Positions 1 through 64,000 of a DNA stretch of 64,000 nucleotides are shown one piece after another. The translations under genes were made by a program, and so were the position numbers. Position 1 is the first letter of the stretch. Every line of letters begins with the position of its first letter. The notes under the pieces were generated by a model. It was not told where the DNA came from and searched no databases. It saw only the letters and a program-made list of their open reading frames with translations. Source of the stretch: Phycisphaerae bacterium (GTDB taxonomy: Bacteria > Planctomycetota > Phycisphaerae > SM23-33); NCBI GenBank assembly GCA_049975485.1, contig JBNGDC010000001.1, forward strand, positions 144,996 to 208,995, read 5' to 3'.

Positions 1-278
1 TCGTTGACCTCCTCGGTGCCGGTAGCAAGGAACTTGTCCTCCTCCGGGTCGAGGATGCTTATCAGCCGCTGGAACTCGCCGAGGTGCTCCCGCTCCTCGT
101 TGGCGATGTCGATGAGCACCTTCTTCGCCAACGGGTTGTCGGTGGCATCGGCGTGGGACATGTACAGGTGGATCGCTTCCTCCTCGGCGGCCACGTTCAG
201 CCGGAGGGCGCGAACCAGTTCGGAGTCCGACAGCTTGCGGGGCACGTTGCCACTGAATGGATTCGGGAAATCAGGCAT
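1..278 (-). CDS. rubrerythrin/ferritin-like diiron protein (partial; C-terminus runs off the window start)
   Basis: The reverse strand reads MPDFPNPFSGNVPRKLSDSELVRALRLNVAAEEEAIHLYMSHADATDNPLAKKVLIDIANEEREHLGEF, with two ExxH diiron motifs. The start ATG is at 278 with an AGGAAAGGA RBS upstream. No stop occurs before coordinate 1. This ORF is missing from the track because it is open-ended. Confidence 0.6.
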   Translation of the reverse strand, partial: MPDFPNPFSGNVPRKLSDSELVRALRLNVAAEEEAIHLYMSHADATDNPLAKKVLIDIANEEREHLGEFQRLISILDPEEDKFLATGTEEVN

Positions 279-331
279 CGTTGCGTAATCCTTTCCTCAT
301 CTGATGGGACAGTTGCCTATGGCCACGTCGT

Positions 332-832
332 TCAGGAGCCGACCTTTCGTCGTGCCTCCGAGAGCGTTACCAGGTGGGTCTGCTCTTCACGTATAAGCTC
401 ATCCACGGTGCCGCGGTCCTTTTCGCCCACCAACGGTCGCATCTCGTTCATCAGCATCAGGGTATCCCGCTCGTATCGGGATGCAAGCTCGACGGCCTCT
501 GCGTCCGAGCCGCAATTCTCGGCCGCCCGCTCTGCGGCGGCCGGGTCCGGGAACGCCCGCCCGGAAGTCAGAGCCGAAAGGTAGGCCATGTACTGACCGG
601 GGTATTCCTCCGGCGTCTTGACTCCGCCGAGGCGCTCGAGCATGTCCTCGAACCGCTTCTGGTGGAATTTTTCCTGCTCGGCGAGGTCCGCGAAGATGCT
701 CCGCAGCCCGCTGTCTTTGGCGCTGTCGGCGAGGCGACTGTAGAAGGCCACGCCGCTGCGCTCGTCCTCCACGCCTATCTTGACCAGCTCCGCGACTTCG
801 AACTGCTCGGGCATATTCGTCTCCTGTGGCAA
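332..832 (-). CDS. rubrerythrin-family ferritin-like protein
   Basis: 166 aa with two E-x-x-H motifs (EQEKFHQ and EEQTHL) typical of rubrerythrin/ferritin-like four-helix diiron domains. It is a paralog of the adjacent partial gene. Confidence 0.55.
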   Translation of the reverse strand: MPQETNMPEQFEVAELVKIGVEDERSGVAFYSRLADSAKDSGLRSIFADLAEQEKFHQKRFEDMLERLGGVKTPEEYPGQYMAYLSALTSGRAFPDPAAAERAAENCGSDAEAVELASRYERDTLMLMNEMRPLVGEKDRGTVDELIREEQTHLVTLSEARRKVGS

Positions 833-1208
833 TGCAGCAGTGTTCGTTCTCGGAGGCCCACGTTTTCGTTCGCTCGGGGTGGGTCCTCTAACTACTGTTC
901 CGGACAGTCCATCCTGATTTCACAGAAGTATAGCAGCCATTTTGGGGGCAGTCCCAGAACGCGCAGATGATTTTTCCCCGGCTCGGGCGGCAGCTCAGGC
1001 GGTCGAGCCAAGGGCACCGAGATAAAAAAATTTCGCGGCGGGGCGAAAAAGCTGTTCGTGCAGATATGGAGGTGGCGATAATCTTTCTAAAGCTGTGGTG
1101 CTCTCATAGATAGCAAGGTTCGGCCCGCAGCGTGCCGAGGGAGGCACGCATCCGACGGGTCGAGGCATACGTCGCGGCCTGCGTGGTCGCGAACAAGGAG
1201 CCACGGCA

Positions 1209-1310
1209 ATGGCCAAGAAGATGGTCAAGAAGGCGGCCAAGCCCGCCGCGAAGTCCGGCAAGGCGAAGTCGAAGCCGGTCGCCAGAAAGGCGAAGAGCGC
1301 GAAGAAGTAA
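1209..1310 (+). CDS. 33-aa Lys/Ala-rich basic protein (histone H1-like / KAAK-repeat micro-protein)
   Basis: ATG at 1209 is preceded by AAGGAG (1195-1200) with an 8-nt spacer. It encodes MAKKMVKKAAKPAAKSGKAKSKPVARKAKSAKK and ends at TAA 1308-1310. A strong intrinsic terminator follows at 1347-1378. The ORF is too short for the ORF track. Confidence 0.55.
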   Translation: MAKKMVKKAAKPAAKSGKAKSKPVARKAKSAKK

Positions 1311-1346
1311 TTGCTTCGCGTCGCCAAGGCAGCAAAACAGCAGTCT

Positions 1347-1378
1347 CGGGTCGGCCACTCAGCCGACCCGTGTTTTTG
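1347..1378 (+). terminator. Rho-independent terminator after the small basic protein gene
   Basis: Stem CGGGTCGGC, loop CACTCA, stem GCCGACCCG, followed by GTGTTTTTG. Confidence 0.6.
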
Positions 1379-1462
1379 CGCTGCGACCGGCAGTTGAAAG
1401 TGCCCGCCGCTTGTGGTCTGCTTAAGCGGACTTGCCCCCACACAGAAGCGGAGGTTTCTTGC

Positions 1463-2812
1463 ATGAGCGGTGAGCAGACTCCCAAGCGGCTGAATGTCAT
1501 CTGGATATTCGGCGACCAGCATCGCGGTCAGGCGCTGGGCTGTGCCGGAGACCCCAACGTTACCACCCCCAATGTTGACCGCATGGCCGCCGAGGGCGTG
1601 CATTTCACCGGCGCCGTCTCGGGCTTTCCGCTGTGCTGCCCGTACCGCGGTTCGCTCATCACCAGTCGATACCCGCACAAGTGCGTTCCGGGTCACGAGT
1701 ATCCGCTGGACGCCGACCTGCCGACAGTTGCGACCGCATTCAAGGATGCGGGCTACCACACGGCCTACTTCGGCAAGTGGCACCTCGGCGGCTGGAAGGA
1801 GCGCGACGGGCGTGCGGCGATGTATATTATCCCGCCCCAGCAGCGGGGCGGCTTCGACGTCTGGGCCGGCTACGACAACAACAACCGTCAATGGGACTCC
1901 TGGGTCCACGGCGGCGTCGGCGAAGAGGCGTTCCACCGGCGGCTCGACGGTTACGAGACCGACGCATTGACCGACATGCTTATCGACTACCTCCGCTCCC
2001 GTAGCGACGGGGGCGAACACAGGGAGCCCTTCTTCGCGTCACTGTCCGTCCAGCCGCCGCACGACCCCTACGTCGCCCCCGAAAGGTGGATGGGCCGTCA
2101 CAGGAGCGGTGACCTGGTTCTGCGGCCGAACGTGCCGAACGTCGAGCGTGTGGTCGCACAGGCCCGCCGCGAGCTGGCGGGTTACTACGCCCAGATTGAG
2201 AACATCGACTGGAACATCGGGCGTATCCGTCAGGCGCTTGAGCAGACGGGGCTGGCCGAGAACACACTGCTGATGTTCTTCTCCGACCACGGCGACCAGC
2301 ACGGCTCGCACGGGCAGTTCCGCAAGATGAGCCCCTACGAAGAGGCGATCCGTATACCCATGATCATAGCGCCGGCCCGGGCGGACTATCGCTTCAAGAC
2401 CGCCGCCACCGACGTGCCGGTCAACCACGTGGACATGGCCCCGACAACGCTGGGGCTTTGCGGTATTGACACACCTGAGTGGATGTCCGGCACGGATTAC
2501 TCCGGGCACTTCATCCGGGGCCGTGAGGCGGCCCGGCCGCCGCGCGAGTCGGCCTATCTGCAGGTGGTCGTGCCGACCGGGCACGGCAACAGCGTGGACA
2601 GGCCATGGCGCGGCGTGGTCACGAGCGACGGCTGGAAATACGCCGTCCTGCCGGGGCAGCCGTTCATGATGTTCAACCTGAACGAGGATCCCTACGAGCA
2701 GGTGAACCTGGCCTACAACACCCGCTTCCGTGCGGAGCGGCGGCGGCTGCAGGAGATGCTGGCCGGGTGGATTGCCGATACCGACGACGAGTTCGAGCTG
2801 CCGGAGGTATAG
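1463..2812 (+). CDS. sulfatase (arylsulfatase family, formylglycine-dependent)
   Basis: CCPYRGSLITSRYPH carries the CxPxR FGly motif, together with GKWHLG and FFSDHGD motifs. ATG 1463 has a GGAGG RBS (1449-1453). The track start at 1370 (GTG) lies inside the upstream terminator hairpin and is rejected. There is no signal peptide. Confidence 0.8.
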   Translation: MSGEQTPKRLNVIWIFGDQHRGQALGCAGDPNVTTPNVDRMAAEGVHFTGAVSGFPLCCPYRGSLITSRYPHKCVPGHEYPLDADLPTVATAFKDAGYHTAYFGKWHLGGWKERDGRAAMYIIPPQQRGGFDVWAGYDNNNRQWDSWVHGGVGEEAFHRRLDGYETDALTDMLIDYLRSRSDGGEHREPFFASLSVQPPHDPYVAPERWMGRHRSGDLVLRPNVPNVERVVAQARRELAGYYAQIENIDWNIGRIRQALEQTGLAENTLLMFFSDHGDQHGSHGQFRKMSPYEEAIRIPMIIAPARADYRFKTAATDVPVNHVDMAPTTLGLCGIDTPEWMSGTDYSGHFIRGREAARPPRESAYLQVVVPTGHGNSVDRPWRGVVTSDGWKYAVLPGQPFMMFNLNEDPYEQVNLAYNTRFRAERRRLQEMLAGWIADTDDEFELPEV

Positions 2813-2818
2813 CGGGCG

Positions 2819-3024
2819 TGACCGCGGGCGACGTGTCAATCTGGGCCTTGTATCTGGGGTTGCTGCTGCTGCCGCTGACGGCCGGCGTGCTGGCGGCGGA
2901 GTCCGTGGCGGGCGGTCGGTCCATGCCGCGTGCGGCGCGGGTCTGGTCGTATATCGGACGGGGGCTGGCGATTGTCGCGGCAGTGTGTTTTGCGGCGGCA
3001 GCTCTGCTGTACCTGCTGGGATAG
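2819..3024 (+). CDS. possible small two-TM membrane protein (hypothetical)
   Basis: A GTG start gives VTAGDVSIWALYLGLLLLPLTAGVLAAE...AIVAAVCFAAAALLYLLG, with two hydrophobic helices. There is no homology call; this could be an artifact. Confidence 0.2.
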
Positions 3025-3076
3025 ACCGCGCCGACAAGCGCGTTGCTACGCCTGTTTCATTACCCGCTCACTGGCG

Positions 3077-3120
3077 TTCGCGGCCAGCCGCGAGCGGCAG
3101 CGAGCGGAAATGCCGGCTTG
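3077..3120. repeat. 34-bp intergenic repeat with nested hairpin, copy 1 (family shared with 26780-26840)
   Basis: TTCGCGGCCAGCCGCGAGCGGCAGCGAGCGGAAA matches 26797-26830 at 31 of 34 positions. The inner palindrome is CGCGGC-CA-GCCGCG and the outer arms are CCGCTC and GAGCGG. It sits between convergent genes. Confidence 0.6.
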
Positions 3121-3232
3121 TTAATTGGTTAGCCAGTCATCCTCGCGAGGCGAGCAAACAAGTTGCTCGCCCTGCGGCCTATCACGATTGTTCGATAACT
3201 TGTCGGGCAAGTATGACCGACCGACGAGCTAT

Positions 3233-3270
3233 CTATTGCCTATTGCCTATTGCCTGCTGCCTACTGCCTA
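3233..3270. repeat. tandem heptanucleotide repeat (CTATTGC/CTRCTGC) x5.5, equal to (AGGCARY)n on the thuA sense strand
   Basis: CTATTGC CTATTGC CTATTGC CTGCTGC CTACTGC CTAC. It abuts the thuA stop codon. It is the reverse complement of the 20021-20097 array. Confidence 0.7.
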
Positions 3271-3996
3271 CTCTTCGAACCAGCCCATGGGTTTGTTGGG
3301 CGCGCCCAGCGGCATGGTGCCGGTCGGTGCTATCCAGCGGACGGCGTTGGTAATCACACGCAGCACCTCCGGCTGCTTGTAGATGGGGAAGGTCTCGTGC
3401 CCGGGCCGGAAGTAGAACACCTTGCCCGCGCCTCGCGTCCACACACAGCCGCTGCGGAATACCTCTCCGCCGGCGAAGCTGGAGATGAATATCTGTTCGT
3501 CCGGCTGGGGGATGTCGAAGTGCTCACCGTACATCTCGGTGTGCTCGATGATTATGCACTCGCCGATGCCCTCGACGATCGGATGCCCCGGCCGCGTGAC
3601 CCACAGCACCTCGCGCTCGCCGACCTCGCGCCACTTGAGCTGACAGGTGGTGCCCATCAAGCGCTTGAACGGCTTGGAGAAGTGCCCGCTGTGCAGCACT
3701 ATCAGCCCCATGCCCTGAAGCACCCGCTTCTGCACGCGGTCCACGATTTCGTCGGACACTTCCCCGTGTGCCATGTGGGCCCACCAAAGCAGCACGTCGG
3801 TGTCGTCGAGCTTGTCGTCCGTAAGGCCGTGCTCCGGTTCGTCGAGCGTAGCGGTGCCGGCCGTGATGCCTTCCTGCGCATTCAGATGCTCGGCGAGGCA
3901 GGCGTGGATGCCGTCGGGGTAAACCTTCCTTACGGCCTCGTCCTTCTTCTCGTGGCGAAATTCATTCCAGACTGTGACGCGAATGTCCTTACCCAT
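3268..3996 (-). CDS. ThuA-like (trehalose utilisation / class-I glutamine amidotransferase-like) protein
   Basis: 242 aa. The N-terminus [27 protein letters not shown] and overall length fit the ThuA family. Confidence 0.55.
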
Positions 3997-4342
3997 GTCT
4001 TATGTTTCCTTATGAGGAGTTTCGGCAAACGGTTTTCTGCGGATGTCCGGCAAAGTTACCGCGCGGCCGGGGCGGTTCAAGGCAAAACCGGACTTTTAGT
4101 CCCTGTTCGCCGCCCTGGTTGGCGTCTGGGCGCTTGAAACGCTGAAATTTACGAAACTTTCGCACCATCGACGTGTCGAAGTAGTAGTAACGGCTGAAGG
4201 CGGCTACGCGGCCAAAGCGACCTGCGCGCATAGTCGCCGATGGAGTATAATAGAAAAAGTTGCGGCCCCGGCCGCGGATGAAACGCCCTCATGGCTCCTG
4301 ACCAATCCCGTTACAGAGACGGGGCCTGTTGAAACTCAGCAA

Positions 4343-6892
4343 ATGGAGAGACCCTTGAACCGAAACGGCCTTTTTACCCGGTATGCCTGCATAGTAGCCG
4401 TTGTGCTCGTGACCGTATCGGTGTCCTGGACGCAGAACGCGTCACCCGTTGAGGTCGAAGACGGCTTTGCCCAACGTTTCGAGGCCGGCAAGCTCTGGCG
4501 CGACGGCGTCGATATGGCGATGGAGGGGGACTTCTCCGCCGCCTTGCAGAAGGTGCGCAGGGCGGCCGAGATAGACCCCGACGACGAGTACATCGCCGCC
4601 GGCGTGGAGTGCCTGGATGAGTATGTATCCCGGCGGGAGCGGTTCGAGACCGAGCGACGGCTGGAATACTCCGATGCCGTCCGTCGCGTTCGCAGGGGCA
4701 TGCTTGCCCAGGAGTATCTGCCCAAGCTTGCCGCCGCCGAGCTGCATGAGCCCCTGCGCAAGAAGGTCGAGCAGGCCATCATCGAGCAGTACAACTCCGT
4801 CAACAGCGCTTCATCGCTTGATGAGCTTTCCGAGCAGGAGGCGCTGGATCTCAGGTCCGAAGTCATCGCCGTAACGGAGAAGATGTCGGCCGGTGTGGAC
4901 CAGGCCGTCGCCATGCTCGACGGCGACGACAGTGAATACGCCCGTCAGTTCGCCGAGGCCGCCGAAGAAGTCTCCTACTACATTCGGGTGTACCGCAACG
5001 GCTGGCGGGGCGTGCGGCTTGAATCCGCCGACGACCGCGCAAAGGCCGCCGATGTCCTGGCGGAGGTGGAGGACAAACTGGCAGACGCTATCTCCGAGCT
5101 GGAGATGATGGTGGATAAAAAGCCCTGGCGGCGGGCGCTGTCGCAGGGAATCCTGGCGAGAGAGCTGCACCGCAAGGACAACGGCCCGCTTGACGGGAAG
5201 GATTGGTACAACGAGTTGATAGCCCTTGCGGAGGAGCACGCCGAGCAGGCCGTCGCCGACGCCGAGTGGTACGACGCAGCCGCCGCGTACAGCGGCCTGG
5301 AGGAGTTGACCGGCGGCAACGGTCTCTACGAGCAGCAGATGGATCAGGGCCGCAGGCACGTTAGGGTGCTGGGGCTGTATGGCGAGGGCAACCCCGAGAG
5401 CGATACCCAGCCGGTGGATAACACCTGGCAGGAACTGGTAGCCGGCGCCGACGCGAACATGGTTCGCGAGGCCATCCAGCGCCTGGACCAGTATTACGTT
5501 GAGGCGGTGGACTATCGGGACCTGGCGAACGGCGCGCTGCTGGCGATGGAGGTGCTCGCGGATACGCCGCAAGCGGCCGAGAGCTTCGAGACGCTCAACG
5601 ATGAGGAGAAACGTCAGCAGTTCCTCAGCGCCATAAGGAGCATGCGGGAGAACATCGCCGACAAGCAGCAGGTAGGCACGCTGGACCTGCTGTTCATGCT
5701 GAATCACGTGCTGAGGGAATCCGACCGCAGCGTAAAGCTTCCGGCCGAGGTCATCGCCGTGGAGTTCGCCGACGGGATGCTCAACGAACTGGACAAGTTC
5801 AGCTCGATGATCTGGCCGCACGACCTGGCCGACTTCGAAAAGCACACGCGCGGGCATTTCTACGGCGTCGGCATCCAGATTACCAAGGAGATCGGCGAGC
5901 CGCTGGAAGTGGTGACCCCGCTGGCGGGCACGCCGGCGTATCGGGCCGGCATCAAGCCGGGCGACGTCATCATCGCCGTGGACGGCCGCCGCACCGAGGA
6001 CCTGGGCATAGACAAGCTCGTGAGAATGATCATGGGCGAGGAGGGCACGCGAGTGACGCTGAGAATAGAGCGTCCCGGGCGTGTCAAGCCGTTCGACGTG
6101 ACACTCACGCGCGACAAGATCACCATCCGGACGGTCAAGGGCTGGCAGCGTGTGAACGACGAGGGCTGGCAGTACCTGGTGGGCCAGACCGACGGTGTCG
6201 GCTACGTGCGGTGCAGCCAGTTCAGCGAGCAGACGGTAGAGGAGCTTACCGAGGCGCTGGAGCAGGTCAACGGCGACGAAGTGGACGCCCTGGTGCTTGA
6301 CTTGCGGTGGAACCCCGGCGGGCTGCTCAGCTCGGCCGTCGAGGTCGCCGACGAGTTCCTCAATGACCACCGCAGGATAGTCTCCACCAAAGGTCGCCAG
6401 GCGCGCTACGAGGAGCGGTCGGCCAGCCCAAGGGGCGAGTATCTCGACAAACCGCTGGTGGTGCTGGTGAACGACGCCAGTGCATCGGCCGCCGAGATCG
6501 TCGCCGGCGCCCTGCAGGACTGGGACCGGGCCATCGTGGTCGGCGAGCGGACCTACGGAAAGGGCAGCGTCCAGCACGTAATCCGCATACGTCCCGAACG
6601 GTCCATGCTGAAGCTGACCACCGCCTACTACTACCTGCCGCATGGCCGGCTGCTGCACAGGGTCAACGGCAAGGACGAGTGGGGCGTGGCCCCGGATATC
6701 GAGGTCCTGATGACTCCCGAGCAGACCCGCCGCTGGCTGGAGCTGCGACGGGAGACCGACCTTATTCAGGATATCGAGCCGGAAGAACTGAACCGCGAGC
6801 TGTCCAGGCAGTACGAGGCCGACCTGCAGCTACAGACCGCCGTCGTGCTGCTGAAGCTGATGCGACTGGACGAGCAACGCTCCGCGGCTTAG
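4343..6892 (+). CDS. S41 family C-terminal processing peptidase with PDZ domain and a long N-terminal extension
   Basis: The C-terminal half has a PDZ (GIKPGDVIIAVDG) and an S41 core (LDLRWNPGGLL, VVLVNDASASAAEIVAGALQD, GERTYGKGSVQ). There is an N-terminal signal/TM segment, and about 450 aa of Ala/Glu-rich helical sequence precede the protease. Confidence 0.8.
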   Translation: MERPLNRNGLFTRYACIVAVVLVTVSVSWTQNASPVEVEDGFAQRFEAGKLWRDGVDMAMEGDFSAALQKVRRAAEIDPDDEYIAAGVECLDEYVSRRERFETERRLEYSDAVRRVRRGMLAQEYLPKLAAAELHEPLRKKVEQAIIEQYNSVNSASSLDELSEQEALDLRSEVIAVTEKMSAGVDQAVAMLDGDDSEYARQFAEAAEEVSYYIRVYRNGWRGVRLESADDRAKAADVLAEVEDKLADAISELEMMVDKKPWRRALSQGILARELHRKDNGPLDGKDWYNELIALAEEHAEQAVADAEWYDAAAAYSGLEELTGGNGLYEQQMDQGRRHVRVLGLYGEGNPESDTQPVDNTWQELVAGADANMVREAIQRLDQYYVEAVDYRDLANGALLAMEVLADTPQAAESFETLNDEEKRQQFLSAIRSMRENIADKQQVGTLDLLFMLNHVLRESDRSVKLPAEVIAVEFADGMLNELDKFSSMIWPHDLADFEKHTRGHFYGVGIQITKEIGEPLEVVTPLAGTPAYRAGIKPGDVIIAVDGRRTEDLGIDKLVRMIMGEEGTRVTLRIERPGRVKPFDVTLTRDKITIRTVKGWQRVNDEGWQYLVGQTDGVGYVRCSQFSEQTVEELTEALEQVNGDEVDALVLDLRWNPGGLLSSAVEVADEFLNDHRRIVSTKGRQARYEERSASPRGEYLDKPLVVLVNDASASAAEIVAGALQDWDRAIVVGERTYGKGSVQHVIRIRPERSMLKLTTAYYYLPHGRLLHRVNGKDEWGVAPDIEVLMTPEQTRRWLELRRETDLIQDIEPEELNRELSRQYEADLQLQTAVVLLKLMRLDEQRSAA

Positions 6893-7017
6893 AAGCGGAC
6901 GACGACGAAACTATTGAGGGTGCCCAATAATTCGTGGCAAGTGTCTTGAATACCTGTGACAGTACTGGAGAACTATTTGGGGGCGATAGGTATATTCCGG
7001 TGCCGCACAACACTGTC

Positions 7018-7099
7018 GCCCCTTCGGGGCTGAGTGCATTATTGCCCCGGACTTCCGGGGGCTGACGCCCCCGGCTATTTCCTGTCGGCCCTTCGGGCC
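7018..7099. other. cluster of GC-rich tetraloop hairpins between convergent genes
   Basis: GCCCC-TTCG-GGGC (7018-7030), CCCCGG-ACTT-CCGGGG (7045-7060), GGGGGC-TGAC-GCCCCC (7057-7072, overlapping the previous one) and GGCCC-TTCG-GGCC (7087-7099). No U-tracts follow. Confidence 0.4.
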
Positions 7100-7182
7100 T
7101 GTTGTGATGCACATGCACTGACTGTCAGCCGGCTCAAGTATGCGTTCGAAGTATTGGGCATCCTCAAACTATTAATCGCAAG

Positions 7183-7869
7183 CTACGGTCCCTCCGCCTC
7201 CCTCAGTGCGCGGGCGAAGTCGGCGTTCTCGGGTTTCTTCAGGAGTTGCTGGAATTCGTCTTCGGACACGCGGTCCGTGCTGCCGTCGGAGGTCAGCACA
7301 TTGCGATAGTCCTCGTGGTTGCCTCGCAGGTCGCACATCACCAAAGTGTGGGGTGGCGCATCCGGCGCGGGCGGATGATAGAAATAGTCGCTCCGGCGGT
7401 CGGACACGGCCGAGGGACATCGAAAAATATCCCGATCGTAAAGGTAACGCTCCTCTACCAGGATGTCCAGGTCCGCCGGGAAGTGGTCGTCATATTCGAA
7501 TGAGTATTCATCCATGGCCCTGGCTATGGCCGACAGGTTCGTCAGGCAAACTATTCTCCGGGCCTGTTCTCTGGTTCGCGAAAGCACAGGTAGCATGAGG
7601 GCAGGCATAACCACGGTGGGCAGCAGAAGACCCAGCACGATACCGGCAACGGCCATGCCTGTCCTGGGGCGCTTCTGCACCAGTGAGACGATTCCCAGGA
7701 CCACGGCCGTCAGCCCCAGAGCCGCACCGAGTATCGGGATGACGGCGGTAATGCCGAAGATCAGGGCCGCCAGGGGCAGCCCACGGCCCGTGTTGCGTCT
7801 GTAGGACGGTGTTCCGTGTATCGGTGGTGGCGTCTGCTGCGGGGGCTGTTGAGGTGGAATCTGCGACAT
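7183..7869 (-). CDS. membrane protein: Pro/Gln-rich N-terminus, DUF4190-like two-TM anchor, DUF1559-like (planctomycete pseudopilin-type) C-domain
   Basis: LAALIFGITAVIPILGAALGLTAVVLGIVSLVQKRPRTGMAVAGIVLGLLLP is the DUF4190 pattern. RIVCLTNLSAIARAMDEY and RGNHEDYRNVLTSDGS resemble DUF1559 core motifs. The C-terminal 24 aa (EFQQLLKKPENADFARALREAEGP) are identical to the downstream paralog. Confidence 0.55.
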   Translation of the reverse strand: MSQIPPQQPPQQTPPPIHGTPSYRRNTGRGLPLAALIFGITAVIPILGAALGLTAVVLGIVSLVQKRPRTGMAVAGIVLGLLLPTVVMPALMLPVLSRTREQARRIVCLTNLSAIARAMDEYSFEYDDHFPADLDILVEERYLYDRDIFRCPSAVSDRRSDYFYHPPAPDAPPHTLVMCDLRGNHEDYRNVLTSDGSTDRVSEDEFQQLLKKPENADFARALREAEGP

Positions 7870-7907
7870 TGCTGTTCTCCCATTCTGTTTGTCCGGCCGC
7901 TGGGAAG

Positions 7908-8573
7908 CTACGGTCCTTCCGCTTCTCTCAGCGCGCGGGCGAAGTCGGCGTTCTCCGGTTTCTTCAGCAGCTGCTGGAACTCCTGCTCGCTGACCATACG
8001 GACTTTGCCGTTGGCGTGGACCACATTGCGTCCGCTACGGTGGTTGCCTCGCCAGTCGCATGCCAGAAGTGTCATCGGCGAAGCGTCGTCGGCAGGCGGA
8101 TGGTAGAAGTAATCCGACTCTCTCGGGCTTTGTGACAGAGGGCAGCGAATGCTGTCCGGCCCCAGAAGATCCTCATCGATGAGGACCTGCAGGTTGCCTG
8201 GCCAGACGTCCGAATAATCAGTCCTATAGATGTTCGCCGCTTCGGCGATGGTACGAAGGTTGGCACCACAGGTTATTTCTTTCGCAAGCTCTTTGGCTTC
8301 CTGCCTGGCCTGGTATATCTCAACCGTAACGGTTGTCGTCAGAGTGGGCAGTGCGAAGCCCAACACAAGCCCAGCTATGGCCATGCCCCGTCTTGGTCGC
8401 TTCTGCACCAGCGAGACGATACCCAGTGCGATTGCTGCCAGACCCGGTAATACGCCTGCGAAAGGAATGACCGCAAAGATTCCGAGAATAAGTGCCGCCT
8501 TGGGTGGCCCCTTGCCCTTCTTAAGCCGGTAATGCGAAGGGCCCCGCGCAGGTTGAGGCGGAGTCCGGCTCAT
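7908..8573 (-). CDS. paralog of 7183-7869 (DUF4190 anchor plus DUF1559-like domain)
   Basis: It has the same architecture (ALILGIFAVIPFAGVLPGLAAIALGIVSLVQKRPRRGMAIAGLVLG; ITCGANLRTIAEAANIY; RGNHRSGRNVVHANGKV). The 3-prime 80 nt are nearly identical in DNA to 7183-7262. Confidence 0.55.
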   Translation of the reverse strand: MSRTPPQPARGPSHYRLKKGKGPPKAALILGIFAVIPFAGVLPGLAAIALGIVSLVQKRPRRGMAIAGLVLGFALPTLTTTVTVEIYQARQEAKELAKEITCGANLRTIAEAANIYRTDYSDVWPGNLQVLIDEDLLGPDSIRCPLSQSPRESDYFYHPPADDASPMTLLACDWRGNHRSGRNVVHANGKVRMVSEQEFQQLLKKPENADFARALREAEGP

Positions 8574-8701
8574 GTCAGTTCTCCCATAGGTCAGATTCGT
8601 CAGCCCTGCGTCCGGAAACGCGCTACCAGACTTGGCCCGCGGCGCGAAATCAGCCCCATGTGCCGCACATACAAATAAGTACCAAGTTCGGTGGGGCTTG
8701 T

Positions 8702-10513
8702 CTATCCGCGTTTCTCGTCGTCGCGCTGCTCATCCGGTGGTGGCGGCGGAGGTGTTTGCGGTCCCTGCTCATGGGGCGAAGACTCGCTTTGCTGTTCGCC
8801 GCCTTGTTGTGCAGGTGGAGGGGGAACCCGCCGGGCGTCCACGACGGCGGTCCGCCCGAGCACGTCGCCTATCCGCTGGCGGTAGGGGTTGAACAGCGGC
8901 CAGAGCAGCAGCACCGGGATCGGCAGCAGCCAGAGCGTCTCGATGACCTTCGAGATGTTCCGCAGCAGCACCCCCCGCAGGTCGGGGCGCCGGCCGTTGT
9001 TGCCGCAGACGCGCAGCCCCAGCGCCATCTTGCCCAGCGTCGCCGAGAAGCGAAGCTCCATGAACACGCAGTAGGCGATGAACAGCAGGATCACCGAAAT
9101 CAGCACGTACGCGGACTCCGCCGTCATGGAGTATTCCTGCGCGGTGGTCCATATGTTCTCCACGTCGCGCATCTGTTCCAGCGGAACCTGTGTCACCATC
9201 AGCACCCCGCCGAGAAGATGGAAGGGCAGGGCGTCGATGGCGGCGGCCGCCAGACGCTTCGTCAGCGCCCCCGGCCGGAGTGTCTGGGGCAGCGTGAAGA
9301 TCCTGTCCGTCGATTTCGGCCTGAGGAATAGCAGCGGCACGAACATCGCGATTGCGATGCCCCACATGAAATACTCCATGATGGCCTGACCGCTGGTGTC
9401 CGGCGGCTGCCGGGCGAAGATGTCCAACTCGCCCCGCAAGACGGACCGGCCGCTGGTGTCGGACGTAATCAGCACGTACTTGCCGTCGATGCCGGCAACC
9501 ACGGCCACCTGGTCGCCGAGTCGCGACGCCAGGGGCGTTCTGTCGGCGTCGATGGTGAGTTCCTGCTCATCCATCCGCAGCGGCTGGACGCTCATCTGCT
9601 CATCCGCCCGCCAGGTGGCAAGGAGCAGCCGTTTCTTGCCGGTCTGTTCGTCGTCAACGGTCAGTACTATGCGCGGCCGCCCGGTGAGAGTGAGCATGCC
9701 GGCGACGTGGGCGGCGGAGGCCGTTTCGCCCAGCGGCAGCTCCCGCCAGTCTTCCTGCTGCGCTGAAACGAAGAGGCGATTCGGCCGGCCGTCGGTCGGC
9801 GCCAGCAGGACGTACATCAGCCCGTCGGCGACCGTGGCGAAGACACGGCCGTTCTCCGTAGCGATATCACCCAGCCAGTGCCACTGACTGCCGCGACTCT
9901 GAAAGACACCCAGCCGGATGTGTGTCGGCTCCCGGGGTTCGGCAGGGGCGGTTGTCGTAGTCGGGTGCTCGTCGGCGGGGGCCGTCGCGGTGGTGGTGTC
10001 CGCCCCGGCAGGGGCGGTGGAGGAGGTGGTGGGTTCTCTGACCGGCAGCGCGACCACGGCGGCCACCGAGCCGGAGTTACCGCCGTGCAGTCCCTCCGCC
10101 CGGCACATCGCCAGCGGGCGAGCGTCTTCGTCCCATCGCTCGTGCGACGGATATGGCAGTATGGTCCGCTCGCCGTCGATGGTGTAAAGCTGATAAGCGC
10201 GAGGGTCCGCCAGCAGCAGCTGCAACTGCGGGCCTGTCGCCACACCGGCGGCCGGCGGCTCGGTGAGTTTTTCACGCGCAACATAACGTGCGGCCCACTC
10301 CCACTTTTCGCCGGCGGGCCGGACTACCACGCCATAGCGGCCTTCGCTGTCGGGGTGGACAAGCCAGAGGGCATGCTCATTGCCGGTGAGTATGCTCGGT
10401 CGCTCAGCCGCGGCGGTAGTGGTGGCGTCTTCACCGTCGGAGGCGGCCACACACGCACCGGCGGCCGCGATGCACAGCAGCGTCGATATGGTACGAACAC
10501 GCCGCAAGCTCAC
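8702..10513 (-). CDS. RDD-family membrane protein with a large N-terminal extracytoplasmic domain
   Basis: N-terminal signal peptide. The C-terminal region has a multi-TM RDD signature (RLAAAAIDALPF...YRQRIGDVLGRTAVVD) and a Pro/Gln/Glu-rich tail. Its start overlaps the upstream gene stop by 4 nt. Confidence 0.6.
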   Translation of the reverse strand: MSLRRVRTISTLLCIAAAGACVAASDGEDATTTAAAERPSILTGNEHALWLVHPDSEGRYGVVVRPAGEKWEWAARYVAREKLTEPPAAGVATGPQLQLLLADPRAYQLYTIDGERTILPYPSHERWDEDARPLAMCRAEGLHGGNSGSVAAVVALPVREPTTSSTAPAGADTTTATAPADEHPTTTTAPAEPREPTHIRLGVFQSRGSQWHWLGDIATENGRVFATVADGLMYVLLAPTDGRPNRLFVSAQQEDWRELPLGETASAAHVAGMLTLTGRPRIVLTVDDEQTGKKRLLLATWRADEQMSVQPLRMDEQELTIDADRTPLASRLGDQVAVVAGIDGKYVLITSDTSGRSVLRGELDIFARQPPDTSGQAIMEYFMWGIAIAMFVPLLFLRPKSTDRIFTLPQTLRPGALTKRLAAAAIDALPFHLLGGVLMVTQVPLEQMRDVENIWTTAQEYSMTAESAYVLISVILLFIAYCVFMELRFSATLGKMALGLRVCGNNGRRPDLRGVLLRNISKVIETLWLLPIPVLLLWPLFNPYRQRIGDVLGRTAVVDARRVPPPPAQQGGEQQSESSPHEQGPQTPPPPPPDEQRDDEKRG

Positions 10514-11448
10514 GGATCAACCCCTCGGGCCTCAAGCTCGGCATCCACCTGGAACACCGGGATATCGCCGGGCAGGAATCTGCGGAAACCCGTCGCCGCC
10601 CGCGACCAGCGGTCCTCGGCGGTCATGTCGCTGAGCACGAGGTGCACGCTGCTGCGCCGCCGCGGCCAGCTTATGCGGATGTCCGTGGGCATTTCCGGCG
10701 GCGTCTGGCGCCCGGTATCGGCGATGGGGCGGTAGCGGTCCAGCTCCGCCGTCATTACTCGTTCGCCGTTGTTGTCGAAGAGGTTCACGCGGAAAGGCCG
10801 GCGCGGCTCCTCGTCCGACCAGCGGAAATACATCTCGCGTCTGAACAGGATCTTCCCGGTAACCGCCTGGCGGTCGATGTAGCTTACCACGTACGCGCAC
10901 GGGTCGCGGGACAGCGTCACGGCGGCCACCGGCAGCGTGGTGAAGTCGTCGGGAAGCTCCGAGATGCTCAGGACGCTGACAAGCTGGTTGGGGTCCAGCG
11001 GAAGCTGCTCCACGCCGGGGGCGCCGGCGTATTCGTGCCGGCCGAACCACGCCTGGCCGTGCTCGCCGAAGCGGTACCACAGGTAGTACACGCCCTCCTC
11101 GACGTTGCTGCCGAGTCGGAACAGCTCGACGGCCGCCGTCTCGCGCCCGATGAGGACAAAGTCGTGCGGACCGGTCGCCTCGGGACCCTTGCCCAGCAGC
11201 AGCAGGGCGTTGGGTGACGCCAGCGGGCTTGTGGAGCCCCAACTGAAGCTCCGCCCGTCCTCGTCGGTGAGCGTTACGGCCAGTCTGGCTCGCGCCCAGA
11301 GCCGCGGGACGGCCGATGCGTTGCCGTTGTATTCGGCGACGAGCGTCTCGACGGGCACGGCCGTCTCCGGGCAGGTCGGCGGGCAGCCGCACAGCGCCAC
11401 GGCCAGGCCGTAAAGCGGAAGCAGGGCGATTCTGCGGGAGGCGATCAC
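10510..11448 (-). CDS. lipoprotein, function unknown
   Basis: Signal peptide with lipobox (LAVALCGC). 312 aa with no recognizable catalytic motif. It is translationally coupled (4-nt overlaps) to both neighbours. Confidence 0.5.
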   Translation of the reverse strand: MIASRRIALLPLYGLAVALCGCPPTCPETAVPVETLVAEYNGNASAVPRLWARARLAVTLTDEDGRSFSWGSTSPLASPNALLLLGKGPEATGPHDFVLIGRETAAVELFRLGSNVEEGVYYLWYRFGEHGQAWFGRHEYAGAPGVEQLPLDPNQLVSVLSISELPDDFTTLPVAAVTLSRDPCAYVVSYIDRQAVTGKILFRREMYFRWSDEEPRRPFRVNLFDNNGERVMTAELDRYRPIADTGRQTPPEMPTDIRISWPRRRSSVHLVLSDMTAEDRWSRAATGFRRFLPGDIPVFQVDAELEARGVDP

Positions 11449-11948
11449 AGGTCGGTCTCCAGTATCTGGTTCAGTTGCTCGCTTACCTCGGCGATTTTCT
11501 CTTCGTCCATGTGCGGGTCGAGGACGCGGCAGGTTTCGTCGGCGCCTTTGTAACGCATCGTCCAGACTTCCCGCCCGTCGTCGAGTTTTTCGCTGCCTTC
11601 ATAGACCAGCAGCTTCTTGCGCATCAGCACCAGCGCCAGCACAAAGCGGAAGTTCACGCGCGAGTCGCTCTCGTCGCCGTCGAGGCGGCGGAAGAAGTTC
11701 ATCAATACGTCGTCGTCCACGAAGAGCTTGCGCTTCTGCTTCGGCTCGGGCGCCCGCGCCCGCCAGACGGCCACCACCGATTCGTCCTCGTCGGCGCCGT
11801 CGTAGCAGGACGGGCAGTAGTCGCGTCGCTCGAACTGCTCGTCCTGTTCGCGGACGGTCGCCACGTACTCGTTGCCCGGCTCGAAGCACCGCCGGCACAG
11901 CGAGCAGACGCCCGTGGGCCTGGATATATTCTCGTAGTCTCTGGCCAT
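11445..11948 (-). CDS. cytoplasmic zinc-ribbon protein, function unknown (first gene of a 3-gene operon)
   Basis: CSLCRRC...CPSCY gives two CxxC pairs, with an acidic-basic C-terminal half. No family assigned. Confidence 0.45.
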   Translation of the reverse strand: MARDYENISRPTGVCSLCRRCFEPGNEYVATVREQDEQFERRDYCPSCYDGADEDESVVAVWRARAPEPKQKRKLFVDDDVLMNFFRRLDGDESDSRVNFRFVLALVLMRKKLLVYEGSEKLDDGREVWTMRYKGADETCRVLDPHMDEEKIAEVSEQLNQILETDL

Positions 11949-12013
11949 GGTTCTCGCCTTCCGTGCGGCTACAGGTTAACCGCAAAGGGCGGACGAATCG
12001 AGCGTTTGGAGTG

Positions 12014-12631
12014 TCAGTCGAGACCGGCGGTGGATTCGATTTTGTCGCGGAGCCGCTCGGCGCGGGCGAGGTCGTCCGCGGATGAGGACCGCAGGTCGTC
12101 GCCCTCGGAGGCGGGCAGTTGCCGGGCGTTTATACGGACGTTGTAGTCGCTGAGCCGCACGGCCACCGCGGACAGGGCGGCCGCGGCAAGCAGGTCGCTG
12201 AGCAGGTAGCGGTTGCACTTGCCAGAAAGCTCCTTCAGGTCCTCCAGCACAGCAATCGCGACCTTGGTAAGCTCGCGTGGCACGTCGATGGCCGCCGCCA
12301 GAGCCAGGGACATGCGCTCGGTCTTTTCCGGCGAGTCGGCCATCGCCGTCGTCTCGCGGAAAAACTCATAGGCCGCGGCGTCGTCACCGGCAAGGGCCTT
12401 GAACATGTGTCTGGCCCGTGTCAGCCGCGGGCCTATGCGGTCGTACAGCTCCTGGTGCTCGGCGTATTTCTTCTTGCCGGAGGTGAAGTTAAGAGCCATT
12501 TCCCCCAGCGCCGCGGCCAGGGCGGCTACGACGGCCGCCACCGACCCGCCGCCGGGAGTGGGCGTTTTGGCGGCGGCGGCGTCGAGAAACTCCCGCACCG
12601 TCATCGAAAGCATGTCTTTGGTCTTTGCCAT
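12014..12631 (-). CDS. formiminotransferase-cyclodeaminase C-domain-like protein (methenyl-THF cyclohydrolase / cyclodeaminase family)
   Basis: TPTPGGGSVAAVVAALAAALGEMALNFTSGKKKY is the hallmark Gly-rich motif of the FTCD_C / FchA family. 205 aa. Confidence 0.65.
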   Translation of the reverse strand: MAKTKDMLSMTVREFLDAAAAKTPTPGGGSVAAVVAALAAALGEMALNFTSGKKKYAEHQELYDRIGPRLTRARHMFKALAGDDAAAYEFFRETTAMADSPEKTERMSLALAAAIDVPRELTKVAIAVLEDLKELSGKCNRYLLSDLLAAAALSAVAVRLSDYNVRINARQLPASEGDDLRSSSADDLARAERLRDKIESTAGLD

Positions 12632-12646
12632 TCTCGCATCCGGTAT

Positions 12647-12678
12647 CTGGTTGTCTGGTTAATCGGTTAACTGGTCAA
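12647..12678. repeat. tandem octanucleotide repeat (CTGGTTRA-like) x4
   Basis: CTGGTTGT CTGGTTAA TCGGTTAA CTGGTCAA, sitting between the M16 peptidase gene and the cyclodeaminase gene. The same family occurs at 21601-21633 and shares the GGTTAACTGGT core. Confidence 0.6.
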
Positions 12679-12682
12679 CCGG

Positions 12683-15484
12683 CTACGGCTCTACGTCCTC
12701 CGGCGCCGGCGTGGTGATTACGGTGGTGTAGCCGCCGCCGAGATACTTCTCGCCGGCGCGGAGCACGTCCTCGGGTGTAACGTCGCGGTACACTTCCTGC
12801 AAGCGGCTGTGGAAGTCGTACCCAAGCCCGTAAAGCTCGTTCAGGGCCGCGTTCATGGAAAGCGCGTCCATGGACTGCTTGCCCAGAAGCTCGGCCGTGA
12901 GAATGATGTTGACCGCCTCCTCGACTTCCTGCGGGGTGGGCTTGTACTGCGACGCTCGTCGCAGGTTGCGGCGGATGGTCTCAGCGACCTCCTGCGCCTC
13001 GGAGGGTTGGCAGACCGCGTAGGTCATGAACGCCCCCGGCAGCAGACCGGGCCAGTTGTACGCGTGCACAACGTACACCAGCTCGCGGCCGCGAAGCTCC
13101 TCGTGCAGCCAGCCGCTGGGAAGGCGGTATCCGCTGATGATGGTGTCAAGAACGTCGATGGCGGCCCGGTCTTCGATGTTGGTGAACACCATTCCGGCAG
13201 CGCCCACCACCACGGCCGAAACCTGTTTCTCAGTCTCCTTGACGAACGTCCTGTCCTCTTGTGGCACGTCCGGGCCGGAAACGTTGGGCAAACTGACCTC
13301 GCCCTCGGGCAGGTCCGCGAACAGGCCGGTTATCAGCTCTCGGGCCTCGTCCGCATCGAAGTTGCCGTACACCGCCAACACACTGGAGCCGGCTTTGACG
13401 TGCTGTTCGTGCCAGTCGGCGAGTTTTTCGGCGGTTGCTTCGGCGAGCACCTCCTGGCGGCCCGGGGACAGGAGCCGGTAGGGGGAATCCTCGAAAAAGC
13501 TGCCACGGAAGAACTTCTGCCCCTCCGCGAGGACGTTCTCGTCGATTTGGCGCGAGGCCGCTATCGCGCGCGGTCGAAGGATCTCCAGCTCCTCTTCGGG
13601 GAACGTCGGGTGCTGCACCACGTCCGCCAGGACGGCGACGGCCTCGGAGAATTCGCTCTCCAGCACGCTCGCCTGCCAGTAGAAGGTGTTGTTTCCGCAC
13701 TGGGCGTCAAGCTCGCCGCCGGCGGCGTCGAAGAACTCGGCGATATCCTCGGCCGTCCTGTCCGCGGTGCCCTTGGTGGTGAGGTTGGTCATCAGCGTGC
13801 CGAAGCCGTTGGTGGATTCATCCTCCAGCAGCACGCCACCGGCCGAAACGAAAGTCATGGACACCAGCCCCACGGCCGGATTCGGGCCGAGCACCACCCG
13901 CATACCGTTGTCCAGAGTGAACATTCGCGGCTCGCCGGCACGGGTCTGCCGGTCGGCGGTATCGGCGTCCAGCTCGGCGGCCGGGTCGGCAGGCAGCATC
14001 CGCGTGACCACCATGCGCTGCGGGTCGAGGTACTTCCGCGCGACATCGCGCACCTGCTCGGCCGTCACCTGCTGTATCCGGTCGGTATACCGGCGGGAGA
14101 AGTCCGTCTCGCCGGTGGACAGGTAGTCTCCGGCCAGGGTCGCCGAGATGGACTCGACCGTCTGCAGCGAACGGACGTAGTCGGCGACCTTCTGGCGCTT
14201 GGCGCGGTCCAGCTCATCCTGCGAGACGCCTTCTTCCCGGATGCGGGCCAGTTCGTCGAGGATGGCCTGCTCGGCGGCGTCGGCCTTCTCCGGCTGGGTG
14301 CGGAAATCTATCGAGAACGGTCCTTTCCCCCACGCCGGCGTCCAGGAGAACGAATCCACGCTCGTGACGAGCTGTTTCTCGCGGCGGATGGTTCTCTCAA
14401 GAAGACTGGCCTCGCCGCGGGTCAGCACGAACGACAGCACGTCCAGCGCGTAGAGGTCGTCGTGGATGAGGGGGATCGTCAGAAAGCTCATCGTCTGCTG
14501 GGCCTCGGTCAGCTCCGCATGCGTGCGGACAACCCGCCGCTCGCCGGCGATTGGCTGAACGTCCGGCAGCGTCAGGTCCGGCTGGCGACCGGCCGAGGCA
14601 CCGGCGAACTGCTTCTGCACCTGCCTGAGCGCCTCGGACACGTCGATATCGCCGACGATGCTCACCACCATATTCTGCGGAACGTACATCCGCCGGTGAT
14701 ACTCGCGGACGTCGTCGATGGTCAGCTCCCGCAGCGGCCGCTCGTATCCGATTACCGGCACGGCCGCGGGGTGCTGGCGGTAGAGGTTCTCCATGTGGGC
14801 CTGCCAGAGCTGCCGGTCGGGGTCGTCGTAGCGCATCTCCAGTTCGCGCTGTACCACGCCGTGCTCGCGGCGGAAGGCGTCTTCGGTGATCTCCGCCCGC
14901 GCGAGCCAGTCCGCCAGCAGCTCTATGCACTGGTCGGTCTTAGCGGCTGTTGCCGAGATGTAATAGCACGTATGGTCGAGAGTGGTGTAGGCGTTGGCCT
15001 GGGCGCCGATTCGCCGGACCCTGTCCACCGGTTCGCGGGTCTCTGTGGCGGCCCCGCCTCCGTCGGGCGAGTCATGCTCGGCCTCGTCGGCCACCAGGTG
15101 CTCCAGCAGGTGGCTTACACCGCAGCCGAGCCACTCGCCTTCGTAAAGTCCGCCCGCCCGCACGTACCCGCGTACGCAGACCACCGGGCTGGTGCGCACG
15201 GACTGCAGTATGACCGTCAGCCCGTTTTCGAGCGTCACGACGGTCACATCGTCTCCGGTATCCATCCGCTCGACGACGGCCGGCGGCTGCGGCTGAGTTT
15301 CTGCTCCGGCCGGCTCGGGCTTGACGGTCTGTGTGGTCGGTGTGCTCTGCTGCCGCGAATCGGCCTCCGCGGCGCCGCTGGTCGCGCAGCCGAAGCTGAA
15401 GACAGCGACCAATACGCCGAACAGCAACACGGGCAGGTTCACAGAGACACTCCGTCCCAAACGTGCGAAGGCATCGGTACTCAT
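12683..15484 (-). CDS. M16 family zinc peptidase, duplicated (pitrilysin-like) fused two-module protein
   Basis: 933 aa with a signal peptide and the inverted zinc motif HLLEHLV...E. It shows M16 N- and C-domain repeats twice along its length. Confidence 0.75.
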   Translation of the reverse strand: MSTDAFARLGRSVSVNLPVLLFGVLVAVFSFGCATSGAAEADSRQQSTPTTQTVKPEPAGAETQPQPPAVVERMDTGDDVTVVTLENGLTVILQSVRTSPVVCVRGYVRAGGLYEGEWLGCGVSHLLEHLVADEAEHDSPDGGGAATETREPVDRVRRIGAQANAYTTLDHTCYYISATAAKTDQCIELLADWLARAEITEDAFRREHGVVQRELEMRYDDPDRQLWQAHMENLYRQHPAAVPVIGYERPLRELTIDDVREYHRRMYVPQNMVVSIVGDIDVSEALRQVQKQFAGASAGRQPDLTLPDVQPIAGERRVVRTHAELTEAQQTMSFLTIPLIHDDLYALDVLSFVLTRGEASLLERTIRREKQLVTSVDSFSWTPAWGKGPFSIDFRTQPEKADAAEQAILDELARIREEGVSQDELDRAKRQKVADYVRSLQTVESISATLAGDYLSTGETDFSRRYTDRIQQVTAEQVRDVARKYLDPQRMVVTRMLPADPAAELDADTADRQTRAGEPRMFTLDNGMRVVLGPNPAVGLVSMTFVSAGGVLLEDESTNGFGTLMTNLTTKGTADRTAEDIAEFFDAAGGELDAQCGNNTFYWQASVLESEFSEAVAVLADVVQHPTFPEEELEILRPRAIAASRQIDENVLAEGQKFFRGSFFEDSPYRLLSPGRQEVLAEATAEKLADWHEQHVKAGSSVLAVYGNFDADEARELITGLFADLPEGEVSLPNVSGPDVPQEDRTFVKETEKQVSAVVVGAAGMVFTNIEDRAAIDVLDTIISGYRLPSGWLHEELRGRELVYVVHAYNWPGLLPGAFMTYAVCQPSEAQEVAETIRRNLRRASQYKPTPQEVEEAVNIILTAELLGKQSMDALSMNAALNELYGLGYDFHSRLQEVYRDVTPEDVLRAGEKYLGGGYTTVITTPAPEDVEP

Positions 15485-15522
15485 GAAAGAATCCTCCCGG
15501 GGTCGTCCGTAATGGTGCGCCG

Positions 15523-16020
15523 TCAGCTTTCGGCGCGTGTGCGGTTTTCCAGCTCACTGAGGTAGGCGAGTGTGCGGTCCAGCTCGGTCTTGAGGTGCCT
15601 CACCCGCAGAAGGCTGCGCACGCGTGTCAGCAGTTCCAGCCGGTTGACGGGCTTGGAGATGAAATCGTCCGTGCCGCTTTCCACGCCGCGTTCGATGTCG
15701 CCCAGCTCGTGCAGCGCGGTCACCATGATCACCGGCACGTCGCGTGTGCCGGGGGCGCTTTTGAGCTTGCGGCAGACCTCAAAGCCGCTCATGCGCGGCA
15801 TCATGATATCCAGCAGGATAAGGTCCGGCAGTTCCTCCTCCACGGCCTCCATTGCCTCGATGCCGTCGCGGGCTGTGCGGATGGTGCAGCCCGTCGGCTC
15901 CAGATAGGCCACCAGAAGCTCGAGGTTCTGCTCGTTGTCGTCAACGACCAGGATAGTGCTGCCGGTGAACAGGTCCTTCTCTTCCTCACTCGGCGCGCCG
16001 TTGGCGGGGGTCTGTGACAT
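15523..16020 (-). CDS. single-domain response regulator (CheY-like receiver)
   Basis: ILVVDDNEQNLELL, LILLDIMMPRMSGFEV and VIMVTA with a conserved Asp pocket. 165 aa with no output domain. Confidence 0.8.
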   Translation of the reverse strand: MSQTPANGAPSEEEKDLFTGSTILVVDDNEQNLELLVAYLEPTGCTIRTARDGIEAMEAVEEELPDLILLDIMMPRMSGFEVCRKLKSAPGTRDVPVIMVTALHELGDIERGVESGTDDFISKPVNRLELLTRVRSLLRVRHLKTELDRTLAYLSELENRTRAES

Positions 16021-16254
16021 TTGCCTTCTCCTTGGCGATGCGCGTACATCACGCCTCTACAGCAGCGTACCGGCCGGAGGACGCCGAAGCAACATCCTTG
16101 ACGGCCTCGGTTGCCGGCAGCACGGAGACACCTGCTTTCGTATGGAGTCGCAGGACCTGAATTTTTCATCTCCCAACCCCCAAGTCTATCGCCGTGGGGA
16201 AGGTAGCGGGCTAACATATATAGGTTCGCTCAACTCTCTGAAAGGACAGATCCA

Positions 16255-17640
16255 ATGAGAGCACGACAGATTCTGATGGTCCTGTGGGCCGGTCTGTGCG
16301 TCCTGGTGGTGCTGGCGTGCGAGTCCGGCTCCGACGCCCAGGAGTCCGGTTCTTCGACGGAAGGCGTATCGGCCGATGCGCCCGTGGTCGCGACACCGGC
16401 CGCGCCCGTTGCCGGGCGACGCATTGAGCCGCAGCAACTGGTCTACCAGGGCGCTTTCCGTCTGCCCGACGGTCCGGATGAGTACGCCTGGGGCTGGAGC
16501 GGGCAGGGACTCGCCTATCGCCCCGACGGCGACGCCGAAGGCGAAGACGACGGCTACGGCGGATCGCTGTTCGGCACGGGACACAACTGGAATACGTGGG
16601 TTTCGGAGGTCTCCATACCCCGGCCGATCGTTTCGCCGACCAGGAACCTCGATGAGCTTAACACCGCGGCGACCCTCCAGCCCTTTGCGGACATCCGCGG
16701 CGGACTCTATGAGGGCAGAGACCTGGAGCAACCCCGAGTGGGCCTGGCGTATCTGCCCGCACAGGGCGAGCAGACTTCCGCCAAGCTCTACTTCTCCTGG
16801 GCGGCCCACATGGGACAGGGCGAGAAGGAGCCGACGCACGGCTGGTGCGAGCCGGATCTCTCGGACCCTAAACCGGCGGGGTTGTGGAGCATCGCGGGGC
16901 TGGACCAGTATCTGACCTGCGATTACATCACGACGGTTCCGCGAAGCTGGGCCGATGCGAACACCCCCGGCATGTACCTGGCGACCGGGCGGATGCGCGA
17001 CGGCGGCCAGGCCTCGCAGGGTCCGACGCTGATCGCCTATGGGCCCTGGAATCAGGGCAACCCGCCGGCGGCCGGCGCGGAACTGCCCGGCACGGTGCTG
17101 CTGAGATACTCCGCGATCACGGATGAGCAGCAGCACACGCTGAACGGTTACGCACACAGCGACGACTGGTCCGGCGTCGCCTGGCTCGATGTCGGCGGAC
17201 GCTCGGCCGTTGTGTTCGTCGGCACCAAGGGCGTCGGCAAGTGCTGGTACGGCTTCGCCAACGGTGTGGTCTGGCCGGAGGAAGGCCCGTACCCGCCCGT
17301 GCCGGAATATCCCAACGACCAGCGTGGCTGGTGGTCCGAGCGGTTCGTGCCGCAGATAATGCTGTACGACCCGGCGGATCTGGCCGCCGTCGCAGCCGGC
17401 AAAGCCCAGCCGCGCGAGCCGCAGCCCTATGCGGTGATAGACATCGAGGAGCTTATGTACCGCCGCCCCGAGAGGCCCGACATGCACCGGGTCGGAGCGG
17501 CGGCGGCCGACAACGAGCGGGGCCTGTTGTACGTGCTGGAGCTGCGTGGCGACGGCGACAAATCCCTCGTACACGTCTGGAAATTCGTCGGCGGGCGGCA
17601 GGGCGGCCAGGCGGATACGCCGGACGTCCCGGAGCTTTGA
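16255..17640 (+). CDS. lipoprotein, function unknown
   Basis: MRARQILMVLWAGLCVLVVLAC lipobox signal. 461 aa with no family assigned. Confidence 0.45.
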   Translation: MRARQILMVLWAGLCVLVVLACESGSDAQESGSSTEGVSADAPVVATPAAPVAGRRIEPQQLVYQGAFRLPDGPDEYAWGWSGQGLAYRPDGDAEGEDDGYGGSLFGTGHNWNTWVSEVSIPRPIVSPTRNLDELNTAATLQPFADIRGGLYEGRDLEQPRVGLAYLPAQGEQTSAKLYFSWAAHMGQGEKEPTHGWCEPDLSDPKPAGLWSIAGLDQYLTCDYITTVPRSWADANTPGMYLATGRMRDGGQASQGPTLIAYGPWNQGNPPAAGAELPGTVLLRYSAITDEQQHTLNGYAHSDDWSGVAWLDVGGRSAVVFVGTKGVGKCWYGFANGVVWPEEGPYPPVPEYPNDQRGWWSERFVPQIMLYDPADLAAVAAGKAQPREPQPYAVIDIEELMYRRPERPDMHRVGAAAADNERGLLYVLELRGDGDKSLVHVWKFVGGRQGGQADTPDVPEL

Positions 17641-17702
17641 CCCGCCCGGGCACCCGGCGCGGCCCGTTGGAAAAGCGCGCCGCGGCCGGGTAACATCGCC
17701 GC

Positions 17703-19949
17703 ATGCAGCTTTTCGAGGATGGGCAATCTGTCTCCGCGGTCGGGCGGCGCGTGGTCGGCGTGGCCGTCAACGCGCACGTCTGGGGCGACTTCGACTATGT
17801 CTGGCCGGATGCTCTCGGCGAGCCACAGCGCGGGCAGCGCGTGCGCGTGCCCTTCGGCCGGGGGGACCGCCGGACGCTGGGCTTTGTCGTGGACCCGTCG
17901 CGGGAAGACCAACGCACGGGCGAGAAGCCCCGCAAGCTCAAAGCGGTAGCCGAGGTCCTGGATGAAGAGAGCCGGCTGACGACAAAACTCTGGGACCTGG
18001 CACACTGGATAAGCCACTACTACCTCGCACCGCTTGGCGTGACGCTGGCGGCTATGGTCCCCTCGGCCGTCGGCCGACGCGGCGAGCGGACCGAGCAGGT
18101 AGCCATTCTCACCAGCGGTCGTTCGGATTGGCCCTCGGCGCTGGGGGCTCGTCAGCGGCGCGTGCTGGATGAGCTTTTCGAGGCCCGCAGACAAGGGGTC
18201 GAGGAGCTTCCGCTCCGCGAGGTACTCCGCAAGAGCGGCGCCACCCGCGACAGCGTCAATCGGCTGGTGGGGCGGGGGCTGCTGCGGCTGGAGAGCCGTG
18301 AGGTCCGCCTGCCGGATATCACCGGCGAGCAGCACGAGCCGCAATTCGAGCTGAACGACGACCAGAAAAGCGTCCTTTCGGAGGTGCAGTCCGTCCTGGG
18401 CGGCGGCTTCCGCGCCATGCTGCTGCACGGAGTCACCGGCAGCGGCAAGACGGAAATCTACGTCCGCGCCATACGCCAGGTGATCGCCGCGGGCAAACAG
18501 GCAATCCTGCTTGTCCCGGAGATTGCCTTGGCGACGCAGACTCTGCATCGGCTGCTGGAACGCCTGCCCCGGGTGGCGGTTCTGCACAGCGGGCTGACCG
18601 ACGCCGAGCGGGCCTTTCACTACGAGCAGATACGCGGCGGAAACGCCGACGTGGTGGTGGGTCCACGCAGCGCCGTGTTCGCACCCACGCCGAATCCGGG
18701 GCTCATCGTGGTGGATGAGGAGCACGAGCCGTCTTACAAGCAGGACACCGCTCCCCGCTACCACGGCCGCGACACCGCCGTTAAGCGCGCCTCGCTGGAG
18801 GACGTTCCTATCCTGCTCGGCTCGGCGACTCCGTCGCTGGAGTCGCTGCACAATGCCCGTCGCGGCCGCTACAAGCTGCTCCGCCTGCCGAACCGCGTCC
18901 GTGGGTTGCCCATGCCGCATCTGGAAGTGGTCCACCTGCGCAAGGAGCTTGAGCCGGGCCGTATAGAGCTTATCGGGCGGACGCTTACGCAGAAGATGGC
19001 GGCCGCCCTGGACCGCCGCGAACAGATTATCCTGCTGATGAATCGCCGGGGTTACGCCAGTCACGTATTCTGTCCGTCGTGCGGGTGGATCATGACATGT
19101 CGTCACTGTACGCGGACGATGGTGTTCCATCAGGCGACGCAGATGGCGGTCTGTCATTACTGTCAGCAGTCGGCGCCTTTGCCGGAGGTCTGCCCGGCGT
19201 GCAGGGGCAAATTGCTGCTGTTCGGCTACGGTATCCAGAGGATAGAGAGCGAACTGGCAAGGAAGTTCCCCGAGGCGGCCTCGGCGAGGATGGACAGCGA
19301 CACGATGACCTCGCCTAAGCAGTTCCGCAAGGTCTTCGACGCCTTCGCTGCGGGGGAGATTGACATACTTCTGGGCACGCAGATGGTCGCCAAGGGGCTG
19401 GATTTCCCACGCGTGTCGCTGGTGGGCGTGGTCTCGGCCGACACTTCACTGGCGATACCGGACTTCCGGGCCGCGGAGCGGACTTTCCAGCTTATCGTGC
19501 AGGTGGCCGGCAGGGCGGGGCGGTCCGACAGGCCCGGCGAGGTGGTAGTCCAGACACTGAACGAAGACGAGCCGGCGATACACTTCGCCATCGGGCATGA
19601 CTACGAGGGCTTTGCCGACCAGGAGCTGCCGCTGCGGGAGGAGACGAATCTGCCGCCTTTCTCGCGTCTGGTGCGTTTCCTCATCAGGCACAGGGACGTC
19701 TCAAAGGCCGAAGCCGGCGCCACTGAGCTTGCCAGACGGCTGCGGGGGGTCCTGACGGCGCACGTGGGCATGCTGGGTCCGCAGCCGGCCGGTGTGAAGA
19801 AGATTCGCGACCGCTTCCGCTTCGAGCTGCTGCTGTTCTGCGACCGGCCAGGCTACGTTCAGGACCTGCTCGGCGGGCACATGGGCGAGCTGACAAAGGG
19901 CATAGCGGCCGAGATCGTCGCCGAGCCGGACCCGGTGAACCTGATGTGA
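17703..19949 (+). CDS. priA: primosomal protein N-prime (replication restart helicase PriA)
   Basis: Walker A GVTGSGKTE, DEEHE box, LGSATPS, and a Cys-rich zinc module (CPSCGW...CRHC...CHYC...CPAC). 748 aa. Confidence 0.9.
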   Translation: MQLFEDGQSVSAVGRRVVGVAVNAHVWGDFDYVWPDALGEPQRGQRVRVPFGRGDRRTLGFVVDPSREDQRTGEKPRKLKAVAEVLDEESRLTTKLWDLAHWISHYYLAPLGVTLAAMVPSAVGRRGERTEQVAILTSGRSDWPSALGARQRRVLDELFEARRQGVEELPLREVLRKSGATRDSVNRLVGRGLLRLESREVRLPDITGEQHEPQFELNDDQKSVLSEVQSVLGGGFRAMLLHGVTGSGKTEIYVRAIRQVIAAGKQAILLVPEIALATQTLHRLLERLPRVAVLHSGLTDAERAFHYEQIRGGNADVVVGPRSAVFAPTPNPGLIVVDEEHEPSYKQDTAPRYHGRDTAVKRASLEDVPILLGSATPSLESLHNARRGRYKLLRLPNRVRGLPMPHLEVVHLRKELEPGRIELIGRTLTQKMAAALDRREQIILLMNRRGYASHVFCPSCGWIMTCRHCTRTMVFHQATQMAVCHYCQQSAPLPEVCPACRGKLLLFGYGIQRIESELARKFPEAASARMDSDTMTSPKQFRKVFDAFAAGEIDILLGTQMVAKGLDFPRVSLVGVVSADTSLAIPDFRAAERTFQLIVQVAGRAGRSDRPGEVVVQTLNEDEPAIHFAIGHDYEGFADQELPLREETNLPPFSRLVRFLIRHRDVSKAEAGATELARRLRGVLTAHVGMLGPQPAGVKKIRDRFRFELLLFCDRPGYVQDLLGGHMGELTKGIAAEIVAEPDPVNLM

Positions 19950-20020
19950 CGGGTGTTGGTGAACTCGCGCATTCGTCCATTCGCCGCCTGGCCGCTCAGC
20001 GGCAATGGAACGCGGGGATT

Positions 20021-20097
20021 AGGCAATAGGCAGCAGGCAATAGGCAGCAGGCAGCAGGCATTAGGCAGCAGGCAAAAGGCAATAGACAGCAGGCATT
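20021..20097 (+). repeat. tandem heptanucleotide array (AGGCARY) x11 downstream of priA
   Basis: AGGCAAT AGGCAGC AGGCAAT AGGCAGC AGGCAGC AGGCATT AGGCAGC AGGCAAA AGGCAAT AGACAGC AGGCATT. It has the same family and orientation relative to the upstream gene as 3233-3270. Confidence 0.75.
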
Positions 20098-20100
20098 AGG

Positions 20101-20245
20101 CCATGGCTTCAGCCATGGTAGTGGTTGGCCTGTGCCTATTCACGGTCTTAGCCCGTTTCAACGGGCTTACCGCGGCATGAGGAAGGGCGTTGAAACGCCC
20201 TCAGGCATTTGAAGCGGCAGCATGATACCACGGCTAAAGCCGTGG
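20101..20245 (+). other. array of four short stem-loops (candidate structured RNA) between priA and pheA
   Basis: CCATGGC-TTCA-GCCATGG (20101-20118), AGCCCG-TTTCAA-CGGGCT (20150-20167), GGGCGT-TGAA-ACGCCC (20185-20200) and CCACGGC-TAAA-GCCGTGG (20228-20245). None is followed by a U-tract. Confidence 0.35.
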
Positions 20246-20448
20246 CATCAGGGACTTGCTCGTGAGGCAGGCAGCAAGCCGGTAGGCAATTGGCAGTGGT
20301 CAATAGGAAACCCCGGTTCGACACGAAGCTTACTGACGAGCGGACTGCTCAACGACTCAACTGATCGACTGCTTGACCGCAAGGGCCAACGGGGGCATCA
20401 AAAAACCTTGACCCTGACGGGGGCGGCCGTTACAAGGAACGGTCTTAA

Positions 20449-21588
20449 TTGAGCGGTCCGCTTATGCGCCGGGACCGCTTCGCGGCTTCCATGGTGAAAC
20501 AGAACTCCAACGAGCCAAGGGACCTGGAGTCTCTTCGTAAGCGGATCGACGAGCTTGACCGGAAAATCGTCGAGCTGCTCAACGAGCGCGCCGCGGTCGT
20601 GGTGGAGGTCGGCCGGACCAAGCTTCAGGACGGCACGCCCATTTACGCCCCGGACCGCGAGCAGAGCGTCCTGAGGCGGGTCTCGGAGCTGAACGCAGGC
20701 CCGTTGCCGCAGAGGACGCTACAGGCGATCTACCGCGAGTTGATGAGCGGTTCGTTCGCCCTGGAGAAACCACTGAGGGTGGGCTACCTGGGACCGCAGG
20801 GCACCTTTTCCCACATGGCCGCCCAGCGCAAGTTCGGCGGTTCGGTGGAGTACCGGGACCTTGCGGACATTCGGGCGGTGTTCCACGAGGTCATTCGCGG
20901 CCACTGCGACCTTGGGCTGGTGCCGATTGAGAACTCACTCGGCGGCGGCGTGATAGACACGATGGACTGCTTCATAGACGCAGACGTGAGCATCTGTGCG
21001 GAAGTTGTGGTGGAGATACACCACAACCTGCTGGCAAACTGCCCGCCGGAGCAGATAAAGGTTATCGCCTCCAAGCCGGAGGTCTTTGCCCAGTGCCGTG
21101 ACTGGCTTTCCAGCAGTTTCAACGACGCACAGCTCCTGCCGGTGGCCAGTACGTCCAAGGCCGCCGAAATGGCGGCTTCCGAGACGGGGCTTGCGGCCAT
21201 CGGGTCGGAGCTGGCGGCGGAGCTTTACGACCTGAAGATTGTCTTCGCCAACATCGAGGACAACCCGAACAACCAGACGCGGTTCTACGTGATCTCGCGC
21301 ACGCCGGCCAAACGGACCGGAAACGACAAGACGACGCTGCTTTTTACCACCGCCCACCGCTCCGGCGCGCTGGCGGAGGTGCTGAACGTACTGGCGAAGC
21401 ACGGTATCAACCTTACAAACATAGACACCCGTCCCTCCAAGCGGCGGAACTGGGAGTATTACTTCTTCGCGGACGCCGAAGGGCACTGCGAGGAGGATAG
21501 CTTCGCGGCCGCTCTGGAGGAGGTTCGGGAGCACTGCGGTATGTTGCACGTTTTGGGTAGCTACCCCAAGGCCACCGAGCCGGTATAG
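20449..21588 (+). CDS. pheA: bifunctional chorismate mutase / prephenate dehydratase
   Basis: N-terminal CM (LRKRIDELDRKIVELLNERAAVVVEVGRTK), a PDT domain (VGYLGPQGTFSH, ENSLGGGV, TRFYVISR) and a C-terminal ACT domain. An alternative start at 20491 is possible. Confidence 0.85.
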   Translation: MSGPLMRRDRFAASMVKQNSNEPRDLESLRKRIDELDRKIVELLNERAAVVVEVGRTKLQDGTPIYAPDREQSVLRRVSELNAGPLPQRTLQAIYRELMSGSFALEKPLRVGYLGPQGTFSHMAAQRKFGGSVEYRDLADIRAVFHEVIRGHCDLGLVPIENSLGGGVIDTMDCFIDADVSICAEVVVEIHHNLLANCPPEQIKVIASKPEVFAQCRDWLSSSFNDAQLLPVASTSKAAEMAASETGLAAIGSELAAELYDLKIVFANIEDNPNNQTRFYVISRTPAKRTGNDKTTLLFTTAHRSGALAEVLNVLAKHGINLTNIDTRPSKRRNWEYYFFADAEGHCEEDSFAAALEEVREHCGMLHVLGSYPKATEPV

Positions 21589-21600
21589 GTGAAAAGGTAG

Positions 21601-21633
21601 TTGGTTGACTGGTTGATTGGTTAACTGGTTGAT
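21601..21633 (+). repeat. tandem octanucleotide repeat (TGGTTRAY) x4 after pheA
   Basis: TTGGTTGAC TGGTTGAT TGGTTAAC TGGTTGAT. This is the same family as 12647-12678. Confidence 0.6.
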
Positions 21634-21651
21634 CGGCAGTCTTCGTGAGCG

Positions 21652-21671
21652 GGTCCCGGTGTTCCGGGACC
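21652..21671 (+). terminator. hairpin after pheA (possible terminator, no U-tract)
   Basis: GGTCCCGG-TGTT-CCGGGACC, an 8-bp stem. Confidence 0.3.
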
Positions 21672-21754
21672 TGCCCTGGTGACTACCGGCTACTGACCGG
21701 GCGGCGGGTTTTGTGGAAGAGTAACCGAAAAGGCATTCATGAAAGGAGCAGCAC

Positions 21755-22513
21755 GTGGCTCGTAAGCTGTTTATTGCCGGAAACTGGAAGATGAACCTCA
21801 ACCGCGCCGAGGCCGGTGAACTGGCCGGCGCGCTTAAGAGCAAAATCGGCGATGTTGACGCGGTGGACCTGGCCGTCTGCCCGCCGATGGTGCACCTGGA
21901 GACGGTGGGCAAGGCCGTCGCGGGCAGCAAAATCGCACTCGGCGCGCAGAACATGTTCTATGAGGACAACGGGGCGTTCACCGGGGAGACATCGTCGGCG
22001 ATGCTTCTCGATGCCGGTTGCCGGTATGTGATACTCGGCCACAGCGAGCGGCGGCACGTAATCGGGGAGTCCGACGAGCTTATCAATCGCAAGGTCCTCA
22101 AGGCGCTGAGTGACGGACTCGAGCCGATTCTGTGCGTGGGCGAGCTGCTGGAGCAGCGCGAGGCGAACGAGACCATGGAAGTCGTCCGCCGCCAGGTCGA
22201 GGTCGGCCTGGAAGGTGTCTCGTCCGCCGACGCCAAGCGTGTTACCATCGCGTACGAGCCGGTCTGGGCCATCGGCACCGGCAAGACCGCCACGCCGGAC
22301 CAGGCGCAGGAAGTGCACGCGATGATTCGCAAGCTGCTGAGCGAGCGTTTCGACGGGCCTGTGGCCGATACAATCAGGATACAGTACGGCGGGTCGGTGA
22401 AGCCGTCCAACGCGGGCGAGCTTCTGGGACAGCCCGATATCGACGGCGCCCTGGTGGGCGGGGCGAGTCTCAAGGCCGACGACTTTGCGGGAATCGTGGA
22501 AGCCGGTCAATGA
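21755..22513 (+). CDS. tpiA: triosephosphate isomerase
   Basis: GTG start with an AAAGGAG RBS. GNWKMN, GHSERR and AYEPVWAIGTG motifs. Confidence 0.95.
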   Translation: MARKLFIAGNWKMNLNRAEAGELAGALKSKIGDVDAVDLAVCPPMVHLETVGKAVAGSKIALGAQNMFYEDNGAFTGETSSAMLLDAGCRYVILGHSERRHVIGESDELINRKVLKALSDGLEPILCVGELLEQREANETMEVVRRQVEVGLEGVSSADAKRVTIAYEPVWAIGTGKTATPDQAQEVHAMIRKLLSERFDGPVADTIRIQYGGSVKPSNAGELLGQPDIDGALVGGASLKADDFAGIVEAGQ

Positions 22514-22559
22514 GTCGCGCCGCCCAGAAAGCAGCGCGGTATTAACGGAGAGCTGGCAG

Positions 22560-23210
22560 ATGGACATCTTTCTCGGAGTTCTGTTCCTTATAGTCTGCAT
22601 ATTGCTGATCGCGGTAATCCTGCTTCAGCGGGGCCGTGGCGGTGGTCTTGGCTCCGCTTTCGGGGGCGGCGCGGGCAGCAGCGCCTTCGGTACGCGGACC
22701 GGCGATGTGTTCACGTGGGTCACGATCGTGCTGACGGCCGCTTTTCTGCTGCTGGCCGTCGGGACGGTTATCGCCCACAAGCAGGAGCCGGACCAGGTGG
22801 CGACGCCCGAGTTCAGCCCCGCGCCGGGTCCCATAGATGAGCCGGTTAACGTCACCATAAGCTCGGAAACGCGGGGAGCGGAAATCTGGTACACGGTTGA
22901 CGGCGGCGAGCCGAAGCAAAATGAGTCCATGCCGTATGAGAAGAACCCCGTTCCGATCGAGCCGGGCATGACTCTCAGGGCGAAGGCCTACCGCCCCGGC
23001 TGGCAGGACAGCGAGGTGGCCGTGGGCGCCTACCTGGAACCGGTGCCGCCTGAGACGCCCGAAACAGAGGAGCCGGAAGCGCCGGCTGTTGACGCCGAAG
23101 ATGATGAGCAGTCGCAGACGGCGCCGGCGGGGGAGTCGGAGACCAAAAACACCGAGGAACCGACCACCCGGCCGGTAGAGGAAGCAACTACTCAACCGGT
23201 TGGGAGTTAG
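22560..23210 (+). CDS. secG: preprotein translocase subunit SecG with a roughly 140-aa C-terminal extension
   Basis: The conserved tpiA-secG pair is present. Two TM helices and a Gly-rich loop (LLQRGRGGGLGSAFGGGAGSSAFGTRTGD). The extension contains EIWYTVDGGEP...TLRAKAYRPGWQDSEV, resembling the chitobiase/hexosaminidase C-terminal (CHB_HEX_C) motif, and then an acidic Pro/Glu/Thr tail. Confidence 0.75.
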   Translation: MDIFLGVLFLIVCILLIAVILLQRGRGGGLGSAFGGGAGSSAFGTRTGDVFTWVTIVLTAAFLLLAVGTVIAHKQEPDQVATPEFSPAPGPIDEPVNVTISSETRGAEIWYTVDGGEPKQNESMPYEKNPVPIEPGMTLRAKAYRPGWQDSEVAVGAYLEPVPPETPETEEPEAPAVDAEDDEQSQTAPAGESETKNTEEPTTRPVEEATTQPVGS

Positions 23211-23220
23211 GGAATCTACA

Positions 23221-24105
23221 ATGGCGGTTCATTCCATGACGGGCTACGGCAGCGCCGCGGGCGTTGTGGACCGGATCGAGTATTCGGTGGAGGTCCGCAG
23301 CGTCAATAATCGCTACTTCAAGCCCAGCATACGTCTGCCGGACGTCTGGTCGCGGGCCGAGCCGGAGATAGAAAAGCTGCTGCGGTCGCAGATACGTCGC
23401 GGAACGGTGTCTGTCTCAGTGCAGATGAAGGTGCACGACGCCGAGGCCGCCTGGGACGTTAACGTGCCGGCCCTGAACCGCTACATCGAGCAGCTCCGTC
23501 CGCTGGAGGTGGAGGCGAACCCCATGCTGCATGTGGATATCGCCTCTATGATGCAGCTTCCCGGCGTGTGCGAGCCGCCCGACAGCGAGAAGATAATCGA
23601 GGCCTCGCGTGACAAGCTTTTTGCGCTTATCAACGAGGCCCTGGATGCGCTGGTGCGTATGCGTGCCCGCGAGGGTGAGTCCATCGAGCAGGACCTGAGG
23701 GAGAACTGCGACCTGATAGAGCAGCAGTTGGCCACGGTGCAGAAGCGCTCGCCGGTCGTGGTGGAGGAATACCGCCGGCGACTGACGGAAAGAATACGGG
23801 AGCTGACTGAGAACTCCGACCCGTCGCTCGCCGAGCAGACCCTCTCGCGCGAGGTGGCGGTCTTCGCCGACCGATGCGACATAGCCGAGGAGGTCTCGCG
23901 CCTCAGCGCCCACGTGGAGCAGTTCCGCAAGGCGCTTGGCGAGCGGGAGCCGTCCGGGCGTAAACTGGAGTTCATCGCCCAGGAGATGCTCCGCGAGGCC
24001 AACACCATCGCCTCGAAATCGGGCGATATGGAGATCTCGCGGGCGGTCGTGGAGATAAAGACCGGCGTGGACCGGATCAAGGAACAGGTTCAGAACGTTC
24101 AGTGA
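23221..24105 (+). CDS. yicC: YicC-family stress-induced protein
   Basis: N-terminal MAVHSMTGYG and a C-terminal DUF1732-like region. The yicC-gmk-rpoZ arrangement is conserved. Confidence 0.8.
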   Translation: MAVHSMTGYGSAAGVVDRIEYSVEVRSVNNRYFKPSIRLPDVWSRAEPEIEKLLRSQIRRGTVSVSVQMKVHDAEAAWDVNVPALNRYIEQLRPLEVEANPMLHVDIASMMQLPGVCEPPDSEKIIEASRDKLFALINEALDALVRMRAREGESIEQDLRENCDLIEQQLATVQKRSPVVVEEYRRRLTERIRELTENSDPSLAEQTLSREVAVFADRCDIAEEVSRLSAHVEQFRKALGEREPSGRKLEFIAQEMLREANTIASKSGDMEISRAVVEIKTGVDRIKEQVQNVQ

Positions 24106-24124
24106 GTATCGGCGGGCCGGCGGC

Positions 24125-24706
24125 GTGAGCGAAGACAGCGGGCATCTTGTGGTGATCAGCGGACCCAGCGGGGTCGGCAAGAGCACCATCGCCCACGAGG
24201 TGGTTCAGCGGACGGGCGCCGAATTCAGCGTCTCGGCGACGACGCGTTCGCCCCGACCTCACGAGCGGGACGGGCGGGATTACCACTTTGTGGACCGCGA
24301 GAAGTTTGAGAAGATGATCGCCGACGGCGAGTTGCTGGAATGGGCGGAGGTTTTCGGCGAGCTTTACGGCACGCCCGCCGGGCCGGTCCGCGAGGCGCTG
24401 CGGCAGGGACGCAATATACTGCTGGACGTGGACGTGCAGGGAGGCCGACAGGTGCACGAGTCCATGCCCGGCGCGACGTTCGTGCTTATCCTGCCGCCCA
24501 GCGACGAGGAGCTGGCCAGGCGTCTGCGGGGCAGGGGCAGTGAATCCGAGGAGCAGATCCGTCGGCGGCTGTCGAAGGCCCGCGAGGAAATCGCCGCCGC
24601 CGAGGCGCAGGGCATATATAATCACCGCGTGGTGAACGATCGCCTCGAAGACGCGATCGAGGCCGTTATGCGTATAGTCAATCAACCGGAGACTTCGAAA
24701 CAATGA
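24125..24706 (+). CDS. gmk: guanylate kinase
   Basis: GTG start. P-loop GPSGVGKST. The SATTR and EVFGELYGT regions are typical of Gmk. Confidence 0.9.
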   Translation: MSEDSGHLVVISGPSGVGKSTIAHEVVQRTGAEFSVSATTRSPRPHERDGRDYHFVDREKFEKMIADGELLEWAEVFGELYGTPAGPVREALRQGRNILLDVDVQGGRQVHESMPGATFVLILPPSDEELARRLRGRGSESEEQIRRRLSKAREEIAAAEAQGIYNHRVVNDRLEDAIEAVMRIVNQPETSKQ

Positions 24707-24933
24707 TCGAGGCCCTCAAGAGCGAAGAAATCGTCGAGAAGGTCGGTGGCCGCTTCAAGCTTACCGCACTGATGCAGAAGCGACTGGTGGAGCTTATGCA
24801 GGGCGCCCGCCCGCTGGTGGAGCGCAAGCGCGGCATGACCGACATGGAGGTCGTCGTCCAGGAGATTCTCGAGGACAAGATCGCCATCGACTACGACAAG
24901 TCCGATATCGACAGCCCCGAGGAATCGGACTGA
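24703..24933 (+). CDS. rpoZ: DNA-directed RNA polymerase subunit omega
   Basis: 76 aa with a GGRFKLTALMQKRLVEL core. It has a 4-nt ATGA overlap with gmk. Confidence 0.8.
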   Translation: MIEALKSEEIVEKVGGRFKLTALMQKRLVELMQGARPLVERKRGMTDMEVVVQEILEDKIAIDYDKSDIDSPEESD

Positions 24934-24959
24934 CCGCACAGCTTCAGCGGGAGTCGCAC

Positions 24960-25532
24960 ATGACCGGACAGCCCGACACGCCGTCGCCGCAGCACGAGGT
25001 GCTGCTGTGCGTTACGGGGGGTATTGCGTGCTACAAGTCGGCGGACCTGGCGAGCAAGCTGGTGGCCGACGGCTTTGGCGTGACGGTGGCGATGAGTGAG
25101 GCGGCCGAGAGGTTTGTCGCGCCGCTTACGTTCCAGACGCTCACGCGGCGACGGGTTTACACCTCGCTGTGGCAGTCCACGGAGCAGTATGAATCCACGC
25201 ATATCTCAACGTCGGACCTTGCGGAGCTGATGATAGTCGCGCCGGCGACGGCGGACACTATCGCCAAGCTGGCGACAGGCCTGGCCGACGATATTGTCTC
25301 CACGCTGCTGCTGGCCCGCCCGGCCGATTGCCCGCTGCTGCTGGCGCCGGCCATGAACACGCGCATGTGGCAGGCGCCGCCGACCCAGGCCAACATCGAA
25401 AAGCTCAAGGGCTGGGGCGTGCATACGGTAGGCCCGGCCGAGGGGCGGCTTGCATGCGGCGACACGGGACCCGGCAGAATGGCCGAGCCGGCGGACATAC
25501 TCGCCGCAGCCAAAAAGCTTCTGAGCGGGTAG
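24960..25532 (+). CDS. coaC: phosphopantothenoylcysteine decarboxylase (flavoprotein, CoaC half of CoaBC)
   Basis: LLCVTGGIACYK, MIVAPATADTIAKLATGLADD and PAMNTRMW motifs. It is encoded separately from coaB. Confidence 0.85.
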   Translation: MTGQPDTPSPQHEVLLCVTGGIACYKSADLASKLVADGFGVTVAMSEAAERFVAPLTFQTLTRRRVYTSLWQSTEQYESTHISTSDLAELMIVAPATADTIAKLATGLADDIVSTLLLARPADCPLLLAPAMNTRMWQAPPTQANIEKLKGWGVHTVGPAEGRLACGDTGPGRMAEPADILAAAKKLLSG

Positions 25533-25563
25533 AATGTCGTCGCCGTGATCGGGAACCAGGGGA

Positions 25564-25761
25564 ATGAAGGTCCGAGAAGTGATAAAATGGCTTCAGGATG
25601 ATGGATGGGTGCAGGTCGTGCAGCGAGGAAGCCATCGCCAGTTCAAGCATCCTGTGAAGCCCGGGAGAGTAACGGTTGCCGGTAATCCCTCCCACGACCT
25701 TGCCCCTGGAACACTGAACAGCATCGTGAAGCAGGCCGGACTTAAGGGTCGCAAGCCATGA
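25564..25761 (+). CDS. hicA: HicA-family mRNA interferase toxin
   Basis: 65 aa: MKVREVIKWLQDDGWVQVVQRGSHRQFKHP...GTLNSIVKQAGL, matching the YcfA/HicA fold signature. It overlaps hicB by 4 nt. Confidence 0.8.
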   Translation: MKVREVIKWLQDDGWVQVVQRGSHRQFKHPVKPGRVTVAGNPSHDLAPGTLNSIVKQAGLKGRKP

Positions 25762-25976
25762 ACTACCTCGTGGTCATCGAGAAGGCGGACGGGAATTACT
25801 CGGCCTATGTACCCGACCTGCCCGGATGCGTCGCCACAGGGGAGACGCTGGAGGAGGTCCGTTCGGCCGTCCGCGACGCGGTGGAGATGCACCTTGCCGG
25901 GCTTCGCGAGGATGGTCAGGAAATTCCGCCGGCACGGGCCATGGGCGAAGTGATCGAAGCCGGCTCCGGTCAATAA
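25758..25976 (+). CDS. hicB: HicB-family antitoxin (UPF0150)
   Basis: 72 aa: YLVVIEKADGNYSAYVPDLPGCVATGETLEEVRSAVRDAVEMHL. Confidence 0.8.
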   Translation: MNYLVVIEKADGNYSAYVPDLPGCVATGETLEEVRSAVRDAVEMHLAGLREDGQEIPPARAMGEVIEAGSGQ

Positions 25977-26130
25977 ACCGAGGGTTGGAAAATTCGGCCG
26001 ATTGTGCACTTTTCCAACGCGCCGGGGCTCCATCGCCAAGGTATGGGTAGCTCGGACCAGTCGGAACTGTGCGACGTCACCCGTACGGCACGGCCTTTAC
26101 CGCCACAGCGGCAATCGGTAAGCTCCGACC

Positions 26131-26763
26131 ATGCGGATACTCGTAACAGCCGGTCCCACGCGCGAGCCGATCGACTCGGTTCGGTTCATCACCAACGCCT
26201 CCAGCGGACGCATGGGCTGCGCGGTGGCGTCGGCCGCTGTCGAAGCGGGTCACGACGTGACGCTTCTGCTCGGTCCGTGCCCGGCCGAGCCGCCCGCCGG
26301 CTGCGAGGTGCTACGCTTTATGACGGCCGCGGAACTGAAGCGACTGCTTGAAGAGCACTTCCCCGCCTGCGACGCGCTGGTGATGGCGGCGGCCGTTGGA
26401 GACTTCACGCCCGAAAGACCGGCCGTTGGCAAGCTGCGGCGTTCGTCGGGACCGGTGGAGCTTCGACTGCTGCCTACCGACGACCTGCTCGCCGGCGTTG
26501 CCGCAGGCAAACGACCGGGTCAGAGAATCGTCGCCTTTGCCGTGGAAGCCGGCGACGAGGACGCGATGTCCGCCGCGGCCAGGCGCAAGCTCACCGCCAA
26601 GGGGGCCGATTTCATCGTGGTCAACTCTCCGGAGGCAATGAGCGCCGAGACCAGCCGTGCAGCCATCCTCACCGCCGACGATGTCCTGCTGCCCTGGGGC
26701 GAGCGGACCAAAACGGAGCTGGCGGCGGAGATAGTCAAACTACCGGCGACGGGCGGGAATTGA
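26131..26763 (+). CDS. coaB: phosphopantothenate--cysteine ligase (CoaB half of CoaBC)
   Basis: ILVTAGPTREPIDSVRFITNASSGRMG, AAAVGDF, KADFIV-type motifs. It sits 600 bp downstream of coaC, with hicAB in between. Confidence 0.8.
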   Translation: MRILVTAGPTREPIDSVRFITNASSGRMGCAVASAAVEAGHDVTLLLGPCPAEPPAGCEVLRFMTAAELKRLLEEHFPACDALVMAAAVGDFTPERPAVGKLRRSSGPVELRLLPTDDLLAGVAAGKRPGQRIVAFAVEAGDEDAMSAAARRKLTAKGADFIVVNSPEAMSAETSRAAILTADDVLLPWGERTKTELAAEIVKLPATGGN

Positions 26764-26779
26764 CTCTATGCGCACAAAC

Positions 26780-26840
26780 TTTCCGCTCCCTTCCAGTCGC
26801 GGCTAGCCGCGAGCGACAGCGAGCGGAAACGAGCAAGATT
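26780..26840. repeat. 34-bp intergenic repeat with nested hairpin, copy 2
   Basis: Outer perfect 9-bp inverted repeat TTTCCGCTC ... GAGCGGAAA, with an inner CGCGGC-TA-GCCGCG palindrome. The core 26797-26830 matches 3077-3110 at 31 of 34 positions. It lies directly after the coaB stop and the convergent thyA-like stop. Confidence 0.6.
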
Positions 26841-26844
26841 CGGC

Positions 26845-27675
26845 TTACTGACCCACAAGCTCTTCGCGGCGCTGTCTCAGCAGGGGCTTTTTATCCTCGG
26901 GCATGTCCGGCTCGGCCAGGAGCTTGTCCAGCCCTTCGACGAAGAAGTCCCTGGCGAAATCGGTGCTGAAGACGCGCTGGTCCTCGGGCCTGGTTTCGAT
27001 GGTCTTGAGAAAACCCTCGAAGTCCTGAAAGTAGCTGCCGTAGATGTGAAAGCTGTCGGCGATGTGTATGTACTCGCCCGGCTCTACGCCCACCTGGCGG
27101 GCGATATCCTCCTGAAGCTCGGTGAAGGCGTACATGTTCATGAAGGCGGCCTTGAAGGCGTCGTTGCTGCGCATGTGCGCGTTCATGTGCAGCCGCCCGT
27201 CGGAAATGCGGAACCACAGCCGCTGGAGGCACGCGGGGTCGTTGATGTTCAGGTCGTTCCACACCTGCCAGGTAACCGCCTGGGCGCGGCGGGTGTGTCC
27301 GACGCTCTTGAGTTTCTCAACGACGGCCGCGAGCTGGTCGATACGCTCGCCGTCCGGCAGGGCGTAGCTGCGCAGGCGCTCGTGGTAGGTGTATTCCCAC
27401 TTGCCGGCGGCGGGGTCTATCCAGTGGTCGTGCACGCCGTAGAGGACTTCGGCGCGGTATTTTTCCAGGTCGTCCAGTCCGCCGGGGAACGCCCGGTGTA
27501 CGCGCGGCTCCCGGAAGGGGTGGGTCACATGAACCACGGCCGTCACGTCCCGACTGTTCGGGTCATCCGGACGGTCGTACTCGGTGGGGAAGCTCTCGCC
27601 CTCGCGCCAGCAGGCGACGACGGCCCGCTCCCAGCCGACGGGGAGCGTCTCGGCGACGACGTGTATCGACTTCAT
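26845..27675 (-). CDS. thymidylate synthase (ThyA) superfamily protein, divergent
   Basis: The C-terminal 170 aa align to the ThyA core: the catalytic Cys is in NDPACLQRLWF (PCH becomes ACL), and HMRSNDAF, FMNMYAFTEL and IHIADSFHIY correspond to YQRSCDVF, FNIASYALL and HTLGDAHLY. The N-terminal 110 aa are unlike canonical ThyA. The start is set at 27675 (GGAGG RBS). Confidence 0.6.
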   Translation of the reverse strand: MKSIHVVAETLPVGWERAVVACWREGESFPTEYDRPDDPNSRDVTAVVHVTHPFREPRVHRAFPGGLDDLEKYRAEVLYGVHDHWIDPAAGKWEYTYHERLRSYALPDGERIDQLAAVVEKLKSVGHTRRAQAVTWQVWNDLNINDPACLQRLWFRISDGRLHMNAHMRSNDAFKAAFMNMYAFTELQEDIARQVGVEPGEYIHIADSFHIYGSYFQDFEGFLKTIETRPEDQRVFSTDFARDFFVEGLDKLLAEPDMPEDKKPLLRQRREELVGQ

Positions 27676-27749
27676 CCTGCCTCCATGCTCGGCGGCACAG
27701 ACCGCAGACATCCTTGTACGCGCGGCGACGGCGTCGGTCAAGCCGTCGT

Positions 27750-28628
27750 TTACAACTTCAGCGATTTGATGATGGAACCGACCGGCTCGGCCCGGTTGAG
27801 GCAGTAGAAATGCAGTCCGGGCGCGCCGCGGTCCAGCAGGTCCTGCGCCTGGCTGACGGCGTAGTCCGTGCCGCGGGCGATCGTCGCGTCGGCGTCGCCC
27901 TTTATAGGATCGAAGATTTCGTGGATGGTATGCGGCACGGTTGCGCCGCAGTTGGCCGCGAAATCCACCAGCTTCTCATAGTCCGTCACGGGCAGCAGGC
28001 CCGGGATAATACGAAGCGTCACGCCCGCCTCACGCACGCGCTGCAGGTACTCCCAGTACAGCATGTTCTCGAAGAAGAACTGCGTGATGCAGTAGTCGGC
28101 CCCGGCGTCCTGTTTCATCTTCAGGAAGTGACTGTCCACGTCCAGGTTCGGCGCCAGGGGGTGGCTTTCGGGAAAGCCCGCCACGCCGATGGAGAAGTGG
28201 TCGTCATGCTCGGAGCGGGTCATCTCCACGAGCTGGTAAGCGTAACGGGGCTGGTCCGGACGGAACTGGTAATCGCGTTCGTGTTGCGGCGGGTCGCCCC
28301 GCAGCGCCATGAGGTTCCGAACGCCGGCGTTTTTCATGCGGTCCAGCTCCCGGCGGATGGAATCCCAAGTGTGCTTGATGCAGGTAAAATGGTGCACCAC
28401 GGGTATGTCAAATTGCTGGATAAGTTCCTCGGCCGTCCGCAGTGTGTTCTCCGCGGTCGTACCGCCGGCTCCGTAGGTGACGCTGAACCAGTCGGCGCCC
28501 AGGTCCACGAGCTTCTCGGCCGTATCGAACAGCCGATCCCGACCCTTGTCGGTCTTGGGCGGGAAGAACTCGAACGAAAGCGTTCGCTGCTTTTGTGCGA
28601 ATACGTCGGTTATCTTGTCCTGCGGCAT
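27750..28628 (-). CDS. metF: 5,10-methylenetetrahydrofolate reductase
   Basis: FEFFPPKT, VTYGAGG, ALRGDPP, ITQFFF and HFYCLNRAE match E. coli MetF along the full length. Confidence 0.9.
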   Translation of the reverse strand: MPQDKITDVFAQKQRTLSFEFFPPKTDKGRDRLFDTAEKLVDLGADWFSVTYGAGGTTAENTLRTAEELIQQFDIPVVHHFTCIKHTWDSIRRELDRMKNAGVRNLMALRGDPPQHERDYQFRPDQPRYAYQLVEMTRSEHDDHFSIGVAGFPESHPLAPNLDVDSHFLKMKQDAGADYCITQFFFENMLYWEYLQRVREAGVTLRIIPGLLPVTDYEKLVDFAANCGATVPHTIHEIFDPIKGDADATIARGTDYAVSQAQDLLDRGAPGLHFYCLNRAEPVGSIIKSLKL

Positions 28629-28782
28629 ATGGCTATGACTCCTTGTGATCGCGAAATCGATGCGAATCGCCGGGCGTTTTCCGTCCGGTCACGCCTGAGG
28701 CCCACGAAGATCGGCCGGCGATACCGGGCACGGACACCCCGCTATCTGGACTGGAGCGACCCGAAAGTATATAGCCCGACGG

Positions 28783-29526
28783 TCAGTACTCGCAAGGTGG
28801 TTCTTTGCCCACCTCCCGGAGCAGGGCGTCGGCCGCTGAGATCTGCTGTTCGGTGCCTTCCACGCCCACCCATAGTGCCCCCTCGGCCCCATGTACGCCG
28901 CCCGCGGCCAGCAGTCGCAGGCACGCGCCGGTGAGCAGTTCGACTGCTTCGAACTCGGTGAACGCCTCGCCGGGCAGAGGCAGCAGGCCCGGGCCCTCAC
29001 CCCGGCCGGGGTCGATCTCGGCGGCCAGCGAGTCCACGTCCTCGAATATGCGCTTTTCCAGCCCGACCGGCACGATGAGCTTTGTACCGCGACCCGCCAC
29101 GGCCGCGATTACGGCGCCGGCGGTGCCGGCCTGTGGGTGGCCTATCAGCACGGCGGGACGGCCCCTGGGGTCCAGGGCGTTCGCTCCCTTGAGGATCAGA
29201 TCGTCCGGGCCGAGATCGTCGGCGACGTCGAATATCTGCTTGCCCTTGAGCCACTTGCCGTCGCGTATGATTACGTCGCCGGCGAATTCGCCCCCGTCGG
29301 CCTTGACGTGGGGCGGGCAGACCACCCCGCGCCGGAAACCCTTTGCAGAGAACCCATCGGCCTCCCCGAGGGTGGCAAGCACCTCCTGTGCGACGTAAGC
29401 GTTTGTTGTGCCGGCTACTATGGCGAGCGTTCCGGATCGCAGCGCGGCCGTGACTTGCGGGTGCTCTGCCAGGGCCTTCGCAATGAGCCGCTTTCCCGCC
29501 GCAGGTGTTATGACGTACTGCTTCAT
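28783..29526 (-). CDS. hypothetical protein (248 aa, Gly/Ala-rich, no family assigned)
   Basis: MKQYVITPAAGKRLIAKALAEHPQVTAALRSGTLAIVAGTTNAYV.... The start is chosen at an internal ATG with an AAGGCGAAGGA RBS. It lies between the BMC shell gene and metF. Confidence 0.4.
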   Translation of the reverse strand: MKQYVITPAAGKRLIAKALAEHPQVTAALRSGTLAIVAGTTNAYVAQEVLATLGEADGFSAKGFRRGVVCPPHVKADGGEFAGDVIIRDGKWLKGKQIFDVADDLGPDDLILKGANALDPRGRPAVLIGHPQAGTAGAVIAAVAGRGTKLIVPVGLEKRIFEDVDSLAAEIDPGRGEGPGLLPLPGEAFTEFEAVELLTGACLRLLAAGGVHGAEGALWVGVEGTEQQISAADALLREVGKEPPCEY

Positions 29527-29676
29527 ATCTTCGGTCCTTCGCCTTTGATATTGGGACGAATGTGGAACGGCATTCCTCAAAACGCGGCCGGGATGAACAC
29601 GGGTAACCGCAGTTCTTACTGCTTATAGCTGTTGTCATCAACCACGTTCCTGCTGCCGCAGGAGCGTGGCAGCAGG

Positions 29677-30264
29677 CTAGATGAATTCGCTGAACAACTC
29701 GCGGTTCGGTCTGGCGATGACCACTTCCGAGACCAGCAGGCCTCGCTCACGGGCCTCGGCGGCGCCGGCGCGTACGCCCGATTCGCAGTCCGCGATGGTC
29801 CCGGTCATCAGGCAGTAGCCCTTCCCGCCCAATGCCATCGCCACGTGTATGCGGAACAGCGTCACGCGTGCCGCCTTGGCGGCAGCGTCGGCGGCCGCGA
29901 CTACGCTCACGCCGCTGAACGTCTCCAGCACTCCCATCGCTTCGACTCTCTCGTCCTCGAGCACCACGGATTGGCCAAGTGCCGGAAACACGCCCGGATG
30001 GACGTTGGGGATCACGAGCTGGTCTATGATGGACTCTCCGGCGGCCTCCACGCCGGCGTTGACCGCCGCCCGGACGTCGCTGACGCCGCCGCCGATGACG
30101 ATGAAGTACTTGCCCGAGCAGATGGTCCTTGCCAGCAGTATCTCGACGTTGGCGGCGTCCAGCATTGTGTCCTGTACGCGGTATCCGATGCCGATGCTGG
30201 TAAGCTCCACCGCTCCTATGCTGCGGGGTGCCCCGGATGCGTGGTTTTGGCTTGCCTCGGCCAT
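29677..30264 (-). CDS. bacterial microcompartment shell protein, tandem BMC-domain (BMC-T, PduT-like)
   Basis: Two canonical BMC (Pfam00936-type) domains: IGAVELTSIGIGYRVQDTMLDAANVEILL...VIGGGVSDVRAAVNAGVEAAGESIIDQLVIPNVHPG, and MGVLETFSGVSVVAAADAAAKAARVTLF...LMTGTIADCESGVRAGAAEARERGLLVSEVVIARPN. Both align residue-by-residue to PduA/CcmK. 195 aa, like PduT. Confidence 0.8.
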   Translation of the reverse strand: MAEASQNHASGAPRSIGAVELTSIGIGYRVQDTMLDAANVEILLARTICSGKYFIVIGGGVSDVRAAVNAGVEAAGESIIDQLVIPNVHPGVFPALGQSVVLEDERVEAMGVLETFSGVSVVAAADAAAKAARVTLFRIHVAMALGGKGYCLMTGTIADCESGVRAGAAEARERGLLVSEVVIARPNRELFSEFI

Positions 30265-30285
30265 GATTATCCTCGAATGCTCTGG

Positions 30286-31614
30286 TTAGCTCTCGATCGT
30301 GACGGTCGATTCATCCACTGCCGTTACCGTGCCGCCGATGGAAGCGTGTATGGGCGCGCCCAGGGCGGGCTTGCCGTCCTTTATGGGCGGGCTTGCGATA
30401 AGGTCGCCCACCGACACCTTCTGTCCGCTCTTGACCTTCGGCTCGCAGGGGGCGCCCACGTGCTGTTTCAGCGGCAGCTTGACCGAAGCCGGCTGCGGGG
30501 ACTCATCCAGCAGGGGACCGACGTTGTGGAAGCCGTCAAGCCCCAGCTTGGTCATCAGTCGTCGCATGGGGGCCTTGCGGTTGCTCATGTGCAGCTCCGG
30601 CCGTCGCGGGTTGAACGGCGGGTCCGTCCACTTGCGCCCTTCTTCGGCGAGGCGACGCTTGTTGACCGCGCAGACGTCCTTGGGGTCGAGGTCCTCCGGG
30701 CAGGCGTACATGCTGCACAGGTTGCATTCGCAGCAGAAGCTCGTGCCGATGACGTTCGGCTCACCGACGAGGTTGAACTCCAGCGAACGCATTGCCTTGT
30801 GCGGCTCGATGGGATGCCCCAGCAGATAACGCGGGCAAAGCTCGGTGCAGAAACTGCACTGGTCGCAGGCGCTGCGGCCGATGCGTTCGCGCTGACTGGC
30901 CGTGCGGGTGTAGCGCCTCGTTACAGTGTGCTCGCCGCCGAGCACAATCACCGCGCCGGTGGTCTTGAGCACCGGCTCGTCGTGGTCCTCGGACAACCGG
31001 CCCATCATCACGCCCCCGACGATGTAATGCGGGTCGGGTACCGTCGCTCCGCCGGCGGCCGCGACGCAGGCCGAAAGCGGGGTGCCCACAGGCACTCGCA
31101 GGGTGCAGGGGTTCTCCACAGCCCCGGCGACGGATATGAACTTCTCCGTCACGGGCCTTTGGGGTGAGGCGGCCACATTAAGCGCGGTCTCGACGTTCAC
31201 GACCACCGCGCCGACGTTCAGCGGAATGCCGCCAGGCGGAACCACCCGTCCGAGCACCTCGTAAACCAGTATGAACTCATCCCCGGCGGGGTAGGCGTCG
31301 CTCAGCGGGGCGATCTCCATGCCTTCGGGAAGCTTGCCCCGCAGGTGGTCTATGACGTCGGTGTACTTGGCCTTTATGCCGATTACTGCCCGCTCGGCTC
31401 CGACCATATCTTTCACTGCGGCAAAACCGGCAAGCACTTCGTCGGCAAAGTGGTGCAGAACCTGTTTGTCCTTATGCAGCAGGGGTTCGCACTCGGCGGC
31501 GTTCAGCAGGACCGTATCGGCCTTTGCCGAGACTTTTACGTGGGTGGGAAACCCCGCGCCTCCGGCGCCGACGACGCCTGCGGAGAATACCGTTTCAACT
31601 GTAACCGGTTGCAT
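30286..31614 (-). CDS. RnfC/PduS-like NADH-binding Fe-S flavoprotein
   Basis: GAGGAGFPTHVK (SLBB/FMN site of NuoF/RnfC) and two 4Fe-4S ferredoxin motifs (CDQCSFCTELCP and CCECNLCSMYACP). The start is at the second ATG (AGGAG RBS). The C-terminal roughly 70 aa form a barrel-sandwich-like domain. Confidence 0.75.
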   Translation of the reverse strand: MQPVTVETVFSAGVVGAGGAGFPTHVKVSAKADTVLLNAAECEPLLHKDKQVLHHFADEVLAGFAAVKDMVGAERAVIGIKAKYTDVIDHLRGKLPEGMEIAPLSDAYPAGDEFILVYEVLGRVVPPGGIPLNVGAVVVNVETALNVAASPQRPVTEKFISVAGAVENPCTLRVPVGTPLSACVAAAGGATVPDPHYIVGGVMMGRLSEDHDEPVLKTTGAVIVLGGEHTVTRRYTRTASQRERIGRSACDQCSFCTELCPRYLLGHPIEPHKAMRSLEFNLVGEPNVIGTSFCCECNLCSMYACPEDLDPKDVCAVNKRRLAEEGRKWTDPPFNPRRPELHMSNRKAPMRRLMTKLGLDGFHNVGPLLDESPQPASVKLPLKQHVGAPCEPKVKSGQKVSVGDLIASPPIKDGKPALGAPIHASIGGTVTAVDESTVTIES

Positions 31615-31778
31615 GGGAACTCCTGGTGAAAGCTGCCGCGCATGGCGGGGCTGCATGAGGGAGGATACTGAATTGAAGGGACCCAGACAAGCGACCGGGC
31701 CGACATATTCGACGACCCGGACGCCCGGTTATCCGGCGACAGGAAAGCTGTGACCGCCTGGTTGTTATCGATGGGTTT

Positions 31779-32087
31779 TCAGGCCTGCGAAGACCGCTCC
31801 ATGCCCTGCTGGAGCTTATCTTTCATCAGCCGTCCGACCTTGAACTTGACCGTCCGTTTCGGCGGCACGTGGACGCGCTGGAGCGTCTTTGGGTTCTGGG
31901 CAATTCGCGCGGCGCGGTCCTTGGTCTCAAAGACGCCGAAGTCGCGGAACTCAAGTCGGTTGCCACGACCCAGCTCGTTGATTATCTCGTCCAGAAAGCT
32001 CTGGACGACCTGCTTGACCGCAACTCGCTTGATGCCGGTCTCGTCGGCAATGCGGTCAACCAACTCTTTCTTGGTCACCGTATGCAT
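31779..32087 (-). CDS. HU/IHF-family DNA-binding protein
   Basis: 102 aa: TKKELVDRIADETGIKRVAVKQVVQSFLDEI...RDFGVFETKDRAAR...NPKT, the bacterial histone-like fold. Confidence 0.8.
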   Translation of the reverse strand: MHTVTKKELVDRIADETGIKRVAVKQVVQSFLDEIINELGRGNRLEFRDFGVFETKDRAARIAQNPKTLQRVHVPPKRTVKFKVGRLMKDKLQQGMERSSQA

Positions 32088-32468
32088 GTAAGTCCCTTTC
32101 GCTGGTTATCAGCAACTGCTTGGCTTCCAGCGCCAACTCCGTGCCTGGCGGCACCCGGACCTGAATTAACAAGAAATGCGTGAGCTTCGTGCCGCAAGTT
32201 ATCCTAAGCACCAGACTTCGCGGAAACAAGCAAATTCCCTCGCGACAGTGTTGTTGCGCCGGGTGCCGCTTCCACCGCCGCCGGGCGGTTCGCCGCCCGA
32301 TTCTGCGACGTTCGTATCTCTATCATAGGCGTGCACATGGCTGCTTACCACTGTGACGAAGAGACTTCCGCAACTTTTATCCTGCTAACCGAGTCCCCTG
32401 ATGACTGTCTGCTTTCGGTGGAGACCATCCAAGGTGGACGGTCGAGGCCCTTTGAGGAGGTCGCAGCC

Positions 32469-32957
32469 ATGAGAGAAACACTGAGAAAACCGGTGCTCTG
32501 GGGGCTGGTCGGCCTGTTGGTGGTGTTGGTATCAGCGGTCGGTCAGGCCCGCGCCGACGACAGGGGACGTGGGCGTGAGCGGGAGATGGACCGTCGCGAC
32601 CGTGACGACAGAATCGTCATTTTCCGCGACAGAGACCGCTCGAGGCACCATGATGACGGTGACAGGGATCGCTTCAGGCGCTCGGATGATCACAGCCGCC
32701 GTCCGCCGTTCGTGCGGCACGACCGCCGGCCCGATCGGTCATCTCTGTACCATCGTCCGGTACCGCGCGACCGGGACGAGCGGCGACGCGTGACGTATCC
32801 GCACCATAGAACACAGCGGCGCATCACGACGAGGTACCTGGCGTATCCCCGCTTCCAGGTTTACACGCATCAGCCCGTATTCGTCCGCCATCGGATACTG
32901 AGGCCGCATCCGGTGCGCTCGGGTCTGAACTTCAGCATCATCATAGACCTGAGGTGA
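32469..32957 (+). CDS. secreted Arg/Asp-rich low-complexity protein
   Basis: GAGGAGG RBS 8 nt upstream. Signal peptide MRETLRKPVLWGLVGLLVVLVSAVGQARA. The body is dominated by RD/RDR repeats (DRGRGREREMDRRDRDDR...RDRDRSRHHDDGDRDRFRR). The longer track ORF start (32331) is rejected. Confidence 0.5.
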   Translation: MRETLRKPVLWGLVGLLVVLVSAVGQARADDRGRGREREMDRRDRDDRIVIFRDRDRSRHHDDGDRDRFRRSDDHSRRPPFVRHDRRPDRSSLYHRPVPRDRDERRRVTYPHHRTQRRITTRYLAYPRFQVYTHQPVFVRHRILRPHPVRSGLNFSIIIDLR

Positions 32958-33012
32958 AGCTCCGCTGAGGGCGGTTCCGCCGTATGCCCGGCGGCGGGAC
33001 CGCCCGGGGGAG

Positions 33013-35679
33013 TCAGTCGCGGAAGGGGCCCAGGTCGCGATACAGCAGTCGCGAACCTGTCGGAATGTTCCCGTACTCCTCGAATAGCAGCAGTTCGTTC
33101 TCTTCCTCGAACAGGCAGCCGGGCAGATAGTAATCCTCCTGCGGGCCGACGGTCCAGAACCGCCCGACGTTGTGCCCGTTGAGCAGAATCTGCCCTTTCC
33201 TGGCGCCAACGATGTGCAGAAACAGCGGACGGTCCGGCTCTGAACACTTGAACGTGGCGCGGTACCACGCCGGCATGTCCTTGCCCACGACGCGTCCCGC
33301 TTCCTGGGGCACGCTCCAGGGGCGGTAGGACCACTTGGCGCCGGCCGTTATGTCCTCCTGAAGCTCGTGCAGTTCGATACCCTTCAGTGCGGTCTCGGTC
33401 ACGTCGCCCCACAGCAGTATGGTCAGGCGGTTCTTGCCCTTGCGAAGCTCCGAGCCGAGCGTTACGTCGGCGAAATTCCGTCCTGTAGAGGGGAAGAAGC
33501 CCACCGTCCTGTCGTTGCAGAGAATGGCGAAATGGTGGGGCACGTCCCGCAGGCAGAGGTGCACGGGCGTAACGGTCTTCAGAGAAATATCCAGCTCTGC
33601 GGAGTAAACCGGCATTTTGAGAAGCTCATCAAGATAGCTACTCAAGGCCCGTGGTATGATCCTTCTGCTGAAGCTCTCCTGCTGCTTGATGCGCAGTTTG
33701 CCGGTTCGCATCGAACGGGCGTCCCAGATGGGACCGAAAAGCCCTTTCTGCTCGCCAAGTGTAGGCCCGTCCGCGAAACGCCCCATGTTATCGACCAGCA
33801 GCGTAAGGACGTTCATGCCCCGCTTGAACGAAACGTCTATGGGTGAGCGGGTAGCGCCGTCGCCGCGGCCCCAGACGCCGGCAAGTTCGCCATTGTGGAA
33901 TATGATGGCCCTGTCTTCGCAGTCCGGCAGAAGCAGTTTGCGCTTCTTGGCGCGGGGTTGCTCGACCTCCGCCCGGTACCACACATACCCGTAATGCACG
34001 CCCAGGCGGTCTGCGTCACGGGGCCTGTCGAGCTTCTCCCACGGAAGCTCCTCGTCCAGTGGCTCGTTGCACACCAGTATCCGCGTCCACTTGCCCAGGC
34101 GGGGTGGCTGGCTCTTGCGCTCCGCGGGCGGCTTGGACTTCCTGCGGCTGATTTTGCCGTCGATCAATGAGAGCGTCGTGACCTGCCTGGCCTTGCCCCA
34201 GGTAAGGTCCTCCGCCGTCTCGCCGACGAACTCCGGACCGAAGATGATGCTGTCCTCTATCGGCCAGGTGCGCATGGCCAGTTCGCTTGACAGCAGCACT
34301 ATGGTCACACCCTCATGCTCAATGAGCTTCGGTTCATCGCCGGACGGGACCTTTGCGGAAACTTCCCTGGTGTTGATGCTGATGCGGGCCTCGAAGCCCG
34401 CCGGGCCGTGTAGCAGCAGATACTTCTCCGCGAAAAGTCCCAGGGGTGTCAGGTTTGCATAGTCCAGCTCGGCCTGTTCGTTCAGCAGCAGGTCCATGGG
34501 CACCAACACCGCCCCCAGCGGCTCCAGCGGCACGGTGAGCTTCGTACCGTCCGGCAGTGTCAGCCCGGCCTGTTCGGTGTGGCGGGAGCCGTTGCTGGTA
34601 ACCACGGCCCAGGCGCCGGCGTGCCCGGCGGTGTTGAGCACGTCGGTTCCGTCGGTAATCCTGGCGCCGGCCTCGGGCATGACGCTGCCGGCAAGGAACC
34701 TTCCCATGTGCGTGGCGGTGAGGTTCACCAGTCGGGTGGTGTAGAACTTTTCGGTCAGTCCGCCGCCCTCTGACACGGGGGAGTCCAGGTCGTAGCTGGT
34801 GGCACAGAAGGCGTCGTCGCCGTCGGCGAGGCGTCCGCCGCGGAAGTCGAAGTTCGTCCCGCCGCAGTAGGTGTAGTAGTTCACCTGGGCGCCGCAGCCG
34901 ATCGCCTCCAGCATCAGCCGGGCCACGTCCGCCGGTTCATGCGAGAAGTGCTTGCGTCCCCACGCATCCGCCCACGTCGGACAGAATTGCGAGAGTATCA
35001 GCGGGCGGTTGGGTTGTCGGCGTCGCAGTTGGTTCAGTCGGCTGACCACATCTTCGCCGGCGGCCGCACATTCGATGCTGTTGGACGCCGGGGGGTCGGT
35101 GAAGTCGTTGCAGTTGATTATCGGAATATCGAAGCCCGACCGGCGGAACAACTGGTTGATGAATTCCAGATAGTTCTGCCTGTCCGGCATCGTGGTCATC
35201 CAGTAGCGATGCTCATTCTGGATGAGAATTATGTTCCCGCCGCGTGTTACCTGCAGCTCCGCCAGGCGGGGCAGAACCTGGCCGAGGTACTTGTCGCTGT
35301 AGTGCATGAACGCGGCGTTGCTGGTGCGATAGCTGATCCCGCCCTTGGTGGTCAGCCACGCCGGAAGCCCGCCGAAGTCTAGGTCCGCCCCGATATAAGG
35401 ACCGGCCCGAAGTATCACGTACAGCCCCAACTCCGCGGCGAGGCGGACGAACTCCACTATGTCCCTGTCGCCGGAGAATCGCCACTTGCCCTCATGCGGC
35501 TCGTGGAAGTTCCAGGCGATCGGCGTGGCGACGCAGTTTAGCCCCCCGCGACGCGCCTTCAGCAGACGGTCGGGCCAGCATTCCGCGGGTATGCGGAAGT
35601 AGTGCACCTCGCCGCTGGACAGCCAGACTGGCTTGCCATCGACAAGGAAACAACGGTCGTCATTTGTGACAGTCGGCAT
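33013..35679 (-). CDS. glycoside hydrolase family 35 beta-galactosidase
   Basis: GPYIGADLDFGGLPAWL is the GH35 signature, with catalytic-region IQNEHRY. 888 aa with no signal peptide. Confidence 0.8.
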   Translation of the reverse strand: MPTVTNDDRCFLVDGKPVWLSSGEVHYFRIPAECWPDRLLKARRGGLNCVATPIAWNFHEPHEGKWRFSGDRDIVEFVRLAAELGLYVILRAGPYIGADLDFGGLPAWLTTKGGISYRTSNAAFMHYSDKYLGQVLPRLAELQVTRGGNIILIQNEHRYWMTTMPDRQNYLEFINQLFRRSGFDIPIINCNDFTDPPASNSIECAAAGEDVVSRLNQLRRRQPNRPLILSQFCPTWADAWGRKHFSHEPADVARLMLEAIGCGAQVNYYTYCGGTNFDFRGGRLADGDDAFCATSYDLDSPVSEGGGLTEKFYTTRLVNLTATHMGRFLAGSVMPEAGARITDGTDVLNTAGHAGAWAVVTSNGSRHTEQAGLTLPDGTKLTVPLEPLGAVLVPMDLLLNEQAELDYANLTPLGLFAEKYLLLHGPAGFEARISINTREVSAKVPSGDEPKLIEHEGVTIVLLSSELAMRTWPIEDSIIFGPEFVGETAEDLTWGKARQVTTLSLIDGKISRRKSKPPAERKSQPPRLGKWTRILVCNEPLDEELPWEKLDRPRDADRLGVHYGYVWYRAEVEQPRAKKRKLLLPDCEDRAIIFHNGELAGVWGRGDGATRSPIDVSFKRGMNVLTLLVDNMGRFADGPTLGEQKGLFGPIWDARSMRTGKLRIKQQESFSRRIIPRALSSYLDELLKMPVYSAELDISLKTVTPVHLCLRDVPHHFAILCNDRTVGFFPSTGRNFADVTLGSELRKGKNRLTILLWGDVTETALKGIELHELQEDITAGAKWSYRPWSVPQEAGRVVGKDMPAWYRATFKCSEPDRPLFLHIVGARKGQILLNGHNVGRFWTVGPQEDYYLPGCLFEEENELLLFEEYGNIPTGSRLLYRDLGPFRD

Positions 35680-36092
35680 CGTTCGGCCCCTGTCAACACC
35701 GGAGATAGCTAAGTTTTACGAAGTGCTTAGATTGCAGAGAGTGTATGCATCGGCTGCTCCCATGCAATAAAAAACGCCCGCGTCCGCGGGTTTATCACCG
35801 GCGAGATGAGGGCCGGCTGTGCCGTTAGTCGCAGTTACTAGCTTATGTCATAAGGGTTTAGGTCAGGCCACAGGCCGCTATCCAGTTAGCTGAGGAATAT
35901 CAGTCTTTTGGTGTAACATCTGTTTGCAGCAGCGCTTAATATGGAGTGGATGTGTTGTGCTGGGTTATTGCAGATACTGGTGGTATATGCTCGACGGATT
36001 TCTTTTACACTTGACAGGCATGTAAGGGTCAGGTTAGGAAAGGCATTGATGACACTTTCAGTGGCGGCAAGGCCAGGTAGAGGGGTCTGCGA

Positions 36093-37520
36093 ATGAGCGT
36101 ACTGACAAACGGCAGACGTGGCGTGGCTCGTAAGAAGCTGTACGATTTTTATAAGGAAGTCATTACGCCCAATGAGCACCTGAACCGGGGTATCGTCAGC
36201 TTTCAGGGGAATAAGCGGGAGCCGTTTTACCGGTGGTTTAAGTACAAGGAGGGGTTTTCCTCTCATCTAGTAGCGTATTTCCTTCAGTCCACAGGTTTAT
36301 CCGAAGGGACATTACTCGATCCGTTCGCCGGCGCGGGTACGTCGTTGTTCGCAGCTCGGGATTCCGGATGGCGGGCCTTGGGAATCGAATTGCATCCTGT
36401 GCCGCTTTTCGCGATAGAGGCACGTCTTGCTGGAGAATCCCTCGACGGGGCCCGCTTCAACCTGGCGGTCGAGAGGGTGGAGAACAGGGCGTACGAGAGA
36501 CAGCCGGAAGATAAACCGGGTTTTCCGCACCTTAACATCACCAGTGGCGCTTTCCCGCCCTTAAACGAGCAACGTCTTATGGCCTACTGGCATTACTGCC
36601 TGAGTCATGTGAAAGACCCGAGTGTGCGGAAGGTCCTGCAGTTTGCCGCGCTTTGTGTACTGGAGGATATAAGCTATACGAGGAAGGACGGTCAGTACTT
36701 GCGATGGGATGCTCGAAGTCCGAAAAAACGCGGTAAAGGCGCGTTTATCAAAGGGCAGATCGCTGATTTTCACGACGCAATCACGGCAAAGCTACGGATT
36801 ATCAGCTCGGACCTGAGGACCTTGTCCGGCAGCGGGCATTTGTTCAGGCCGACCAGACTGACACGCGGTCCGGTGGATATGTGGGAGGGGTCCTGCCTGA
36901 ATGTGCTTCCCGAAATGTCTTCGGATTCGGTGGACCTGGTTGTCACTTCGCCTCCTTACTGCAACCGCTATGACTATACGCGGACCTACGCCCTGGAGCT
37001 TGCATTACTCGGGCGAAACGAAGAGCAGGTGAAAGGGCTGAGGCAATCCCTTCTTTCCTGCACCGTTGAGAATCGCGCCAAGCGCGAGCAGATTAAGACG
37101 GCTTACGAAGCCCGGTCGGGGCGTGAGGCGTTTGATTTTGTAGAGCAATGCTTTGATTCGGTGGATGCATTGCATGAAGTGCTGGAGATTCTCGAAAGTT
37201 TCGGAAGGGACAATGCTCTCAATAACACAAATATCCCGCGAATGGTGCGGAATTATTTCTACGAGATGAGCTTCGTTATCTACGAGCTTGCTCGTGTTAT
37301 GCGGGCTGAAGGAAAGGTAGTTATGGTTAACGACAACGTTCGCTACGCCGGCGAGGAGGTGCCGGTTGACCTGATTCTGAGCGAACTTGCTCGACAGATG
37401 GGCTTTACCGTGGATAAGATATGGGTTCTGTCCAGAGGTAAGGGTAATAGCAGTCAACAGATGGGAATACATGGGCGAAGAGAGCTGCGAAAGTGCGTAT
37501 ATGTGTGGCAAAAGGAGTAA
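36093..37520 (+). CDS. site-specific DNA amino-methyltransferase (N6-A or N4-C), alpha-class motif order
   Basis: Motif I DPFAGAGTSLFAA (aa 77) and motif IV VVTSPPYCNRYDY (aa 289), with about 200 aa between them (candidate TRD). It lies in a low-GC island. Confidence 0.75.
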   Translation: MSVLTNGRRGVARKKLYDFYKEVITPNEHLNRGIVSFQGNKREPFYRWFKYKEGFSSHLVAYFLQSTGLSEGTLLDPFAGAGTSLFAARDSGWRALGIELHPVPLFAIEARLAGESLDGARFNLAVERVENRAYERQPEDKPGFPHLNITSGAFPPLNEQRLMAYWHYCLSHVKDPSVRKVLQFAALCVLEDISYTRKDGQYLRWDARSPKKRGKGAFIKGQIADFHDAITAKLRIISSDLRTLSGSGHLFRPTRLTRGPVDMWEGSCLNVLPEMSSDSVDLVVTSPPYCNRYDYTRTYALELALLGRNEEQVKGLRQSLLSCTVENRAKREQIKTAYEARSGREAFDFVEQCFDSVDALHEVLEILESFGRDNALNNTNIPRMVRNYFYEMSFVIYELARVMRAEGKVVMVNDNVRYAGEEVPVDLILSELARQMGFTVDKIWVLSRGKGNSSQQMGIHGRRELRKCVYVWQKE

Positions 37521-37560
37521 GCACACCCGTGCAACTATGGACGGCGGAGAGAGGTAAAGG

Positions 37561-38532
37561 ATGAGTAACGGGCCCCCCGGCTGCGATGACCAGTTGATTA
37601 AGGCGTTAACCGCTGCCTATACGGCTCGATCCAAACTTTTTCACGAAGGCGTGAGAAGCTGCAATATTGACCTGCTGATAGCGGAGATCGACGCTCTGGA
37701 TTCAGAGAGCTTGTGCTGGGATTTGGGTACTGTGGGAATCTCGGCGACGTCATGGAAGAAAGTGAAGGAAAGTGGAGCCGTTCCGGAGCAGGTCTTTGTT
37801 CATCCGGATGTGATCGTGAAGAACCCGTCCCTGATCGCCTACTACCGGAACATGGCGACCATATCAAACAAGGGGATGGGTCAGCTATTGTTCTCGACCA
37901 TCGGGTATGAGAAGGGCTCGGGTCGGCAGATCGGGCGGGACCGTGCCGAGGAGTTAAGCCGCGTGCTTAACGGAATCATATCCAACGTAATAGACTCGGT
38001 GGCCGACTACGACGTGCAGGTTAGCCGTAAGGCAATCCTAGCCGAAATCGGCGCCCAGCTTCAGGGCACTTGGGCGAATTTGATAGGTCAGGGGGCGACA
38101 AACCAAGTGGAGCAGATAATTCGGGATCACATCGAGCGGCAGGATCGCGGCAGTCGCATCGAATCAGGTAGGTATCATCTGTCAAACGAATGGAAAATCA
38201 TCTTTGGTACCGAACCGGACGTTGCGTTCTTTGACAAAGATGGTCTATTGCGAATGGCAATCGAGATAAAAGGCAGCCTCGACAAGGCCGGTGCACAAAC
38301 GCGCTATGGAGAAGCCAAAAAGTCGTTTGCCAAGGCAATCAAAGAGAACCCGCGCTGCCATACGATTTATCTTGCTTCTTGTTTCACAGAGGCCGTCGTG
38401 GAGCAAATCAAGGCGGATGGGCAGGTCCGTGAGTGGTTCAACCTGACGTCGATTCTATACGACGATGGCGAGCGAGCCCATTTTCTCGAATCGGTTTTTC
38501 ATGTTGTTGATGCGCCATATCGTACCGGCTGA
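37561..38532 (+). CDS. putative type II restriction endonuclease (PD-(D/E)xK-like), partner of the upstream MTase
   Basis: 323 aa. VAFFDKDGLLRMAIEIKGS contains a D...EIK catalytic-like motif. There is no other homology. It is co-directional with the MTase, 40 bp downstream, and has the same low GC. Confidence 0.45.
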   Translation: MSNGPPGCDDQLIKALTAAYTARSKLFHEGVRSCNIDLLIAEIDALDSESLCWDLGTVGISATSWKKVKESGAVPEQVFVHPDVIVKNPSLIAYYRNMATISNKGMGQLLFSTIGYEKGSGRQIGRDRAEELSRVLNGIISNVIDSVADYDVQVSRKAILAEIGAQLQGTWANLIGQGATNQVEQIIRDHIERQDRGSRIESGRYHLSNEWKIIFGTEPDVAFFDKDGLLRMAIEIKGSLDKAGAQTRYGEAKKSFAKAIKENPRCHTIYLASCFTEAVVEQIKADGQVREWFNLTSILYDDGERAHFLESVFHVVDAPYRTG

Positions 38533-38566
38533 GCCAACGGCCTCCCATTCGCGGGCCCACAAGTCC

Positions 38567-39946
38567 TTATTGCGCTAACGGCTCAAGCTTGCACAGAAAA
38601 CTTGCCGAGGCATATGAGCCGCGGTAGAGCTGATCAAGACGGAAATGCTCGTTCGGGCCGTGGATGTTGTCGTCGCTGAGTCCGAAGCCCATCATTGCCG
38701 CGTCTATGCCCAGCAGTCGCTGTATAAGCTCCGCTATGGGCACGGAGCCGCCCGTGCGGATCATCGCGGGCTTGCGGCCGAACGCTTCCGAAAGCGCCGC
38801 CGCGGCCGCCTGGAGGGCGGGTGACTGCCGCGACAGCAGCACCGGACGGGCCGTCGAATACACCTTCAGTTCCGAACGGATGCCCGCGGGCGTGTTGTCG
38901 GCGATGAAACTCCGAAAACCCTCAAGTATCTTCTCCGGGTCCTGGTCGGGCACCAGACGAGTGGAGACCTTCGCCATGGCGCGTGCGGGGATGATGGTCT
39001 TGGCGCCGGGTTCGATGTAGCCCGAGACCAGGCCGTTGACGTCCAGTGTCGGTCTGGACCAGCGTCGTTCGAGCAAGTCCCGGCCGCTTTCACCGCCGGC
39101 AAGCTCCTTCACGCCCAGCCAGCGGGCGTATTCCGCCTCATCCAGCGGCAGTTCGCTCCAGAGACGCCGCTCGTCTTCGTCAAGCTCTCGTACGTCGTCG
39201 TAGAAGCACGGCAGGGTCACCCGGCCGTTCTCGTCGTGCATGCGGCCTATCAGCTTTGCCAGCGCGTTGGCGGGGTTGACCACGGCGCCGCCGTGCGAGC
39301 CGCTGTGCAGGTCGGCGGATGGTCCGTGAAAGGTGATTTCCACGTAAACGATGCCCCGCAGCCCGTACACCAGGCAGGGCAGGTCTGGGGCGAAGAACTC
39401 CGAGTCGCTTATCACGGCGGCGTCGGCCGAGAGCCGGTGTGCGTTCTCGGCGACGTAGGGTTCAAGGTTGGGCGAGGATACCTCCTCCTCGCCTTCCAGG
39501 AGCATCTTCACGTTCACCGGCAGCCCGCCGCCGGCATTCTGCCAGGCCTCCATCGCCATTATGTGCGTGTAGAGCTGGCCCTTGTCGTCGTTGGCGCCGC
39601 GTGCATAGACCGCCCCGTCGCGGATGGACGGCTCGAACGGAGGCGTGTCCCACTCATCCAGAGGATCCGCGGGCTGGACGTCGTAATGGCCGTAGATAAG
39701 CACGGTGGGGGCGTTCTCGTGCGTGCGGGCCTCGGCGAAAACGACCGGCCTGCCGCCGGTCGGCTCGATGCTCGCCGAAAGTCCGATGCGCTGCAGGCGT
39801 GCGACGAGCCACTCGGCCGCCTGCCTGCAGCGGTCCGGCTCGCGACGGACGTTGGCGATACTGGGTATCCGCAGCAGCTCACACAACTCCGAAAGATGCC
39901 TCTCACGATTGGCATCCAGGTACTCCCTGACGGGTGTGGGCAGCAT
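38567..39946 (-). CDS. M20 family metallopeptidase (dipeptidase / ArgE-DapE-CPG2-like)
   Basis: IYGHYDVQPADPLDEWDTPPFEP, GANDDKGQ and dimerisation-domain features. 459 aa. Confidence 0.75.
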   Translation of the reverse strand: MLPTPVREYLDANRERHLSELCELLRIPSIANVRREPDRCRQAAEWLVARLQRIGLSASIEPTGGRPVVFAEARTHENAPTVLIYGHYDVQPADPLDEWDTPPFEPSIRDGAVYARGANDDKGQLYTHIMAMEAWQNAGGGLPVNVKMLLEGEEEVSSPNLEPYVAENAHRLSADAAVISDSEFFAPDLPCLVYGLRGIVYVEITFHGPSADLHSGSHGGAVVNPANALAKLIGRMHDENGRVTLPCFYDDVRELDEDERRLWSELPLDEAEYARWLGVKELAGGESGRDLLERRWSRPTLDVNGLVSGYIEPGAKTIIPARAMAKVSTRLVPDQDPEKILEGFRSFIADNTPAGIRSELKVYSTARPVLLSRQSPALQAAAAALSEAFGRKPAMIRTGGSVPIAELIQRLLGIDAAMMGFGLSDDNIHGPNEHFRLDQLYRGSYASASFLCKLEPLAQ

Positions 39947-40033
39947 TCCAGGACTCCTTTAAGCGCTGCAAAGCCGGTCGGACGCACCGGGGGCATGCAG
40001 ACCTCTCTGCCACAAGTCAGGTGAACCGGGCCG

Positions 40034-40633
40034 CTATTTCCGCCGGGACCACCATCGCTTCTTTGACTTTTTCCGGTCGGCCTGGACCGACTTTGCCATC
40101 GTATTGAGCTTGGGCAGTTTTGACCGCATGTCCAGGAGCTTCCGGCGGGCGAAGCTTTCGGGGTGTTGGTGGAAGGCCTCGCGACTGGACTCGGTAAAGA
40201 ATGCCGAAGGGTCCGGCAGCTCGTCGTCTTCGCCGTAGAACTTAAGGGCCTCCCGCAGGCAAAGTGCCGCCCGGTAGCCCAGCAGCCGACGTTCGCGAGG
40301 CGGGGTATTGTCGTCGGCCGCCTTCTCCAGATGCCGGTAAAACAAGCTCAGCCATTGTGCCACGTCGATGAGTCCGCTGGGGGCGTCCGAGGCGCTGATG
40401 AGTTCGGCGTCCTCCTCTCTGCCGCTGCTGTCGCAGACGAATTCAAAGGTCTTCTCATGCCCGCACGACTTGCATCGCGCCTTAATGCTCAGCTTGTCGC
40501 CGGCCTCGGCGACTTCGGTGGTGTCGTCCAGCAGCCACGGGCCTTTCCCGCAGTTCGGGCAGGGCGTGACCATCAGGAAATACTTGGCCTCGTTCTCCGT
40601 TGCCGCATGGGGAAGGTCAGTCATCATCGCCAC
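40034..40633 (-). CDS. hypothetical zinc-ribbon protein
   Basis: CPNCGKG...CKSCGH four-Cys knuckle pair, then a helical acidic region and a basic tail (KKSKKRWWSRRK). Confidence 0.4.
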   Translation of the reverse strand: MAMMTDLPHAATENEAKYFLMVTPCPNCGKGPWLLDDTTEVAEAGDKLSIKARCKSCGHEKTFEFVCDSSGREEDAELISASDAPSGLIDVAQWLSLFYRHLEKAADDNTPPRERRLLGYRAALCLREALKFYGEDDELPDPSAFFTESSREAFHQHPESFARRKLLDMRSKLPKLNTMAKSVQADRKKSKKRWWSRRK

Positions 40634-40879
40634 TCCGGCCTATTGCTTACGCTCGCGTCCGACTTCCTCGACGGCCCGGCACCGGTCTGCGGGCAAGCCG
40701 GCGTCCGGGTCGGCTTCCGCCGGCGGCGGAGTCGCGAGCGGGGATTTTTCGTGTCACTTTCGACCACCTGCTGAATCAACCCCGCCGTAACCGCCGACAA
40801 GCAGCACCCATATCACCACGGACCGTGGGACGCGCCGGCGCAACATGGCTGTTGCTTTCCCCTCCTCCAAAAGTGTGCA

Positions 40880-41806
40880 TCAGTTCGGGGTTTCCAGCTC
40901 GTCGTCCTCTACATCCTCGGCGGTCGGCGCCGGCTCGGACTCCTCCGGCGGTTCGTGCTCGTCCGCACGGGCTATGCCGAGCTGCTCGAGGGCATTGCCT
41001 TCCACCATCGCCCGGAGCTTCTCCCGCGGGACCGACGGAAGATTTGTGCCCTGCGTAACCTCGTAGAGCCGATAGACGCTCTCGATTGCCTCGGCCGCCC
41101 GCATGTAGGGGAAGTCGCTGCCGAACAGCACCTTGTCCATTACGTTGTATTGGTGCGCCAGCACCAGCGCGTTGTACGCCTGCCAGGGGCGGTGTATAAG
41201 CCCGGCTATGCCCGCGAAGACGCGCTCGTGCTTGCCGATAAGGGCTATGCACTCCTCCACCCACGGATGGCCCATCGACGCCACAACGATGGTCAGCGAC
41301 GGAAACTCCCGGGCGATTTCGTCCAGCAGCAACGGCCGGGCGTACTCCATACGGTCCTCGCTGCGAAAGTGCGTGCCCTGGTGCAGGAAGATGGGCGCTT
41401 TGAGCCGGTCGGCCAGTTCGTAGAGTTTCATGGCCCGGCTGTCGGCGGGGTGGAAGTGCTGCGAAGCGGGGCTGATGGTGATGGCGCGAAATTCATCCTT
41501 TGCGAGCAGTTCCTCGGCCGTCTCGACCGAGCCGTCCTCCAGGGGGTCGATCCCGGCGACCCCGACCATGGTGTCGCTGTGCGCGGCGACGTGCCTGGCG
41601 ATAAGCTCGTTGGGCACGCCCGCGTTCAGCGACGCGCTGCGGTAGCCCAGCACCAGCGTTTTATCGACGCACTCGGCGGCCGTGGCGTGGGTTTGGGGAT
41701 CGGCGGGCATATTCTCCCTGCCGCTCTGGCGACGCAGGTATTTTTGCGCATCGCGCCCGAGCTGGTCGGGACTTGTCCAGATATGCGTGTGACAGTCGCA
41801 AATCAT
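40880..41806 (-). CDS. amidohydrolase-2 family metal-dependent hydrolase (TIM barrel)
   Basis: MICDCHTHIW is the N-terminal metal-binding HxH signature. 308 aa from the chosen start, with an acidic C-terminal tail. Confidence 0.6.
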   Translation of the reverse strand: MICDCHTHIWTSPDQLGRDAQKYLRRQSGRENMPADPQTHATAAECVDKTLVLGYRSASLNAGVPNELIARHVAAHSDTMVGVAGIDPLEDGSVETAEELLAKDEFRAITISPASQHFHPADSRAMKLYELADRLKAPIFLHQGTHFRSEDRMEYARPLLLDEIAREFPSLTIVVASMGHPWVEECIALIGKHERVFAGIAGLIHRPWQAYNALVLAHQYNVMDKVLFGSDFPYMRAAEAIESVYRLYEVTQGTNLPSVPREKLRAMVEGNALEQLGIARADEHEPPEESEPAPTAEDVEDDELETPN

Positions 41807-41972
41807 CGGCTGCTTGTTCCTTCTGCCGCAGCGGAGCACAACGCTCCGCACAGGACGGGTATTTTAGGAACGTCCATACCGTTACGCAACGGCCCGCCGG
41901 CACCGGATGGCGGGTGGAACAACCCGCTTGCCGCCGCAGCGGGCCGAACGTATCATCCCGCCGGCACGAAAC

Positions 41973-42674
41973 ATGGTCATTTCACACAAGTACCGGTTCA
42001 TCTTCATAAAGACCCGCAAGACGGCGGGGACCAGCATAGAGAGCTATCTGTCCACATTGTGCGACGAGACGGACGTCTTCGCACCCATAAAGGACGCAGA
42101 CCCCGGCGAACACCGCGCCAGGAATTTTGCGGGTTTTTTCAACCCGCTGCCGGAGATACTCGCCTCGCTGCGGCGTTTCAGCCGCGCGATGCGGCACCTT
42201 CGGCACCGCAACCGCTACTACAACCACATGGACGCCTACGTCGTTCGCGCTCGGACACCCCGCAGGATATGGCGGAGCTACCTCAAATTCTGCGTGGAGC
42301 GCAACCCCTGGGACAAGACGCTTTCCCATTACCACTTCATAGCTACGGTGAGAAAAGACCGCTTCGGCGTCATGTCGCTGGATGAGTACTTTCAGCGGGG
42401 TTTCAACTGTGTGAATTACCCCAAGTACACCGAGCCGGGCGAACCGTCCCGCCTCATTGTGGACCGCGTGCTCAGGTACGAGTCGCTCAACGAGGAACTG
42501 GCCGAAGTGTTCGCAGACCTGGGCGTTCCGTTCGAAGGGCGGCTTGGCGTTCGCGCCAAAGGAGACCTGCGCAAAGACAGGCGGCCCTACCAGGAGGTGT
42601 TGACGGAGGAACAGGCGGCGACCATCGCGCGGTTGCATCGGCCGGAAATCGAGTTGATGGGCTACGAGTTCTGA
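41973..42674 (+). CDS. sulfotransferase family protein
   Basis: HKYRFIFIKTRKTAGTSIESYL is a PAPS 5-prime-phosphosulfate binding loop, as in the Sulfotransfer_3-type family. The start is uncertain (41907 or 41973). Confidence 0.55.
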   Translation: MVISHKYRFIFIKTRKTAGTSIESYLSTLCDETDVFAPIKDADPGEHRARNFAGFFNPLPEILASLRRFSRAMRHLRHRNRYYNHMDAYVVRARTPRRIWRSYLKFCVERNPWDKTLSHYHFIATVRKDRFGVMSLDEYFQRGFNCVNYPKYTEPGEPSRLIVDRVLRYESLNEELAEVFADLGVPFEGRLGVRAKGDLRKDRRPYQEVLTEEQAATIARLHRPEIELMGYEF

Positions 42675-42698
42675 CCGGGGCCGCGGCCGACAGGGCGT

Positions 42699-42989
42699 TC
42701 AGGCGTCTTCCTGCTCATCGGCGTCTGCCGGTTCGGGAAGCTCGCCCGATTTGCTCAGCTCGCCGCTTTCGGTTTCTGAGAGTAGCTGTATTTTCCGCTC
42801 GGCTTCGTCCAGTATCGAGCGGCACTGCTTGATGAGCTTGATGCCTTGGGCGTATTTGTCTATGGATTCCTCCAGCGATACCTCGCCGGATTCGATCTGC
42901 TCAACGATCTTCTCAAGCTGTTCGAGGGCCTGCTCGAAGGTGACCTTTTGTTCGGCGTCGCCGGTCTGGTCCTGTTGCTTTCTAGCCAT
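42699..42989 (-). CDS. xseB: exodeoxyribonuclease VII small subunit
   Basis: FEQALEQLEKIVEQIESGEVSLEESIDKYAQGIKLIKQCRSIL, located immediately downstream of xseA. Confidence 0.85.
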   Translation of the reverse strand: MARKQQDQTGDAEQKVTFEQALEQLEKIVEQIESGEVSLEESIDKYAQGIKLIKQCRSILDEAERKIQLLSETESGELSKSGELPEPADADEQEDA

Positions 42990-43137
42990 TTTGCGACTCT
43001 CCCTGTATGGGGCGTCGGAGATCACGGATTACACGGATGGAAACACGATTGCACCGATTCCTGTAAAATGCAATTCTCTGAGTAATCCTTCTCAATCTGT
43101 GTAATCTGCGGTCTCCACGTTCGACTACTGCACGTCG

Positions 43138-44685
43138 TTATCTGTCCGTATGCTCCCGCTTTTTCCCGTTGACGGTGCTTCGCAGTTTGCCGTCGGACAG
43201 TTCCGTCAGCAGGGCATCGCCTGCCGACACGTCCTGGATGCTGCGGAGGATTTTGCCGTCGCGGCCGCGGGTTATGCTGAATCCGCGCCGCAGCACATTG
43301 CGGTGGCTCATCGATTCGAGCTGTCTTGCCAGAGCGTCGATTTTCTGGCGGTGCAGCTTCAGCCGCTGTCGTGGGTCCGCGCGATGCAGTTGAGCTTCGG
43401 TCCGGGCGAGGCGGTCGCCGCTGCGCTTGGCCCGGGCGCCCAGCGCCCAACGCAGCCGGGCTACCGCCCGCTCGAGTCGCCCGGTCGCCTGCTCCCGCCG
43501 TCGGGCCGGGTGCAGCTCCGCCAGTCTCTGTGCGGGCTGTTCGAGCTTGCGCCGGTCGCGGTTCAGTAGGGCGGCCGTCCCGGATCGGAGGCGTATGGAC
43601 AACTCGTCCACCTCCCGGCTGTGGGTTCGCAGACGCACCGTGGGGTCGCGGAAAGCGACGCTGCGGAGCACGCTCTTCAGCGACGCCCGCGCAGTGGCGA
43701 CCTTCTCTGCGAGTCGTCTGCGGGCACGTCCGGCGAGCTGGGCAAGATACTGGCGCATTTCCCGCCGGTCGGGTACGGCCAGAGCTGCGGCGGCCGTCGG
43801 CGTGGCCGCTCGCGCGTCGGCCACCATATCTGCGATGGTCACATCCACCTCGTGCCCGACGCCGCTGATTACCGGTGTCTCGGCGGCGAATATCGCCCGC
43901 GCGACGGCCTCTTCGTTGAACGACCAGAGGTCCTCCAGCGACCCGCCGCCACGCGCGACGATGATAGTCTCTATTCCCAGCCGGACCGCGTTGGCGTCCA
44001 ACAGGGCGACGGCACGGGCTATCTGCTCGGCCGATCCCTCGCCTTGGACCGCCACCGGCAGCAGGTACGCCCTCACCGCAGGCCACCGGGCCGAGAGCGT
44101 GCGACGGATGTCGCGGATGGCCGCCCCGGCGGCGCTTGTTACTATGCCGATTGCCCGGGGTATCCGCGGTATGGGCTTCTTGTGGCGGTCGTCGAAAAGC
44201 CCCTCGGTCTGGAGTTTTTCGCGAAGCTGACGGAACGCCAGCTCCAGCGCGCCGGCACCTTTGGGCGTAATTTGGCGAACATAGAGCTGCAACTGCCCTC
44301 GGCGGTCGTAAACGTCCACGCGTCCCTCGGCCACCACTTCCAGCCCGTCGCTCGGCGAGAATTTCAGCTTGGCGGCGTCGCGGCGGAACATGACCGCATC
44401 AATGGCGCAGCGATCGTCCTTCAGGCGGAAATACAGGTGCCCGCTGCTGGGGTGCCGCTTGAAGTTGCTGATTTCGCCGACGACATAAACGGACTGCGGG
44501 AAGGCCTCGTCCAGAGCGTTCTTGATCCGCCCGACCAGAAGCGACACCGACCAGGGCCGTTCTGCACCTGAGGAAGAGCCGGTAATCTCGTCGGTTACGT
44601 CCTTTCCCACGTCGGGGCGCATATCGGCGCCGCGTGCATTGTCGGGGTCGAAAAGGGGATATCCGCTGTCAGTCATCGCCGGCAT
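43138..44685 (-). CDS. xseA: exodeoxyribonuclease VII large subunit
   Basis: N-terminal OB fold (VYVVGEISNFKRHPSSGHLYFRLKD), a catalytic middle region, and a long coiled C-terminus. 515 aa. Confidence 0.85.
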   Translation of the reverse strand: MPAMTDSGYPLFDPDNARGADMRPDVGKDVTDEITGSSSGAERPWSVSLLVGRIKNALDEAFPQSVYVVGEISNFKRHPSSGHLYFRLKDDRCAIDAVMFRRDAAKLKFSPSDGLEVVAEGRVDVYDRRGQLQLYVRQITPKGAGALELAFRQLREKLQTEGLFDDRHKKPIPRIPRAIGIVTSAAGAAIRDIRRTLSARWPAVRAYLLPVAVQGEGSAEQIARAVALLDANAVRLGIETIIVARGGGSLEDLWSFNEEAVARAIFAAETPVISGVGHEVDVTIADMVADARAATPTAAAALAVPDRREMRQYLAQLAGRARRRLAEKVATARASLKSVLRSVAFRDPTVRLRTHSREVDELSIRLRSGTAALLNRDRRKLEQPAQRLAELHPARRREQATGRLERAVARLRWALGARAKRSGDRLARTEAQLHRADPRQRLKLHRQKIDALARQLESMSHRNVLRRGFSITRGRDGKILRSIQDVSAGDALLTELSDGKLRSTVNGKKREHTDR

Positions 44686-44766
44686 TGTACATCCCTCGCA
44701 GGCGGTGTGCCATGCGTCTAAAACGTGGCGGAAAATGACGGATTATTGCGGAAAATCCGACACATG

Positions 44767-44795
44767 CGACACGCCGTCGGATAATTCGCTATAAT
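44767..44795 (+). promoter_or_regulatory. candidate sigma-70 promoter for the ABC transporter, with an upstream direct repeat
   Basis: -35 GCGACA, a 17-nt spacer, and -10 TATAAT (44790-44795). The direct repeat GCGGAAAAT is at 44728-44736 and 44748-44756 (20-bp phasing). Confidence 0.3.
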
Positions 44796-44813
44796 GCAGA
44801 GTTTTGCGGAGGT

Positions 44814-46616
44814 GTGTTGCAGAGCGTGAGTAGCAGCAGAAGACATCCCTTGTGGCGGTATCTTTCCTACGCGGCACCATATAAGTGGTGGATAGTGCTG
44901 ATGTGTGTCGGTGGCGTGGCGAAGTTTACGCTACCGATGATTCCGGCGGCGTTGAGCAGGACCATCGTCGATGACGTGATCAATAACATCCGGGGGCTTG
45001 CCGAGCCGCGGCGGGTGGAACTGCTGTGGTGGATAGCCGGCGGAATGGGCGTGGTGGCGGTCGGCGAGGCCGTCGCGATTTTTGTCCGCGGCTATTACAC
45101 GGTCAAGGTCAGTTCGTCGGTTGCGTTCGACATCCGTCGGGACCTGTGGCGGCACATGCAGCGTCTGAGCTTGGGCTATCACCAGTCACGTCCCACGGGC
45201 ACGCTCCTGACGCGGCTGATGAACGACATCGCAGTCAGCCAGCAGATGGTCCAGGGAGGCATCGGCAATGTCGTCATAGACTCCGGCAGCGGCATCATCG
45301 CGCTGATAGTCCTGTTGAGCATATCCTGGGAGCTTACGCTGATAGTCCTGGGCGTTATGCCGCTGTACGCCATTCTCTATCGGAAGCTGAACCCGCGACT
45401 GCGGCAGGCCAGCTACGACGTGCAGGAGCAGCGCTCCGTGATGAGCGGTTCGGCCGTGGAGCGGCTCAACGGCATCGCGCTTATTCAGAGCTTCGCCCAG
45501 GAAAAGTCTGAGCAGCGCCACTTCCGCGACCACGCCGGCGAGCTGCGCGGCCGGAGTATCCGCCGGGGACGTCTGCACCAGAGCATAAGCTCGCTGAGCA
45601 ACCTGCTGGTGGCGTTCGGGTCGGCGGGCGTCTGGGTGGTGGGAGGATACCTGGCGGTTCGCGGGCGGCTGACGTCGGGGGAGATAATCCAGTTCACCGC
45701 CACGGCGGCACTGCTGTACCTGCCGATCCGCAGGTTCAGCGAGATAAACAACGTTTACCAGATGTCGATAGCGGCGATTGAGCGTGTGTTCGAGGTTTTC
45801 GACGACGTCCCCGCCGTCCAGGACAAGCCGGACGTCCGGCGGCGAAGCGTCGAGCGGGGCGAAATAGAGTTCGACCATGTCAGTTTCTCCTATCGCCGGG
45901 ACAAGCCGCCCGTGCTGCACGACGTGTCGTTCCACATCGAGCCGGGTCGGCGCGTCGCGGTCGTGGGTGAGAGCGGGGCCGGCAAGAGCACGCTGGTTAC
46001 GCTGATTCCGCGTTTGTTCGACGTTACCGAGGGCGCCATCCGTATCGACGGCGTGGACGTACGCGATTACCGCTTGCGCGACCTGCGCCGCAGCATCGGC
46101 ATCGTATTGCAGGAGACCATACTGTTCTCCGGAACCATTCGAGAGAACCTGCGGTATGGACGGAAGGACGCCACCGAGGATGAGATAGTCGAGGCGGCGA
46201 AGGTCGCCAACGCTCACCGGTTCATCGTGGAGCTTCCCGATGGGTACGACACCGAGGTGGGCGAGCACGGCGTGAGCTTGTCCGGAGGGCAGAGGCAGCG
46301 GGTCTCGCTGGCCAGGGCTATCCTGCAGGACCCGAAGGTGCTCATACTCGACGAGGCCACCAGCAGTCTCGACAGCGAGAGTGAGAACCTCATCGTCGAG
46401 GCGATGCAGCGGGTGATGGCCGGTCGGACGTCGCTGGTGATAGCTCACCGCCTGAGCACCATACTCGATGCCGATCGGATTCTGGTCCTCAGCAAGGGTC
46501 GGCTCGTTGAGGACGGGCCGCACGATGAACTGCTCGCCCGCAACGGGGCCTACCGCCACCTGTTTGAGCAGCAGTTCGGACCATTGCAGAGGATGCTCTC
46601 GGACGGCGGACGGTGA
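44814..46616 (+). CDS. ABC transporter, fused permease/ATPase (exporter type, MsbA-like)
   Basis: Six-TM N-half, Walker A GESGAGKST, signature LSGGQRQRVSLARA, and Walker B ILILDEATS. Confidence 0.85.
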   Translation: MLQSVSSSRRHPLWRYLSYAAPYKWWIVLMCVGGVAKFTLPMIPAALSRTIVDDVINNIRGLAEPRRVELLWWIAGGMGVVAVGEAVAIFVRGYYTVKVSSSVAFDIRRDLWRHMQRLSLGYHQSRPTGTLLTRLMNDIAVSQQMVQGGIGNVVIDSGSGIIALIVLLSISWELTLIVLGVMPLYAILYRKLNPRLRQASYDVQEQRSVMSGSAVERLNGIALIQSFAQEKSEQRHFRDHAGELRGRSIRRGRLHQSISSLSNLLVAFGSAGVWVVGGYLAVRGRLTSGEIIQFTATAALLYLPIRRFSEINNVYQMSIAAIERVFEVFDDVPAVQDKPDVRRRSVERGEIEFDHVSFSYRRDKPPVLHDVSFHIEPGRRVAVVGESGAGKSTLVTLIPRLFDVTEGAIRIDGVDVRDYRLRDLRRSIGIVLQETILFSGTIRENLRYGRKDATEDEIVEAAKVANAHRFIVELPDGYDTEVGEHGVSLSGGQRQRVSLARAILQDPKVLILDEATSSLDSESENLIVEAMQRVMAGRTSLVIAHRLSTILDADRILVLSKGRLVEDGPHDELLARNGAYRHLFEQQFGPLQRMLSDGGR

Positions 46617-46654
46617 GTGGGTCGGGTTTCCATATCCCCACTGGAACAGCACAA

Positions 46655-46830
46655 ACGGCACAGGGCTGGGGTAAGCACGAAATACGAAAACTGAAATCCG
46701 AAACAAGCACGAAGCATCCAAATCCGAATGCTCCAAACCGCGCATCGGCGGCCCCGCTGTTTAGAACATTCGTATTTCGGCTTCAGGATTTGCTTCGGAT
46801 TTAGAGTTTTCGTCTCGCCGGGCGGTTTGC
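46655..46830. other. low-GC intergenic segment rich in CGAAA/TTTCG inverted repeats (candidate sRNA or terminator region)
   Basis: CGAAATACGAA (46678-46688) pairs with TTCGTATTTCG (46765-46775). AAATCCGAA occurs twice and its complement TTCGGATTT occurs once. The local GC is far below the flanks. Confidence 0.35.
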
Positions 46831-46837
46831 GTTGCGG

Positions 46838-47164
46838 TCACATCCCCAGCGAGAGTCTTTGCGTGAACCTGACGGCCACTTCGCACTGGTCGGTATTACC
46901 GGGATCTGTCCGAACGACCTTTCCCTCTCCGCTGACGCGGCAGGGCGATACGGAGTATCCCTCGCCTGGAGGAACGGTCAGCTCGAACCGCACGCTCTGA
47001 CCATTTTGCGGAGCCGAGTCGGCCGGCATTCGCAGAAGCATCCCGCCCGGTGAGACGTTGGTTGTGAACAGCTCCGATGTTGCGTGGTCGCAGCCGTTCA
47101 GCGCTCTTACCGGCAGGTGAAGGGCCACTCGCCGGTACGACCTTCTGTCCGGACGGTCTGTCAT
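46838..47164 (-). CDS. PilZ domain protein (c-di-GMP binding)
   Basis: RRSYRRV...ELFTTNVSPGGMLL is the RxxxR and DxSxGG PilZ signature. The start is chosen at 47164 (AAGGGG RBS). Confidence 0.7.
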   Translation of the reverse strand: MTDRPDRRSYRRVALHLPVRALNGCDHATSELFTTNVSPGGMLLRMPADSAPQNGQSVRFELTVPPGEGYSVSPCRVSGEGKVVRTDPGNTDQCEVAVRFTQRLSLGM

Positions 47165-47382
47165 CGCGGACCCCTTACTGGCACGTGCATCCCGCCATAC
47201 GGACATGAGGCAATCTCCATACCGCAGCCGGCTGCCCGGCGAGCGTTCCCTCAGGACGGCTGCGTATGAGTTTCATCGGCAGGAAGCAACGAACAGCATG
47301 AGCCGTTTGCCAACAGTAGCTCACAGCCAGCGGAATGGGGGCATCGCGTTGCGTCTCGGCAACATCGTGTTGCCTGAACGCA

Positions 47383-48213
47383 TCATTGGTACTGCATGCC
47401 GACCTCTTCCAGCAGCCCCTTCAATCCGGCGACGGCCTTTGCGAACAGGTCCGGTCCGCTGAAGCCGGAGAACTGACCCGCGGCCTTCATATGCGGTTCC
47501 AGCGTCATCACACCTGAGTACCCCCGTTGTTTCGCGTCAGTGAATGTTTCGCGGATCTGGCCGTGTCCCTCGCCGGCCGGCACGCATGTTTGGGCGCCGG
47601 GGACCTTGTCCTTGATGTGGAAGTAGTCGGTAAGCTCGGCCAGGCCCTTGCTCCAGCCGTCGTCGTAGGGCGCCACGCCTTCCTCGACGTAATTGGCCGG
47701 GTCGAATATGCCCTTGAAGCTCTCGGACTTGATGGTTGCGAACAGGTCCTTCACGCCCTCGGGCTTGGCGCCGTAGATGCCTTTCTCGTTCTCGTGCAGC
47801 AGGACGCACCCGGCCTCCTCGGCGGCGGCGACCATCTGCCGCATCCGGTCCATGACGGAATCGCGCTGCTCGGCGATGTCTTTACCGGCGGACGGATAGA
47901 AGCTGAACATGCGTATCTGGTCGGTCCCGAAGGCATGGGCGACGTCGAAGCAGTGCTTCAACAGTTCCAGGTGCTCGGCGAAGTCATCGTCCATCTTGAT
48001 TTTGCCGATGGGCGAGCCGATGCAGGGCACGGAGAAGCCACGGTCGTCCATCTGCTTTTTGTACTCGCGGGCCTGTTCGACCGACATTTTTGAGACGTTC
48101 GTCCCGTCGATGCCGCGCACGTCGATGCATCTGACGCCGTTGGCCTCGCAGACGTCCATCTGGGTCTTCAGATCGTCGGCGATTTCGTCGGCAAATGCGC
48201 TGATGGTGATCAT
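47383..48213 (-). CDS. sugar phosphate isomerase/epimerase (xylose-isomerase-like TIM barrel)
   Basis: 276 aa with the overall AP-endonuclease-2/XylA-like TIM pattern (HENEKG, TLEPH). No signal peptide. Confidence 0.6.
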   Translation of the reverse strand: MITISAFADEIADDLKTQMDVCEANGVRCIDVRGIDGTNVSKMSVEQAREYKKQMDDRGFSVPCIGSPIGKIKMDDDFAEHLELLKHCFDVAHAFGTDQIRMFSFYPSAGKDIAEQRDSVMDRMRQMVAAAEEAGCVLLHENEKGIYGAKPEGVKDLFATIKSESFKGIFDPANYVEEGVAPYDDGWSKGLAELTDYFHIKDKVPGAQTCVPAGEGHGQIRETFTDAKQRGYSGVMTLEPHMKAAGQFSGFSGPDLFAKAVAGLKGLLEEVGMQYQ

Positions 48214-48378
48214 TCTGCTGCTGTCCTTTCTGTTTGGGATCAGGCGGGCATACTATCAGCGGCGCCGGTCCGCGGCAAGCGGCGCCTGCGCCTGGGCCGG
48301 CGGATTAGACGTTGACGCGGCGGTCGGCGGGTGGAGAATACGGCCTCTTGCGGCTCGAGAATGCGAAGGAGGCAGGTC

Positions 48379-51300
48379 ATGCGATCCGCCAAGGACCTTT
48401 TGGAAATATGGAACGCGCCGCCGGCGGAGTTCCGCAGCGCGCCGTTCTGGTCGTGGAACGACGAGCTGGACCCTCTGCGCCTTTGCCGTCAGATAGACAG
48501 CATGCACGCCGCCGGGATGGGCGGCTTTTTCATGCACAGCCGCTACGGGTTGAAGACGCCGTACCTCTCCGACGACTGGTTCGCATGCGTGACGGTTTGC
48601 ATAGAACGGGCCGCCGAATTGGGCATGAAAGCATATCTCTACGACGAGGACCGTTGGCCTTCCGGACCGGCCGGCGGAATCGTTACCCGCGACAACCCGG
48701 AGTACGCCAAGCACGTGCTTACCGCCGGTCCGCCCGCGGAGGAAGGCGAAGCTGTCGTCCGCCAGGGCGTCTTCGCGGTAAATCTGGACGAGCAGGGGCG
48801 GCTTGTTGACTATCAGCCGGTCGAAGACCCGGCCGGGGACACCTCCGAAAAGCAGGTGCTTGCCTTTGACGTGTTCGTCGCCGGTCCCGCCGGGCAGCAT
48901 AACGACGCAGCGTATCTGGACACGATGAACGGCGAGGCCGTCGAGGAATTCATCCACGTTACCCACCAGGCGTACGCGGACCGGTACTCCAAGCACTTCG
49001 GCGGCGTAATCCCGGCGATATTCACCGACGAGCCGAACTATGGCGGATGGGGTTCCAGTCGCTCCAGGCCGCACCTGCAGTGGACGCCCAACCTGCCGCG
49101 CGAGTTTCGCCGCCGTCGCGGGTACGATCTGCGCGACCACCTGCCGGAACTGGTCTATCCCACAGCCGCCGGGTTTTCGAAGGTGCGCTACGACTACCGC
49201 CGGACGCTGACGGAGCTGTTCGTGGAGAGCTTCACCCGGCAGATCGGGATATGGTGCGGCAAGCATAATATCTCGCTGACCGGGCACATGCTGGAAGAGC
49301 CGACGCTCAGCTCTCAGGTCAAGGTCGTGGGCGCATGCATGCCTCACTACGAGCACATGCAGTGGCCCGGTATCGACATGCTCACCGACCAGGCGGACGA
49401 GCTGACCACGGCCAAGCAGTGTTCCTCCGTGGCGGACCAGCTCGGCCGGGACCGTGTGCTCAGCGAGCTGTATGGCTGCACGGGCTGGGATTGGCCGCTG
49501 GAGGGGCACAAGTTCGTCGGCGACTGGCAGTTCGCCTGCGGCGTGAACTTCCGCTGCCCCCACCTTACGCACTATTCGCTCGCCGGCGGCGCCAAGCGCG
49601 ACTACCCCGCGAGCATCTTCGCCCACAGTCCGTGGTGGGACTACTACAACGTGGTGGAGGACTATTTCGCACGGCTGGGCTTCATGCTCACCCGCGGCAA
49701 GCCCATACGCGACGTGCTGGTCGTCCATCCGGTCGAAAGCGCCTGGGGTCTGATGGCGCCTGGGGAGGACGGCACGGCGGGGGTCCGGCCCCTGGAGGAG
49801 TCGCTGGAGCGGCTCATACGCACGCTGTCGGGCCGGCACTGGGACTGGGATTTCGGCGACGAGTCGCTGTTGGAGAAGTACTCGAAGGTCTCCGGCGATA
49901 CCCTTTCAGTCGGCGAGATGAGCTACAAGCTGGTCGTGGTTCCGCCGTGCGAGACGCTGCGGTCCTCCACGGTGGAACTGCTGAAGCGTTTCGCCGCCCA
50001 GGGCGGGGCGGTGATGTTCATCGGTGAGGCGCCGCGTCGCGTGGACGCGGTTGAGAGCCGCGATGCACTGGAACTGGCGGCGGACGTTGACGGCTGCCAG
50101 GACGATACCGAGCAGATATCGCTTACCCTGGGTAAGCTGTTGGACCGCCGTGTGTCGCTGCGAGAGGGGGAGAACGAGGCCGAGTTTGTCTGGTCGATGC
50201 TGCGGGATATCAAAGGTGGTCGGGTGCTGTTCTGCCAGTCGCACGACCGCAAGCAAGGGCATCGTCTGACGGCGGAGGTCGAGGGTGCCCAGCCGGTGCT
50301 GTTGTGGGACCCGCGGACCGGCCGCATAAGCCAGGTGGAATCGGAGCAGTCGGGCAATCGGGTGCGGTTCGAGCTGGATCTTCCGCCGACCGGGTCGGCC
50401 CTGGTGACGTTGGGTGTCTCGCACCGCGACGCCGAGGAAGCGGTGCCCGAGCCGACAATCGCGGACAGCCGGAGTCTGTCGGGGCCTTTCCCCGTGGAGC
50501 TGGTCGAGCCGAACACGATGCCGCTGGACTACTGCCGCTTCCGCACGGGTGACGGGCAGTGGTCGCAGCCGGTACCAACACTCAAGGCCGACACCATGAT
50601 CCGTGAGCACTTCGGGTTGGGCGAACGCGGCAACAAGGGGCCGCAGCCGTGGTATTTGTATCGCACCGGGGTGTTGGATACCGCACCTCGGGGACGCTGC
50701 GAGATGGCATGGGATTTTCACGTAACCACGCTGCCGCCGCGGTGCATGCTGGCGCTGGAACGGCCGGGCGACTTTAAGGTCAGCGTCAACGGCAAGGCGG
50801 CCGGCGGGGCGAAGGGTTTCTGGGTGGATGAGGACATCCGCACCATCGACATCACCGCTCTGCTGGTCGAGGGCGACAACGAGGTGCGCCTGACGTTCGA
50901 CTATCGGCCCGACATGGAGCTGGAGGACATGTACCTGGTCGGCGAGTTCGGCGTCCGCCCGCTGGCTGGAGAAACGTTTGAGCCGGGCAACCTTACGCTT
51001 GTCGAGCAGCCCACAGAGCTGTCAACCGGCTCCTGGTTGAGTCAGGGCCTGCCGTTCTATGGCGGCGCCGTCAGGTACCGCATTGGCGTCGAGAAGCCGG
51101 CCAGTGGCCGCGTCCGGCTCCGTCTGGACAAACCGGCCGCTACGGCAGTGGCCGTACACGCCGGCGGGCGGACGTGGGCTTTGCCCTGGCCGCCGTTTGT
51201 GGTGGACATTACCGACGGTCTGTCGGAAGGGGAAAACGAGGTGGTAGTGGAGGCAATCGCCGGCCGCAAGAACATACTCGGTCCGCTGCATACGCCGTGG

Positions 51301-51414
51301 GAACGGTGGACCGGGCCAGGGGAGTTCCACCCGGACAACCCGAAATGGAGCAGGCAGTACCGGTTGAACGATCATGGATTGATGGGCCCGCCGGTCGTGG
51401 AAGTTGCCGGCTGA
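48379..51414 (+). CDS. large cytoplasmic glycoside-hydrolase-like protein (family not assigned)
   Basis: The N-terminal region FWSWNDELDP...MGGFFMHSRYGLKTPYLSDDWF resembles the catalytic-barrel openings of several GH families. 1011 aa from ATG 48379 (AAGGAGG RBS). Confidence 0.4.
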   Translation: MRSAKDLLEIWNAPPAEFRSAPFWSWNDELDPLRLCRQIDSMHAAGMGGFFMHSRYGLKTPYLSDDWFACVTVCIERAAELGMKAYLYDEDRWPSGPAGGIVTRDNPEYAKHVLTAGPPAEEGEAVVRQGVFAVNLDEQGRLVDYQPVEDPAGDTSEKQVLAFDVFVAGPAGQHNDAAYLDTMNGEAVEEFIHVTHQAYADRYSKHFGGVIPAIFTDEPNYGGWGSSRSRPHLQWTPNLPREFRRRRGYDLRDHLPELVYPTAAGFSKVRYDYRRTLTELFVESFTRQIGIWCGKHNISLTGHMLEEPTLSSQVKVVGACMPHYEHMQWPGIDMLTDQADELTTAKQCSSVADQLGRDRVLSELYGCTGWDWPLEGHKFVGDWQFACGVNFRCPHLTHYSLAGGAKRDYPASIFAHSPWWDYYNVVEDYFARLGFMLTRGKPIRDVLVVHPVESAWGLMAPGEDGTAGVRPLEESLERLIRTLSGRHWDWDFGDESLLEKYSKVSGDTLSVGEMSYKLVVVPPCETLRSSTVELLKRFAAQGGAVMFIGEAPRRVDAVESRDALELAADVDGCQDDTEQISLTLGKLLDRRVSLREGENEAEFVWSMLRDIKGGRVLFCQSHDRKQGHRLTAEVEGAQPVLLWDPRTGRISQVESEQSGNRVRFELDLPPTGSALVTLGVSHRDAEEAVPEPTIADSRSLSGPFPVELVEPNTMPLDYCRFRTGDGQWSQPVPTLKADTMIREHFGLGERGNKGPQPWYLYRTGVLDTAPRGRCEMAWDFHVTTLPPRCMLALERPGDFKVSVNGKAAGGAKGFWVDEDIRTIDITALLVEGDNEVRLTFDYRPDMELEDMYLVGEFGVRPLAGETFEPGNLTLVEQPTELSTGSWLSQGLPFYGGAVRYRIGVEKPASGRVRLRLDKPAATAVAVHAGGRTWALPWPPFVVDITDGLSEGENEVVVEAIAGRKNILGPLHTPWERWTGPGEFHPDNPKWSRQYRLNDHGLMGPPVVEVAG

Positions 51415-51448
51415 CCGCAAGAAGCGAAAATTGCCGGATGTAATTAGC

Positions 51449-51693
51449 TTGACAAAGTATTCGGTTGTGGTAATCATCTAATACTTGGAAAGGCGGCGGG
51501 CGAAGCCGGGGAAGCGTTTCCCTAACCCACTGCCGACGGTCCGGGTGGCAACCGGGCTACTTTGCGAGGTGCACAGGGCAGTGGCAAGTTTCTGTGAGAG
51601 TAACGCACATCTGCAGCTCTCTAACGTCGTGACTGCTCACGCCTGCTAACTTTCGCAAATCCACCGTTGCCGCATAGCAGAAGGAGCCGAGGT
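51449..51693 (+). promoter_or_regulatory. csp gene 1 promoter plus conserved roughly 210-nt 5-prime leader
   Basis: -35 TTGACA (51449-51454), a 17-nt spacer, then AATCAT. The leader 51484-51693 is about 80% identical to 52061-52275 upstream of the second csp gene. Confidence 0.45.
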
Positions 51694-51894
51694 ATGGCTA
51701 CCGGAAAAGTGAAGTGGTTCAACGACGCAAAGGGTTACGGGTTCATCACGGCGGACGACGGCACAGATGCCTTTGTCCATCACGGCGACATCGAAGGCGA
51801 GGGTTTCAAGACCCTCAACGAAGGTGAAACCGTCGAGTTCGAAATGACCCAGGGCGAAAAAGGTCCCAAGGCCGTCCGCGTTCGTAGGGCATAA
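51694..51894 (+). CDS. cold-shock protein (CspA family)
   Basis: [63 protein letters not shown], with RNP1/RNP2 motifs. AAGGAG RBS. Confidence 0.95.
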
Positions 51895-51926
51895 CTGCCG
51901 ACGAGGACGGATGCGTTGATACCGAA

Positions 51927-51958
51927 GGCGCCGCCGGGAGGCGGCGCTTTCATTATTT
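51927..51958 (+). terminator. Rho-independent terminator after csp gene 1
   Basis: GGCGCCGCC-GGGA-GGCGGCGC followed by TTTCATTATTT. Confidence 0.6.
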
Positions 51959-52025
51959 ATGCTTGCAGCGTTCCGCCCATGGCGTCGGCAGCCGCCTGCG
52001 GGCGTCTTGGCGCTGAAACGTTTTC

Positions 52026-52275
52026 TTGACAACGGCGCCCCGTGGCGGGACAATAACATGCGTAGAAGGGCGGCGGGTGAAGATGACGAGGAAGCGTTTC
52101 CTCAACCCGTTGCCGAGGGCCCGGGTGGCAGCCGGGCTTGTTTGCGAGATGCACAGGGCTGTGACAAGTCTTAGTAAGAGCAACGCACATCCGAAGTTCT
52201 CTTGCAGCCGTGACTGCTCACGCCTGTCGGCTTTCGCAAATCCATAGTTGCCGCATTAGCAGAAGGAGCCGAGGT
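52026..52275 (+). promoter_or_regulatory. csp gene 2 promoter plus conserved 5-prime leader
   Basis: -35 TTGACA (52026-52031), spacer, then GACAAT. The leader is a paralog of 51484-51693. Confidence 0.45.
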
Positions 52276-52476
52276 ATGGCTACCGGAACAGTCAAGTGGT
52301 TCAACGACGCCAAGGGATACGGGTTCATTACCGCCGACGACGGCACCGACGCCTTCGTGCACCACAGCGATATCGAGGGCGAGGGCTTCAAGACCCTCAA
52401 CGAGGGCGAGACCGTCGAATTCGAGCTGACGCAGGGCGAGAAAGGCCCGAAGGCCTTGAGCGTTCGCCGCGCCTAA
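52276..52476 (+). CDS. cold-shock protein (CspA family), paralog
   Basis: [63 protein letters not shown]. Confidence 0.95.
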
Positions 52477-52517
52477 GCTCAGCCGGAAACGGCTGCAGTC
52501 AGACAATCTGGAAAACT

Positions 52518-52553
52518 GGAAGCGTCGGTCCGGCGGATCGACGCTTCTTTTTT
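52518..52553 (+). terminator. Rho-independent terminator after csp gene 2 (bidirectional with the convergent pilin-like gene)
   Basis: GGAAGCGTCG, an 11-nt loop, CGACGCTTC, then TTTTTTG. Confidence 0.65.
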
Positions 52554-52558
52554 GCCGC

Positions 52559-53350
52559 TTACCAGAAGAAACGGGCCCCGCGATGGGTAAAGCGGTGCTC
52601 CAGGTCTTCGGGCTCGGTCCAGATGACCCCGCCGGTGATCAGTCCCACGTGTGAGCCGGTAGGCCAGAGCCGGTCGTAAAGGTGATTGGCGCCCCAGCGG
52701 TCGGCGTCCCAGGTGGTAATCCAGTTGCCGTCGCCGAGCTGACGGTTCATGTCCGTCCAGAGGAAATCGTAATAGCTGTCGTCGTACAGGTTCACAGGGA
52801 ACAGCGGCTTGCCGGTGTTCGGGGGGTCGAACATCCAGTTCTTCAGGTCGTGCTGGAGCCGTGGATCTCCACCCCAGCAGAAATACCCGATTACGGTGGA
52901 CCATCCCTCGGAATCGTTTTCCGGTTCCCAGAAGTCGTCCCGATTCCATGCCGGGTTCGTGGGCGAGTAGAACATCTTCCGCTGGACGTTGTAGTTCTCG
53001 ATCATCAGGTCGCGGTAGTACGTGCTGATCCAGTAAACGACCTGGTGTTCATTGACGTCCACTTCCGGATTATGCGACATCTGCGGCAGACGGCCGTCGT
53101 GGCTGTCGGCATACATGTGAAAGGCCGTCACCAGGTTCCTGATGTTGGTGGCGCAGATGGTCTCCCGGGCGATTCGCTTGGCCTGTCCCAGAGCGGGCAT
53201 GAGTATGCTCATCAACAGCGCGATAATGGCTATGACGACCAGAAGCTCGATAAGCGTAAAGGCCCCGGCCATCCGTCTTCTCCGGAGGGCATTTCCCGGC
53301 TTCGCGGCGGCTGTATGGCTACGCACGTTGGATGACTGATAATCTGACAT
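52559..53350 (-). CDS. prepilin-type N-terminal cleavage/methylation domain protein (DUF1559-like pseudopilin)
   Basis: GAFTLIELLVVIAIIALLMSILMPAL is a class III signal. The C-terminal HVGLITGGVIW resembles the DUF1559 terminal motif. The leader may start at an internal Met (MAGAF). Confidence 0.7.
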   Translation of the reverse strand: MSDYQSSNVRSHTAAAKPGNALRRRRMAGAFTLIELLVVIAIIALLMSILMPALGQAKRIARETICATNIRNLVTAFHMYADSHDGRLPQMSHNPEVDVNEHQVVYWISTYYRDLMIENYNVQRKMFYSPTNPAWNRDDFWEPENDSEGWSTVIGYFCWGGDPRLQHDLKNWMFDPPNTGKPLFPVNLYDDSYYDFLWTDMNRQLGDGNWITTWDADRWGANHLYDRLWPTGSHVGLITGGVIWTEPEDLEHRFTHRGARFFW

Positions 53351-53519
53351 GGTTGCCTCCGGAAAATCCTTGCACAGTCAGACAGACATGAGCTGCTGAA
53401 CCACAAAGTATATTCGCAGGAATCGACTCGTCATGCAAGCCGAAAAGTATATCTGAGGTGTGACTTTCCGACGCGTAAGAGTCGCCAGTGCCCGAAACGC
53501 GGGCCTTCGCCGGCAGGTG

Positions 53520-54641
53520 TCAGGACGCCTTGACGAAAGGCAGTTCGGCCACCTCACCCGGAATCAGGTCGTCCCTGGAGGGCAGGCATAGCTTCGTGCC
53601 GGCCTCGGCCGATTCAGGCGTTACGTATGCCAGAAGAAGCAGTTTTTCCAGGTTGGGGCTGTAAGTCCCACTCGTGACCGAGCCGGCGTGGTTGCCGTCC
53701 GCCCGCAGAACGGACGTACCCATCCGCGGTATCGCCGCCTCCGCCGGGCTTTCTGATGGAAGCTTGGCGGCTATGCCGACCAATTGCCTCTGAGAACCCT
53801 TGTCCCTCAGCTTGGCTACTGCCTCGGCCCCGAGGAAGTCCTTCCCGTCGTGCACCAGGTGCATCAGCCCGGCCATCGCCGGGTTGACCGTCTCGTCTAT
53901 CTCATGGCCGTAGGCGGGCAGACCGGCCTCAACCCGCAGTATCTCCCTGGCGGCCTCGCCGATCGGCGGTATGGCGCGCTCGCCGGCCTTGCGGGTAGCG
54001 AAGTCCCAGGCCCGTCCGGCGAACATGTTGGGCAGAATCACCTCGATACCCCAGCCGCCGGTGCAGCCGGTTCGCATAGCAATATAGCGTGCCAGCATCA
54101 GCGAGCCGACATACACCTGCCGGCGCGACATCTGCGACACCGGCTCGGGAAGTACCGCATCCAGCAGGGCGCCCGCCTCCGGACCTGCGACGGCAACCTG
54201 GCAGGTGATTTCCGTCTGGTCGTCAACGCGGGCGCCAAAATCCTCCGCGTGCGCGGTGAGGTGCTGGAGTATCTTTTCCCGGTTGCAGGGGCTTGTGGTC
54301 AGGACCCAGAAGCTCTCCAGCCGCAGCAGCATGCATATGTCCAGTATGCCGCCGCTTTCATCGCACAGCAGCGTAAGGGCGGCCGTGTTGTCCGGTTGCG
54401 TCTCAACGTCGTGTGTGCACAGGTGTGAGAGGAGGTCCACAGCCCCGTCACCTCTGATGCGGAGCCGCCCGATAGGGGTGACGTCGAACAGCCCGGCCCG
54501 GCGGCGGACCTCGGCGGCCTCCTCAAAAGCGCCGCGGAACGACAGCGGCACCTGCCAGCCGGCCAGCTCGCCCATACGGGCTTCCATCGCAACGTGCCTG
54601 TCGTGGAAGGGCGTCTTGCGGAGTTCCTGTTGGTCGGGCAT
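53520..54641 (-). CDS. gcvT: aminomethyltransferase, glycine cleavage system T protein family
   Basis: TPFHDRHVAMEARMGELAGWQVPLSF...RRRAGLFDVTPIGRLRIRG aligns to the GcvT N-terminus. 373 aa. Confidence 0.7.
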   Translation of the reverse strand: MPDQQELRKTPFHDRHVAMEARMGELAGWQVPLSFRGAFEEAAEVRRRAGLFDVTPIGRLRIRGDGAVDLLSHLCTHDVETQPDNTAALTLLCDESGGILDICMLLRLESFWVLTTSPCNREKILQHLTAHAEDFGARVDDQTEITCQVAVAGPEAGALLDAVLPEPVSQMSRRQVYVGSLMLARYIAMRTGCTGGWGIEVILPNMFAGRAWDFATRKAGERAIPPIGEAAREILRVEAGLPAYGHEIDETVNPAMAGLMHLVHDGKDFLGAEAVAKLRDKGSQRQLVGIAAKLPSESPAEAAIPRMGTSVLRADGNHAGSVTSGTYSPNLEKLLLLAYVTPESAEAGTKLCLPSRDDLIPGEVAELPFVKAS

Positions 54642-55043
54642 TGTGGCTCCCTCGGTCAGCGGGACACCTTTATCCTACAGCATAGCGCAACTGCCCGCCA
54701 CCGGTCAGAATGTCATTGCCGCGGGCTTTTGCAGCTCGTGCGTCTCTGCGAGGCCGTCCGGACCGTCCTGCGTAAGAGCTGATATTTAAAAGCTTAAAGT
54801 CAATAGAGATAAAAACTGTACTATTTTTGAAATTACTCCTTGAAAAGTGGTACCTCTTACGTACTATATAAGCACTGAGGCAAAGGGCCGCCGCTGAGGG
54901 CGGCCACTTTAAGGGCTTGCAATAATAAAAGGCGTACGTGTTTTGCACGAACTCCCAGGCAGAACGATGGGCTGCCGGATGGATCGGCCAGGGCGCTTGG
55001 GAGGCCAACACGGTGTCTGGATGTACAGAGAAGGGAGACGACG

Positions 55044-55982
55044 ATGACCACCGCAACGGCTCACAGACGGCGGAATGCTTCACAAGCCGACATGGCGGAC
55101 GGAGAACTGACCGCCCGGGAATGGGATATCTACGGCCGTATTCCGGAGGAAGTGGATTACGTTGATAACCCCATGTTCCGGAAGCCGGACGCCGAGGAGC
55201 GTCTCTTTGGCGACGAATCGATGGACATCGACGTGCCCGCCTGGACGTACTTCCCGGAGATAGACGACGAACCGCAACCGATGCGGGCCAAGCGACGCAA
55301 GCTCACACGCCAGGAAGAGGCGGAGCTGTTTCTCCGCTACAACTACGCGTGCTACCGCCTCAGCCGCCTGATCGAGGCCCAGCGCCGCCGGTTCTCGCAG
55401 CACCGCGCCAAGGAGATGGTCCGCTGGTACTGCCACGTCAAGAGCACGCAGTCGGAGCTGGTGCGGGCGAACCTTCCGCTGGTGATATCGATGGCCAAGC
55501 GGACAAAGGTGGCGAACGTTGACTTTGGCGAGATGGTCTCGGAGGGGAACATGGCCCTGCTGCGGGCGGTCGAGAAGTTCGACGTGTCCCGCGGGTTCAA
55601 GTTCTCAACCTACGCCTGCCGGGCCATCCTGAAGAGTCTGAACCGACTGGCCACCAAGACGGGACGCTACCGCGAGCGTTTTCCCGCGGAGTATGACCCG
55701 TCGATGGAGCGCAGCGACTACGACATCAAGAAGCACCAGATGCAGCGGGACGACGCTGTGGACGCCTTGCGGGACCTGTTGGCCCGCAATCTGGCGCGGC
55801 TCAGCACCGTGGAACAGACGGTCCTGAGCGAGCGTTTCGCTCTCGGCGCCGGCGGCAAGGGCCGGACCCTCGCCCAGGTCGGCAAGACCGTTGGTCTGAC
55901 GACCGAGCGTGTCCGGCAGATACAGAACGCCGCGGTCCAGAAGGTCCGTGCGGCGATGGACAAGGAATATTTCTCCGGCTGA
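55044..55982 (+). CDS. RNA polymerase sigma factor, sigma-70 family (compact, group-3-like)
   Basis: Region 2 (LISMAKRT...FSTYACRAILKSL) and region 4 HTH (TLAQVGKTVGLTTERVRQIQNAAVQKVR). AAGGGAG RBS. It is a paralog of 62506-63438. Confidence 0.75.
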   Translation: MTTATAHRRRNASQADMADGELTAREWDIYGRIPEEVDYVDNPMFRKPDAEERLFGDESMDIDVPAWTYFPEIDDEPQPMRAKRRKLTRQEEAELFLRYNYACYRLSRLIEAQRRRFSQHRAKEMVRWYCHVKSTQSELVRANLPLVISMAKRTKVANVDFGEMVSEGNMALLRAVEKFDVSRGFKFSTYACRAILKSLNRLATKTGRYRERFPAEYDPSMERSDYDIKKHQMQRDDAVDALRDLLARNLARLSTVEQTVLSERFALGAGGKGRTLAQVGKTVGLTTERVRQIQNAAVQKVRAAMDKEYFSG

Positions 55983-56018
55983 GGCCGGTGTGAACGATCT
56001 TGCTCGAGGCCCATGGAA

Positions 56019-56047
56019 AGGCCCGCGTGGCTCGCGTGGGCCTTTCT
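56019..56047 (+). terminator. candidate terminator after the sigma factor gene
   Basis: AAAGGCCCGCG-TGGCTCG-CGTGGGCCTTT (one G-U pair) followed by a weak TTTCTC. Confidence 0.4.
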
Positions 56048-56124
56048 CGCGCGCAGGGGGGCGGTTGGCATGGAGGCGCCGGGACGCTATACTGCACACC
56101 CCAACGGTGCAGACCGTGGAATAA

Positions 56125-56198
56125 GGGCGCGTAGCTCAGATGGCCAGAGCGCATCCCTTACAAGGATGAAGTCGCAGGTTCGAGCCCTGCCGCGCCCA
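56125..56198 (+). tRNA. tRNA-Val (anticodon UAC)
   Basis: Acceptor stem GGGCGCG/CGCGCCC, D arm GCTC..GAGC, anticodon stem CATCC/GGATG with loop CTTACAA, T arm GCAGG-TTCGAGC-CCTGC, and discriminator A. CCA is not encoded. Confidence 0.9.
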
Positions 56199-56331
56199 GT
56201 TTTGCAGTTTCCGCGGGTACGTCTGGAGCGGAGTTCGCCGTAAGCGGGCTGAATCGCTGCTTATGAAGGTCGGGGTTGGAATCGGTCATTACGTGGGAAG
56301 GGACGGTACCGTGACGATTGGAAGCAGGGGT

Positions 56332-57663
56332 ATGCTCGTGGTTTGCGTGTTGGCGACATTTGCCTCGGCGGGGGCGTTGCATGCACAGCAGTCAGATGGT
56401 GGCGACACGCCCCAAAGGGTATATGCCAAACCGTTCGCGCCCGATTGGCAGGGCGACGACCCGGCCGCATACGCCCAGCTTGAGCTGCGGAAGCTGTCCA
56501 TGAAGCAGGACCTTCCGGCGGCCCAGGAGGCGCTGCAGGACAGTGTTGATGAGCTGGCAACCCAGGAGCTCCCGACTGAGCAGCATGTGCAGGCGGTTGT
56601 CGAGCACGCCGAACGGGTGGCCGAGCTTAAGCGGGACATCCACCGGCTCACAGAGCAAATGGCGGCGATTGATCATGCCAACCTGCGTCCTCTCCGGTAC
56701 GTCCCCTGCGACATGAATCTGGCCGTCTGGCGTCGGCCGGCTCAGTTCATCAATTCCGAATGGTCGGACAGGTACCCCAACGCCGAATTCGCCGAGTTCT
56801 CCAGGCCGTCCGGCGAAGCGGGAACCGTGCATCCGTCCGCCTGGGTGGCATACTTTTCCTACGGCGGCCGGAGGATCGCACTTGCCGTGGACTCCGAGAA
56901 CGCCGAGTCCGATGTGCTTACCGGCGTACGTCTGGACATGAGCGGCCGGGGAGACTTCAGCGATCTGCCCCTGCTGCCGTTCCGGGATGATGACGCGGGT
57001 CGGTTCGGGCCTGCCGTGACCATGATGGAGATCGACGGGGAGCTTGTTCCCTTCCTCGCCTGGGGTGGTCCGTCATACAGCGGCCGGGACCCGTTCGCCA
57101 TCAGATTCGACGGCTACCTGGCCGCCGAGGGACTCGTCGAGATCGCCGGCAAGGAATGCCCGGTCCGCATAATCGACAGCAGCAGGAACTGGAAGCTCGG
57201 CGACAGGCCCCAGCCGGAATGGGACTTCCAGCCATACTTCAGCGGCGACTCGCTGGCGATTGAGACCGGCGACGGGCACTTCGAGAACCCGGAGACGGTC
57301 CTGGAGATCTGGTACGGCCAGCCCGTGGAAATGGACGGCCGACTTTACGACATCCGCCTGAGAGAAGACGGCAAAGAGCTTCGTGCCCGTGAACTGCCGG
57401 CGGACAGCGTGGGGACGGTCCGCGTCGCCGGCGCGACGAGCTTCTGGGGCATACTAATCAGCAAGGATTATGTTCTTAACATCAGCAGCGGCGATGACGC
57501 GGCCGCGATGGTTCCGGCGGGGGAGTACATAGTCGTGGCTGTAGGCGCAACTACCTCCGAAGGCGAATCGTCGATGAAGATGCAGACCGGGAGCGAGCCG
57601 GAGACCATCGTCGTCCCGTCGGCAGGCACGTTCGAACTGGAACCGCCGCCGCAGCAGCAGTGA
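56332..57663 (+). CDS. secreted protein, function unknown
   Basis: Signal peptide MLVVCVLATFASAGALHA. 443 aa with no family assigned. The track ORF start at 56263 overlaps the tRNA flank and is rejected. Confidence 0.4.
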   Translation: MLVVCVLATFASAGALHAQQSDGGDTPQRVYAKPFAPDWQGDDPAAYAQLELRKLSMKQDLPAAQEALQDSVDELATQELPTEQHVQAVVEHAERVAELKRDIHRLTEQMAAIDHANLRPLRYVPCDMNLAVWRRPAQFINSEWSDRYPNAEFAEFSRPSGEAGTVHPSAWVAYFSYGGRRIALAVDSENAESDVLTGVRLDMSGRGDFSDLPLLPFRDDDAGRFGPAVTMMEIDGELVPFLAWGGPSYSGRDPFAIRFDGYLAAEGLVEIAGKECPVRIIDSSRNWKLGDRPQPEWDFQPYFSGDSLAIETGDGHFENPETVLEIWYGQPVEMDGRLYDIRLREDGKELRARELPADSVGTVRVAGATSFWGILISKDYVLNISSGDDAAAMVPAGEYIVVAVGATTSEGESSMKMQTGSEPETIVVPSAGTFELEPPPQQQ

Positions 57664-57730
57664 AAGCGTAGCCACGGCGACCGGGCCTGTCGGACGCTCA
57701 ACCGCCGCGCCGCACGGCGCTACGCCGCTG

Positions 57731-58735
57731 TTACGAGACGCCGCGCAGTCGTCCGACCTCCTGGAGGCACTGGACGTCCACGTCCCGCAGCAGACCGCGC
57801 GTGTCCGGAGGCGCGTTGACGACGAAGTTCGCGCCACGGTCGTTGGCCTGGGCGATCATGTCCACCACCCACTGCGGGTCCTGACAGGTATCGTCGTCTT
57901 CGTGGTAGAACCACTTGCCGCCGGCGAACTGGCCCTTGCCGGTTCCGCGGCTGAGCGTGTAGCAGCACTCGCCGGGGAGGTAGTCGCCGATGCCGCCGCA
58001 GTAGTAGATCTTCTTGTCGTCCTCGGACGGCAGTCCCTTCTCGAAGATGCGGAAATCGGACGGGTACATGATTATCTCGCCGCGCCGGGCGCCGGTGCCG
58101 TTGTCGGAGACCAGGCAGTCCGGCTGGATCGTCCGTACGTGCTCGTAAATCTCCCGCCAGTACCAGCGGCCGGGGTCCTGGTAGTCCACGCCGCCTTTCT
58201 TCCAGCCGCCGTCGAACCACAGCTCGACTATCTCGCCGTAGCCGGTCAGCAGCTCGGCGAGCTGGCGCTTCATGTAGATGGCGTAGCCGTGGTCGTTTTC
58301 GTAGCTCGGCTCGTGGCGGTCCCAGAGCGAGTAGTAAAGCCCCAGCTTAAGCCCGTGTCGGCGGCACGCATCGGCCGCCAGAGCTACCACGTCCTGTCCG
58401 CCCGGCGAGGCGGCGACGGAGTAGTCCGTCCACCGGCTCGGCCAGAGGCAGAATCCGTCGTGGTGCTTGGTTACCAGCAACAGGTACCCTGCGCCGGCTG
58501 CCTTTGCGGCGCGGCACCACTGGTCGCAGTCCAGCTCGGACGGCGCAAAACTCTCGGCCGGCAGCGTCCCGTCGGACCACTCGGCATCGTTGAACGTGTT
58601 CACGCCGAAGTGGAGGAACACGCCGAATTTAAGCTCCAGCCAGGCCTTCTGGGCGTCGGTGGGGACTACCTCGGCCTTGCCTGTCTGTTGGGCACGTCGG
58701 ACTTCCTGCTCATTACGGTACGGGTCGAATGACAT
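57731..58735 (-). CDS. alpha-L-fucosidase (GH29)
   Basis: LLLVTKHHDGFCLWPS is the GH29 signature, with LWFDGGW and YYSLWD. The start is at 58735 (AAGGAAAG RBS). No signal peptide. Confidence 0.8.
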   Translation of the reverse strand: MSFDPYRNEQEVRRAQQTGKAEVVPTDAQKAWLELKFGVFLHFGVNTFNDAEWSDGTLPAESFAPSELDCDQWCRAAKAAGAGYLLLVTKHHDGFCLWPSRWTDYSVAASPGGQDVVALAADACRRHGLKLGLYYSLWDRHEPSYENDHGYAIYMKRQLAELLTGYGEIVELWFDGGWKKGGVDYQDPGRWYWREIYEHVRTIQPDCLVSDNGTGARRGEIIMYPSDFRIFEKGLPSEDDKKIYYCGGIGDYLPGECCYTLSRGTGKGQFAGGKWFYHEDDDTCQDPQWVVDMIAQANDRGANFVVNAPPDTRGLLRDVDVQCLQEVGRLRGVS

Positions 58736-58835
58736 CTGCTTTCCTTTCGCACTTGAGCGTGCAGGTATGCGCCACCGGCGACTGGCAGTCAAGAGCGCTG
58801 GGTGAAACTTGGCTGTGAGCGGCTGCAGAGGTAAA

Positions 58836-61142
58836 ATGACGACATTGCCGCTTGGCCGCTTAGGAAGGCGCCGCATGTATGTACGGAAGCCCATAAGCAT
58901 AGCAGTGATAGTCGGTCTATGGGCGATAGCCGCCGCGGTGCTGTATATCGCCGAGCAGACGAACTATCTGCTATACCACGCGCTGGCGGAGCTGTTCAGC
59001 ATAGCGGTGGCGGGAAGCATATTCCTGATCGTCTGGAATGCCCGCCGGTTCATCGATTCCGGATACATGCTGCTGGTGGGGGTGGCGTACCTGTTCGTTG
59101 CGGGAATGGATTTGCTGCATACCCTTTCCTACAAGGGGATGGGCATCTTCGAGGGGTACGGGGTGAACCTGGCGTCGCAACTCTGGATTTCGGCACGGTA
59201 CATGGAGGCGGGTTCGCTCCTGCTGGCATTCCTGTTCGTACGACGCAAGTTCAATATCGTACCCGCTATCGCCGCCTATGGGGCAGTGTTCCTGCTGGTA
59301 ATGCTGAGCATCTTCGTCTGGGACATTTTCCCGCTCTGCTACGATGACGCGGCCGGTGCACAGACTCCCTTCAAGATAATCAGCGAGTATGCCATCGCCG
59401 GAATGTGCGTGGTGGCGGCCTTGTTGCTTCATCGCTTCCGCCGCCATTTCAGCAGGTCGGTGCTCTGGCTGCTGACGGCGTCGCTGTTGATAACGGCAGT
59501 TTCGGAAGTGGCTTTTACGCTTTACAGGGATCCATTCGGTCCCGCCAACCTGGTCGGGCATCTGCTGAAGATACTATCGTTCTATCTTGTTTACCGTGCC
59601 CTGGTGAGCACCGCGCTGGTGGACCCGTACGGTTCGCTTTGGCGGAACCTCAAGAAGAGCGAACAGGCACTTCAGCGTGCCCGTGACAGTCTCGAGATAC
59701 GGGTCCGTGAACGGACGACCGACCTGGAGCGGACGGTCGATGCGCTTCAGGGCGAGATCGCCGAACGCAGGGAAGCCGAACAGAACCTCGAAAATGCGAG
59801 GGTATATGCCGAGAGCATCGTCAAGACGGTGCATGAGCCGCTGTTGGTCATGGACGCCGAGCTGCGGGTGCAATCCTGCAACCCGGCATTCTACGACCTG
59901 TTCCGCACAAGCCCGTCAGAGACCGAAGGCAGAGGATTGTACGAGCTGGGCGCGGGGCAATGGGACATACCCCCCTTGCACGACCGGCTCAAGGAGGTTG
60001 TCTTCCGCGGTACACCCCTGAACGATTTCGAGGTCCACCACGAACTGCCCGGCATCGGGCAACGGATAATGCTGCTCAATGCCCGGCGCATAGACTGCGG
60101 CGAGGGGCACGCGCCGCTGATTCTGCTGGCTGTTCGGGATATTACCGAGCAACGCCGTGCCCAGGAGGCCGCCCGGGCGGAGAGGCATCGGCTGTTCTCG
60201 TTGCTGAACGTCCTGCCCGGCTACGTGGCGCTGAAAAGCCGGGACTACCGCATACGCTTCGCCAACCGCACATTCATAGACACGTTCGGTCGGCCGGGCG
60301 ATACGCCCTGTTACAAGCTTCAGTTCGGCAGAAACACCCCCTGCGAGGACTGCGGGCTGCCCGAGGTGCTGGCCAGACAGGAACTGGACGACTGGGAGCG
60401 CACCTATCCGGACGGGCAGTGCTGGCACGTCTGGGTATATCCGTTTACGGACACCGACGGGACTGAGCTGATGTTGGAGTTGGGCATCAACGTAACCGAG
60501 CGTCGCCGACTGGAAGCGGAAGTAGTCGAGACAAGCGAGATGCAGCGCCGCCGTATCGGCCGCGACCTGCATGATTCATTGGGCCAGAATCTCACAGGGC
60601 TGGGATACCTCTTCCAGAGCGTGGCCGGCAAGCTGAGCAACCGGTCCGACAGCGACGCCAGGGTCGTGCGTCAGATAGGCGACCTGATCAACAAGTGCGT
60701 CGCCCAGGTTCGCGCGCTTGCCCATGGTCTGGATCCGGTCGGTCTGCACGAGGACGGCATAGCGGCCGGTCTGCGGGAGCTGGCAAGCAACGTCGAGTCC
60801 TACTTCGGTGTTCCCTGTAAACTCCATTGCGACGGAGCCATTCAGGTCTCGGGTGATCTGCAGGCGACGCAGATATATCACATTGCCCGGGAGGCCGTTA
60901 ACAACGCCGCAAAGCACGCCGGGGCCTCGAAGATAGACGTTTATCTCGAGGACGGAGGCGACGAGGTGGTTGTAAGGGTTATCGACGACGGGAAAGGCAT
61001 CCCCGACGATGCCCGCAAAGGTGACGGCATGGGGTTGCGGGTCATGACGCATCGTGCCGCGTCCATTGGAGCGACACTGACCATCGCCCAACGCAACGGC
61101 GGCGGGACCGCCGTGACCTGCACACTTCCCAAGTACCGCTGA
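58836..61142 (+). CDS. sensor histidine kinase (multi-TM N-domain, two PAS-like domains, HisKA_3 plus HATPase)
   Basis: About 7 TM helices (aa 15-260), then PAS regions, the H-box RIGRDLHDSLGQNLTGL (NarX/HisKA_3 type), and the ATPase NNAAKHA...DDGKGIP...GMGLRVM. AGAGG RBS before ATG 58836. Confidence 0.8.
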   Translation: MTTLPLGRLGRRRMYVRKPISIAVIVGLWAIAAAVLYIAEQTNYLLYHALAELFSIAVAGSIFLIVWNARRFIDSGYMLLVGVAYLFVAGMDLLHTLSYKGMGIFEGYGVNLASQLWISARYMEAGSLLLAFLFVRRKFNIVPAIAAYGAVFLLVMLSIFVWDIFPLCYDDAAGAQTPFKIISEYAIAGMCVVAALLLHRFRRHFSRSVLWLLTASLLITAVSEVAFTLYRDPFGPANLVGHLLKILSFYLVYRALVSTALVDPYGSLWRNLKKSEQALQRARDSLEIRVRERTTDLERTVDALQGEIAERREAEQNLENARVYAESIVKTVHEPLLVMDAELRVQSCNPAFYDLFRTSPSETEGRGLYELGAGQWDIPPLHDRLKEVVFRGTPLNDFEVHHELPGIGQRIMLLNARRIDCGEGHAPLILLAVRDITEQRRAQEAARAERHRLFSLLNVLPGYVALKSRDYRIRFANRTFIDTFGRPGDTPCYKLQFGRNTPCEDCGLPEVLARQELDDWERTYPDGQCWHVWVYPFTDTDGTELMLELGINVTERRRLEAEVVETSEMQRRRIGRDLHDSLGQNLTGLGYLFQSVAGKLSNRSDSDARVVRQIGDLINKCVAQVRALAHGLDPVGLHEDGIAAGLRELASNVESYFGVPCKLHCDGAIQVSGDLQATQIYHIAREAVNNAAKHAGASKIDVYLEDGGDEVVVRVIDDGKGIPDDARKGDGMGLRVMTHRAASIGATLTIAQRNGGGTAVTCTLPKYR

Positions 61143-61164
61143 TTGAGGTTACCATATCGACACC

Positions 61165-61842
61165 ATGGCCAGGGAAGACCACAAGAAAGGGGTGACCAGG
61201 GTCGTCATAGTTGACGACCATCCCATCGTGCGCCAGGGCATCAAGATGCTCGCCGACCAGGAGCCGGACATGGAGGTCTGCGGAGAGGCCGAAGATGCGG
61301 CCGACGCACTGCGGGTTATCGAGCGCACAAACCCGGATGTGGCGATCGTGGATCTGACTCTCAAGGACAGCTTCGGGCTTCAGCTCATCAAGGATATCCG
61401 CAGGGACTGCCCGCGGACGCGTGTGCTCGTACTGTCTATGCGGGATGAATCGCTCTACGCCGAGCGCGCCCTTCGCGCCGGGGCGCGGGGGTACATTACC
61501 AAGGAGGAAGGGCCTGCCAAGGTGATTGAGGGTATTCGCAGAGTCCTGGCCGGGGAGGTGTACGTCAGCGCGAAAATGGCGTCGAAAGTGCTCAGCAGGT
61601 TCGCCGAAGGCGGCGAACCGGGGCAGTCGCCGGTGGAGACGCTTACCGACCGCGAGATGGAAGTGTTTCGCATGATAGGTCAGGGACTGCCCGCGCGGGA
61701 GATCGCCGAGAAGCTGCATGTCAGTGTGAAGACGGTTGACTCCCATCGCGAGCATATCAAGGAGAAGCTGGGGGTCGGAAGTGCGTCCGAGCTTCTGCGG
61801 CACGCTGTGCAGTGGTTCCAGGGGGCAGAGCCACAGCAGTAA
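61165..61842 (+). CDS. NarL/FixJ (LuxR) family response regulator
   Basis: Receiver (VVIVDDHPIVRQGI...VAIVDLTLKD) plus a LuxR HTH (LTDREMEVFRMIGQGLPAREIAEKLHVSVKTVDSHR). It is cognate to the upstream kinase. Confidence 0.85.
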   Translation: MAREDHKKGVTRVVIVDDHPIVRQGIKMLADQEPDMEVCGEAEDAADALRVIERTNPDVAIVDLTLKDSFGLQLIKDIRRDCPRTRVLVLSMRDESLYAERALRAGARGYITKEEGPAKVIEGIRRVLAGEVYVSAKMASKVLSRFAEGGEPGQSPVETLTDREMEVFRMIGQGLPAREIAEKLHVSVKTVDSHREHIKEKLGVGSASELLRHAVQWFQGAEPQQ

Positions 61843-62267
61843 CGCAACCTCCCTTCACGTTGTGCAGTTCGCCCAGATTGCCCAAGTCCACGCGCGAGTT
61901 CCGGCCGCGCTTCGTCGTCCTTGACAGGCGAAAGTGGAGTGTTATCCACAACATCGACCTGGGCATAGGTGGTGCGAACAGGGCGTTATTTCAACGCAAT
62001 CATGCCTTTCACGCTGAATCAGCTCCGCAGGTTTGCACAACACACTCCGCGCCGGCATAGGTGAAACCCCCAGGGGGCTGTAGGGGATATTCCTAAGCGT
62101 AAAAGCAGTACGCACCCCGATTTACAACGCATCGACTCCTCTTGAGAATGTCAGGCAGTTGATGAGGGAGGCATGGCGGAGTCGCTCACCGCCGTTTGCG
62201 GCATGTCGGTTGGATGTTTTGAGAACGCTCACCCGGCCGGCATGCGGAAGTTTGCAGGAGGTCGAAA

Positions 62268-62480
62268 GTGAAGGTCGCAATCAGGATCAATGAGACGCAC
62301 GAGGGCTTTCAAGCTTCCTGCCCCGCGCTGCCGGGCTGTGTCGAGTACGGCCGGACGCGAGAGGAAGCGATCGAACGCATTGCACAAGCAGTAAACGGCT
62401 ACTTTGCGAGCATGAACTCGCAGCAGCCGGTCAAAATCATCTCGGCTGACAAACAGGAAGTTTTCGCGCAAAGCTCATAG
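62268..62480 (+). CDS. orphan HicB-like / UPF0150 family protein
   Basis: MKVAIRINETHEGFQASCPALPGCVEYGRTREEAIERIAQAV. There is no hicA partner within 200 bp. It lies directly upstream of the second sigma factor gene. Confidence 0.55.
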   Translation: MKVAIRINETHEGFQASCPALPGCVEYGRTREEAIERIAQAVNGYFASMNSQQPVKIISADKQEVFAQSS

Positions 62481-62505
62481 CAGTGCTGAAGGGAGGCACA
62501 CGAAC

Positions 62506-63438
62506 ATGACTGCCACGACAGAGCAGCACCGCAGTACGGACGCCCCGCGATGGTGGACGAGTCTGGACCTGGGTCAGAAAGAGCTTTACCGCCGGATTCC
62601 CGACGAGATGGAATACGTTTACCATCCGAGCTTTTCTCTGCCGCAGGCGGAGGAGCGGTTGTTCGGCGAACAGGCCGAGCACATCCCGGTGCCCCGATGG
62701 ACTTATTTCCCAGAGGGAACGGACGAATCGCCGCCGCAGACCGTCGAGCGGACCACGCTTACCAGGGAGCACGAACAGACGCTGTTCCTGCGCTACAACT
62801 ACGCCCGCTACCGGCTGAGCAAGCTCATCGAAGCCCAGAACCGTCGCCGGTCGGGCAACCGCGCCCAGGCGATGGTCCTGTGGTACCGGCGGGTGCGGAA
62901 ATGCCGCAGCGACCTGGTAAGGGCGAACATGGCGCTGGTGCTGGCGATGGCCAAGCGCGCCAGGGTTACCAACGTGGAGTTCACCGAGCTGGTCTCGGAG
63001 GGCAACATGGCGTTGCTCCGCGCGATAAACAAGTTCGACGTCTCCCGCGGCTACAAATTCTCGACGTATGCCTGCCGGGCGATTCTCAAGAGCTTCAACC
63101 GCCTCGGCAAGAAGGCCGGCAGATACCGGCAGTTCTTCCCTGTGGAATTCGAGCCGGAGTTTGAGAAGTCCGACGAGGCCGAGCGCAATCATGAGCGGCA
63201 TTGGTCGGATTCGGTCGAGGCGGTTCAGGATATCCTGGCGAGCAACGGGGCGCGGCTCAGCGAGCTGGAGCGGACGGTGGTTACCGAACGGTTCGCAATC
63301 GGCTCAGGCGGAAAAGGCCGCACGCTCGCGCAGATAGGCGATATGGTCGGTCTGACCAATGAGCGCATCCGCCAGATACAGAACGCCGCGCTGGACAAGA
63401 TCCGCCTGGCGCTTACGGAGGACTACCTGGCCGCGTGA
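62506..63438 (+). CDS. RNA polymerase sigma factor, sigma-70 family (paralog of 55044-55982)
   Basis: LVLAMAKRARVTNVEFTELVSEGNMALLRAINKFDVSRGYKFSTYACRAILKSF and TLAQIGDMVGLTNERIRQIQNAALDKIR. AAGGGAGG RBS. Confidence 0.75.
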   Translation: MTATTEQHRSTDAPRWWTSLDLGQKELYRRIPDEMEYVYHPSFSLPQAEERLFGEQAEHIPVPRWTYFPEGTDESPPQTVERTTLTREHEQTLFLRYNYARYRLSKLIEAQNRRRSGNRAQAMVLWYRRVRKCRSDLVRANMALVLAMAKRARVTNVEFTELVSEGNMALLRAINKFDVSRGYKFSTYACRAILKSFNRLGKKAGRYRQFFPVEFEPEFEKSDEAERNHERHWSDSVEAVQDILASNGARLSELERTVVTERFAIGSGGKGRTLAQIGDMVGLTNERIRQIQNAALDKIRLALTEDYLAA

Positions 63439-63520
63439 TGACCTTGCCGCCCGGGCGCTGACCGGACGGATAACCATAACAGGCCCGTCGCCGAGTGCGG
63501 CGGGCCTGTGCTTTTATGGG

Positions 63521-64000
63521 TCAGAGATGCGGTTCCCCATCGTCCATCAGGTTGAGCCATTCAGCCAGACGCCGGCGCCGCAGACGGTAGGCCTCCAGTA
63601 ATGCATCAGCGGTTTCTTCGATGGTTCGATTGTTGTTGGTGTACGGATCCCGGCGGGTCGCATCGTTGACCGTCTCCACCCATTTCCCTGGTACACGAGC
63701 GATTCCCGCGAGCGCACCGGCCAGTCCGCCGGCGACGGCCGCTATGCAGTCCGTGTCTCGTCCGAAGTTTACCGCCGCGACTATGGTTTCCTCGGGATCG
63801 CCACCAGCCACCGCAAAAATCGCCACTCCCTTGCAGACAACCTCGTTTGCCTGCGACATGCCGTAAGTTACGTGGGGGCCTCCGTAGTAGTGCTCGGCGA
63901 AGCGGTCTCGCAGCGCCCGCCAGTCGGTACACTCCCGGGACCATTCCAGGGCCCGGCCGAGTTCATCGCTGATAGTGTCGTAACGGGCGTAGAGCCCGCC
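63521..64000 (-). CDS. ADP-ribosylglycohydrolase family protein (partial; N-terminus beyond the window end)
   Basis: NFGRDTDCIAAVAGGLAGALAG is the hallmark motif. The reading frame stays open to coordinate 64000 (YYGGPHVTYGMSQANE...). Confidence 0.6.
   Translation of the reverse strand, partial: GGLYARYDTISDELGRALEWSRECTDWRALRDRFAEHYYGGPHVTYGMSQANEVVCKGVAIFAVAGGDPEETIVAAVNFGRDTDCIAAVAGGLAGALAGIARVPGKWVETVNDATRRDPYTNNNRTIEETADALLEAYRLRRRRLAEWLNLMDDGEPHL

What the first reader, a model, noticed from the sequence alone, without database searches (positions are those of the whole stretch)
35680..38560. Low-GC two-gene restriction-modification island with an unclassified nuclease partner
The GC content drops sharply to roughly 45-52%, against about 65% in the flanks, across 35.7-38.5 kb. 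The island encodes an alpha-class amino-MTase (FAGAGT ... SPPY) and a 323-aa protein whose only recognisable feature is a D...EIK PD-(D/E)xK-like motif. No integrase, tRNA or repeats flank it.

This is a horizontally acquired defence cassette, and the endonuclease may be of an undescribed family.
Basis: partly seen in the sequence, partly recalled or inferred. Interest (0 to 1): 0.5.

Follow-up and report, generated by a model that had tools for sequence, protein, structure and literature searches.

The report
Ordinary XcyI-family restriction-modification gene pair
This low-GC stretch is a horizontally acquired two-gene Type II restriction-modification system, but its nuclease belongs to the already described XcyI family and most resembles the solved enzyme BsoBI, so it is an ordinary defence cassette rather than a new kind of endonuclease.

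Summary
Bases 35.7-38.5 kb have 53% GC against 63% for the rest of the window (z = -5.8). This is the window's lowest GC and its largest tetranucleotide deviation. The stretch encodes a 475-aa methyltransferase (36093-37520) and a 323-aa nuclease (37561-38532). No tRNA, integrase or flanking repeats are present.

It is a divergent subfamily, 25-31% identical to canonical XcyI/Cfr9I/Pac25I enzymes. Its partner is not their ~300-aa beta-class methylase. It is a circularly permuted 475-aa SPPY methylase, 36% identical to methylases encoded next to AvaI/BsoBI-family nucleases. The same M-then-R pair recurs in all 22 other distinct contexts where the upstream side is present. It has lower GC than its host in 23 of 24 loci.

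The likely target is CCCGGG or CYCGRG, cut after the first C; this is inferred and untested. Novelty: new member of a known kind. Interest is low.

The parts
35680..36092 (.). 413-nt low-GC non-coding leader between the GH35 gene start and the methyltransferase start. It presumably holds the cassette's promoter. The left boundary of the insert lies somewhere in here.
   Evidence: Only ORFs of 51 aa or fewer lie wholly inside it; a 126-aa antisense ORF (35886-36266) overlaps its right end. GC in 100-bp windows falls to 0.44-0.50 from 35651 onward. No sigma-70-like site was found in this stretch and no Rfam match.
35777..35790 (-). Terminator-like GC hairpin (CCCGCGGACGCGGG followed by a T run) on the minus strand, just upstream of the GH35 gene.
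   Evidence: It could be the original terminator of the minus-strand M20 peptidase gene, now separated from it by the inserted cassette. That is inference only.
36093..37520 (+). Type II DNA methyltransferase, 475 aa, with motif I before SPPY. It is the type found next to AvaI/BsoBI-family nucleases and probably makes N4-methylcytosine.
   Evidence: PADLOC MTase_II PDLC03224 at 451 bits over the full length. Pfam PF01555 at 29.7 bits covers the FxGxG part only. It is 100% identical to an NCBI 'site-specific DNA-methyltransferase [Phycisphaerae bacterium]'. It is 36% identical over 477 aligned positions to the methylase next to a PF09194 nuclease on plasmid pLAC3. The AF2 model has pLDDT 85.3 and a class I SAM-MTase fold.
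36324..36338 (+). Methyltransferase motif I (F78-A-G-A-G82, AdoMet binding).
   Evidence: D76, P77, F78, G80 and G82 are invariant in 45 homologues. It aligns to the C-terminal FxGxG of beta-class methylases.
36948..36959 (+). Methyltransferase motif IV (S286-P-P-Y289, catalytic).
   Evidence: T285-S-P-P-Y289 is invariant in 45 homologues. It aligns to the N-terminal SPPY of the canonical XcyI-type methylase.
37546..37554 (+). Shine-Dalgarno-like GGAGAGAGG, 6 nt before the nuclease start codon, inside the 40-nt M-R spacer.
   Evidence: Read directly from the sequence.
37561..38532 (+). Type II restriction endonuclease, 323 aa. It is a divergent member of the XcyI family (PF09571) with a PD-(D/E)XK fold closest to BsoBI.
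38215..38271 (+). Nuclease catalytic motif P219-D220-x14-E235-I236-K237.
   Evidence: P219, D220, E235 and K237 are invariant in 55 close homologues. P219, D220 and E235 are invariant and K237 nearly invariant across 43 members, including canonical XcyI-type enzymes. The downstream motif E-x-K-G-x-x-D-x-A-G-A is shared with a BsoBI-family enzyme.

Best explanation
This is a horizontally acquired, intact Type IIP restriction-modification cassette in a Phycisphaerae (Planctomycetota) genome.

The upstream gene encodes a 475-aa amino-methyltransferase. Its AdoMet motif precedes an SPPY catalytic motif. It belongs to the type that accompanies AvaI/BsoBI-family nucleases. It presumably protects host DNA by N4-methylating a cytosine in the target site.

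The downstream gene, probably co-transcribed, encodes a 323-aa PD-(D/E)XK endonuclease. It is a divergent branch of the XcyI/XmaI/Cfr9I family, and its fold is closest to BsoBI. By analogy it acts as a homodimer approaching from the major groove and cuts unmethylated incoming DNA.

The most likely target is a C/G-rich palindrome of the CCCGGG or CYCGRG kind, cut after the first C to leave a 4-nt 5' overhang.

**Shown here**
- Gene pair, motifs, fold and family membership.
- Foreign composition.
- Recurrence of the same pair in unrelated genomic contexts.
- Purifying selection on the nuclease.

**Inferred**
- Methylated base, recognition sequence, cleavage position, oligomeric state and co-transcription.
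For: - **Nuclease family.** PF09571 at 78.8 bits, E 5.8e-22. PADLOC REase_II at 1.3e-8. All 120 listed homologues carry PF09571, and five are named XcyI family or XcyI restriction endonuclease by NCBI or JGI. hhalign against Pac25I of plasmid pRA2 gives probability 98% over 272 columns.
- **Methylase.** PADLOC MTase_II at 451 bits. It is permuted relative to the canonical beta-class XcyI-type methylase. It is 36% identical, nearly end to end, to the methylase next to a PF09194 (BsoBI) nuclease on Ligilactobacillus pLAC3. The Enterococcus plasmid shows the same pairing.
- **Conserved module.** The M gene lies directly upstream of R on the same strand in all 22 distinct other contexts where that side of the contig is present. 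Flanking genes differ, and the hosts are Planctomycetota, Anaerolineales, Elusimicrobia, Chitinophagales and Ignavibacteria. M and R diverge in step, down to about 36% identity each.
- **Foreign composition.** GC z = -5.8 and the top tetranucleotide distance. GC3 is 0.61-0.62 against 0.80-0.83 in flanks. The pair is lower in GC than its host in 23 of 24 loci, mean -7.3 points. A relative that keeps the Amidohydro_2-hyp-M20 synteny has no R-M there.
- **Functional.** dN/dS is 0.156 against a 93%-identical copy.
- **Literature.** The XmaI/XcyI/Cfr9I/Pac25I family cuts C^CCGGG and is accompanied by N4mC methylases. BsoBI cuts C^YCGRG at the same relative position (PMC1920265).
Against: - No experimental or methylome data exist for this system, so the recognition sequence is not established.
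- The nuclease is only 25-31% identical to characterised XcyI-type enzymes. It gives no Pfam BsoBI hit at the E <= 0.1 threshold used.
- Its methylase is of a different class from that of canonical XcyI systems. Specificity may therefore differ.
- CCCGGG is not notably avoided in the window (22 observed, 27 expected).
- No palindrome is specifically depleted in hosts carrying the pair relative to control loci.
- No clean empty site was found in a close relative. The only syntenic relative lacking the cassette also lacks the GH35 neighbour.
- That SPPY means N4-cytosine rather than N6-adenine is a rule of thumb from established knowledge, not a test.
Confidence: 0.88

Rival explanations
1. It is the same Type II R-M architecture, but this divergent XcyI-family branch with its AvaI/BsoBI-type methylase recognises a sequence that is neither CCCGGG nor CYCGRG. 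That would be a new specificity within a known family.
For: - The nuclease is only 25-31% identical to canonical XcyI-type enzymes and scores 76-79 bits on PF09571 against 368-370 for canonical members.
- The methylase is only 36% identical to BsoBI-partner methylases.
- The window strongly avoids GAGCTC (1 observed, 40 expected), GTCGAC (0, 24) and CAGCTG (2, 24) but not CCCGGG.
Against: - Both independent leads point to the same C^(C/Y)CG(G/R)G group of targets: the nuclease family and the family of nucleases its methylase type accompanies.
- The closest solved fold is BsoBI.
- The palindromes avoided in the window are not avoided in several other hosts of the pair, for example GTCGAC 19 observed and 22 expected in L023. 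Their avoidance is therefore better blamed on other systems of this lineage.
Confidence: 0.35
2. The nuclease gene is an inactive remnant and only the methyltransferase is functional, giving an orphan methylase with a decaying partner.
For: - Orphan copies of this methylase type exist, in the Phormidium sp. ETS-05 chromosome and on an Acetobacter plasmid.
- Two related loci show split tblastn hits suggestive of frameshifts: M in L028 and R in L033.
Against: - The window's R ORF is full length.
- It keeps all 63 columns that are invariant in 55 homologues, including the catalytic PD...EIK.
- It has a good Shine-Dalgarno sequence.
- It evolves under purifying selection, dN/dS 0.156.
Confidence: 0.06
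3. The GC dip is not a sign of horizontal transfer but an intrinsic compositional property of these two genes, inherited vertically in this lineage.
For: - Two close relatives (flank proteins 82-87% identical) carry the nuclease gene at the same position next to the M20 gene. In one of them (L009) the preceding methylase 3' end is also present. The cassette is thus not a strain-specific recent arrival.
- No mobility genes or repeats flank it.
Against: - The same pair sits between unrelated housekeeping genes in five phylum- or order-level groups.
- It is lower in GC than its host in 23 of 24 loci, across host GC values from 44 to 72%.
- GC3 differs by about 20 points from neighbours.
- A syntenic relative lacks the cassette.
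- Synonymous divergence of R between the window and L009 (dS 0.24) is far below that of the flanks (0.61-0.73). This fits later exchange.
Confidence: 0.05

Closest known systems
XcyI / XmaI / Cfr9I / Pac25I restriction-modification systems (nuclease family Pfam PF09571; C^CCGGG)
   Same: - The nuclease is a statistically secure member of the same Pfam family.
- It aligns essentially end to end with Pac25I.
- It shares the catalytic PD-x(n)-E-x-K motif and further invariant residues Y95, K104, D241 and R248.
- Gene order is the same, M then R on one strand.
- Both methylases carry SPPY.
   Different: - Identity is only 25-31%, and the PF09571 score is about 79 bits against about 370 for canonical members.
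- Canonical systems use a 289-300-aa beta-class methylase (SPPY first, FxGxG last) whose gene overlaps R by 4 bp.
- Here the methylase is 475 aa and circularly permuted (FxGxG first). It carries large inserts and is separated from R by 40 nt.
- Hosts are Planctomycetota and other environmental phyla rather than proteobacterial plasmids.
AvaI / BsoBI restriction-modification systems (nuclease family Pfam PF09194; C^YCGRG; PDB 1dc1)
   Same: - The local motif E-x-K-G-x-x-D-x-A-G-A is shared.
- The methylase is homologous over its full length (36% identity) to methylases encoded beside PF09194 nucleases.
- Nuclease size is similar, 313-321 aa.
   Different: - The nuclease gives no PF09194 hit at E <= 0.1.
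- Profile-to-sequence comparison with a BsoBI-family enzyme finds only the 25-residue catalytic stretch.
- The residue aligned with the His of the BsoBI-family 'ADEHW' segment is an invariant Arg (R248) in this family. From my own recollection of van der Woerd et al. 2001, that His is BsoBI's proposed catalytic His253.
- Gene order in the plasmid BsoBI-type systems is R then M. Here it is M then R.
CCGG-family Type II nucleases (NgoMIV, Cfr10I, Bse634I, SgrAI, AgeI, BsaWI, PspGI)

Membership tests
Type II restriction-modification system | Adjacent, separate genes for a DNA methyltransferase and an endonuclease. | tested here: met
   36093-37520 (M) and 37561-38532 (R) lie on the same strand with a 40-nt spacer. 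The pair is conserved in all 22 other distinct contexts where the upstream side is present.
Type II restriction-modification system | The methyltransferase carries an AdoMet-binding motif I and a catalytic (S/D/N)PP(Y/F) motif IV on a class I MTase fold. | tested here: met
   [not shown]
Type II restriction-modification system | The endonuclease has a recognised nuclease fold and catalytic residues. | tested here: met
   PD-(D/E)XK: P219-D220...E235-x-K237 is invariant. The fold matches BsoBI and other Type II nucleases.
Type II restriction-modification system | Site-specific cleavage blocked by the cognate methylation. | not testable with these tools
   This needs expression and cleavage assays or methylome data.
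XcyI family restriction endonuclease (Pfam PF09571) | Score above the Pfam gathering threshold. | tested here: met
   78.8 bits against a cutoff of 25, E 5.8e-22, covering residues 60-269.
XcyI family restriction endonuclease (Pfam PF09571) | Full-length homology to a canonical, named member. | tested here: met
   hhalign of the 55-sequence profile against the pRA2 (Pac25I) nuclease gives probability 98%, E 2.5e-13, 272 columns and 25% identity.
XcyI family restriction endonuclease (Pfam PF09571) | Recognition of CCCGGG with cleavage C^CCGGG. | not testable with these tools
   Site-avoidance statistics were uninformative.
Canonical XcyI/Cfr9I-type R-M system (whole system) | The partner is a ~300-aa beta-class N4-cytosine methylase (SPPY N-terminal, FxGxG C-terminal; full PF01555 match). 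| tested here: not met
   Canonical partners are 289-300 aa and score 186.6 bits on PF01555. The window methylase is 475 aa, scores 29.7 bits on the FxGxG part only, and is circularly permuted relative to them.
AvaI/BsoBI family restriction endonuclease (Pfam PF09194) | Score above the Pfam gathering threshold. | tested here: not met
   There is no PF09194 hit at E <= 0.1 for the window nuclease. A distant homologue of this clade (L031, 36% identical) reaches 24.6 bits against a cutoff of 25, and a Nostoc plasmid XcyI-family protein (L037, 30% identical) reaches 21.7 bits.
AvaI/BsoBI family restriction endonuclease (Pfam PF09194) | Structural similarity to BsoBI (PDB 1dc1). | tested here: met
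   [not shown]
AvaI/BsoBI-type methyltransferase (partner of PF09194 nucleases) | Full-length homology to methylases encoded next to PF09194 nucleases. | tested here: met
   36% identity over 477 aligned positions to the pLAC3 methylase, whose neighbour scores 344.8 bits on PF09194. It is 38.7% identical to the Enterococcus plasmid methylase, whose neighbour scores 411.5 bits.
Alpha-class amino-methyltransferase (Malone-Blumenthal-Cheng motif-order classes; own knowledge of the definition) | The AdoMet-binding region (motif I) is N-terminal, the catalytic motif IV is C-terminal, and a long variable region lies between them. | tested here: met
   Motif I lies at 78-82 and motif IV at 286-289, with an insert of about 160 aa (100-260). 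The insert contains the conserved hairpin YTRKDGQYLRWD. The order is reversed relative to a beta-class methylase.
Alpha-class amino-methyltransferase, Dam-like D12 group (Pfam PF02086) | Sequence match to the Dam/D12 family. | tested here: not met
   Only PF01555 and PF01170 are hit. The protein is alpha by motif order only and is not a Dam relative.

The most novel reading that the evidence does not exclude
This Planctomycetota-centred branch of the XcyI family, together with its permuted AvaI/BsoBI-type methylase, may recognise a sequence not yet represented among characterised Type II enzymes. It would then be a natural intermediate between XcyI (CCCGGG) and BsoBI (CYCGRG). Such an enzyme could show how specificity shifts when a nuclease lineage swaps methylase partners.
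Probability: 0.3. Interest if true: 0.4.

Novelty: new member of a known kind. Interest (0 to 1): 0.18.

Why it matters
It matters little beyond annotation. The region is a standard defence cassette whose nuclease can be named (XcyI family), so it should not be carried forward as a candidate new nuclease family.

Two modest points of interest remain:
- This branch links the XcyI and BsoBI families, which Pfam keeps separate. The links are structure, a shared E-x-K-G-x-x-D-x-A-G-A motif and the methylase partner.
- It documents module shuffling, with an XcyI-type nuclease paired with a BsoBI-type methylase. The resulting pair is spread across several environmental phyla.

If cloned, the enzyme could provide a CCCGGG/CYCGRG-type isoschizomer or a new specificity.

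Tried and rejected
1. **Inferring the recognition site from palindrome avoidance.** In the window CCCGGG is not depleted, while GAGCTC, GTCGAC and CAGCTG are. Across 26 other host loci no single palindrome is consistently depleted. Against 80 control loci from related genomes there is only a general, non-specific excess of palindrome avoidance. The approach was rejected as uninformative.
2. **Sequence search of the PDB with the nuclease or its profile.** There were no hits even at E = 10. The link to BsoBI is visible only by structure and a short motif.
3. **Exact-sequence look-up of the window's own proteins.** This was meant to retrieve the source contig, but they are not on record.
4. **Looking for a clean empty site.** The metagenome scan with the M20 peptidase gave relatives of 63% identity or less. 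Only one (L043) keeps upstream synteny, and there the downstream neighbour is rplU rather than GH35. It shows absence of the cassette but not a precise insertion junction.
5. **Controller (C) protein, Rfam RNA or promoter in the 413-nt leader.** None was found.
6. **Literature on the methylated base of M.AvaI and M.BsoBI.** The held papers do not state it. The N4mC assignment rests on the SPPY rule and on the XcyI/Cfr9I data in PMC1920265.
Full report
**Observation**

The composition profile shows GC of 0.51-0.55 in every 500-bp window from 35.5 to 38.7 kb, against 0.61-0.68 on both sides. Bases 35680-38560 have 53.1% GC against 63.4% for the rest of the window. That is 5.8 standard deviations below 20 non-overlapping windows of the same size. 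It is the lowest GC value anywhere in the 64 kb, and the same stretch has the largest tetranucleotide distance from the window average. Third-codon-position GC is 0.61-0.62 in the two genes and 0.80-0.83 in the four neighbouring genes.

The two ORFs are 36093-37520 (+, 475 aa) and 37561-38532 (+, 323 aa). They lie between a minus-strand GH35 beta-galactosidase (33013-35679) and a minus-strand M20 peptidase (38567-39946). The quoted motifs are all present. The only tRNA in the window is at 56125. No meaningful flanking repeats exist. The ORFs scanned between about 26 and 48 kb are housekeeping or uncharacterised, with no integrase or transposase.

**The nuclease**

The 323-aa protein is not unclassified.
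- It matches Pfam PF09571 (RE_XcyI) at 78.8 bits, E 5.8e-22, against a gathering score of 25.
- It matches a PADLOC Type II REase model.
- A word-seeded search of 5.8 billion proteins returns 267 homologues. All 120 listed carry PF09571. Five are named XcyI family or XcyI restriction endonuclease by NCBI or JGI, in Planctomycetota, Phycisphaerales, Pirellulales and Sedimentisphaerales MAGs.
- A full HMMER scan of 1.84 billion representatives finds 609 clusters at E <= 1e-3 and 117 at E <= 1e-30, with a continuous fall-off in score.
- A 55-sequence alignment has 63 invariant columns, including P219, D220, E235 and K237.
- Across 43 members that include canonical plasmid XcyI-type enzymes, Y95, K104, P219, D220, E235, D241 and R248 are invariant and K237 nearly so.
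- Profile comparison with the pRA2 (Pac25I) enzyme gives probability 98% over 272 columns at 25% identity.

Canonical members score 368-370 bits on PF09571, while this clade scores 76-79. It is therefore a divergent subfamily, 25-31% identical to the XcyI/Cfr9I/Pac25I type.

The literature already places XcyI/XmaI in the PD-(D/E)XK superfamily (PMC3424549; PMC2441816). It lists XmaI, Cfr9I, Pac25I and XcyI as one sequence family cutting C^CCGGG. That family is accompanied by methylases that form C-m4C-CGGG (PMC1920265, Table 1).

**Nuclease structure**

Sequence searches of the PDB find nothing. A BLASTP and hhalign comparison with a BsoBI-family enzyme aligns the catalytic stretch. The window protein reads IEIKGSLDKAGAQTRY where the BsoBI-family enzyme reads GELKGGIDPAGADEHW.

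Two more distant relatives give borderline PF09194 hits over the same stretch. They are the L031 copy (36% identical) and the L037 Nostoc plasmid protein (30% identical).

The fold is that of the EcoRI-like alpha branch, to which BsoBI, Cfr10I and NgoMIV are assigned (PMC4081073).

**The methyltransferase**

It is 100% identical to an NCBI protein named 'site-specific DNA-methyltransferase [Phycisphaerae bacterium]', which identifies the source lineage. PADLOC's MTase_II model PDLC03224 covers it end to end at 451 bits. Pfam PF01555 matches only the FxGxG part, at the N-terminus of the protein but the C-terminus of the model.

BLASTP against the 289-aa methylase of a canonical Xanthomonas XcyI-type system shows the circular permutation directly. 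Query residues 250-295 (SPPY) align to subject residues 4-49. Query residues 55-125 (FxGxG) align to subject residues 219-289.

The informative result comes from plasmids:
- The methylase is 36% identical over 477 aligned positions to a methylase on Ligilactobacillus acidipiscis pLAC3.
- It is 38.7% identical to one on an Enterococcus faecalis plasmid.
- Both lie next to nucleases that score 345 and 412 bits on PF09194, the BsoBI family. The pLAC3 nuclease is annotated 'AvaI/BsoBI family'.

Canonical XcyI-type systems instead use a 289-300-aa beta-class methylase whose gene overlaps R by 4 bp. The window's system therefore combines an XcyI-family nuclease with a BsoBI-type methylase.

**Context and mobility**

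In all 22 other distinct contexts where the upstream side is present, a homologous 470-480-aa methylase gene sits immediately upstream of the nuclease gene on the same strand. The flanking genes differ from locus to locus. They include GFO/IDH/MocA oxidoreductase, tRNA synthetases and FtsX. The hosts include Planctomycetota, Anaerolineales, Elusimicrobia, Chitinophagales and Ignavibacteria. M and R diverge together, down to about 36% identity each in L031 and L032, as expected of a co-inherited unit.

The pair is lower in GC than its host flanks in 23 of 24 loci, by 7.3 points on average, over host GC values from 44 to 72%.

Two close relatives of the window organism (flank proteins 82-87% identical) carry the nuclease gene at the same place next to the M20 gene. 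In L009 the preceding methylase 3' end is also present. A more distant relative keeps the Amidohydro_2-hyp-M20 synteny. It has rplU downstream and no R-M.

Between the window and L009 the nuclease gene shows dN/dS 0.156, so it is under purifying selection. Its dS is only 0.24, against 0.61-0.73 for the flanking genes. This suggests the cassette was exchanged between these lineages after they split.

Together this supports horizontal acquisition, although a precise empty site was not recovered.

**Mechanism**

What is shown:
- An intact M-R pair with the catalytic motifs of both enzymes and a PD-(D/E)XK fold.
- Membership in PF09571.
- A methylase of the BsoBI-partner type.
- Foreign composition, mobility and selection.

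What is inferred:
- The methylase makes N4-methylcytosine. This rests on the SPPY rule (established knowledge) and on the XcyI/Cfr9I precedent in PMC1920265.
- The nuclease acts as a homodimer that cuts an unmethylated C/G-rich palindrome after the first C, leaving a 4-nt 5' overhang.
- The site is CCCGGG or CYCGRG. Both independent leads, the nuclease family and the family its methylase type accompanies, converge on that group, which shares cleavage geometry (PMC1920265).

I put about 0.6 on the site sub-claim and 0.88 on the overall description. Attempts to read the site from palindrome avoidance failed.

**Verdict**

The finding is a real, horizontally acquired Type II R-M cassette, but an ordinary one. 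The 'undescribed endonuclease family' idea is refuted by a standard Pfam search. What is mildly new is a divergent, mainly planctomycetal branch of the XcyI family that bridges to BsoBI and has swapped methylase class. I rate it a new member of a known kind, with interest about 0.18.

Noticed in passing
window 1-64000 (whole window); also L009 and L030: Three 6-bp palindromes are almost absent from the window relative to a fourth-order Markov expectation. GAGCTC is seen once against 40 expected, GTCGAC 0 against 24, and CAGCTG 2 against 24. GATC, GCGC and CTAG are also strongly under-represented among 4-mers. The two closest relatives show the same trend. This points to other restriction systems (SacI-, SalI- or PvuII-like specificities) acting on this lineage, not obviously the cassette studied here.
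   Followed up: partly
window 37561-38532 versus L009 143-1114: Synonymous divergence of the nuclease gene between the window and its close relative is dS 0.24. That is 2.5-3 times lower than for the adjacent M20 (0.61) and Amidohydro_2 (0.73) genes. The cassette may have moved between these lineages by homologous recombination after they diverged.
   Followed up: partly
window 35771-35795: A bidirectional-looking GC hairpin (AAAAACGCCCGCGTCCGCGGGTTTAT) sits about 90 nt upstream of the GH35 start. It scores as a minus-strand intrinsic terminator. It may be the original terminator of the M20 gene, now displaced about 2.8 kb by the inserted cassette. That would put the left junction of the insert to the right of about 35,800.
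   Followed up: no
window 40034-40633 (-): A 199-aa hypothetical protein next to the M20 gene has a weak, sub-threshold match to Pfam Lar_restr_allev, the restriction alleviation protein Lar (22.2 bits against a cutoff of 28.6, E 1.7e-4). It is syntenic in a relative that lacks the R-M cassette, so it is probably just a zinc-ribbon protein.
   Followed up: partly
L028 8558-9975; L033 10001-10935: In two Phycisphaerae-lineage MAG loci the tblastn match is split into two overlapping pieces. The methylase is split at aa 407/408 in L028 and the nuclease at about aa 254-259 in L033. This suggests frameshifted, decaying copies or assembly errors.
   Followed up: no
L010 5001-6407 (Phormidium sp. ETS-05 chromosome); L034 3441-4862 (Acetobacter pasteurianus plasmid): Homologues of the methylase (52% and 46% identical by tblastn) occur without any adjacent annotated nuclease gene. 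One lies beside the RuBisCO operon in a cyanobacterium. The other lies about 1.9 kb upstream of type I-F cas1/cas3 genes. Orphan versions of this methylase type therefore exist.
   Followed up: no
L037 3492-4277 (Nostoc sp. C057 plasmid p057_J): A truncated 261-aa XcyI-family protein (30% identical to the window nuclease) lies next to an IS4 transposase with no methylase nearby. It hits both PF09571 and, weakly, PF09194. This is another sign that the two Pfam families are contiguous.
   Followed up: no
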